IMG/VR virus record: IMGVR_UViG_3300014512_000020
Coordinates: 1 to 5,652 of that record
Source: a virus
Lineage: Duplodnaviria > Heunggongvirae > Uroviricota > Caudoviricetes
Strand: one strand, 5' to 3'
DNA: 5,652 bases
Part shown: piece by piece, positions 1-5,652 of the stretch
How the letters are laid out: every line of letters starts with the position of its first letter
How positions within the stretch are numbered: position 1 is the stretch's first letter
Notes under the pieces: model-generated
Told to the model about the DNA's origin: nothing
The model's database searches: none
Seen by the model: only the letters and a program-made list of their open reading frames with translations
Program-made: the position numbers and the translations under genes

Positions 1-6
1 TATTAT

Positions 7-20
7 CCCGGCCGGGAGGA
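7..20 (+). promoter_or_regulatory. Perfect 10-bp palindrome cccggccggg (7..16) overlapping the Shine-Dalgarno gggagga (14..20) of the esterase gene
   Basis: Read directly: the palindrome is self-complementary; GGAGG at 15..19 lies 4 nt before the ATG at 24. The window starts here, so upstream context is missing. Confidence 0.4.
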
Positions 21-23
21 TTC

Positions 24-1994
24 ATGGCATTTAAACACTATGACGTGGTCAGGGCGGCATCGCCGTCAGACCTTGCGGATGCGCTTGCTCAAAAAATTCG
101 TGAAGGATGGCAACCATACGGCGGGCCGTTTTCTTCGTATACGGATGATGGCGCAGCACTTATTCAGGCGATTGTCGCAGAAGGTAATGTCACCACACCT
201 GTGGTGGTGAAGCCGTCGGATGGAGAAGGCGCAGTTATCAGCACCACCAGCAACCCGGAGTATTACTTTGTTGTTGCCCTGGCCGGGCAGTCAAACGGTA
301 TGGCGTATGGTGAAGGGCTTCCGCTGCCGGAGACATATGACCGTCCGGACCCGCGTATTAAACAGCTGGCGCGTCGCAGCACTGTCACGCCGGGTGGTGC
401 GTCCTGTAACTACAATGACATTATTCCTGCGGACCACTGCCTGCATGATGTTCAGGATTTGAGTAAGTTTTCACACCCGAAAGCCAGTGCAGCTCAGTAT
501 GGATGCGTGGGGCAGGGATTACATATCGCGAAGAAATTGTTGCCGTTTATTCCGGCGAATGCCGGTATTCTTCTGGTTCCGTGCTGCCGTGGTGGTTCTG
601 CATTTTTGGCGGGCGATGAAGGTACCTTCAGCGAATCCACCGGCGCAAGCGAGACCTCGGCACGCTGGGGTGTAGATAAGCCACTGTACAAGGACCTGCT
701 TACCCGTACTCAGGCCGCACTGAAGGCCAACCCTAAAAATATTCTGCTTGCAGTGGTCTGGATGCAGGGCGAGTTTGATTTGAAACAGGGTGCATACGCC
801 ACTCAGCCGGGGCTGTTTGATTCCATGGTGGAAAAATATCGTTCTGACCTGTCGGAATTCGGAGGTCAGTGTCTCGGGGGCTCTCCGTCATCAGTTCCCT
901 GGATTTGTGGCGACACGACCTACTACTGGAAGCAGACTTATTCTTCGCAATACGATGCGGTGTATGGTGCATATAAGACGAAATCCGCAAAAAAAATCTT
1001 CTTTGTGCCGTTTATGACGGATGAAAACGGGCGAAATGTGGGTACCAACGAGCCGTCAGAAGATCCGGATGTTGCGGATATTGGGTATTACGGAGCCGGT
1101 GGTCGAACGGACGCCAAAACCTGGACGACGGCTGACCGTAAAACGCATTTTGGATCATGGGCACGTCGTGGGATTATTTCCGACCGTCTGGCAACGGCGA
1201 TTCTTGTGCATGCCGGGAGAACCGCTGAATTCATTACCGGAAAACAGCCTGATACGGTGAAGCCCACCGGACCTTCCGGTGAAGGTACGGAGAGAGAGCC
1301 GGAAGCTCCGGTCAGTAACCGAACCCTGATGAGTCTGCTGGCGTCCGGCGAAGACCTGGCATCACAGGGCTGGCGCTATTATCACAAACCGGCGAGCGGA
1401 GACAATGTTAACAAAAACATTGCTGAAGCGGTGGTCAGTGATGCGGGGGCTACGGGAGGTAAGGCCCTGCAACTGAATAAACCGGAAAACCACATCTGGT
1501 TTCTGGAGCATGATGCAGCCGGGCAGGGGGCAGAGTTGCTGAAGAAAGGAGGACGTGTGAGCGTACGGTTTAAGTTGCCGGGTTCACTGGTGCCGAATCA
1601 GTTTGCCCTGGGCATTTACTGGCAGTTGTCGTCCCTGCCGGAGGGAGTGACGCTGGCAGAGGAAGGCAACGACATGCTGATGTCCTTCTTCCTGCAGACG
1701 GATGCGACGAACCTGAACGCGATGCACCACAAGAAGCCGAATGCGAAGCTGGATACGTTCGGGGTCTTTGATAACGGATGGCACACACTGGCTTTTGAGT
1801 TTGCCGGAAACAACAGCATTCAGGTGACGCCGGTACTGGATGAGAAACGGGGGACGCCGTTCACACTGGTGAAATCTCCGGCATCAGGGGCGGCGGACAA
1901 ACTGCAACTGACAGGCATATCAAAGGCGGCGACATATACGCTGCTGATTGACAGTGTGAAGGTGGAAGTGAACAACGCGGATGCCGCGGCATGA
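24..1994 (+). CDS. nanS-p: Prophage sialate 9-O-acetylesterase, NanS-p-like (N-terminal DUF1737-like region, SGNH/SASA esterase core, C-terminal putative carbohydrate-binding region), 656 aa
   Basis: Long uninterrupted ORF with good RBS. N-terminus MAFKHYDVVRAASPSDLADALAQKIREGWQPYGG is the characteristic start of prophage NanS-p/933Wp42-type proteins. GQSN block with the putative nucleophile Ser90 (nt 285..296) is typical of the SASA/SGNH family. Size and position upstream of a lysis cassette match Stx-phage architecture. Domain names are from memory, not from a search. Confidence 0.85.
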   Translation: MAFKHYDVVRAASPSDLADALAQKIREGWQPYGGPFSSYTDDGAALIQAIVAEGNVTTPVVVKPSDGEGAVISTTSNPEYYFVVALAGQSNGMAYGEGLPLPETYDRPDPRIKQLARRSTVTPGGASCNYNDIIPADHCLHDVQDLSKFSHPKASAAQYGCVGQGLHIAKKLLPFIPANAGILLVPCCRGGSAFLAGDEGTFSESTGASETSARWGVDKPLYKDLLTRTQAALKANPKNILLAVVWMQGEFDLKQGAYATQPGLFDSMVEKYRSDLSEFGGQCLGGSPSSVPWICGDTTYYWKQTYSSQYDAVYGAYKTKSAKKIFFVPFMTDENGRNVGTNEPSEDPDVADIGYYGAGGRTDAKTWTTADRKTHFGSWARRGIISDRLATAILVHAGRTAEFITGKQPDTVKPTGPSGEGTEREPEAPVSNRTLMSLLASGEDLASQGWRYYHKPASGDNVNKNIAEAVVSDAGATGGKALQLNKPENHIWFLEHDAAGQGAELLKKGGRVSVRFKLPGSLVPNQFALGIYWQLSSLPEGVTLAEEGNDMLMSFFLQTDATNLNAMHHKKPNAKLDTFGVFDNGWHTLAFEFAGNNSIQVTPVLDEKRGTPFTLVKSPASGAADKLQLTGISKAATYTLLIDSVKVEVNNADAAA

Positions 1995-2003
1995 TAAAAA
2001 AAG

Positions 2004-2059
2004 GCCGCCAGCAATGAAGGAAAGGGATGAACTGTGTCCACTACATGAATGCTGGCGGC
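2004..2059. repeat. Inverted repeat gccgccagca / tgctggcggc (10-bp arms, ~36-nt spacer) just after the esterase stop, preceded by an A-run (1994..2002)
   Basis: Read directly from sequence. The spacer is too long for a canonical intrinsic terminator; on the minus strand the arms are followed by a T7 run. Confidence 0.35.
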
Positions 2060-2145
2060 TGGGAAAACGACCACGATGACACCGAAGTTTGCGATATTTT
2101 TCTACAAAAATAAGTAAATCATGTCAACTATCACGGTGAGAAACC

Positions 2146-2328
2146 ATGACATTTCTGAACCAGTTAATGCTGTACTTCTGTACGGCAGTCTGTGTTATGT
2201 ATCTTCTTTCGGGTGGGTACAGGGCAGTGCGCGATTTCTGGCGCAGGCAGATTGATAAAAGGGCCGCTGAGAGAATCAGCGCCAGTCAGTCAGCCGGAAG
2301 CAAACCCGAAGATCCGCTCATTCCGTAG
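2146..2328 (+). CDS. Hypothetical small membrane protein, 60 aa (N-terminal hydrophobic helix LMLYFCTAVCVMYLLSGGY, basic C-terminal tail)
   Basis: ORF with a weak SD-like GGTGAG 5 nt upstream of the ATG; one predicted TM segment; same strand and intergenic placement as neighbouring genes. No homolog recognised. Confidence 0.35.
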   Translation: MTFLNQLMLYFCTAVCVMYLLSGGYRAVRDFWRRQIDKRAAERISASQSAGSKPEDPLIP

Positions 2329-2365
2329 TCACTTTCTTGACAACACCTTTCAACGAGAAAATCCC

Positions 2366-2635
2366 ATGTCAGAAATCACATCCCTGGTCACTGCTGAGGC
2401 AGTGAAGGAAGTCCTGCGCTCTGAAGAAGTCCTGAGCGCACTGAAACAGAAACTCCGCCAGAACCTTGAGGCGCGTCTTGATGCAGAAGTGGATGCCATT
2501 CTGGATGAGCTGCTGGGCGTACCAGCGGTTCCGGAGCCGGAAGGCATTGCGGATGACAGTACTGTTTCAGATGGCGTCGGGTCTCAGCCTGACGGTAGTG
2601 AAGAGCCTCAGCCTGACGGCGAAATGATGATGTAA
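2366..2635 (+). CDS. Hypothetical highly acidic protein, 89 aa (MSEITSLVTAEAVKEVLR...; 21 Asp/Glu vs 6 Lys/Arg; C-terminal repeated QPDG motif)
   Basis: The ORF track gives 2192..2635 (147 aa), but the upstream extension is hydrophobic, low-complexity and overlaps the preceding ORF. ATG at 2366 gives a compact protein with a helical N-terminal half and an acidic, disordered-looking C-terminus. A TTGACA hexamer lies at 2337..2342 but has no good -10 partner. Confidence 0.6.
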   Translation: MSEITSLVTAEAVKEVLRSEEVLSALKQKLRQNLEARLDAEVDAILDELLGVPAVPEPEGIADDSTVSDGVGSQPDGSEEPQPDGEMMM

Positions 2636-2710
2636 CCATGCGCAGGGGGTGTCGGTGTGAGCTGATGCCCCACTTGTTGTTGTGAGCTTCCGGATTGCGG
2701 GAGACGGGGT

Positions 2711-2925
2711 ATGTACCAGATGGAAAAAATCACAACAGGTGTGTCATACACCACGTCAGCGGTGGGAACGGGCTNNNNNNNNNNNNNNNNNNNNNNNNNN
2801 NNNNNNNNNNNNNNNNNNNNGCAATAGGCGTGCTGGGGAGTCTGCTGTTTGGGCTGCTGACATATCTGACTAACCTGTATTTCAAAATCAGAGAGGACCG
2901 GCGTAAGGCGGCGCGGGGAGAGTAA
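2711..2925 (+). CDS. S: Holin S, phage-21 S21-like class II (pinholin-type) with dual-start motif M1-Y-Q-M4; central part masked by N
   Basis: N-terminus [21 protein letters not shown] (2711..2773) and C-terminus [34 protein letters not shown] (2821..2922, stop 2923..2925) both match lambdoid/Stx-phage S21-family holins from memory. GGGAG sits 7 nt upstream of the ATG. The two halves are in different frames across the 46-N run, consistent with a true gap of 47 nt (about 71 aa in total). Confidence 0.75.
2775..2820. other. Run of 46 ambiguous bases (N) inside the holin gene: an assembly gap or masked segment
   Basis: Read directly from sequence. Confidence 0.99.
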
Positions 2926-2926
2926 A

Positions 2927-3280
2927 GTGATGAATAAAAAATATGAACTGGTTGTTAAGGGGATAAATAATTACGGGGATAAGGTTACTGTTACTGTGAA
3001 GCCGGAAGGTGACAGGCAAGCGTCGCTGTTGTTGCCAGATGTGGCGATTAGTCTTGACCGTACTGAAGGTGCCACGCTGGAGTTTTACGAAGCTGAGGCG
3101 AAAAAGCAGGCGAAGCAGTTTTTCATGGATGTTGCTGCCGGGTTATGTGAAGGGGACGAACCGTTGCCGGAAAAGCGCCCCGTAATTTTAGAGGCGCAGA
3201 ATGTGTTGATAACCTACAAAGGAAAGCTACCGGGAAGAATTACTTGTTCTCTGAAGACTCCACCGGAATCACAACCTTAA
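2927..3280 (+). CDS. Hypothetical soluble protein, 117 aa, inserted between holin and endolysin (MMNKKYELVVKGINNYGDKVTVTVKPEGDR...)
   Basis: ORF begins 2 nt after the holin stop (GTG 2927 or ATG 2930) with GGAG at 2917..2920. No TM segment or signal peptide is evident; no family recognised. Compact spacing within the operon supports it being a real gene. Confidence 0.6.
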   Translation: MMNKKYELVVKGINNYGDKVTVTVKPEGDRQASLLLPDVAISLDRTEGATLEFYEAEAKKQAKQFFMDVAAGLCEGDEPLPEKRPVILEAQNVLITYKGKLPGRITCSLKTPPESQP

Positions 3281-3343
3281 TTCACTGACCGGAACAGATA
3301 AACCTGTCCGTGGGCAGAAACCGATAAATCCTGATAAATATCC

Positions 3344-3868
3344 ATGAACGCAAAAATCAGATACGGCCTGTCGGCTGCCGTTCTGGCGCTGGGTGCGCCT
3401 GCGCCTGACATTCTCGACCAGTTTCTGGATGAAAAGGAAGGTAACCACACCACGGCATACCGTGATGGTGCGGGTATCTGGACTATCTGCCGCGGTGCCA
3501 TCCTGGTGGATGGCAAACCTGTCGTTCCGGGCATGAAGTTGTCGAAGGAAAAATGCGACCAGGTTAACGCCATTGAGCGTGATAAAGCGCTGGCGTGGGT
3601 GGAGAAAAACATCAGAGTGCCACTGACCGAACCCCAGAAAGCGGGGATCGCGTCATTCTGTCCGTACAACATTGGTCCCGGTAAGTGTTTCCCGTCGACG
3701 TTTTATAAACGAATTAATGCAGGTGATCGCAGGGGAGCGTGTGAGGCGATTCGCTGGTGGATTAAGGACGGTGGCAGAGACTGCCGTATTCGTTCAAACA
3801 ACTGCTACGGTCAGGTATCCCGTCGTGACCAGGAGAGCGCGCTGGCGTGCTGGGGAATCGACAGATAA
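3344..3868 (+). CDS. R: Endolysin R, T4-lysozyme-like glycoside hydrolase family 24 muramidase, phage-21 R21-like; possible N-terminal SAR segment; 174 aa
   Basis: Catalytic triad spacing E32-x8-D41-x5-T47 (EGNHTTAYRDGAGIWT), characteristic of true lysozymes. The C-terminal segment KRINAGDRRGACEAIRWWIKDGG resembles R21 and P1 Lyz. The N-terminal Gly/Ala-rich weakly hydrophobic stretch YGLSAAVLALGAPAP is consistent with, but short for, a signal-anchor-release domain. Confidence 0.9.
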   Translation: MNAKIRYGLSAAVLALGAPAPDILDQFLDEKEGNHTTAYRDGAGIWTICRGAILVDGKPVVPGMKLSKEKCDQVNAIERDKALAWVEKNIRVPLTEPQKAGIASFCPYNIGPGKCFPSTFYKRINAGDRRGACEAIRWWIKDGGRDCRIRSNNCYGQVSRRDQESALACWGIDR

Positions 3869-3958
3869 GCAGAATATTTTGCTGAAAAATAAGGTATGGC
3901 CACGCGGGCGGATAACACGAAATCCTGCGAACTGGCGAAACGTAAGTGAATAAAAGTA

Positions 3959-3997
3959 AAAACCCCGTTTGTTGGCACCAAGCGGGGTTTTGTGTTT
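3959..3997 (+). terminator. Intrinsic-terminator-like hairpin: stem aaaaccccgtttg / caagcggggtttt (13 bp with one G-U), 7-nt loop, followed by a T-rich tract; A-run upstream makes it potentially bidirectional
   Basis: Read directly: arms 3959..3971 and 3979..3991, loop ttggcac, then gtgttt. It lies between the endolysin stop and the small ORF at 4028. Confidence 0.55.
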
Positions 3998-4027
3998 CCT
4001 GACTCCGGAAAAGTCAAAGGAGAAAGT

Positions 4028-4165
4028 GTGTTTGATTTTAGCAAACTGATTCGGGAGATTCGAGTGATGGCTGAAAAATTATCCACCTGGAAGTTCATTC
4101 TTATCTGGCTGGTGTTTGTGATTATGGCCTCCGGTTATTTCATCGGTCAGATACGCTGGTGGTGA
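4028..4165 (+). CDS. Hypothetical small single-pass membrane protein, 45 aa from GTG 4028 (or 32 aa from ATG 4067), translationally coupled to Rz
   Basis: Strong SD AGGAG (4018..4022) 5 nt before GTG 4028. Hydrophobic core WKFILIWLVFVIMASGYFIGQI. Stop TGA at 4163..4165 is 1 nt before the Rz ATG at 4167. No family recognised. Confidence 0.45.
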   Translation: MFDFSKLIREIRVMAEKLSTWKFILIWLVFVIMASGYFIGQIRWW

Positions 4166-4166
4166 A

Positions 4167-4604
4167 ATGAACCGCGTACTGTGCGTGGTCATCATTGCCC
4201 TGCTGGTGGCCTGTGGTGCGCTTAGTCTGGGGCTGAATCATTACCGTGATAACGCCATGACCTACAAAGAGCAGCGCGATAAAGCCACATCCATCATCGC
4301 TGATATGCAGAAGCGTCAACGTGATGTAGCAGAACTCGACGCCAGATACACAAAGGAGCTTGCTGATGCTAACGCGACTATCGAAAGTCTCCGTGCTGAT
4401 GTTTCTGCTGGTCGTAAGCGCCTGCAAGTCGCCGCCACCTGTGCAAAGTCAACGACCGGAGCCAGCAGCATGGGCGATGGAGAAAGCCCAAGACTTACAG
4501 CAGATGCTGAACTCAATTATTACCGTCTCCGAAGTGGAATCGACAAGATAACCGCGCAGGTTAACTACCTGCAGGAATACATCAGGACGCAATGCCTGAA
4601 ATAA
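4167..4604 (+). CDS. Rz: Rz, i-spanin (inner-membrane spanin subunit), 145 aa
   Basis: N-terminal TM helix, then the NHYRDNA...QRDK...RQRDVAELDARYTKELADA segment closely matching lambda Rz; coiled-coil-rich periplasmic domain; sits downstream of the endolysin. Confidence 0.9.
   Translation: MNRVLCVVIIALLVACGALSLGLNHYRDNAMTYKEQRDKATSIIADMQKRQRDVAELDARYTKELADANATIESLRADVSAGRKRLQVAATCAKSTTGASSMGDGESPRLTADAELNYYRLRSGIDKITAQVNYLQEYIRTQCLK
4366..4551 (+). CDS. Rz1: Rz1, o-spanin (outer-membrane lipoprotein subunit), embedded in the +1 frame inside Rz, 61 aa
   Basis: AAAGGAG (4353..4359) 6 nt before ATG 4366. Signal peptide MLTRLSKVSVLMFLLVVSAC with lipobox VSAC, followed by the Pro-rich mature part CKSPPPVQSQRPEP, as in lambda Rz1. 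The ORF track starts at 4360 (TTG); ATG 4366 is preferred. Confidence 0.8.
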   Translation: MLTRLSKVSVLMFLLVVSACKSPPPVQSQRPEPAAWAMEKAQDLQQMLNSIITVSEVESTR

Positions 4605-4635
4605 TTTTTTTGCAAATCACAAAGTCAATTTAATG

Positions 4636-4658
4636 AGCCTCGCGATGCGGGGCTTTTT
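4636..4658 (+). terminator. Intrinsic terminator: stem agcctcgc / gcggggct (8 bp, one G-U), loop gat, followed by ttttt
   Basis: Read directly; GC-rich stem and T5 run about 30 nt downstream of the Rz stop. Confidence 0.55.
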
Positions 4659-4665
4659 GCAATAA

Positions 4666-4690
4666 ATGCGTACCGCAACGCATGTTTTTT
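4666..4690 (+). terminator. Second intrinsic terminator in tandem: stem atgcgt / acgcat (6 bp), loop accgca, followed by g + tttttt
   Basis: Read directly; T6 run at 4685..4690. Confidence 0.5.
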
Positions 4691-4805
4691 ACACCGAACC
4701 TGCCCCTTTGGAATGGGCCTTTGAGGATACCAGTTAGTGCTGGCGAGCCTCGGTGGGCTGGTTTCCTGTGCGGCAAAGGTTCATTTCAAAGAGTAGGTAC
4801 ACGCT

Positions 4806-5303
4806 ATGAAATCATTAACCCTCTTCAATCAACCAATTCGTATCGGTGAAGATGGCATGATCTGCCTCACTGATATGTGGAAAGCCAGTGGTAAAAGTGA
4901 ATCTGAATCGCCTTACCACTACCTGCGAAACAAGCAGACCAAAGAGTTCTTAGCCGAGCTGGAGAAAAACCACGAATCTGTGGTTTTTACTGAGCGCGGT
5001 GTACACGGTGGAACATATGGCGGGAAGTTTGTTGCTTACGATTATGCGGCTTGGTTAAACCCCGGGTTCAAGTACGCGGCCTATAAAGTCCTCGATGACT
5101 ACTTCACCGGAGAACTTCAGCATCGCAACAGCTTAAGTGCGCAGCTCAACATGAAATGTCATGAGTTTGACCAGAAGAAAGACATGGCGAGCTTCTGCGG
5201 ACAAGGGCTGGCAGCATGGCGCTATACGAAGCCAGTGTTGGTCGCTGAGATTAACTCCCTGGCTAACCAGCTGCAGATTACGATCCCCGGGCTTCCGGGA
5301 TGA
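4806..5303 (+). CDS. KilA-N-like domain protein (putative DNA-binding / antirepressor-like), 165 aa
   Basis: N-terminal segment LTLFNQPIRIGEDGMICLTDMWKASGKSESESPYHYLRNKQTKEFLAEL fits the KilA-N pattern from memory (conserved Gly, aliphatic-x-T-D/E-hydrophobic-x-K-A-x-G-K, then W/Y-L-R and T-x-E-F). A Bro-N alternative is not excluded without an HMM search. Confidence 0.7.
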   Translation: MKSLTLFNQPIRIGEDGMICLTDMWKASGKSESESPYHYLRNKQTKEFLAELEKNHESVVFTERGVHGGTYGGKFVAYDYAAWLNPGFKYAAYKVLDDYFTGELQHRNSLSAQLNMKCHEFDQKKDMASFCGQGLAAWRYTKPVLVAEINSLANQLQITIPGLPG

Positions 5304-5557
5304 GTGATCGTGTTATTGAATGCGCCTCCAGAGCGGGGCGCGACTTCTCAGAGTTCATGAAAGGCGAGAAGGGCATGATGGAAGCATTGGCCTCGGTGGA
5401 TGAGTTTGGCGAGCAGCTGCGCCTCAACGGCTGTGTCAATCATCACTTTGTTAGCTACATGATGCGGAACTCGATCATGCAGGCATTCATGGACATGGCA
5501 AAAGCCGAGAGGAAAGAAGAGCGCCGGCGTAAGCGAGCGGAAGCAAAAGCGAAGTAG
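5300..5557 (+). CDS. Hypothetical protein, 85 aa, with a Lys/Arg/Glu-rich C-terminal tail (AKAERKEERRRKRAEAKAK); start overlaps the KilA-N stop (ATGA)
   Basis: The 4-nt ATGA start/stop overlap at 5300..5303 implies translational coupling to the upstream gene. No family recognised. Confidence 0.55.
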   Translation: MSDRVIECASRAGRDFSEFMKGEKGMMEALASVDEFGEQLRLNGCVNHHFVSYMMRNSIMQAFMDMAKAERKEERRRKRAEAKAK

Positions 5558-5597
5558 CCATTACAAAGCCTATCTACGGGTGGGCTTGATAATGGCT
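5556..5597. repeat. Nested inverted repeats overlapping the stop of the last ORF: outer arms agccatta / taatggct, inner arms aagcc / ggctt
   Basis: Read directly: outer arms 5556..5563 and 5590..5597, inner arms 5566..5570 and 5583..5587. No T-run follows, so it is not a canonical terminator. Confidence 0.35.
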
Positions 5598-5609
5598 TAT
5601 ACCCTACAC

Positions 5610-5635
5610 GGGATAACTTAACTGATATCCCTTTT
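5610..5635 (+). terminator. Weak terminator-like hairpin: gggata / tatccc with a 10-nt loop, followed by tttt
   Basis: Read directly; short stem and short T-run, hence low confidence. Confidence 0.3.
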
Positions 5636-5652
5636 AAAGGATAAAGGTATTC

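What the first reader, a model, noticed from the sequence alone, without database searches (positions are those of the whole stretch)
24..1994. Prophage-borne NanS-p-type sialate O-acetylesterase adjacent to the lysis cassette
This is a host-interaction cargo gene, not a phage structural or lysis gene. In EHEC-type lambdoid prophages such esterases remove O-acetyl groups from mucin-derived sialic acids and typically sit directly downstream of the Shiga-toxin genes. If that holds here, stx would lie just upstream of position 1, outside this window. The 656-aa length, compared with the ~645 aa I recall for the 933W homolog, suggests allelic variation, probably in the C-terminal region.
Basis: partly seen in the sequence, partly recalled or inferred. 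Interest (0 to 1): 0.4.

Follow-up and report, generated by a model that had tools for sequence, protein, structure and literature searches.

The report
Phage sialic-acid esterase without Shiga toxin
The window carries an intact phage gene for an enzyme that strips acetyl groups from gut-mucus sialic acids; it belongs to a well-known family, but in this version the neighbouring Shiga-toxin slot is almost certainly empty, and the protein's small front domain looks like a swappable anchor that ties the enzyme to the phage head.

Summary
The ORF is real: 24..1994, + strand, 656 aa, with a strong ribosome-binding site. It has the three NanS-p domains: DUF1737, an SGNH/SASA esterase core (E=1.5e-118 to E. 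coli NanS, PDB 3PT5; Gln89-Ser90 and His375 conserved) and a lectin-like C-terminal domain (E=4e-61 to the phi24B NanS-p domain, PDB 6YP6).

1. stx upstream is very unlikely. No locus with this esterase body type has stx (0 of 33). A contig encoding the identical protein shows the 1.33-kb stxAB cassette cleanly absent. The hosts are ExPEC, APEC or commensal E. coli.

2. This is not a minor C-terminal variant of the 933W allele. It is about 63% identical overall, with differences in every domain.

3. "Not a structural gene" is now doubtful. A 2026 preprint shows that the phi24B orthologue docks on the capsid through DUF1737.

Across 54 loci, the DUF1737 variant tracks head-module type far better than the esterase body does (AMI 0.77 versus 0.15). 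The window's variant occurs only with one head type (16 of 16). It differs from its nearest relative by a replacement patch of about 110 nt.

This is a known family and an uncharacterised allele class. Interest is modest.

The parts
14..20 (+). Shine-Dalgarno-like GGGAGGA, 3 nt upstream of the ATG
   Evidence: Read directly from the sequence.
24..1994 (+). NanS-p-type sialate O-acetylesterase gene, 656 aa, intact
   Evidence: ORF list; Pfam DUF1737 + SASA + DUF6645; PDB 3PT5 and 6YP6; full-length match to phrog_143.
30..182 (+). DUF1737 domain (aa 3-53), the putative capsid-docking module; variant N1
   Evidence: Pfam PF08410, E=1.1e-11; phrog_2036 stand-alone family; capsid-binding role shown for phi24B gp84; variant typing.
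78..186 (+). Replacement patch (gene nt 55-163, aa 19-55) holding 46 of the 51 nt differences from the SCU-172 allele; covers the anchor-loop region
   Evidence: Mismatch map; the same 3' boundary recurs in two other esterase-body backgrounds.
186..257 (+). Linker 1 (aa 55-78, GNVTTPVVVKPSDGEGAVISTTSN); the phi24B SISSP motif is replaced by NVTTP
   Evidence: Alignment; motif described in the preprint.
249..1205 (+). SGNH type II (SASA) catalytic domain, aa 76-394
   Evidence: 3PT5 alignment, E=1.5e-118; motifs GQSN 88-91, RGGSAF 189-194, QGEFD 248-252, RKTH 372-375.
288..293 (+). Codons for Gln89 (oxyanion hole) and Ser90 (nucleophile)
   Evidence: They align to NanS Gln18/Ser19; roles taken from PMC9063846.
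1146..1148 (+). Codon for His375 (general base), in block IV RKTH
   Evidence: Aligns to NanS His301; block IV variants RSSH/RASH/RPTH are listed in PMC10462455.
1209..1421 (+). Linker 2 (aa 396-466), the most divergent stretch and the main source of the extra length relative to the 645-aa allele
   Evidence: 41% identity and 18 gap columns against Sakai.
1422..1976 (+). Lectin-like jelly-roll C-terminal domain (aa 467-651; DUF6645)
   Evidence: 6YP6, E=3.9e-61; Pfam PF20350. The phi24B site aromatics Y510/Y515/Y540/F611 map to F527/Y532/F556/deleted.
2146..2328 (+). DUF1378 small hydrophobic protein
   Evidence: Pfam, E=1.5e-36; same position in relatives.
2366..2635 (+). DUF826 protein
   Evidence: Pfam match begins at residue 59 of the longer ORF; annotated as 270 nt in relatives.
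2711..2925 (+). Class II holin, interrupted by a 46-N run (2775-2820)
   Evidence: Sequence; homologous position annotated as a class II holin in L001; flanks 98-99% identical.
3344..3868 (+). Endolysin (phage lysozyme)
   Evidence: Pfam PF00959, E=3e-24.
4167..4604 (+). Rz i-spanin, with the Rz1 o-spanin embedded at 4360-4551 in another frame
   Evidence: Pfam Phage_lysis; phrog_3198 Rz-like spanin; lipobox VSAC in the translation.

Best explanation
The gene encodes an intact three-domain NanS-p-type sialate O-acetylesterase. It lies in the late operon of a stx-negative lambdoid phage or prophage of the kind carried by extraintestinal and commensal E. coli.

Shown: domain architecture, catalytic residues, gene order, and the absence of stx in every allele-matched relative examined.

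Inferred from characterised homologues: the gene is transcribed with the lysis genes under Q antitermination. The protein has no signal peptide, so it stays in the cytoplasm until lysis. The SGNH core (Ser90 nucleophile, His375 base, Gln89 plus a Gly forming the oxyanion hole, no catalytic Asp) removes 7/8/9-O-acetyl groups from free and mucin-bound sialic acids. [quoted passage not shown]

Inferred from the phi24B cryo-EM preprint and from the co-variation found here: the N-terminal DUF1737 domain is a head-docking adaptor, so at least part of the enzyme travels on the virion surface and is not released only as a soluble conversion factor. The window carries the N1 adaptor variant. Everywhere else that variant accompanies one packaging and head module: a DUF1441 small terminase, a 707-aa large terminase and a ClpP-protease/major-capsid fusion.
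For: Family: Pfam; PDB 3PT5 E=1.5e-118 and 6YP6 E=3.9e-61; all four SGNH blocks located; NanS active-site residues from PMC9063846; activity of nanS-p alleles in EDL933 and O104:H4 summarised in PMC8065619.

Late-operon position: Q, tRNAs, esterase, DUF1378, DUF826, holin, lysozyme, Rz in seven annotated relatives.

No stx: 0 of 33 loci of this body type, against 27 of 117 overall. In the identical-protein contig L006, positions 23-465 align to Sakai 2781-3224 and positions 465-896 to Sakai 4556-5000. The 1331 bp that hold stx2AB are therefore missing at one point.

Docking: phi24B gp84 DUF1737 forms hexamers plugged into hexon centres. Here the N-variant predicts head type: N1 goes with the HS13-1 type in 16 of 16 loci, the phi24B-type variant with phi24B-type heads in 7 of 8, and N0 with lambda-type (22), type 4 (7) or another type (1). 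AMI is 0.77, against 0.15 for the esterase body. For 18 dereplicated combinations it is 0.56 against -0.23, permutation p=2e-4. Q type, the 450-nt upstream region and Rz type are all shuffled relative to head type. The variable patch (aa 19-55) contains the published anchor loop. Its 3' boundary recurs in three esterase-body backgrounds.
Against: No activity data exist for this allele class. Its catalytic domain is 72% identical to the Sakai-type NanS-p (933W/phi24B class).

One of the four proposed carbohydrate-site aromatics (F611) falls in a deletion.

For docking, the evidence has several weaknesses:
- The only direct evidence is one preprint that has not been peer reviewed, on a T=9 podovirus.
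- Its Tyr42 'tooth' is Asp42 here, with a Tyr at position 39 instead.
- Both SSP-type putative processing motifs are absent (NVTTP, KPTGPSG).
- Variant N0 occurs with at least two unrelated capsid-protein families.
- L135 is a genuine mismatch: phi24B-type domain with a type-4 head.
- The loci are not phylogenetically independent.

Part of the linkage could arise neutrally if co-resident prophages exchange only their homologous stretches.

The window has no head genes, and its 3' end (4692-5652) is closest to phages with the type-4 head.
Confidence: 0.75

Rival explanations
1. One reading: a cargo esterase of an EHEC-type Stx-converting prophage, with stxAB lying immediately upstream of the window.
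For: In Stx phages nanS-p does sit about 490 bp downstream of stxB. 27 of 117 sampled loci have stx there. The N1 variant occurs with stx in 7 of 23 loci, always with other esterase bodies.
Against: 0 of 33 loci with this body type have stx. The identical-protein contig and four complete genomes with the 656-aa allele have an empty slot. The best Stx-phage protein match is 66%. The nearest genomes are ExPEC, APEC or commensal strains.
Confidence: 0.04
2. A purely soluble lysogenic-conversion enzyme. It is released when a fraction of lysogens lyse, and it lets the surviving population grow on O-acetylated sialic acids. In this phage the DUF1737 domain has no capsid role.
For: This is the published model for NanS-p: growth of lysogens on Neu5,9Ac2 and de-O-acetylation of mucin glycans. 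The S88 and SCU-172 relatives keep an intact esterase although their large terminase is frameshifted, which suggests benefit to the host without virions. Tyr42 and the SSP motifs are not conserved. N0 occurs with unrelated capsid families.
Against: It does not explain why a patch of about 110 nt tracks head type while both of its flanks recombine freely. It also does not explain why the protein lacks a signal peptide. phi24B gp84 is on virions. The two roles are not mutually exclusive.
Confidence: 0.35
3. An adsorption aid. A virion-borne or released esterase removes O-acetyl groups from bacterial surface polysaccharides, such as O-antigen or the O-acetylated K1 polysialic-acid capsule of many carrier strains, and so exposes the phage receptor.
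For: The idea is raised as a hypothesis in PMC8065619. Several hosts of the 99% allele or its close relative are K1 strains or meningitis isolates: APEC O2:K1:H7, the O18 strain (NMECO18 locus tags), a CSF isolate and S88. It is compatible with capsid display.
Against: There is no experimental support. The host distribution may simply reflect phylogroup B2 lineage. The enzyme is closest to NanS, which acts on free and mucin sialic acids.
Confidence: 0.08
4. An inert remnant of a decaying prophage, with no current function.
For: Some relatives sit in prophages with frameshifted terminase or portal genes.
Against: The 656-codon ORF is intact, with all catalytic motifs. The 90% cluster has 3518 members. 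The body sequence is identical at the protein level across different phage backbones.
Confidence: 0.03

Closest known systems
NanS-p of Stx phages 933W / VT2-Sakai / phi24B (z1466, 933Wp42, vb_24B_21, gp84; 645 aa)
   Same: Same three-domain order (DUF1737, SGNH/SASA, lectin-like domain). Same slot in the late operon between the tRNAs and the holin. GQSN, RGGSAF and QGEFD are conserved. The C-terminal domain matches PDB 6YP6 at E=3.9e-61.
   Different: Only 63% identical overall (399 of 633 aligned residues, 35 gap columns). Different DUF1737 variant (61% identity; Asp42 in place of Tyr42). Block IV is RKTH, not RASH. Linker 2 is longer. F611 is deleted. The SISSP and SSP motifs are absent. 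No stx upstream in the allele-matched relatives (none of which has the phi24B-type head); the window itself holds no head genes.
Chromosomal E. coli NanS (YjhS), PDB 3PT5
   Same: The catalytic core aligns end to end (aa 76-394, E=1.5e-118), with the Ser/His dyad and the Gln of the oxyanion hole in place.
   Different: NanS is a single domain of 326 aa encoded in the nan regulon. It lacks both the DUF1737 and the lectin-like domains.
RefSeq WP_021524664.1 ('DUF6645 domain-containing protein') of E. coli HS13-1, APEC E18055 and related strains
   Same: 656 aa, 654 of 656 residues identical. Same N1 variant, same body, same stx-less slot.
   Different: In those genomes the downstream lysis region is a different mosaic. 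The window's 2001-4813 matches the SCU-172 type, and 4692-5652 matches the cM8a type.
S88 / SCU-172 prophage esterase (WP_000874508.1, WP_174183218.1; 653 aa)
   Same: Residues 79-656 are 99-100% identical. Same flanking genes, 98-99% nt identity over 2821-4813.
   Different: It carries the N0 DUF1737 variant (75% identity, loop 5 residues shorter) and sits with lambda-type head genes. 46 of the 51 nt differences lie within gene nt 55-163.

Membership tests
NanS-p (prophage-borne sialate O-acetylesterase) | Three-domain architecture: N-terminal DUF1737, SASA/SGNH core, C-terminal lectin-like domain | tested here: met
   All three Pfam families score above their gathering thresholds. PDB 3PT5 and 6YP6 match the core and the C-terminal domain.
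NanS-p (prophage-borne sialate O-acetylesterase) | NanS-type versions of SGNH blocks I-IV, with the catalytic Ser and His | tested here: met
   GQSN 88-91, RGGSAF 189-194, QGEFD 248-252, RKTH 372-375. Ser90 and His375 align to NanS Ser19 and His301. The two middle residues of block IV differ from the published RSSH/RASH.
NanS-p (prophage-borne sialate O-acetylesterase) | Location in a lambdoid late region, downstream of Q and the tRNAs and upstream of the holin | tested here: met
   The downstream half is seen in the window. The upstream half is seen in the identical-protein contig and in seven annotated relatives.
NanS-p (prophage-borne sialate O-acetylesterase) | Esterase activity on Neu5,9Ac2 and mucin O-acetyl sialic acids | not testable with these tools
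   Only homologues have been assayed (reviewed in PMC8065619). The catalytic domain is 72% identical to the Sakai-type allele.
Stx-converting phage locus | stxA and stxB between the tRNA cluster and nanS-p | tested here: not met
   The window itself cannot show this: only 23 nt lie upstream, and the contig probably ends there. All allele-matched relatives lack stx (0 of 33), with a clean empty-site junction.
DUF1737 capsid-decorating protein (phi24B gp84 type) | N-terminal DUF1737 domain followed by a flexible linker | tested here: met
   PF08410 at aa 3-53, followed by a 24-residue linker rich in Pro, Gly, Ser, Thr and Val.
DUF1737 capsid-decorating protein (phi24B gp84 type) | Anchor-loop 'tooth' Tyr42 that inserts between major-capsid-protein helices | tested here: inconclusive
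   Position 42 is Asp. The loop keeps one Tyr, at position 39, and every variant has one Tyr in this loop. There is no structure for this variant or its capsid.
DUF1737 capsid-decorating protein (phi24B gp84 type) | SSP-type motifs proposed as autoprocessing sites in both linkers | tested here: not met
   NVTTP replaces SISSP, and KPTGPSG replaces RPSSPSG. The role of the motifs is itself only proposed.
DUF1737 capsid-decorating protein (phi24B gp84 type) | Physical presence on purified virions | not testable with these tools
   The support is indirect only: the N-variant co-varies with head module type (AMI 0.77 against 0.15 for the body; N1 with one head type in 16 of 16 loci).

The most novel reading that the evidence does not exclude
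DUF1737 may be a head-type-specific docking cassette. A patch of about 110 nt is exchanged at conserved boundaries so that the same esterase body can be displayed on different lambdoid capsids, including siphovirus-type heads in stx-negative ExPEC prophages. If so, NanS-p would be primarily a virion surface enzyme for moving through or sticking to sialylated mucus, or for stripping O-acetyl groups from K1 capsule. It would not be a simple lysogenic-conversion 'moron'. The window's allele would be a recent re-fitting of the S88-type enzyme to a different head.
Probability: 0.3. Interest if true: 0.6.

Novelty: new member of a known kind. Interest (0 to 1): 0.3.

Why it matters
The gene itself is ordinary. 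NanS-p esterases are well described, they are known to occur in non-Stx prophages, and near-identical proteins are already in RefSeq under uninformative names.

Two points are useful.

First, a nanS-p gene is a poor predictor of stx. In the sample here only 27 of 117 loci had stx in the slot, and none of the 33 with this allele class did. It should not be read as a marker of an EHEC prophage.

Second, the N-terminal domain is tightly linked to the head module while everything around it recombines. This is independent genomic support for the recent claim that NanS-p is a capsid-displayed enzyme. It suggests that the display mechanism extends beyond phi24B-like podoviruses to common prophages of extraintestinal pathogenic E. 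coli. That bears on how such phages behave in mucus.

Tried and rejected
- Source contig: exact 57-mer scans of genome contigs, viral contigs and metagenome contigs found nothing. The cluster look-up suggests the window is itself a complete 5652-bp contig, so its own flanks cannot be read.
- NCBIfam gave no hit for the esterase.
- The primary papers could not be read: Rangel 2016 and Rangarajan 2011 are not held. Active-site facts were taken from PMC9063846 instead.
- PMC10088187 concerns a different chromosomal nan cluster and was set aside.
- My first typing run silently dropped loci because of a too-strict motif regex. It was redone.
- A 70% identity cut-off for head typing wrongly merged L111 (large terminase 71% identical) into the HS13-1 type. 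It was relabelled.
- A strict one-variant-one-capsid model was rejected. N0 occurs with two unrelated capsid-protein families, and L135 is a real mismatch.
- The consensus promoter and terminator scan was uninformative for the gene: 6 promoter-like sites against 4.6 expected, all on the minus strand.
- Structure prediction was not run. Sequence matches to solved structures already settle the folds, and locus-derived alignments are not accepted by that tool.
Full report
**Observation.** The window holds a 656-codon ORF at 24..1994 on the + strand. GGGAGGA lies 3 nt before the ATG. Three Pfam families pass their gathering thresholds: DUF1737 (aa 3-53), SASA (aa 86-277) and DUF6645 (aa 506-619). 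Against solved structures, aa 76-394 match E. coli NanS/YjhS (3PT5, E=1.5e-118) and aa 467-651 match the C-terminal domain of a phage NanS-p (6YP6, E=3.9e-61).

**Catalytic machinery.** NanS uses Ser19 and His301, has no catalytic Asp, and forms its oxyanion hole from a Gly and Gln18 (PMC9063846). In the 3PT5 alignment these residues correspond to Gln89, Ser90 and His375 of the window protein. The motifs GQSN 88-91, RGGSAF 189-194, QGEFD 248-252 and RKTH 372-375 are all present. Block IV is RSSH in NanS and RASH in Stx-phage NanS-p, with RPTH in prophage 86 (PMC10462455). RKTH is another variant that keeps the Arg and the His. The N-terminus (MAFKHYDVVRAASPSDL...) has no hydrophobic signal-like stretch, so the protein should stay in the cytoplasm until lysis. 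This is an inference from the sequence.

**Surroundings.** Downstream come the following genes:

| Coordinates | Gene |
|---|---|
| 2146-2328 | DUF1378 |
| 2366-2635 | DUF826 |
| 2711-2925 | class II holin, interrupted by 46 N |
| 2930-3280 | YdfR/DUF1327 |
| 3344-3868 | lysozyme |
| 4167-4604 | Rz, with Rz1 embedded |
| 4806-5303 | KilA-N/ORF11CD3 protein |
| 5300-5557 | 85-aa ORF |

The window is a mosaic. Positions 1-2012 are 99.4-99.9% identical to the N1/B0 esterase haplotype (L007, L006, HS13-1). Positions 2001-4813 are 98.7-99.9% identical to strain SCU-172. Positions 4692-5652 are 94% identical to strain cM8a.

**Is stx upstream?** Only 23 nt precede the gene. The exact protein is recorded on contigs whose longest is 5652 bases, the window's own length, so the window is probably a whole metagenome contig. 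I therefore tested the prediction on relatives.

- As positive controls, VT2-Sakai and Stx2_14040 show tRNAs, stx2A, stx2B, about 490-510 bp, then nanS-p.
- The contig encoding the identical 656-aa protein (L006) shows a methylase 3' end, tRNA-Met/Arg/Arg, 473 bp, then the esterase.
- Its upstream DNA aligns to Sakai on both sides of stx and skips the 1331 bp that hold stx2AB at a single junction.
- Four complete genomes with the 656-aa allele (HS13-1, APEC E18055 O2:K1:H7, the O18 strain with NMECO18 locus tags, AR_0013) and three with the 653-aa sister allele (S88, SCU-172, cM8a) have the same empty slot.
- Among 117 loci with at least 1.9 kb upstream, 27 carry stx. None of the 33 with the window's esterase body type does.

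The nearest complete genomes are human ExPEC or commensal, avian pathogenic and CSF-derived strains. Stx phages reach about 86% nt identity over 55-60% of the window.

**How different is the allele?** No protein in the phage collection exceeds 66% identity, and 933W/Sakai-type alleles are about 60%. Identity to Sakai by region is 61% for DUF1737, 72% for the catalytic domain, 41% for linker 2 (with 18 gap columns) and 60% for the C-terminal domain. The extra length comes mainly from linker 2 and the start of the C-terminal domain. Published NanS-p lengths run from 636 to 657 aa (PMC10462455), so 656 aa is within the known range. The four aromatics proposed for the phi24B carbohydrate site (Y510, Y515, Y540, F611) map to F527, Y532 and F556, and the fourth falls in a one-residue deletion. 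The 90% cluster has 3518 members, all from E. coli. They are named variously as DUF1737 or DUF6645 proteins, sialate O-acetylesterase or 9-O-acetyl-Neu5Ac deacetylase.

**Structural gene or cargo?** The review literature treats NanS-p as a conversion enzyme that lets lysogens use O-acetylated sialic acids (PMC8065619). A 2026 preprint (10.64898/2026.04.10.717836) reports that phi24B gp84, a NanS-p, is an abundant virion protein. Its DUF1737 domain forms hexamers plugged into hexon centres through a loop bearing Tyr42, and the protein is processed after about residue 54-57. The Sakai sequence reproduces those landmarks (Tyr42, Gly54, SISSP). The window has Asp42 with a Tyr at position 39, and NVTTP in place of SISSP.

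**Co-variation test.** If DUF1737 docks on capsids, its variants should follow head type. I collected 132 IMG/VR loci with 10-kb flanks and eleven annotated or metagenome loci. Among 54 loci with a known head type:

| DUF1737 variant | Head types found |
|---|---|
| N1 (window type) | HS13-1 type, 16 of 16 |
| phi24B type | phi24B-type heads 7, type-4 head 1 |
| N0 (S88 type) | lambda-type 22, type 4 (S78 protease-capsid fusion) 7, HS13-related type 1 |

- Adjusted mutual information with head type is 0.77 for the N-variant and 0.15 for the esterase body.
- For 18 dereplicated combinations the values are 0.56 and -0.23, permutation p=2e-4.
- Body types, Rz types, upstream clusters and Q types each occur with several head types.
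- Against SCU-172, 46 of the window gene's 51 nt differences fall in gene nt 55-163 (aa 19-55).
- The same 3' boundary (gene nt 154-172) recurs in two other body backgrounds.

**Limits of that test.** The loci are not independent. N0 accompanies two unrelated capsid-protein families (PF03864 and PF05065). L135 is a genuine mismatch. Conversion restricted to homologous stretches could preserve some linkage neutrally, although non-homologous Q cassettes in the same region do get shuffled. The window has no head genes, and its 3' end resembles type-4 phages, so its own head type is unknown. I rate capsid docking for this particular phage at roughly even odds.

**Verdict.**
- **What is right:** this is an intact, typical NanS-p-family esterase in an ordinary late-operon position.
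- **What is wrong:** the stx and EHEC inferences.
- **What is out of date:** the claim that it is not a structural gene.
- **Where it stands:** it is a new, uncharacterised member of a known family.
- **What I added:** the link between the N-terminal module and the head module is the only part with wider interest.

Noticed in passing
window 2775-2820: A run of 46 N lies inside the holin gene. Relatives have 47 nt there, so the reading frame shifts across the gap. The mechanical ORF 2695..2925 is an artefact; the real start is the ATG at 2711 (dual-start MYQM...).
   Followed up: yes
window 3959-4165: A strong terminator-like hairpin (13-bp stem, then a T-rich tail) sits inside the lysis cassette at 3959-3991, between the lysozyme and Rz. 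It is followed by a small ORF with a hydrophobic helix (3992-4165; phrog_6632, function unknown). S88 annotates a 45-aa hypothetical protein at the same place.
   Followed up: partly
window 1-5652: The window is a three-part mosaic, with junctions near 2012 (just after the esterase stop) and in the 4692-4813 overlap. Each part is closest to a different E. coli prophage lineage. No single genome or contig in any collection matches all of it.
   Followed up: yes
window 2146-2635: Two small conserved genes of unknown function, DUF1378 (hydrophobic, 60 aa) and DUF826 (89 aa), always sit between nanS-p and the holin, in Stx and non-Stx phages alike.
   Followed up: no
L135 (IMG/VR UViG_2778260993_000014), about 7990-21880: The one clear mismatch to the domain-head rule. 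It has a phi24B-type DUF1737 domain and an Stx1-like toxin gene upstream (55% identity to Stx2A), but a type-4 large terminase and portal (97-98% identity).
   Followed up: partly
protein cluster of window:24-1994: Several partial members of the 90% cluster (P0006, P0009, P0011-P0013) are named 'phage terminase large subunit family protein' in NCBI. This looks like an annotation error for esterase fragments.
   Followed up: no
L001 16380-18297; L002 16396-18322; L088 25039-27623: In S88 and SCU-172 the large terminase is frameshifted, and in cM8a the portal is frameshifted, yet the esterase is intact. It may be retained in defective prophages.
   Followed up: no
L003 8283-8358, L088 11266-11341, L004 2932-3007: The first tRNA of the upstream trio has anticodon CAT. 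It is annotated tRNA-Met in some records and tRNA-Ile in others, probably because it is a lysidine-modified Ile tRNA.
   Followed up: no
(hosts of the closest alleles): Several carriers of this allele class are K1-type or meningitis-associated strains (APEC O2:K1:H7, the O18 strain with NMECO18 locus tags, S88, a CSF isolate). Their polysialic-acid capsule can be O-acetylated, so it is a conceivable alternative substrate for a virion-borne sialate esterase.
   Followed up: no

Follow-up and report, generated by a model that had tools for sequence, protein, structure and literature searches.

Gene order of the lysis module and its relatives

The window, by which we mean the whole stretch of 5,652 nucleotides analyzed, encodes on its plus strand a holin (S), a YdfR-family protein, a GH24 lysozyme (R), a 45-residue predicted membrane protein (ORF45) preceded by a hairpin, and the spanins Rz and Rz1. 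Every cassette part listed in an earlier note on this DNA lies where that note had placed it, including the two extra ORFs (2927/2930..3280 and 4028..4165), and profile searches upheld its family calls for S, Rz and Rz1 (PF04971, PF03245 and PF06085, respectively). Very probably, the region comes from an E. coli lambdoid prophage of the H-19B/Qin type and is the lysis module of its late operon. As a type this cassette is already known, being the standard lysis module beside the stx genes in Shiga-toxin phages, 99% of which are predicted to carry a SAR endolysin and a pinholin (PMC8136144). The holin of H-19B has been placed among the P21-family pinholins (PMC10462455), and the pinholin and SAR-endolysin logic is an accepted prediction for H-19B-type cassettes (PMC8136144, PMC10462455).

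The five-gene layout is common to many complete E. coli genomes, with 98.5-99.2% identity over the 2-kb module among the matches listed; at least 80% of the module is covered in 107 genomes, and some part of it is present in 4,821 of the 5,426 complete E. coli genomes. RefSeq labels along these relatives read class II holin, YdfR family, lysozyme, (hypothetical) and lysis protein. Three layouts occur: a compact essD-rrrD-rzpD arrangement (DLP12), one with ydfR and without ORF45 (Qin, L029-L038), and one with both (H-19B, the window and E. coli S88, an intact relative at NC_011742 577504..579407). Synteny therefore shows the expansion by two ORFs, which had been taken for something unusual, to be an ordinary layout that recurs across E. 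coli and Stx phages. Nor are the two ORFs peculiar to this locus, as had been supposed: ydfR is long annotated, and ORF45 is RefSeq WP_000459345.1, found in 1,972 of the 5,426 genomes. The earlier note had itself allowed that they might prove to be long-annotated, widespread parts of known function, and this holds for annotation and spread but not for function.

Phage H-19B (AF034975) and the Stx1- and Stx2-converting phages, in which the module is ~92% identical to that of the window, share its order of S, (ydfR), R, hairpin plus ORF45, and Rz/Rz1. In H-19B this nucleotide identity begins upstream of S and runs as far as Rz codon ~39, and the two loci have in common an upstream context of a nanS-p esterase, DUF1378 and DUF826; homology stops at ~4283 of the window, the periplasmic part of the H-19B Rz being another allele. 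The H-19B record annotates S, R and Rz only, and relative to its lysis region the window R is three residues short. The cryptic prophage Qin of K-12 (essQ-ydfR-rrrQ-rzpQ/rzoQ) likewise has a P21-type holin (79% identity), an intervening ydfR and an RrrQ lysozyme (88%). It differs from the window in lacking the hairpin and ORF45, in having a spanin of the DUF2514 family, and in its YdfR, which is 103 residues long, has a different C-terminus and is 46% identical to the window protein over 74 residues.

Phage 21 and DLP12 of K-12 (essD-rrrD-rzpD/rzoD), the paradigm of the compact pinholin and SAR-endolysin cassette, share with the window the holin family (80% identity to K-12 EssD), the dual start, a G40xxxS44xxxG48 motif in TMD2, a GH24 lysozyme that has an anchor (putative and shortened in the window) at its N-terminus, and embedded Rz/Rz1. 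Their lysozyme is only 32% identical to that of the window, their genes overlap, and both ydfR and ORF45 are missing. Residues 2-3 of the long holin are Tyr-Gln in the window versus Lys-Ser in phage 21 and DLP12; in S21 the extra positive charge of the long form is tied to antiholin behavior, and this charge is missing from the window holin.

Holin, lysozyme and spanins of the window copy

The holin gene (2711..2925) is assigned to the P21 holin S family (class II, pinholin type) by PF04971 and its identity to EssD. The dual start reported earlier is present: ATG TAC CAG ATG at 2711..2722 encodes M-Y-Q-M, with expected products of 71 and 68 residues from Met1 and Met4, and the N-termini of relatives read MKSM, MDQM or MYQM. 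The gene does not, however, read through from this start as a single frame, for 46 N at 2775..2820 mask codons 22-37 and split it into an N-terminal part (2711..2773) and a C-terminal part (2821..2925) whose frames, as given, do not agree; between these flanks, the closest relatives have 47 nt. The visible C-terminal 34 residues match PF04971 at 54.5 bits (cut-off, 26 bits), and a relative from L003 with a full-length holin and flanks identical to those of the window scores 112.5 bits and matches the holin profiles phrog_9876/phrog_20. Holins of the relatives have uncharged stretches at residues 7-25 and 36-54; in the window the mask hides half of TMD1, and the holin may not be intact.

R (3344..3868) encodes a 174-residue GH24 lysozyme of the RrrQ type (PF00959, 86.2 bits), in which the E-8-D-5-T catalytic triad described earlier is found as E32-x8-D41-x5-T47. 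Its PDB matches are 7m5i, 3hde/3hdf (R21) and 4zpu (RrrD). Assignment to a phage-21-type cassette is correct as far as the GH24 family goes, but does not make R an orthologue of R21; R is of the RrrQ type instead, with 88% identity to Qin RrrQ versus 32% to RrrD/R21. The Gly/Ala-rich N-terminus is likewise real but is three residues shorter than in every relative, the SAR-like segment having a private in-frame 9-nt deletion (Ile-Ala-Ala). This deletion was absent from the 5,426 complete E. coli genomes, from a collection of 15 billion proteins (exact-protein look-up), and from three contig collections, viral, genome and metagenome (exact-pattern scans). The uncharged stretch at the N-terminus is 15 residues long in the window versus 18 in relatives, and the 19-residue Kyte-Doolittle maximum is 1.09 versus 1.67-1.74, which puts the shortened anchor under the usual hydropathy threshold.

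The i-spanin Rz (4167..4604; 145 residues; PF03245, 126.8 bits; phrog_13) has an N-terminal TM segment (residues 4-22; Kyte-Doolittle maximum, 2.82), and its periplasmic part is 97% identical in nucleotides to the Rz of L037, which abuts R directly. Rz1 (4366..4551), a 61-residue o-spanin lipoprotein (PF06085, 72.6 bits; phrog_3198), is nested as had been described: Rz contains it entirely, in the +1 frame, and it has the lipobox V-S-A-C and a Shine-Dalgarno (SD) sequence, AAGGAG, 7 nt upstream.

From the homology of these core components we infer a lysis pathway of the following kind. The two products of a P21-S-type holin, from Met1 and Met4, would build up in the inner membrane and depolarize it through small holes. 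The lysozyme would be exported by Sec and stay inactive while tethered by a weakly hydrophobic N-terminal anchor that is not cleaved; depolarization would free it to degrade the wall, and in a final step Rz and Rz1 would fuse the inner and outer membranes. SAR behavior of RrrQ-type lysozymes is a prediction (PMC8136144), and our literature search found no experiment on it. With its anchor cut to 15 uncharged residues of low hydropathy, the window copy may not work as described.

The cassette could even be decaying and lysis-defective within a cryptic prophage, through a real 1-nt deletion in the holin, which under the mask would cause a frameshift inside TMD1, together with a crippled R anchor. 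The 46 N in place of the 47 nt of all close relatives would fit such a history, as would the R deletion, found in none of the genomes, proteins and contigs searched, and the fall in the hydropathy maximum of R. On the other hand, the length of the N mask may be inexact, the R deletion keeps the frame, and the n-region/h-region layout that remains could still allow export of the protein, and the remaining ORFs of the window are all intact. We therefore regard decay as possible but doubtful.

ydfR, a fixed partner of the holin and lysozyme genes

The first extra ORF, ydfR (2930..3280), encodes a 116-residue protein of the YdfR family (DUF1327; PF07041, 139.9 bits). It starts 4 nt past the holin stop codon, the GTG at 2927 chosen in the earlier note being an alternative start. 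The protein has neither a TM segment nor a signal sequence and is predicted to be cytoplasmic; its phrog matches (phrog_406/2091) are of unknown function, RefSeq names it 'YdfR family protein', and Pfam, NCBIfam and PADLOC gave DUF1327 and no further match. All loci examined, Qin of K-12 (essQ-ydfR-rrrQ) among them, have the gene flanked by a P21-type holin and an RrrQ-type lysozyme, and at 10 of 10 further places sampled homologues with 64-67% identity occupy this same position. ydfR is thus an accessory gene that is a fixed partner of these two. It evolves much faster than they do, with an omega of 0.47 versus 0.09 for S and 0.05 for R in one and the same genome pair. The K-12 protein binds the N-terminal, catalytic half of RNase E and co-purifies RNA, and its overproduction is not toxic (PMC13232886).

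The strict slot of ydfR, 4 nt past the holin stop codon and ahead of the lysozyme in all loci, invites the view that YdfR is a lysis-timing factor or an accessory of the endolysin or holin, and not a factor of RNA metabolism; a published screen, known to us as cited in PMC13232886, also ties ydfR to envelope integrity. We consider such a role unlikely, given that the protein has no TM segment or signal sequence, that it binds the N-terminal half of RNase E and RNA and is not toxic when overproduced (PMC13232886), that its omega far exceeds those of S and R, and that the gene is missing from DLP12/phage-21-type cassettes. The ydfR product would instead be a fast-evolving cytoplasmic accessory that is not required to account for lysis.

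The hairpin and ORF45 as a mobile unit

Between R and Rz lies a G+C-rich hairpin (3959..3991), a 13-bp stem followed by a T-run and flanked by an A-run and the T-run in the manner of a bidirectional terminator, and downstream of it ORF45 (4028..4165). Every locus with ORF45 keeps the hairpin ahead of it, and compensatory changes occur at 7 of 12 pairs. ORF45 begins with GTG behind the SD sequence AAGGAG and stops 1 nt before the Rz ATG. It matches phrog_6632 over its full length (positions 1-45 of 45; E=1.2e-29; 102.9 bits), carries the RefSeq name hypothetical protein, and gave no match in Pfam, NCBIfam or PADLOC. Hydropathy and hydrophobic moment predict a bitopic inner-membrane protein with an N-terminal amphipathic helix (residues ~2-22), a TM segment (~23-42) and the terminal residues RWW. 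The family comprises 40 clusters at 50% identity and has a dN/dS of 0.09-0.26: ORF45 is a real gene under selection that encodes a small membrane protein. Its most conserved part is the cytoplasmic amphipathic helix, whose codons (2-22) are under extra synonymous constraint.

Hairpin and ORF together form a unit of ~215 bp with the hairpin at its 5' end; among copies in other contexts, homology begins at ~3950-3983 and ends exactly at the stop codon. Escherichia, Salmonella and Citrobacter have the unit at the endolysin-spanin junction; Yersinia, Pantoea, phage SEN34, Rac-SA53, Sodalis, Azoarcus and a Pseudomonas phage have it in baseplate or tail clusters. As unrelated phages carry it in their baseplate and tail clusters too, it is a mobile passenger and not a lysis-specific gene. 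In the window, the unit has been inserted between R and Rz. A scan of the window for a plus-strand sigma-70-like promoter near ORF45 found none, and we accordingly assume that ORF45 is translated with the late transcript; like ydfR, it would not be required to account for lysis.

The unit resembles the morons of lambdoid phages (lambda bor/lom, HK97 gp15) in being a small accessory gene, variably present between otherwise adjacent late genes at positions that differ among phages, and in encoding a membrane protein. A classical moron, however, is preceded by a promoter of its own and followed by a terminator, whereas in this unit the terminator-like hairpin comes first, no promoter was detectable, and the stop codon marks the end. 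Tentatively, we suggest that it is a self-contained, insertion-tolerant cassette with its own, so far undescribed function, which, in temperate phages as unrelated as those of Escherichia, Pseudomonas and Azoarcus, would have spread through endolysin/spanin junctions and baseplate/tail clusters. Its recurrent features are the covarying terminator-like hairpin at its opening and a start codon that is non-ATG in 15 of 15 loci, always GTG or TTG. An invariant internal Met14 behind GGGAG makes a second product possible, and the end TGG-TGG-TGA resembles a ribosome-binding site for the next gene.

A dedicated lysis regulator that acts in the membrane on spanin or holin, for example by delaying Rz or as an antiholin-like partner, is an improbable identity for ORF45. 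Its stop codon does lie 1 nt before the i-spanin start in lysis contexts, a spacing held across three holin families, two endolysin families (GH24 and GH19) and two spanin families (PF03245 and DUF2514), and its predicted N-in single-pass topology is that of Rz. The unit nevertheless occurs, at 60-89% protein identity, between baseplate spike/wedge genes or after tail-fibre genes with no adjacent lysis gene, and is missing from many cassettes of the same type, in which R overlaps Rz directly. The baseplate and tail-cluster copies likewise speak against the more specific idea of a spanin partner.

It is very improbable that hairpin and ORF45 are a type I toxin-antitoxin pair, with a hydrophobic toxin repressed by an antisense RNA ending at the bidirectional hairpin: the small hydrophobic peptide, its constant non-ATG start, a short helix overlapping the SD sequence, the synonymous constraint and the runs on both sides of the hairpin would suit such a pair, but the unit starts ~10 nt before the hairpin and so has no room for a sense promoter of its own, the sole minus-strand promoter-like site of the window was rejected as an antisense promoter after alignment showed it not to be conserved in other loci, and the best-conserved part of ORF45, a cytoplasmic amphipathic helix, is unlike type I toxins. 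The short helix is itself mostly conserved and not covarying, with two compensatory pairs and with 38-58 of 500 shuffles reaching the observed values; no consensus RNA structure was predicted for the ORF45 leader and first 22 codons, and an Rfam scan of the window gave chance-level matches only.

The lysis cassette itself adds nothing new, as the module is present in most E. coli genomes. For the extra genes, position alone is no ground to call them lysis genes, since ydfR has a published RNase E lead and ORF45 is a mobile passenger. Owing to the lesions of the window copy the prophage could be incapable of lysis, a point to weigh when prophage inducibility is judged from this locus. The ORF45 unit, with 45 codons and a wide distribution, is a cheap experimental target; if it is indeed a self-contained cassette, ORF45 may have a role such as the exclusion of incoming phage or the control, late in infection, of a step at the membrane.

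A lysis cassette of known layout

The window, 5,652 bases long, corresponds to the late region of a lambdoid prophage of E. coli. It opens with genes for a NanS-p-like sialate O-acetylesterase (24..1994; DUF1737, SASA and DUF6645), a DUF1378 protein (2146..2328) and a DUF826 protein (2366..2635), an arrangement upstream of the holin that is shared with Stx phages; its nearest relatives, L003 and L004, have annotated tRNA genes, and none for stx, in the part examined 5' of the esterase. A terminator-like hairpin of 11 pairs followed by a T-rich tail (2646..2671) lies between DUF826 and the holin start, within the late operon. The lysis cassette then comprises the holin gene S (2711..2925), a DUF1327 ORF (2930..3280), the GH24 lysozyme gene R (3344..3868), a second terminator-like hairpin (3959..3991), a 45-codon ORF (ORF45; 4028..4165) and the i-spanin gene Rz (4167..4604), with the o-spanin gene Rz1 (4366..4551) in its +1 frame. 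Downstream are the gene for a 165-aa KilA-N/ORF11CD3 protein (4806..5303), which weakly matches the PADLOC candidate PDC-S22 (E=1.2e-8), and an 85-codon ORF (phrog_875; 5300..5557) that overlaps its stop by ATGA; this pair is also found 3' of Rz in L034, a locus with ydfR and without ORF45.

The earlier note described this cassette as an unusual expansion by two intercalated ORFs. Every element that it names is present, both ORFs included, but the expansion is not unusual: the same layout is widespread in E. coli genomes and Stx phages. The cassette has been described before and is very common, and both ORFs belong to already catalogued families. Many complete E. coli genomes, including those of the ExPEC strains S88 and MS7163, match 98% of the length of the 2-kb region at 98.5-99.2% identity; at least 80% of the region is covered in 107 genomes, and some part of it in 4,821 of 5,426. 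Identity is about 92% in phage H-19B and in Stx1a-, Stx2a- and Stx2c-converting phages, whose cassettes have been described as pinholin, predicted SAR endolysin and Rz/Rz1 (PMC8136144). RefSeq names the five genes class II holin family protein, YdfR family protein, lysozyme, (hypothetical protein) and lysis protein. Three layouts can be distinguished: a compact one with overlapping genes (essD-rrrD-rzpD/rzoD of DLP12); one with ydfR (essQ-ydfR-rrrQ-rzpQ of K-12 Qin), also seen, with R overlapping Rz, at 10 of 10 sites sampled through YdfR homologues of 64-67% identity; and one with both ydfR and ORF45, found in H-19B, S88 and the window.

Holin, lysozyme and spanins

The dual-start M-Y-Q-M of the holin can be read directly in the window (ATG TAC CAG ATG). 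The earlier note overlooked a run of 46 N (2775..2820) within the gene; as given, its first 21 and last 34 codons do not share a frame. The closest relatives have exactly 47 nt between the same flanks, yielding a 71-codon ORF; either the run conceals a 1-nt deletion or its length is inexact, and the holin may therefore not be intact. The visible C-terminal fragment passes the PF04971 threshold by itself (54.5 bits), S shares 80% identity with EssD and 79% with EssQ, and the H-19B holin has been assigned to the P21 holin S family (PMC10462455).

The predicted catalytic triad of the endolysin is likewise in place (E32-x8-D41-x5-T47), with a match to PF00959, and most family assignments of a phage-21-type cassette hold. 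The exception is R, which is of RrrQ rather than R21 type: it is 88% identical to RrrQ and only 32% to RrrD, and a PDB search with R retrieves R21 (3hde/3hdf) and RrrD (4zpu) at E~1e-15. The holin is thus phage-21-like, whereas R belongs to a GH24 lineage distinct from that of R21, with an N-terminal anchor design common to both.

Within that anchor, R carries a private in-frame 9-nt deletion (3393/3394) that removes Ile-Ala-Ala from the hydrophobic segment, leaving an uncharged stretch of 15 residues versus 18 and a 19-residue Kyte-Doolittle maximum of 1.09 versus 1.67-1.74 in its absence. None of the 5,426 complete E. coli genomes has the deletion, the extra 9 nt being present in every one of their best full-length matches, and it was not found in the protein collection or in three contig collections. 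It may weaken membrane anchoring of R, or may convert the segment into an ordinary signal peptide.

Rz matches PF03245 and Rz1 matches PF06085; the nested Rz1 has the expected lipobox (VSAC) and is preceded by an AAGGAG ribosome-binding site. Rz is a mosaic: its part beyond about 4229 shares 97% nucleotide identity with the Rz of another E. coli prophage (L037), which directly adjoins R and has a lambda-like N-terminal TM segment; H-19B-type phages present the opposite pattern, matching the first ~39 codons and differing in the remainder.

The YdfR protein

The ORF that starts 4 nt past the holin stop encodes a YdfR/DUF1327 protein (139.9 bits), whose homologues are almost exclusively from Escherichia and Shigella. 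The window protein lacks a TM segment; in an AlphaFold2 model, residues ~4-72 form, at moderate confidence, a strand-strand-helix-strand-helix arrangement, with disorder beyond. Variants with a C-terminal extension of ~60 aa (176-183 aa) are common. YdfR has diverged much faster than its neighbours: against the cassette variant of L029 (ydfR at 2501..2851), omega is 0.47 for YdfR, compared with 0.09 for the holin and 0.05 for the lysozyme, and most YdfR changes fall within codons 1-45. According to a 2026 study, K-12 YdfR uses its first 72 residues to bind RNase E at the N-terminal catalytic half, DNase-resistant nucleic acid co-purifies with it, expression is absent under standard conditions, and overproduction does not impair growth (PMC13232886). 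We take the window protein to be a cytoplasmic factor accessory to this lineage of cassettes, not a lysis effector; its target is possibly RNA turnover late in infection.

The hairpin and ORF45 unit

ORF45 is a genuine gene. Its match to phrog_6632 is full-length, some RefSeq genomes annotate it as WP_000459345.1, and its relatives fall into 40 clusters at 50% identity; its dN/dS is 0.09-0.26 against the Salmonella, E. fergusonii, Yersinia, Izhakiella, Sodalis, Brenneria and Pantoea copies. The most conserved part of the protein is an N-terminal amphipathic helix (hydrophobic moment up to 0.59), xSK(L/I)IRE(L/I)RxMxEKLxxWKF, followed by one TM segment and a tail of 3-5 residues. The start codon is GTG or TTG in all 15 copies examined, and GGGAG stands before an invariant Met14. 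The end of the gene, TGG TGG TGA, looks like a ribosome-binding site that could serve the gene after it. In codons 2-22 (4031..4093) synonymous divergence is 0.24-0.51, two- to four-fold below the 0.87-0.97 of the TM half, suggesting an overlapping nucleotide-level constraint; no consensus RNA fold accounting for it was predicted over the leader and codons 1-22, and a short helix over the Shine-Dalgarno sequence is weakly supported.

The hairpin has compensatory changes in 7 of 12 pairs and looks like a bidirectional terminator, since an A-run precedes it and a T-run follows. No promoter for ORF45 was found in the window, and we therefore assume that it is read with the late transcript, Q-modified polymerase passing the hairpin. 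A type I toxin-antitoxin system is unlikely: no promoter of its own would fit within the unit, and the antisense promoter-like site is not conserved.

The position of ORF45 suggested a link to the spanins: only 1 nt separates its stop from the i-spanin ATG in E. coli, Salmonella, Citrobacter and E. fergusonii, in Salmonella beside an HP1-type holin and an R21-like lysozyme, and in E. fergusonii with holin_8, a GH19 lysozyme and a DUF2514 spanin. A genome scan spoke against this reading by revealing baseplate and tail contexts: ORF45 is flanked by baseplate spike and wedge genes in Yersinia, Pantoea, phage SEN34 of Salmonella and phage Rac-SA53 of E. coli, lies 3' of genes for tail fibres or of tape-measure size in Sodalis, Brenneria and Symbiopectobacterium, and occurs also in an Azoarcus MAG and a Pseudomonas phage tail region.

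In the E. fergusonii locus L010, a second small TM ORF (phrog_12997; 3755..3904), ending KWW then TGA-T-ATG, and, following it, a 13-codon remnant with a lambda-Rz-like start (MSRV...) lie directly upstream of the unit. The window spacer between R and the hairpin (3869..3958) contains a short conserved stretch, GGATAAC..AAATCCT, common to the lysis-context copies of Salmonella (L005, 3850..3925) and Edwardsiella (L017, 3378..3425); as no reading frame is maintained there, it may be left over from an older junction.

The hairpin precedes ORF45 in every other context found. At the nucleotide level, homology of the window to these copies begins at about 3950-3983 and ends precisely with the stop codon at 4165, giving a ~215-bp unit with sharp borders; it is present in 1,972 of the 5,426 complete E. 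coli genomes. Occurring both at endolysin/spanin junctions and in baseplate and tail clusters of unrelated phages (Enterobacterales, Pseudomonas, Azoarcus), the unit is therefore not lysis-specific. The placement of ORF45 in a compact mobile unit of odd architecture is the sole, mildly new point here: the unit is a mobile passenger of late operons.

What the first reader, a model, noticed from the sequence alone, without database searches (positions are those of the whole stretch)
2927..3280. Unrecognised 117-aa gene wedged between holin S and endolysin R
In phage 21, which this lysis cassette resembles, S and R are adjacent. Here a compact, soluble-looking 117-aa ORF with its own SD sits 2 nt after the holin stop and 63 nt before R, so it is co-transcribed with the lysis genes from the late promoter. 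It has no TM segment, signal peptide or motif I recognise. A gene in this position is either a lysis-timing accessory factor or a late-expressed moron such as an anti-defence or host-modulating protein.
Basis: partly seen in the sequence, partly recalled or inferred. Interest (0 to 1): 0.6.

Follow-up and report, generated by a model that had tools for sequence, protein, structure and literature searches.

The report
YdfR-family gene between holin and endolysin
The ORF is real, but it is a catalogued prophage gene (YdfR family, Pfam DUF1327) that sits between the holin and endolysin genes in over half of complete E. coli genomes; its role is unproven, and the only experimental lead is that the K-12 homologue associates with RNase E and RNA.

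Summary
A 116-codon gene (ATG 2930 to stop 3280) starts 4 nt after the pinholin S stop and ends 63 nt before endolysin R. It has no membrane segment.

It is not unrecognised. It matches Pfam DUF1327 (E 3e-41) and is 96.6% identical to a RefSeq 'YdfR family protein'. E. coli K-12 ydfR (Qin prophage) is a homologue. The family is tiny and confined to Escherichia/Shigella lambdoid prophages. It lies between S and R in all 11 loci examined.

It is optional for lysis. Phage 933W joins S directly to R at the same junction. Only 101 of 369 phage records that share this S/R DNA encode it.

It is under purifying selection (dN/dS about 0.3), but this is several-fold weaker than on S and R.

AlphaFold gives a confident N-terminal domain (three strands plus a long helix, residues 1-73). 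No fold match is significant.

No function is proven. The best lead is a 2026 paper: residues 1-72 of K-12 YdfR bind the catalytic half of RNase E, and the protein co-purifies with RNA.

My working model is a late-expressed modulator of host RNase E or RNA (about 35-40%). A lysis-timing role (about 25%) is the main rival. The gene is a known kind and of modest interest.

The parts
2711..2925 (+). Pinholin S (class II, S21-like holin) with a dual-start motif MYQM. The sequence at 2775-2820 is masked as N.
   Evidence: tblastn with 933W S: 100% identity over residues 1-21 and 97% over 38-71. The N run is located. RefSeq annotates 'class II holin family protein' at the equivalent position in L001.
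2915..2922 (+). Shine-Dalgarno GGGGAGAG inside the 3' end of S. It serves ydfR here and serves R in 933W.
   Evidence: Anti-SD duplex of -8.5 kcal/mol upstream of ydfR in the window, H-19B and L003, and upstream of R in 933W. Junction alignment.
2930..3280 (+). YdfR-family (DUF1327) coding sequence: 116 aa plus stop.
   Evidence: Pfam PF07041 at E 3e-41. PHROG 2091/1085/406. 96.6% identical to the RefSeq YdfR family protein in L001. dN/dS 0.3-0.4.
2930..3154 (+). N-terminal domain, residues 1-75: strand, strand, short helix, strand, long helix. It contains the conserved motif DRxEGAxLEFYEAxA. This is the only part shared with K-12 YdfR.
   Evidence: AF2 pLDDT of about 70-88 for residues 1-73 in two independent models. 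46% identity to K-12 YdfR over residues 1-74. Invariant columns.
3155..3277 (+). C-terminal module, residues 76-116 (EKRPVILEAQNVLITYKGKLPGRITxSLKTPP). It is highly conserved in sequence but not confidently modelled. Other alleles replace or extend it.
   Evidence: Nearly invariant columns 80-112. pLDDT below 50. Alternative C-termini and 176/183-aa long forms. P0148 carries this module behind a different N-terminus.
3281..3343 (+). Spacer between ydfR and R. Its last ~22 nt (CGATAAATCCTGATAAATATCC) are a conserved AT-rich leader with no SD. It holds three GATAAA copies.
   Evidence: The leader is identical in the window, L001, H-19B, L003 and L004. Anti-SD pairing is 0.3 kcal/mol or weaker. 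GATAAA at 3297, 3323 and 3333. No stable RNA fold, z = -0.58.
3344..3868 (+). R, an R21-like (SAR-type) phage lysozyme of 174 aa. It carries a 3-aa in-frame deletion in the N-terminal hydrophobic segment.
   Evidence: Pfam PF00959 at E 3e-24. Alignment with four relatives.
4167..4604 (+). Rz i-spanin, with the likely Rz1 o-spanin ORF embedded at 4360-4551. This is the remainder of the lysis cassette.
   Evidence: Pfam PF03245 at E 7.5e-37. Embedded +1-frame ORF with a lipobox-like VSAC.

Best explanation
Identity (shown): the ORF is a member of the YdfR/DUF1327 family. This is a small cytoplasmic accessory protein of lambdoid and Stx-type Escherichia prophages. The gene sits exactly at the S-R junction of a pinholin/SAR-endolysin cassette.

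Expression (inferred from anatomy): it takes over the strong SD at the end of S, starts 4 nt after the S stop, and has no promoter of its own. It should therefore be made only late, from the Q-dependent late transcript, together with the holin.

Role in lysis (inferred): it is not part of the core lysis machinery, because closely related cassettes work without it.

Mechanism (inferred by homology, not shown for this protein): the conserved N-terminal domain of three strands plus a helix binds the catalytic N-terminal half of host RNase E, RNA, or both. This has been reported for residues 1-72 of the K-12 homologue. The protein would then adjust RNA turnover or the fate of late phage mRNA at the end of the lytic cycle. 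The swappable C-terminal modules would tune or localise that activity.
For: Identity:
- Pfam DUF1327 at E 3e-41.
- RefSeq 'YdfR family protein' at the same position in a 98%-identical E. coli prophage.
- 46% identity to K-12 YdfR over residues 1-74.

Fixed position: S stop, 4 nt, then ATG in 11 of 11 loci, with R always downstream. The viable phage mEp460 has the same layout.

Accessory status: 933W has S-TAA-GCTG-ATG(R) at the same junction. 101 phage records carry YdfR, against 369 that share the S/R DNA.

Expression logic: SD of -8.5 kcal/mol, and no sigma-70-like promoter on the + strand between 1900 and 4300.

Real, selected gene: dN/dS is 0.25-0.45, against 0.07-0.14 for S and 0.03-0.11 for R.

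Experiment on the homologue (PMC13232886):
- YdfR(1-72) was isolated in a bacterial two-hybrid screen.
- Full-length YdfR gave a signal with Rne(1-597).
- Rne(1-598)-FLAG co-eluted with Strep-YdfR.
- The eluate held DNase-resistant nucleic acid.
Against: - The RNase E and RNA data are for the K-12 allele, which is 46% identical in the N-domain and has an unrelated C-terminus.
- Those data come from overproduction. RNA-dependence of the co-purification was not tested for YdfR.
- Full-length YdfR gave no two-hybrid signal with full-length Rne.
- Overproduction changed few transcripts and did not affect growth.
- The N-domain is acidic (pI 5.0), which is unusual for a direct RNA binder.
- The gene's strict position inside the lysis cassette would fit a lysis-related role at least as naturally.
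Confidence: 0.38

Rival explanations
1. Lysis-timing or lysis-dosage factor. In one version, YdfR acts in the cytoplasm on the lysis proteins, for example on the basic C-terminal tail of the pinholin or on pre-export SAR endolysin. In another version, the gene's presence alone resets R translation. It takes over the S-linked SD and leaves R with an SD-less AT-rich leader, possibly with YdfR binding that leader RNA.
For: - Invariant position between S and R in 11 of 11 loci.
- The SD that drives R in 933W drives ydfR here. R then has no SD (0.3 kcal/mol or weaker) behind a conserved 22-nt leader holding repeated GATAAA.
- In K-12 the ydfR stop overlaps the R start, which implies translational coupling.
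- The Keio ydfR deletion scored as envelope-leaky in a genome-wide screen (PMC3879167 supplement).
- Soluble cytoplasmic antiholins exist in other phages (T4 RIII, P1 LydB; from general knowledge).
- RNA co-purifies with K-12 YdfR.
Against: - Near-identical S and R work without it in 933W-type phages.
- ydfR alleles recombine independently of S and R. L001 and L005 have identical S proteins, but YdfR is 55% identical.
- YdfR evolves 4-8 times faster than S and R by dN/dS. That is not expected for a tight partner of conserved S or R.
- It has no membrane segment and no similarity to known antiholins in Pfam or PHROGs.
- The Keio phenotype is unvalidated. It could be a polar effect of the kan cassette on the rrrQ endolysin gene (my inference). 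The neighbouring essQ/ydfS deletion is not among the hits.
- The leader has no stable structure.
Confidence: 0.25
2. A late-expressed moron that counters a host or competing-prophage defence, or otherwise modulates the host. It would have no direct link to RNase E or to lysis. Its place in the cassette would reflect only a permissive insertion site.
For: - Presence/absence polymorphism and mosaic exchange of N-domain types and C-terminal modules.
- Constraint is relaxed relative to neighbouring genes, and divergence is concentrated in residues 23-40. This pattern is common in conflict genes.
- The family is very narrow and young: 54 representatives among 1.84 billion, all from Escherichia/Shigella.
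- The surrounding late region is rich in morons, including a NanS-p-like esterase and DUF826.
Against: - Nothing links it to any defence or anti-defence family. PADLOC gave no hit and the fold searches found no informative neighbour.
- Late expression is atypical for anti-defence genes (general knowledge).
- dN/dS stays well below 1.
- This reading does not explain why the insertion site is the same in every locus.
Confidence: 0.15
3. A functionless remnant: a hitch-hiking ORF kept only because it lies between two selected genes.
For: - Many truncated, frameshifted or fused versions exist in the databases.
- The K-12 allele has lost the conserved C-module.
- Close allele pairs give dN/dS of 0.6-0.9, but on very few substitutions.
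Against: - dN/dS is 0.25-0.45 over divergent pairs, with dS up to about 0.8-1.7.
- There are about 30 invariant residues and an almost invariant C-module.
- Intact copies occur in viable phages (H-19B, BP-4795, mEp460) and in more than half of complete E. coli genomes.
Confidence: 0.05

Closest known systems
YdfR of the E. coli K-12 Qin cryptic prophage (b1555; Pfam DUF1327, NCBI 'YdfR family protein')
   Same: Same family by HMM. Same genomic slot between the class II holin (essQ) and the lysozyme (rrrQ). Same strong SD at the end of the holin gene. N-domain 46% identical, including DRxEGAxLEFYEAxA.
   Different: The C-terminal 40 residues are unrelated. K-12 YdfR is 103 aa and its stop overlaps the R start, whereas here a 63-nt spacer follows. 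The RNase E and RNA association was shown only for the K-12 protein.
   Same: Homologous pinholin S, R21-like endolysin and Rz/Rz1. The last codons of S, the SD and the 4-nt spacer before the next ATG are identical.
   Different: In 933W the ATG after S is the start of R and no ydfR is present. Here the ATG starts ydfR, and R follows with its own SD-less leader and a different N-terminal sequence (MNAKIRY against MSRKLRY).
Phage-encoded RNase E modulators (T4 Srd, phiKZ Dip, T7 gp0.7; from general knowledge)
   Same: Small phage proteins that bind host RNase E to alter RNA decay during infection. This is the activity proposed here by analogy with K-12 YdfR.
Soluble cytoplasmic antiholins (T4 RIII, P1 LydB; from general knowledge)
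   Same: Small soluble proteins encoded with lysis genes that modulate holin triggering.
   Different: No homology was detected by Pfam or PHROGs. No lysis-timing effect has been shown for any YdfR.
Double-stranded RNA-binding domain (dsRBD)
   Different: It lacks the N-terminal helix alpha-1. The basic residues lie two turns into the helix, not at its N-terminus. There is no Pfam dsrm hit, and Foldseek finds nothing significant.

Membership tests
YdfR / DUF1327 (PF07041) | Scores above the curated Pfam gathering threshold over the whole model | tested here: met
   139.9 bits against a cutoff of 25, E 3.1e-41, model positions 1-92 of 93.
YdfR / DUF1327 (PF07041) | Lies between a class II (S21-type) holin gene and an R21-type lysozyme gene in a lambdoid prophage late operon | tested here: met
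   The order S, YdfR, R holds in the window and in 11 of 11 other loci carrying a YdfR homologue, with 4 nt between the S stop and the ydfR ATG. RefSeq annotation of L001, K-12 Qin and mEp460 agrees.
YdfR / DUF1327 (PF07041) | Conserved core motif DRxEGAxLEFYEAxA and N-terminal YELxVKG | tested here: met
   These residues are invariant or nearly invariant in alignments A2 and A5 and are present in K-12 YdfR.
YdfR / DUF1327 (PF07041) | Binds the N-terminal catalytic half of RNase E and co-purifies with RNA (reported for K-12 YdfR only) | not testable with these tools
   PMC13232886. Testing it needs a pull-down or a multimer structure prediction for the window allele.
Antiholin / holin-associated lysis regulator | Either a membrane-inserted holin isoform (dual start) or demonstrable homology to a known soluble antiholin | tested here: not met
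   No hydrophobic segment: the highest 19-residue Kyte-Doolittle mean is 0.59. The only Pfam/PHROG hits are families of unknown function.
Antiholin / holin-associated lysis regulator | Changes lysis timing when deleted or overexpressed | not testable with these tools
   This needs induction curves for an in-frame deletion. The only indirect data are an unvalidated envelope-leakiness hit for the Keio ydfR mutant.
dsRBD (PF00035) | Alpha-beta-beta-beta-alpha fold with an HMM match and the KKxAK motif at the N-terminus of helix 2 | tested here: not met
Known anti-phage defence system components (PADLOC) | HMM match to a defence-system protein model | tested here: not met
   No families at E <= 1 for the window protein or for three longer relatives.

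The most novel reading that the evidence does not exclude
YdfR could be a new type of temperate-phage late regulator that acts on RNA inside the lysis cassette. Its N-domain would bind RNase E, RNA or both. Its target would be the late or lysis transcript itself, for example the conserved SD-less, GATAAA-repeat leader of the downstream SAR endolysin. YdfR would then set the amount or timing of endolysin synthesis relative to the pinholin. This would be an RNA-level lysis clock component that has not been described for lambdoid phages.
Probability: 0.12. Interest if true: 0.65.

Novelty: already known. Interest (0 to 1): 0.3.

Why it matters
The gene family is catalogued, but its function is unknown. 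It occurs at about 6,700 places in 58% of complete E. coli genomes. It sits inside the lysis cassette of many Shiga-toxin phages: nearly all Stx1a and Stx2c records carry it, and almost no Stx2a records do. If it modulates RNase E or endolysin expression, it would affect when and how efficiently these prophages lyse the cell and release toxin. It would also assign a function to a K-12 gene that still has none. For this window, the result is that the ORF is an ordinary, already annotated prophage gene.

Tried and rejected
Searches that gave no assignment:
- PDB sequence search: only chance hits, E 1.5.
- NCBIfam: no family.
- PADLOC: none.
- Foldseek against BFVD and PDB: no match at E <= 1e-3.
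- The AFDB50 fold library was unavailable.
- Exhaustive phmmer over 1.84 billion representatives found no distant relatives, only 54 close or fragmentary ones.
- Pfam on the long forms and the alternative C-termini: nothing above threshold.
- A second AF2 run on the 183-aa long form did not improve confidence for the C-module.

RNA and regulatory elements:
- Rfam: nothing near gathering score.
- RNA fold of the ydfR-R spacer: z = -0.58, so no structure.
- No + strand promoter, so a lysogen-expressed moron with its own promoter is unlikely.

Ideas considered and set aside:
- dsRBD membership was rejected. The domain lacks helix 1, the basic motif is in the wrong register, and there is no HMM hit.
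- I looked for support for a polar-effect explanation of the Keio ydfR envelope phenotype. The essQ/ydfS and ybcR deletions are absent from the hit tables, so this stays undecided.

Not available:
- The phage 21 record M65239 is not in the collection.
- Literature searches for DUF1327/YdfR found only the 2026 RNase E paper with functional data.
- Stx-phage comparative papers do not discuss the ORF.

Full report

Yes. The six-frame ORF list gives 2927..3280 on the + strand, 117 aa from a GTG.

The sequence reads ...GGGGAGAG TAA A GTG ATG AAT AAA.... The holin stop is at 2923-2925, the GTG at 2927 and the ATG at 2930.

Relatives keep the ATG but not the GTG. H-19B has TAAAGTGATG, L003 has TAATTCAATG and K-12 has TAATCCAATG. 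RefSeq annotates the 98%-identical E. coli locus from the ATG. The product is therefore 116 aa.

The SD (GGGGAGAG, 2915-2922) pairs with the anti-SD at -8.5 kcal/mol.

The protein has no membrane segment. Its highest 19-residue hydropathy is 0.59, its pI is 5.5, its N-domain is acidic and its tail is mildly basic.

It is not a chance ORF:
- Pfam DUF1327 at E 3e-41.
- Three PHROG families at about 1e-61 to 1e-63, all of 'unknown function'.
- dN/dS of 0.3-0.4 against alleles about 64% identical.

**2. What is around it?**

The window is the late-operon segment of a lambdoid, Stx-phage-like prophage. In order it holds:
- a NanS-p-like SASA esterase (24-1994);
- a DUF826 gene (2366-2635);
- the S21-type pinholin S (2711-2925, with 46 masked bases);
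- this gene;
- the R21-type lysozyme R (3344-3868);
- Rz with an embedded Rz1-like ORF (4167-4604);
- a KilA-N/ORF11CD3 protein.

The closest complete E. coli genomes are 98% identical over 86% of the window. They annotate the gene as 'YdfR family protein'.

**3. What is it?**

It is a member of the YdfR/DUF1327 family. The name-giving gene is ydfR (b1555) of the K-12 Qin cryptic prophage. That gene lies in the same slot, between essQ (holin) and rrrQ (lysozyme).

The window protein and K-12 YdfR are 46% identical over residues 1-74 and unrelated after that.

The family is very small:
- A word-indexed search of 5.8 billion proteins found 254 clusters.
- An exhaustive phmmer scan of 1.84 billion representatives found only 54. 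All are close relatives or fragments.
- Among one genome per species for 185,579 species, only Escherichia and Shigella records carry it. The two exceptions are MAGs labelled as Bacillota (one of them Veillonella) whose loci look like E. coli, so I take them as contamination.

Within E. coli it is very common. ydfR-like DNA occurs at 6,733 places in 3,159 of 5,426 complete genomes. The R gene occurs at 11,149 places in 4,428 genomes.

**4. Anatomy across relatives**

In every locus with a YdfR homologue (11 of 11), the gene starts 4 nt after the S stop and R follows. The viable phage mEp460 has the same layout.

In phage 933W, the same S 3' end, SD and 4-nt spacer lead straight into R. So ydfR occupies exactly the S-R coupling site.

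It is dispensable for lysis as such. 369 phage records share this S/R DNA, but only 101 encode YdfR. By record name:

| Phage record name | Records with YdfR | Records sharing S/R DNA |
|---|---|---|
| Stx1a | 41 | 47 |
| Stx2c | 15 | 17 |
| Stx2a | 2 | 124 |

This skew probably reflects phage lineage.

Where ydfR is present, R has lost the S-linked SD. It is preceded instead by a conserved AT-rich leader, CGATAAATCCTGATAAATATCC, with no anti-SD complementarity. In K-12 the ydfR stop overlaps the R start.

The protein is modular:
- The N-domain comes in at least two sequence types.
- The C-module (EKRPVILEAQ..ITYKGKLPGRIT.SLKTPP) is nearly invariant.
- Some alleles replace that module. In the abundant 176/183-aa forms it is followed by a helical extension.

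Alleles recombine independently of their neighbours. L001 and L005 have identical S proteins, but their YdfR proteins are 55% identical.

Constraint on ydfR is real but 4-8 times weaker than on its neighbours:

| Gene | dN/dS |
|---|---|
| ydfR | 0.25-0.45 |
| S | 0.07-0.14 |
| R | 0.03-0.11 |

**5. Structure**

AlphaFold2 with a 20-sequence alignment gives a confident N-domain (pLDDT about 70-88). Its elements are strands at 6-14 and 18-26, a short helix, a strand at 38-43 and a long helix at 50-73. Residues 72-116 are low-confidence.

A second run on a 183-aa long form reproduces the N-domain. It adds a low-confidence helical hairpin.

- Foldseek against the PDB and BFVD gives nothing at E <= 1e-3.

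The fold is therefore a generic three-strand-plus-helix module. Its resemblance to RNA-binding modules is a lead, not an assignment.

**6. Function**

No function is established. The literature held here contains one functional study, Göpel et al., RNA Biol 2026 (PMC13232886). It reports:
- Residues 1-72 of K-12 YdfR were isolated three times in a bacterial two-hybrid screen with RNase G as bait.
- Full-length YdfR gave a signal with Rne(1-597).
- Rne(1-598)-FLAG co-eluted with Strep-YdfR.
- The eluate contained DNase-resistant nucleic acid.
- Overproduction had little effect on the transcriptome and none on growth.
- RNA-dependence of the co-purification was not tested for YdfR.

A genome-wide CPRG screen lists the Keio ydfR deletion among envelope-leaky mutants (PMC3879167 supplement). 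The kan cassette sits directly upstream of the rrrQ endolysin gene, so a polar effect is possible. That is my inference, and my check of neighbouring deletions was uninformative.

My ranking of the explanations:
- About 0.38: a late-expressed accessory protein whose conserved N-domain engages RNase E, RNA or both.
- About 0.25: a lysis-timing or R-dosage role. This is favoured by the fixed position and the SD swap. It is disfavoured by 933W-type cassettes that work without it, by independent recombination, and by faster evolution than S and R.
- About 0.15: an unrelated host-modulating or anti-defence moron. There is no supporting hit.
- About 0.05: a functionless remnant. This is contradicted by the selection signal.
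- The remaining probability is for something not yet conceived.

**7. Comparison with what is known, and novelty**

Membership of DUF1327/YdfR is met on every testable criterion. Membership of the dsRBD, antiholin and defence families is not met. The gene is therefore already known as a catalogued family of unknown function. Their accessory-gene reading is reasonable but unproven.

**8. Verdict**

This is a real, ordinary, already annotated prophage gene. The interest is modest (0.3). It rests on the fact that a very common gene inside the lysis cassette of Stx-type phages still has no established function, and that clear experiments could settle it.

Noticed in passing
window 3344-3868 (codons 17-19 of relatives missing, near 3392): The R endolysin has an in-frame 3-aa deletion (IAA/IGA) inside its N-terminal hydrophobic SAR/signal-anchor segment. 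The comparison is with a 98%-identical E. coli prophage, 933W, H-19B and Qin. The rest of the protein is intact. The deletion might alter membrane tethering or release of the endolysin.
   Followed up: partly
window 3281-3343: R is preceded by a conserved AT-rich leader with no Shine-Dalgarno, CGATAAATCCTGATAAATATCC. The leader is identical in five loci whose ydfR 3' ends and upstream spacers differ. Three GATAAA copies lie within 42 nt. The window holds 9 GATAAA, all on the + strand, against 2.45 expected, and 0 of 200 shuffles reach 9. No stable RNA structure is predicted.
   Followed up: partly
window 2775-2820: A run of 46 N (masked sequence) lies inside the pinholin S gene. The flanking parts match 933W S at 97-100% identity, so the gene is probably intact.
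   Followed up: yes
window 3959-3991 and 3992-4165: A strong terminator-like hairpin (13 pairs) followed by a T-rich tail sits between R and Rz. A 57-aa ORF with a hydrophobic C-terminal half follows it. RefSeq annotates nothing in the equivalent gap of the 98%-identical locus. 933W carries an ant gene in this R-Rz gap.
   Followed up: no
window 2646-2671: A second terminator-like hairpin lies just upstream of S. The S-ydfR-R block is therefore bracketed by two hairpins inside the late operon.
   Followed up: no
phage collection: YdfR presence is skewed by Stx subtype. By record name it is in 41 Stx1a and 15 Stx2c phage records but only 2 Stx2a records. The records sharing the S/R DNA number 47, 17 and 124 respectively. 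This probably reflects phage lineage, but it could matter for lysis and toxin-release kinetics.
   Followed up: partly
L001 vs L005 (S 3781-3993, ydfR 4001-, R 4371- in L005): The mosaic breakpoint falls exactly at the S/ydfR junction. The S proteins are identical (dS 0.06), while YdfR is 55% identical and R has a dS of about 1.06. The junction is a recombination hotspot.
   Followed up: partly
L007 and L009 (genome contigs): Two MAGs labelled Veillonella parvula and Bacillota carry E. coli-like S-ydfR-R loci. Their R is 88% identical to the window's. This is most likely binning contamination by Escherichia DNA.
   Followed up: no
window 24-1994: A 656-aa NanS-p-like esterase (DUF1737 + SASA + DUF6645) lies upstream, as it does downstream of stx in Stx phages. 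No stx gene lies inside the window.
   Followed up: no

Follow-up and report, generated by a model that had tools for sequence, protein, structure and literature searches.

What do a strong hairpin and a 45-codon reading frame do between the endolysin gene R and the i-spanin gene Rz of a phage, and do the two belong together? The window (the whole stretch of DNA analysed, 5,652 nucleotides) represents the late region of an E. coli prophage of the lambdoid H-19B/Stx type, and a gap of 298 nt separates the end of R at 3868 from the start of Rz at 4167. An earlier note on this DNA had described a gap of ~300 bp with a 13-bp hairpin between an A-run and a T-run, followed by a 45-aa reading frame with a Shine-Dalgarno sequence at a 5-nt spacer and a stop codon 1 nt before Rz; each of these elements was recovered at its place, the hairpin at 3959-3991. 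The same note took the frame to be inserted between endolysin and Rz. This agrees with the Qin prophage of K-12, where rrrQ overlaps rzpQ and leaves no gap, and the R-Rz cassette of the window is therefore regarded as an insertion. Two points treated below were absent from the earlier note, namely the association of the hairpin with the reading frame and the apparent role of the R-Rz gap as a hot spot. Here we present a set of features for the locus, together with a proposed function and the explanations that compete with it.

Gene neighborhood and distribution

The features of the window are summarized in Table 1. The endolysin gene was assigned by matches to Pfam Phage_lysozyme (E 3e-24) and to PHROG 7 (endolysin). 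The 316 nt around the cassette share 95-96% identity with H-19B and with many Stx1a, Stx2a and Stx2c phages. Of 5,426 complete E. coli genomes, 871 contain this stretch in full, and 2,065 contain its first ~165 nt, up to and including the hairpin. The ~90 nt upstream of the hairpin (3869-3958) are conserved non-coding sequence, also in Salmonella; a 17-codon frame within them (3897-3950) is not conserved in L015.

Table 1. Features of the window, with the R-Rz cassette and its predicted elements
Feature	Position	Strand	Remarks
SASA-family esterase	24-1994		
DUF1378 gene	2146-2328		
DUF826 gene	2366-2635		
Class II holin	2711-2925		partly N-masked
YdfR/DUF1327 gene	2930-3280		
Endolysin R	3344-3868	+	phage lysozyme with SAR-type N-terminus; upstream neighbor, outside the cassette
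A-rich flank, gtgaataaaagta	3945-3958		5' of hairpin; 5' edge of the mobile unit
Predicted ~80-nt cis-antisense RNA	3951-4029	-	from promoter position and minus-strand terminator
Hairpin, predicted bidirectional intrinsic terminator	3959-3991	both	13-bp stem, 7-nt loop
T-rich tract, TTTTGTGTTTCCTG	3988-4001	+	U-tract for plus-strand termination; can pair with the Shine-Dalgarno region
Leader	3992-4027	+	Shine-Dalgarno AAGGAG at 4017-4022, 5-nt spacer to GTG 4028
45-codon gene	4028-4165	+	GTG start, TGA 4163-4165; encodes MFDFSKLIREIRVMAEKLSTWKFILIWLVFVIMASGYFIGQIRWW
Predicted antisense promoter	4035-4063	-	extended -10 TGCTAAAAT (4043->4035), -35 TCGAAT (4063->4058), 17-nt spacer
Possible internal start	4053-4069	+	GGGAG 4053-4057, 9 nt, ATG 4067 (Met14); 32-aa form
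Stop/start junction TGAaATG	4163-4169	+	from the small reading frame to Rz
Rz i-spanin	4167-4604	+	Pfam Phage_lysis, E 7.5e-37; downstream neighbor
Rz1 lipoprotein gene	~4366-4551	+	embedded in Rz; lipobox VSAC in the Rz1 frame
KilA-N protein gene	4806-5303		

Hairpin

The hairpin reads AAAACCCCGTTTG-ttggcac-CAAGCGGGGTTTT, with ataaaagta before and gtgtttcc after it. Its 13 pairs (12 Watson-Crick and one G-U, with six GC pairs) form the longest stem among the terminator-like sites found in the window, and the minimum free energy is -21.5 kcal/mol in a context of 71 nt. As in an intrinsic terminator, a GC-rich stem is followed by a tail on either strand, UUUUGUGUUU on the plus strand and UUUUUACUUUUAU on the minus strand, the latter being the A-rich flank read as a U-tract. 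Both flanks are kept in 21 hairpin variants with dG values from -14 to -26 kcal/mol, and the A-rich flank is present in all 21 regardless of the upstream gene. Sequence is conserved in the outer part of the stem, and the inner part covaries, with double changes at four pairs (RNAalifold); L145 and L147 carry the same reading frame and have inner stems that are wholly different yet complementary in each.

RNAalifold applied to the hairpin, the leader and 84 nt of the coding sequence found no conserved structure beyond the hairpin. The Shine-Dalgarno region is predicted to be mostly paired in 10 of 12 lineages, with fold z-scores that are non-significant against shuffled sequences. A search of the whole window against Rfam (E<=1) gave a sub-threshold match to the rimP leader, reflecting the terminator, as its sole result, and no plus-strand sigma-70-like site was found between 3869 and 4028.

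The 45-codon gene and its peptide

Loss of the frame in close relatives that retain the hairpin had been named in the earlier note as a refuting outcome. No such loss is seen in the 17 distinct nucleotide alleles among the fetched loci (E. coli, E. fergusonii, Salmonella, Citrobacter, viral contigs): each begins with GTG, runs for 45 codons and stops at TGA. Pairwise dN/dS (Nei-Gojobori) is 0.06-0.2, at saturating dS of 0.6 to >2. Stops interrupt the other two plus frames, whose ratios are at least 0.9, and stop-free stretches on the minus strand differ in length among lineages; from the dN/dS of the plus frame the plus strand is taken as the coding strand. These comparisons indicate that the frame is a genuine gene under strong purifying selection. 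The leader is homologous in the Salmonella, Citrobacter, SEN34 and Pseudomonas copies.

A single base (4166) separates the stop codon from the Rz start, and the junction TGA-N-ATG is found in every lysis-cassette copy, even where the spanin is of the DUF2514 type. The coupling to Rz proposed earlier is thereby strengthened, and translation of Rz is predicted to be coupled to the small frame through this junction.

The peptide matches PHROG 6632 end to end (E 1e-29), whose function is unannotated, and has no relative in Pfam, NCBIfam, PADLOC or PDB. PGAP calls the frame in some genomes (WP_000459345.1, hypothetical protein) and misses it in many, and the record of phage CP-1639 names the product 'putative bacteriophage protein'. 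The three entries belong to the same family and carry no function, hairpin linkage or antisense unit. A profile search of 1.84 billion protein representatives returned only 35 clusters. The homologues range from 67% down to roughly 30% identity (by eye).

Hydropathy analysis gives one hydrophobic segment, residues 23-39 (best 17-mer KD 2.51), with Lys and Arg mostly on its N-terminal side. AlphaFold2 places helices at residues 4-17 and 20-44 (mean pLDDT 84.7). The predicted topology, that of a bitopic inner-membrane peptide, is a cytoplasmic N-terminus with an amphipathic helix 4-17, a transmembrane helix 20-44 and a C-terminal RWW, which together with the dN/dS values bears out the single-TM small protein gene of the earlier note. 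At 45 aa the predicted product is within the size of the small hydrophobic membrane peptides of type I toxin-antitoxin loci (<60 aa). The residues after the transmembrane helix are GQIRWW only. The peptide has neither the charged hydrophilic C-terminal domain of holins nor a holin match in Pfam or PHROG, and it also lacks the periplasmic domain and the lipobox of spanins. The family signature, (D/N)(F/I)SK(L/I)I(R/K)E(L/I)RxMxE(K/R)LxxW(K/R)F, lies in the cytoplasmic N-terminal helix; the transmembrane helix and the C-terminus are variable, with an (R/K)WW ending in about half of the family. Met14 is invariant in all distant homologues, the GAG codon of Glu10 is invariant in the codon comparison, and an internal start at ATG 4067 is possible. 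A 57-aa reading from GTG 3992 begins within the hairpin tail and is not conserved.

Mobility of hairpin and gene as one unit

The unit is flanked in E. fergusonii by a GH19 endolysin gene upstream and a DUF2514 spanin gene downstream, in P22-like prophages of Salmonella it lies behind a different holin and lysozyme, and in Citrobacter behind yet another upstream gene. It thus accompanies unrelated families of holins, endolysins and spanins, and in the lysis-cassette copies A-tract, hairpin, T-tract, ~36-nt leader, Shine-Dalgarno and GTG keep a constant order. Since the same hairpin precedes the frame behind different upstream genes, it is assigned to the 45-codon gene and not to R.

Outside lysis cassettes, copies occur among the baseplate genes of Salmonella phage SEN34 and in the tail region of Pseudomonas phage YMC11/02/R656; others separate the lambda-like tail genes K and I/J, separate head genes, or lie in a tail accessory region. 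Further homologues are found beside ParE/RelB/HicAB modules, upstream of terminase. In every homologue copy an A/T-flanked GC hairpin ends 23-39 nt before the start codon. The GC content of the cassette is 43.5%, compared with 55% for R and 52% for Rz. Positions 3945-4165 accordingly form a single accessory cassette of temperate phages, which is self-contained and moves horizontally. The earlier suggestion of a lysis regulator or spanin-associated factor does not fit this distribution; because homologous units occur at tail, baseplate, toxin-antitoxin and Pseudomonas-phage sites, a spanin-specific role is unlikely. A role in plasmid stability is unlikely as well, since the gene is present in only 9 of 72,556 plasmid records.

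Predicted antisense promoter and RNA

The predicted extended -10 element TGCTAAAAT is the complement of codons 3-6, and the accompanying -35 element is poor (3/6). Among 15 lineages, 14 carry the motif TGnTAnnnT on the minus strand opposite the first 45 coding nucleotides. Its T-7 is at nt 8 of the coding sequence in 13 lineages (nt 5 with an N-terminus shorter by one codon) and at nt 19, which is 11 nt further into the gene, in L154; L145 has no extended -10. The motif is kept though codons 3-6 encode DFSK, DISK, NSSK, EFIK, HISR or YFSK. Given the protein and free synonymous choice, its expected frequency per lineage is 0.06-0.19, and a joint probability over the 15 lineages would be overstated because they share ancestry and are not fully independent.

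Synonymous divergence is roughly 40% lower in codons 2-23 than in codons 24-45. The codons AGC (Ser5), CGA (Arg12, rare) and TTA (Leu18, rare) are invariant; Arg43, Gly40 and Ile39 are each encoded by three or four different codons. AT-rich early codons are favored for translation initiation as well, a preference that leaves the conserved C of the TG element unexplained. An RNA transcribed from the predicted promoter would be complementary to the start codon, the Shine-Dalgarno sequence and the leader, and would end in the hairpin with its U-tract.

Sibling cassettes in the R-Rz gap

Elsewhere the R-Rz gap holds alternative arrays of one to four other small transmembrane reading frames, the last of which abuts Rz in each array. 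The same hairpin precedes a 37-aa frame in O157 (PHROG 4493) and frames of 60 aa and 43 aa in other E. coli prophages (PHROGs 1115 and 4906), and another array has four frames, the first being a relative of the 45-codon gene (orf45) with a different C-terminus. Four small frames other than the 45-codon gene have no match in Pfam, NCBIfam, PADLOC or PDB, and their PHROGs are without known function. E. fergusonii carries a tandem pair of hairpin and frame units; the upstream unit still ends in TGGTGGTGAtATG, a fossil spanin junction.

Hairpin, leader and start codon are thus common to cassettes with non-homologous peptides. The leader of the orfA cassette is ~85% identical (by eye) to that of one orf45-family member, and the two also have the bases TCT AGC AA of codons 4-6 in common; in the orf60 and O157 cassettes the leader matches Salmonella-type orf45 up to the start codon. 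For the peptides themselves, hhalign comparisons of orf45 with orfA and orf37 gave no sign of homology except for the C-terminal (R/K)WW. The antisense elements recur in part: direct reading of the orfA cassette shows TGCTAGACT at the corresponding position, the O157-type cassette has a 10/12 minus-strand promoter TGGACA-18-TATACT aimed at the hairpin, and the orf60-type cassette, with hairpin and leader kept, has no convincing antisense promoter. It is conceivable, and we put it forward with considerable reserve, that hairpin, leader and the first six codons form a portable antisense-RNA-gene 'chassis' for diverse small membrane peptides in temperate phages of enterobacteria and Pseudomonas, and that the R-Rz gap of lambdoid/Stx prophages is a hot spot collecting one to four of them.

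Proposed function and alternative explanations

The analysis establishes a real, mobile, terminator-led small membrane-peptide gene that is coupled here to Rz. What it does is answered tentatively: it may be a type I toxin-antitoxin-like late membrane peptide, gated by a terminator and an antisense RNA and inserted in the R-Rz hot spot, a proposal that we prefer to its rivals but rate at slightly below even odds. Two side remarks of the earlier note, on a hairpin that terminates an antisense transcript and on a type-I-toxin-like peptide, appear from the sequence comparisons to be the best-supported reading of the locus. On the plus strand the terminator would halt ordinary RNA polymerase, leaving the Q-antiterminated late transcript as the sole source of the peptide and, through the 1-nt junction, of Rz. 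On the minus strand the extended -10 promoter in codons 3-6 would fire toward the hairpin, and the antisense RNA would start at ~4029, cross the Shine-Dalgarno sequence and leader and stop at the hairpin after ~80 nt. It may silence leaky translation of the peptide in the lysogen, until after induction late transcription would outrun it. The peptide itself would be a membrane-active, potentially depolarizing late protein, and in a cassette of pinholin and SAR endolysin a depolarizing peptide would favor lysis. Small toxic peptides with antisense RNAs do reside in prophages, and hokW-sokW of the Stx phage Sp5 aids phage release (PMC8621323). Against the type I reading, there are many small membrane proteins that have no toxin function, plasmids rarely carry the cassette, PADLOC has no entry for it, and a search of the unit gave no plus-strand promoter from which the peptide could be expressed.

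That the frame arose by chance beside an ordinary terminator of the endolysin gene is hardly credible. Such a frame might be left unannotated by PGAP in many genomes and lack a Pfam or NCBIfam family, as is the case here, but a dN/dS of 0.06-0.2, a start, length and stop shared by E. coli, E. fergusonii, Salmonella and Citrobacter, the occurrence of related copies in Pseudomonas phages, and a hairpin that follows the frame between contexts instead of staying with R all speak against it. Selection on the peptide also weighs against a pure leader frame of the IsrK kind, in which an upstream plus-strand promoter would yield a short RNA reaching to the hairpin and read-through of the leader frame would merely switch on Rz. 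The isrK-orf45-anrP locus of Gifsy-1 does combine a terminator, a 45-codon frame and a coupled downstream gene (PMC4825925), and the ~90 nt at 3869-3958 are non-coding and conserved into Salmonella; yet the 5' boundary of the unit is the A-tract, with upstream sequence that varies by context, and neither a plus-strand promoter nor an Rfam match to IsrK was found, so that we consider this account very improbable.

A dedicated lysis component, acting as regulator or partner of Rz/Rz1 or of the pinholin and SAR endolysin, maybe with 45-aa and 32-aa forms in the manner of holin and antiholin, would be in keeping with the stop codon 1 nt before the i-spanin start in all lysis-cassette copies, with the other small transmembrane frames that fill the same slot in other prophages, and with the invariant Met14 and the GGAG upstream of it. 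It is nevertheless improbable, as homologues with the same hairpin are found in tail, baseplate, head and toxin-antitoxin-island contexts with no lysis gene adjacent, the partners in lysis cassettes are of unrelated holin, endolysin and spanin families, and the peptide has neither a holin-like charged C-terminus nor a spanin-like lipobox or periplasmic domain. More room, if still on the unlikely side, is left for an insulated late-gene moron without antisense RNA, whose hairpin would work on the plus strand only, as a read-in insulator or as a 5'/3' stabilizer of processed late mRNA, and whose peptide would be a non-toxic membrane protein of the late phase or the lysogen, e.g. for superinfection exclusion or modification of a host membrane protein (HK97 gp15-type). 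The cassette is indeed an extra gene between genes that are adjacent elsewhere (Qin rrrQ/rzpQ, and the tail and baseplate sites), its GC content is below that of its flanks, tail operons are typical moron sites and the plus-strand T-tract is conserved; moreover the cytoplasmic N-terminal helix is the most conserved part, which suggests a specific protein partner. This account leaves unexplained the constant A-tract, needed solely for minus-strand termination, and the persistence of TGnTAnnnT through amino-acid changes. It also meets no promoter between hairpin and frame for expression in the lysogen, and in place of a gene with its own promoter upstream and a terminator downstream, as in the classical moron, the terminator here is upstream and the frame runs into Rz.

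Significance

H-19B-type phages and many Stx1/Stx2 phages carry the cassette in their lysis module, where it is still unannotated or 'hypothetical'. In Shiga-toxin phages lysis governs toxin release. Should the peptide be membrane-active and antisense-gated, it would represent an unrecognized layer of control over lysis, and hence over the release of Shiga toxin, as well as a new type I-like toxin family, and it would mean that an upstream bidirectional terminator, as opposed to the promoter-gene-terminator layout of morons, can accompany phage accessory genes as they move. If the chassis reading holds, at least 16% of complete E. coli genomes would harbor a previously unrecognized, widespread class of antisense-gated late membrane peptides, and the peptides of this class could tune the timing of lysis or act as toxins of prophage addiction or abortive infection, in Shiga-toxin phages included. 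For annotation, a hairpin followed after 23-39 nt by a Shine-Dalgarno sequence and a non-ATG start may serve as a rule to recognize real small genes that gene callers miss.

Comparison with known systems

The known prophage small RNAs AgvB, AsxR, IsrK, STnc100 and PasA-D gave no match by Rfam model or published location. AgvB, AsxR and the EcOnc list (Tree et al. 2014) were rejected because the sequences differ; among about the first 33 entries of Table S2 in that paper, none lies in the R-Rz gap of those Sakai prophages that could be placed. The PasA-D RNAs (Zhu, Shabalina and Storz 2026) were rejected as well, the Pas genes being located between esterase and holin or elsewhere. Literature searches for small proteins encoded between R and Rz, or for antisense RNAs close to Rz1, yielded nothing specific.

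In Gifsy-1, isrK-orf45-anrP comprises a terminator and a 45-codon frame whose translation is linked to that of the gene behind it, and an RNA regulator acts on the read-through mRNA (Hershko-Shalev et al. 2016, PMC4825925). This locus shows that such an arrangement can serve regulation in lambdoid late regions. The cassette resembles it in having a lambdoid late-region terminator followed by a 45-codon frame coupled to the next gene. The regulator of Gifsy-1 is a same-strand short RNA from the late promoter, whereas the RNA predicted for the cassette is antisense, and the isrK locus lies just after Q, the cassette between R and Rz. Homology to IsrK-orf45 was rejected, as Gifsy-1 is absent from the tblastn matches and Rfam gave no IsrK match.

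With phage morons as defined by Hendrix and Juhala (HK97 gp15, lambda bor and lom) the cassette shares an extra late gene, a deviating GC content and a factor-independent terminator. It differs in the upstream position of the terminator, in having no sigma-70 promoter before the gene, and in a 5' chassis (hairpin, leader and start) that is reused by non-homologous frames. Like the holin/antiholin genes (lambda S105/S107, S21 68/71), it encodes a small membrane protein of the lysis cassette with two conserved in-frame starts, the internal one putative; unlike them, the peptide has one transmembrane helix and no hydrophilic charged C-terminus, its gene is also found outside lysis cassettes, and the N-terminal extension is 13 residues instead of 2-3.

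The likeness to type I loci is in layout. In SymR/symE the antisense promoter is located just inside the coding sequence, and the RNA runs over the start codon and Shine-Dalgarno sequence and ends at a terminator. As in SymR/symE, and also in Sok/hok and Rdl/ldr, a short peptide gene, here a hydrophobic one, would be covered by an antisense RNA, predicted at ~80 nt, over start codon and Shine-Dalgarno sequence, with a prophage or other mobile element as its carrier. In sequence the peptide is unrelated to known toxins, SymE is not a membrane peptide as the product of the cassette is predicted to be, and in place of the dedicated promoter of classical type I toxins, of which none was found, expression would rely on the phage late transcript. 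By analogy, the predicted antisense architecture of the cassette is most like that of SymR/symE.

Contents of the R-Rz gap

The gap between the endolysin gene (R) and the i-spanin gene (Rz) was compared between window positions 3869-4166, three prophage loci (L014, L015 and L016) and about 60 IMG/VR loci. On this comparison, it is a hot spot in E. coli lambdoid prophages, where alternative arrays of one to four unrelated small single-TM ORFs (37, 43, 60 and 28 aa) are found; their families include PHROGs 4493, 4906 and 1115, none of which has an assigned function. The same hairpin precedes every array throughout this set, and the final ORF of each array adjoins Rz. Over 2,000 E. coli genomes conserve the non-coding stretch that separates the R stop from the hairpin; in P22-like prophages of Salmonella (L006, 3860-3930) about 75% of it, by an estimate made by eye, can still be recognised. 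The reading frame of a small ORF inside this stretch (3897-3950) is not conserved.

Non-coding stretch after R and terminator-like hairpins after Rz (window coordinates)
Feature	Position	Length or sequence	Remark
R stop-to-hairpin non-coding stretch	3869-3958	~90 nt	
First post-Rz hairpin	around 4636-4659	agcctcgcgatgcggggctttttg	located by eye
Second post-Rz hairpin	4666-4690	ATGCGTACCGCAACGCAT+GTTTTTT	

Leader and internal start of orf45

In the leader (3992-4027) the pyrimidine-rich tract 3' of the hairpin is able to pair with the Shine-Dalgarno sequence (SD) of the 45-codon ORF, orf45 (UUUCCU/AGGAGA), and homologous leaders hold the corresponding pairings CCUUG/CAAGG, CCUUCU/AGAAGG and CCCCAUG/CAUGAGG. 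The SD is predicted to be mostly paired in 10 of the 12 lineages; the leader folds that pair it do not surpass those obtained with shuffled sequences. Within orf45 (region 4053-4069) an in-frame ATG at 4067 (Met14) is invariant throughout the protein family and is preceded at 9 nt by a GGAG within the codons for Arg9-Glu10, so that a second product of 32 aa is possible. The Glu10 codon is GAG in the family, never GAA.

Relatives of the cassette at other loci

In an E. fergusonii prophage (L010, 3690-4140) a GH19 endolysin and a DUF2514 spanin flank two tandem units of hairpin and small TM ORF. The ORF of the first unit ends in ...VKWW and is followed by TGAtATG and 13 codons reaching into the second hairpin, which looks like the fossil of an earlier spanin junction. 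A distant member of the orf45 family, MNSSKLIKELRMM...IRWW, occurs alone with its own hairpin in three further prophages (L142-L144, 3001-3135), surrounded by ParE/RelB-, YafQ/RelB- and HicAB-type toxin-antitoxin modules in one island just upstream of the terminase genes.

Lysis genes and other hairpins of the window

The closest genome match, E. coli AR_0013 (L001), is 100% identical across window positions 3860-4175, and its Rz gene (5308-5774) carries the annotation 'frameshifted'. Rz of the window, though shorter (145 aa versus 153-165 aa in relatives), spans the entire Pfam Phage_lysis model. The endolysin has 174 aa versus 177 aa in close relatives, its hydrophobic, SAR-like N-terminal segment (within 3344-3430) being three residues short (LSAAVLALGAPAP versus LSAAVLALIAAGAPAP in L014). 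The class II holin gene (2711-2925) is masked in its middle by 46 N (2775-2820), where its sequence is uncheckable.

Two terminator-like hairpins lie immediately 3' of Rz/Rz1, before the KilA-N gene (4634-4690). The intergenic region 3' of the esterase gene (1995-2145), which gave no match in Rfam, contains a long inverted repeat, GCCGCCAGCA ... TGCTGGCGGC, followed on the minus strand by a T7 run; together these resemble a terminator for an RNA made from the minus strand. The 2026 preprint of Zhu, Shabalina and Storz places the genes of the prophage sRNAs PasA and PasC in the interval from the sialate esterase to the holin.

What the first reader, a model, noticed from the sequence alone, without database searches (positions are those of the whole stretch)
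4806..5557. KilA-N-like protein with an overlapping small basic-tailed ORF, placed after tandem terminators
In lambda the region after Rz carries bor on the opposite strand and then cos and terminase. Here, after two tandem terminators, a same-strand two-gene unit appears: a KilA-N-like putative DNA-binding protein whose stop overlaps (ATGA) the start of an 85-aa protein with a highly charged Lys/Arg/Glu tail. Such post-lysis positions are known moron hotspots. The pair could be a regulator or antirepressor with a partner, or an uncharacterised defence or anti-defence module.
Basis: partly seen in the sequence, partly recalled or inferred. Interest (0 to 1): 0.5.

Follow-up and report, generated by a model that had tools for sequence, protein, structure and literature searches.

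The report
Phage KilA-N regulator with small partner
This is a common, long-sequenced but never characterised accessory gene pair of lambda-like phages (HK620 hkbK/hkbL), a KilA-N DNA-binding protein plus a small coupled helper, sitting where phage P22 carries rha; the only fresh point is a conserved folded RNA leader in front of it that hides its ribosome-binding site.

Summary
ORFs 4806-5303 (165 aa) and 5300-5557 (85 aa) exist, overlap by ATGA, and are under strong purifying selection.

- **Gene 1:** KilA-N plus ORF11CD3 by Pfam, not Bro-N.
- **Gene 2:** a narrow Enterobacterales-only family (HK620 HkbL, phrog_875) with no Pfam match. It is predicted as three helices with a basic tail.
- **Linkage:** the small gene almost always directly follows, tightly coupled, a KilA-N gene of one of two unrelated architectures, or a Rha gene in a distant relative. 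Its N-terminal module also occurs fused to T5orf172. It therefore belongs to the Bro/KilA/Rha domain-shuffling network.
- **Distribution:** the pair is intact in 389 of 5426 complete E. coli genomes.
- **Position:** it occupies the post-Rz slot that holds rha in P22 and shares P22 rha's upstream leader almost base for base.
- **The "tandem terminators":** these are the first two hairpins of a conserved structured leader of about 150 nt, supported by covariation and absent from Rfam. The leader pairs the KilA-N Shine-Dalgarno sequence and abuts the start codon of many different Bro-network genes.

No promoter, defence, antirepressor-domain or packaging signature was found. Best reading: a late-operon, translationally throttled Rha-class DNA-binding accessory factor made of two polypeptides. 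Its biological role is unknown. Interest is modest.

The parts
4635..4658 (+). Intrinsic terminator after Rz (stem 4637-4653, U-run 4654-4658); first element of the conserved cassette leader
   Evidence: RNA fold dG -14.6 kcal/mol, z -2.9. It is conserved in HK97, HK620, mEp235 and Klebsiella phage RAH1. A terminator-like hairpin lies upstream of 118 of 120 related leaders.
4666..4690 (+).
   Evidence: dG -6.9, z -1.7. The homologous hairpin GCGC(A)-N6-7-(T)GCGC is 100% paired across 16 leaders, but has no T-run in P22, HK620 or HK97.
4653..4808 (+). Conserved structured RNA leader of Bro-network genes, ending at the KilA-N start codon
   Evidence: Covariance model R1 scores 86.5 bits in the window. 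For the consensus structure, 91.9% of cells are paired against 33-54% when partners are slid. 14 of 25 pairs show compensatory changes, and the covariation score is 0.366 against 0.06-0.13. No Rfam family matches. The leader is nearly identical to the one upstream of P22 rha.
4698..4798 (+). Long irregular stem-loop whose base pairs ACCUGC (4698-4703) with the Shine-Dalgarno GUAGGU (4793-4798) of the KilA-N gene
   Evidence: The MFE of 4686-4812 is -49.3 kcal/mol, z -3.46, and 0 of 200 shuffles fold as well.
4806..5303 (+). 165-aa KilA-N + ORF11CD3 protein (HK620 HkbK orthologue)
   Evidence: Pfam; phrog_129; HK620 hkbK. The AF2 model has pLDDT 84.5, with a beta/alpha N-domain at 1-84 and a helical hairpin H86-130/H132-156. 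dN/dS is about 0.03-0.2.
5300..5557 (+). 85-aa three-helix protein with a Lys/Arg/Glu tail (HK620 HkbL; phrog_875), translationally coupled by ATGA
   Evidence: AF2 pLDDT 92 with helices 3-20, 26-42 and 48-84. Its own Shine-Dalgarno is weak, -2.8 kcal/mol. dN/dS is 0.04-0.09.
5556..5597 (.). Strong hairpin starting in the stop codon of the small gene; it marks the cassette end and is a recombination breakpoint
   Evidence: dG -25.6 kcal/mol, z -7.4. Alignment breakpoints cluster at 5594/5595 in many loci. The same hairpin follows unrelated KilA-N genes in SE1 (L101 3053-3092) and Enterobacter (L108 3065-3102).

Best explanation
The unit is a Rha-class accessory cassette of the lambdoid late operon. 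It consists of a terminator, a structured leader of about 150 nt, a KilA-N/ORF11CD3 DNA-binding protein, a translationally coupled small helical protein with a basic tail, and a closing hairpin.

**Transcription (inferred).** The unit has no promoter of its own. It is transcribed only by Q-antiterminated polymerase that reads through the terminator after Rz, so it is expressed late in lytic growth and is silent in the lysogen.

**Translation (structure shown, effect inferred).** The leader folds into a long stem-loop that pairs the Shine-Dalgarno sequence of the KilA-N gene. This should keep output of a potentially harmful protein low or conditional.

**Coupling (inferred from anatomy).** The 85-aa gene has almost no Shine-Dalgarno sequence of its own. 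It is probably translated by termination-reinitiation at ATGA, so both polypeptides would be made together.

**Protein function (inferred).** KilA-N binds DNA and the ORF11CD3 helical hairpin mediates oligomerisation or partner contact. The small protein is a further module of the Bro/KilA/Rha shuffling network that works as a subunit of the KilA-N protein. The complex acts on DNA late in infection in the manner of P22/phi80 Rha, whose product harms lytic growth when IHF is absent. The physiological target is unknown.
For: - **Same slot as P22 rha.** P22 rha lies directly after gene 15 (the Rz equivalent) on the late strand.
- **Same leader as P22 rha.** About 97 nt are nearly identical, and the ATG sits at the same position. 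Model R1 scores 81.6 bits in P22.
- **Same C-terminal domain.** P22 Rha is pRha plus ORF11CD3. Its ORF11CD3 is 35% identical to the window's, E 2e-8.
- **Rha biology.** rha is a late-operon gene, detrimental for lytic growth without IHF, and regulated by IHF (PMC4936722, citing Henthorn & Friedman 1995).
- **No promoter.** No + strand promoter-like site was found in 4100-5652, and the terminator is conserved.
- **Leader structure.** Covariation supports it and the Shine-Dalgarno sequence is paired.
- **Leader distribution.** It abuts the ATG of pRha+ORF11CD3, pRha, KilA-N, ANT and T5orf172 genes in 120 IMG/VR loci, and of every gene in tandem arrays.
- **Linkage of the small gene.** In the 93 loci held, nearly every locus with complete flanking sequence has it directly after a KilA-N gene. 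That gene is either KilA-N+ORF11CD3 with an ATGA overlap, or KilA-N+P63C with a 2-nt gap.
- **Conservation contrast.** The two KilA-N domains are only 23% identical, while the small protein stays 85-96% identical.
- **Distant relatives.** One overlaps a pRha gene by 4 nt. The N-terminal module also occurs fused to T5orf172/MUG113.
- **The pair moves as a unit.** It sits among tail genes in Klebsiella phage RAH1.
- **Weak own Shine-Dalgarno sequence** for the small gene.
Against: - No experiment bears on any step.
- Lineages of KilA-N+ORF11CD3 at 27-63% identity occupy the same slot without the small gene, so the partner is not obligatory for this class.
- Physical interaction between the two proteins was not testable here.
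- The promoter scan covers only the sigma-70 consensus.
- No IHF consensus site was found in the leaders, so the link to the Rha/IHF phenotype rests on analogy only.
- The N-terminal domain differs from Rha (KilA-N rather than pRha).
- Fold searches gave nothing significant for either protein.
Confidence: 0.55

Rival explanations
1. A trans-acting antirepressor with a helper. The KilA-N protein, with the small protein, would bind and inactivate the repressor of this or of co-resident prophages or satellites. This would reinforce or spread induction.
For: - The family is routinely annotated as antirepressor: P22 rha is labelled "anti-repressor" and the Klebsiella RAH1 orthologue "antirepressor".
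- Distant relatives of the small gene sit in immI-like arc/mnt/ant operons (L095/L096; L094).
- Trans-acting antirepressors are known in Gifsy phages (Lemire et al. 2011, cited in PMC13043305).
Against: - No ANT/KilAC, P22_AR_N or P22_AR_C domain is present.
- The unit lies in the late operon behind a terminator with no promoter, so it would be made after the lysis decision.
- No repressor-binding evidence exists for any KilA-N+ORF11CD3 protein.
Confidence: 0.15
2. A defence (superinfection exclusion or abortive infection) or anti-defence module carried as prophage cargo.
For: - BstA, a prophage abortive-infection protein, has a KilA-N-like N-domain (PMC8585504).
- There is a partial hit to PADLOC candidate PDC-S22, E 1.2e-8.
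- The slot is variable and accessory, with alternative alleles.
Against: - The PADLOC hit covers only part of the KilA-N domain, and the small protein has no credible hit (QatB, E 0.022).
- There is no promoter for expression from the lysogen and a terminator lies upstream.
- Neither BstA's C-terminal domain nor its architecture is present.
- Anti-defence genes are usually early genes, not late ones.
Confidence: 0.1
3. A toxin with its antidote or chaperone. The KilA-N protein would be host-toxic, as P1 KilA is, and the coupled small protein would neutralise or dose it.
For: - P1 KilA, a homologue at 29-30% identity over the N-domain, is known from the literature to be lethal when expressed (own knowledge).
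- The two genes are tightly coupled translationally.
- The Shine-Dalgarno-occluding leader suggests that expression must be limited.
Against: - Related KilA-N+ORF11CD3 genes exist without the small gene.
- The small module also occurs fused to T5orf172 and next to Rha genes, which fits a shuffled functional domain better than a dedicated antidote.
- The gene order and the lack of a promoter are atypical for toxin-antitoxin pairs.
Confidence: 0.1
4. An ordinary morphogenesis or packaging accessory, because it lies next to the terminase genes.
For: Its position just upstream of the terminase region in relatives.
Against: - No terminase or packaging family hit in Pfam, PHROGs or NCBIfam.
- The slot holds interchangeable alleles, or none, in phages that share the same packaging genes.
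- The pair also occurs among tail genes.
Confidence: 0.03

Closest known systems
P22 / phi80 rha (late-operon Rha gene; Henthorn & Friedman 1995, as cited in PMC4936722 and PMC8951638)
   Same: - Same genomic slot, directly after the Rz-type spanin on the late strand.
- Nearly identical upstream leader, with the start codon at the same place.
- Same C-terminal ORF11CD3 domain.
   Different: - The N-terminal domain is KilA-N instead of Phage_pRha.
- P22 rha has no coupled HkbL-type gene.
- The IHF-dependent Rha phenotype has not been tested for this pair.
HK620 hkbK / hkbL (and the same pair in Stx phages 1717 and 2851, in PhiR49_1, and in Salmonella phages such as S107)
   Same: The same two genes. 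The small protein is 100% identical and the KilA-N protein about 95-100% identical, with the same ATGA overlap.
   Different: Nothing structural. The flanks differ (mosaic), and the leader is of a different sequence type in HK620.
Pseudomonas phage D3 orf11 (eponym of ORF11CD3) and ST104 orf45 / SE1 / ST64B sb54
   Same: KilA-N + ORF11CD3 two-domain architecture over the whole length, at 26-28% identity. The Salmonella phages carry it in the same post-Rz slot, with the same leader family.
   Different: - No coupled HkbL gene.
- D3 orf11 sits among head-tail genes and has no leader match.
HK97 / HK022 / mEp235 KilA-N + P63C protein followed by HK97p61
   Same: The same small protein (85-96% identical) immediately downstream, the same slot after Rz, and the same leader family.
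   Different: The upstream protein is 242 aa, with a KilA-N domain only 23% identical and P63C instead of ORF11CD3. There is a 2-nt gap instead of an ATGA overlap.
BstA prophage abortive-infection protein (PMC8585504)
   Same: An N-terminal KilA-N(-like) DNA-binding domain in a temperate-phage accessory protein.
   Different: BstA is about 307 aa with a distinct C-terminal domain. Its locus carries its own anti-BstA DNA element, and the paper describes it as a defence protein acting from the prophage. None of these features was found here.

Membership tests
KilA-N domain proteins (Pfam PF04383) | Significant match to the KilA-N profile, located at the N-terminus | tested here: met
   57.6 bits against a cut-off of 23.8, E 1.3e-15, residues 9-101.
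KilA-N domain proteins (Pfam PF04383) | APSES-like beta/alpha DNA-binding fold | tested here: inconclusive
   The AF2 model shows strands followed by helices in residues 1-84. The Foldseek PDB search ranks Mbp1 APSES second, but only at E 0.79.
KilA-N domain proteins (Pfam PF04383) | DNA binding | not testable with these tools
   Needs EMSA or ChIP.
ORF11CD3 domain (Pfam PF10549; D3 orf11 type) | Significant profile match at the C-terminus, behind an N-terminal Bro-network DNA-binding module | tested here: met
   50.5 bits against 25, residues 109-161. It aligns over residues 9-160 with D3 orf11. It is predicted as a helical hairpin.
Bro-N domain proteins (Pfam PF02498) | Match to the Bro-N profile | tested here: not met
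   No Bro-N hit at E <= 0.1.
Rha-class late-operon cassette (P22 rha) | Position directly after the Rz-type spanin, on the late strand | tested here: met
   Window Rz 4167-4604, then the pair. P22 gene 15, then rha.
Rha-class late-operon cassette (P22 rha) | Shared upstream leader | tested here: met
   The pairwise alignment is nearly identical from about 4697 to 4793. R1 scores 86.5 bits in the window and 81.6 bits in P22.
Rha-class late-operon cassette (P22 rha) | Phage_pRha N-terminal domain (PF09669) | tested here: not met
   Only KilA-N and ORF11CD3 were found. P22 Rha has pRha.
Rha-class late-operon cassette (P22 rha) | Product inhibits lytic growth in IHF-deficient hosts | not testable with these tools
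   This is a genetic phenotype. No IHF consensus site was found in the leaders.
Moron (independent transcription unit in a phage late region) | Own promoter upstream of the gene | tested here: not met
   No + strand sigma-70-like site in 4100-5652, nor in HK97 or Klebsiella RAH1 upstream of the pair. This is a consensus scan only.
Moron (independent transcription unit in a phage late region) | Own terminator downstream | tested here: inconclusive
   A strong hairpin lies at 5556-5597, but it has no U-run.
Phage antirepressors (ANT/KilAC PF03374; P22_AR_N/C) | Presence of an antirepressor domain | tested here: not met
   None was found in either protein.
Known defence systems (PADLOC-DB; BstA) | Full-length match to a defence protein model | tested here: not met
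   Only a partial KilA-N-level match to candidate PDC-S22. For the small protein, only QatB at E 0.022.
Terminase / packaging proteins | Homology of the second ORF to a packaging component | tested here: not met
   No such hit in Pfam, PHROGs, NCBIfam, the 5.8-billion-protein search or the 1.84-billion-representative search.
HkbL family (phrog_875) | Full-length match, with the conserved ECASRAGRDFSEF and GCVNHHF motifs | tested here: met
   phrog_875 E 3.2e-54 over residues 1-85. Invariant residues are listed.

The most novel reading that the evidence does not exclude
The terminator plus structured leader would be a previously undescribed cis-regulatory RNA class. It would gate translation of potentially toxic Bro-network genes (KilA-N, Rha, ANT, T5orf172) in the late operons of enterobacterial temperate phages. 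The translationally coupled small proteins with basic tails would be its trans-acting nucleic-acid-binding partners, for example giving feedback on the leader or on the closing hairpin. These include HkbL, whose ERRRKRAEAK tail resembles arginine-rich RNA-binding motifs, and at least two unrelated analogous families.
Probability: 0.15. Interest if true: 0.6.

Novelty: new member of a known kind. Interest (0 to 1): 0.35.

Why it matters
As a gene pair it is ordinary. It is a widespread accessory module of lambdoid phages, annotated as hypothetical and belonging to the Bro/KilA/Rha network.

Three results give small, testable handles on a large class of phage proteins that still lack a mechanism:
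- The 85-aa protein is a portable module of that network.
- The cassette shares its leader with P22 rha.
- The leader is a covarying RNA structure that masks the ribosome-binding site and precedes many different Bro-network genes.

If the leader is confirmed experimentally, it could be curated as a new RNA family. It also corrects the likely start codon of P22 rha.

Full report
**1. Observation**

The window is the late region of a lambdoid prophage. From left to right it holds:
- a NanS-p-like esterase (24-1994);
- DUF1378 and DUF826 ORFs;
- a holin interrupted by a run of N;
- a DUF1327 ORF;
- lysozyme R (3344-3868);
- Rz (4167-4604) with Rz1 embedded.

The two ORFs of the finding are exactly where stated: 4806-5303 (165 aa) and 5300-5557 (85 aa). 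They overlap as ATGA. Both are under strong purifying selection against relatives, with dN/dS of about 0.03-0.1, so they are real genes.

Hairpin 1 after Rz (stem 4637-4653 plus five U, -14.6 kcal/mol) is a good intrinsic terminator. Hairpin 2 (4666-4683 plus a T-run, -6.9 kcal/mol) is weaker.

**2. Identity of the proteins**

Gene 1 is KilA-N (residues 9-101) plus ORF11CD3 (109-161). Both score well above Pfam's thresholds, and there is no Bro-N match. AF2 (pLDDT 84.5) gives a beta/alpha N-domain followed by a long helical hairpin for ORF11CD3. Fold searches add nothing significant.

Gene 2 has no Pfam or NCBIfam match. It matches phrog_875, of unknown function, over its full length. The family is narrow:
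- 138 clusters at 90% identity;
- only 20 representatives at 50% identity among 1.84 billion proteins;
- where a source names the organism, it is always a member of the Enterobacterales.

Conserved blocks are ECASRAGRDFSEF and GCVNHHF. AF2 (pLDDT 92) predicts three helices, the last running into the Lys/Arg/Glu tail. Structural neighbours are only generic helical bundles.

**3. The pair is already in the databases**

It is HK620 hkbK/hkbL. It also occurs in Stx phages 1717 and 2851 (there labelled kilA), in PhiR49_1 (labelled "KilA-N-ORF11CD3"), and in Salmonella phages such as S107. It is intact in 389 of 5426 complete E. coli genomes, annotated "KilA-N domain-containing protein | hypothetical protein". 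I found no paper on its function.

**4.

In the 93 loci held at that point, the small gene directly follows a KilA-N gene in nearly every locus with complete flanking sequence. There are two architectures:
- the 165-aa KilA-N+ORF11CD3 protein with the ATGA overlap;
- a 242-268-aa KilA-N+P63C protein with a 2-nt gap, found in HK97, HK022, mEp235, Scandinavium, Raoultella and Trabulsiella.

The two KilA-N domains are only 23% identical. The small protein stays 85-96% identical between them.

In three loci (L007, L008, L014) the longest upstream ORF is only 46-50 aa and corresponds to the C-terminal end of the KilA-N protein. I did not follow these up.

Further relatives extend the pattern:
- A distant relative of the small protein (P0122) overlaps by 4 nt the stop of a 234-aa Phage_pRha protein, inside an immI-like arc/mnt/ant operon.
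- The N-terminal two-thirds of the small protein occurs fused to a T5orf172/MUG113 domain: P0133 and a 161-aa family.
- P0133 lies next to a KilA-N+P63C gene.
- In Klebsiella phage RAH1 the whole pair sits between tail genes.

So the pair moves as a unit, and the small protein is a module of the Bro/KilA/Rha domain-shuffling network. That network is described by Iyer et al. 2002, as cited in PMC8951638 and PMC10111431.

The reverse does not hold. KilA-N+ORF11CD3 proteins at 27-63% identity occupy the same slot without it. Examples are ST104 orf45, SE1, ST64B, phiEt88, Cronobacter and Enterobacter. A prophage in strain SCU-172 that matches about 86% of the window at 98% identity has a different 173-aa KilA-N gene after Rz and no partner.

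**5. The slot is the rha slot**

In P22, rha lies directly after gene 15, the Rz equivalent. P22 Rha is pRha plus ORF11CD3, and its ORF11CD3 is 35% identical to the window's. The roughly 100 nt upstream of the window's KilA-N start are nearly identical to the sequence upstream of P22 rha, with the ATG at the same position.

**6. The "tandem terminators" belong to a conserved structured leader**

Leaders from 16 phages, falling into five sequence types, align into a common architecture:
- a terminator;
- a small hairpin of the form GCGC(A)-N6-7-(T)GCGC;
- a long-range helix system of about 110 nt.

RNAalifold gives 25 pairs, of which 14 show compensatory changes. Against controls:

| Measure | Proposed structure | Partners slid by 1-3 columns |
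|---|---|---|
| Cells paired | 91.9% | 33-54% |
| Covariation score | 0.366 | 0.06-0.13 |

No shuffle out of 500 reached the observed values on four of the five measures, and 6 of 500 did on the fifth.

In the window, the region 4686-4812 folds at -49.3 kcal/mol (z -3.5). The Shine-Dalgarno GUAGGU (4793-4798) pairs with ACCUGC (4698-4703). In the other sequence types, CUUU pairs with the AAAG of the Shine-Dalgarno region. No Rfam family matches.

A scan of IMG/VR for one leader type gave 120 loci. In the loci where a downstream ORF could be read, nearly all the ORFs starting right after the leader fall into these classes:
- pRha+ORF11CD3;
- pRha alone;
- KilA-N, with or without ORF11CD3;
- ANT/KilAC;
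- HkbL-like+T5orf172;
- T5orf172 alone;
- one 198-aa class with no Pfam match.

A terminator precedes the leader in 118 of the 120 loci.

A covariance model finds leader copies ending at the ATG of each gene in tandem arrays: three copies in E. coli cM8a and three in Salmonella Kottbus. It also finds copies in P22 and in SCU-172. Minus-strand scores are far lower, which argues for a + strand RNA.

It has a T-run in this window but not in P22, HK620 or HK97.

**7. Mechanism**

Shown:
- the anatomy of the cassette;
- the linkage of the two genes;
- the leader structure and its covariation;
- the paired Shine-Dalgarno sequence;
- the weak Shine-Dalgarno sequence of the small gene (-2.8 kcal/mol);
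- the absence of a consensus promoter on the + strand.

Inferred from the lambdoid paradigm:
- Transcription comes only from Q-antiterminated read-through. P22's annotation of t-late illustrates the principle.
- The leader limits translation.
- The small gene is translated by reinitiation at ATGA.
- The two proteins form a DNA-binding complex acting late, as Rha does.

The biological target remains unknown.

At least two other unrelated small ORF families overlap Bro-network genes by 4 nt behind the same leader. One is a 67-aa family beginning MTPIDF and ending KQKGKK. The other is a 57-aa family beginning MTKNEKQQ and ending KRNKKR. A phiEt88-type ORF shows the same overlap. The "coupled small basic-tailed partner" is therefore a recurrent theme rather than a peculiarity of this window.

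**8. Rivals**

- **Antirepressor.** Annotation habit and the immI context of distant relatives favour it. The lack of ANT or P22_AR domains and the late, promoter-less position argue against it.
- **Defence or anti-defence.** BstA shows that a KilA-N-like domain can serve abortive infection. Here PADLOC gives only a partial domain-level hit, and expression from the lysogen is unlikely.
- **Toxin plus antidote.** Possible, but the small module's other fusions and neighbours fit a shuffled functional domain better.
- **Packaging.** No support.

**9. Verdict**

The pair is an ordinary, widespread member of a known network, long sequenced but uncharacterised.

Three points go beyond the finding:
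- the cassette's identity with the rha slot and leader;
- the covarying Shine-Dalgarno-masking leader shared by many Bro-network genes;
- the recognition of the small protein as a portable module of that network.

Interest is modest, at 0.35.

Noticed in passing
window 4653-4808; also L232 3493-3647 (P22), L233 6326-6476, 6654-6794 and 8011-8165, L107 300-450, 1061-1205 and 1809-1958: A structured RNA leader of about 150 nt, absent from Rfam 15, abuts the start codon of many different Bro-network genes (KilA-N, pRha, ANT, T5orf172). It is supported by covariation and pairs the Shine-Dalgarno region. It recurs before each gene in tandem arrays.
   Followed up: yes
window 5556-5597: A very stable hairpin (-25.6 kcal/mol, z -7.4) starts in the stop codon of the small gene and has no U-run. 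Alignment breakpoints cluster at 5594/5595. In many loci an insertion of a few hundred bases follows, flanked by a repeat of 5580-5594. The same hairpin closes unrelated KilA-N genes in SE1 and Enterobacter. It may terminate the convergent leftward genes seen downstream in PhiR49_1.
   Followed up: partly
L232 3576-3647 (P22 record 39575-39646): The annotated GTG start of P22 rha lies inside the conserved leader. By alignment with the window and with the 172-180-aa Rha+ORF11CD3 proteins, the likely true start is the ATG about 69 nt downstream. That would give a protein of about 178 aa.
   Followed up: partly
P0133 (L094 4001-4495); 161-aa proteins in L145 and L155: The N-terminal two-helix module of the 85-aa protein occurs fused to a T5orf172/MUG113 (GIY-YIG-like) domain. 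Pfam does not cover this N-terminal module. One fusion lies next to a KilA-N+P63C gene; others follow the same leader.
   Followed up: partly
L126, L198, L212 and others; L103 3067-3183; L233 7361-7564: At least two further, unrelated families of small ORFs with Lys/Arg-rich tails overlap the stop of Bro-network genes by 4 nt. One is a 67-aa family beginning MTPIDF, the other a 57-aa family beginning MTKNEKQQ. A phiEt88-type ORF and a 67-aa ORF after a BRO-N gene in strain cM8a show the same overlap, but I did not compare them with those two families.
   Followed up: partly
window 2775-2820: A run of 46 N interrupts the class II holin gene. This is an assembly gap or masking.
   Followed up: no
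window 3868-4167: A 300-nt spacer separates lysozyme R from Rz, and it is unannotated in relatives. It holds a terminator-like hairpin with A- and T-runs on its two sides (AAAACCCCG...CGGGGTTTT, 3959-3991), so it could work in either direction. It also holds a small hydrophobic ORF (57 aa from GTG 3992, or 32 aa from ATG 4067) whose stop at 4163-4165 abuts the Rz start. No family hit in NCBIfam.
   Followed up: partly
window 24-1994: A 656-aa NanS-p-like esterase (DUF1737 + SASA + DUF6645). I recall this as typical of the region downstream of stx in Stx phages. The closest whole-window relatives carry Q and tRNA genes upstream and no stx in the stretches examined.
   Followed up: no
window 4360-4551: An Rz1-type lipoprotein ORF is embedded in Rz in the +1 frame. 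It has a lipobox-like LVVSAC and a proline-rich segment.
   Followed up: no
L007 (JARKOR010000234.1): A 4-kb contig binned as "Candidatus Nanosynbacter" carries this E. coli phage pair at 96-99% identity. This is probably a binning contaminant.
   Followed up: no
L010 2535-3243; phage Dewey (H23): In Scandinavium a leader copy is followed by an inserted ORF before the KilA-N+P63C gene. By eye it looks like an AP2/HNH-type homing endonuclease. Phage Dewey has an annotated HNH endonuclease within the match to the window, so homing endonucleases may invade this cassette.
   Followed up: no
L108/L109 2501-3004; L106/L107: There are mosaic joints inside the gene at the domain boundary (window about 5054-5091). 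Enterobacter keeps the same KilA-N half at 92% DNA identity with a different C-terminal half. Salmonella Kottbus keeps the ORF11CD3 half plus the first 14 codons of the small gene, behind a different N-domain.
   Followed up: partly
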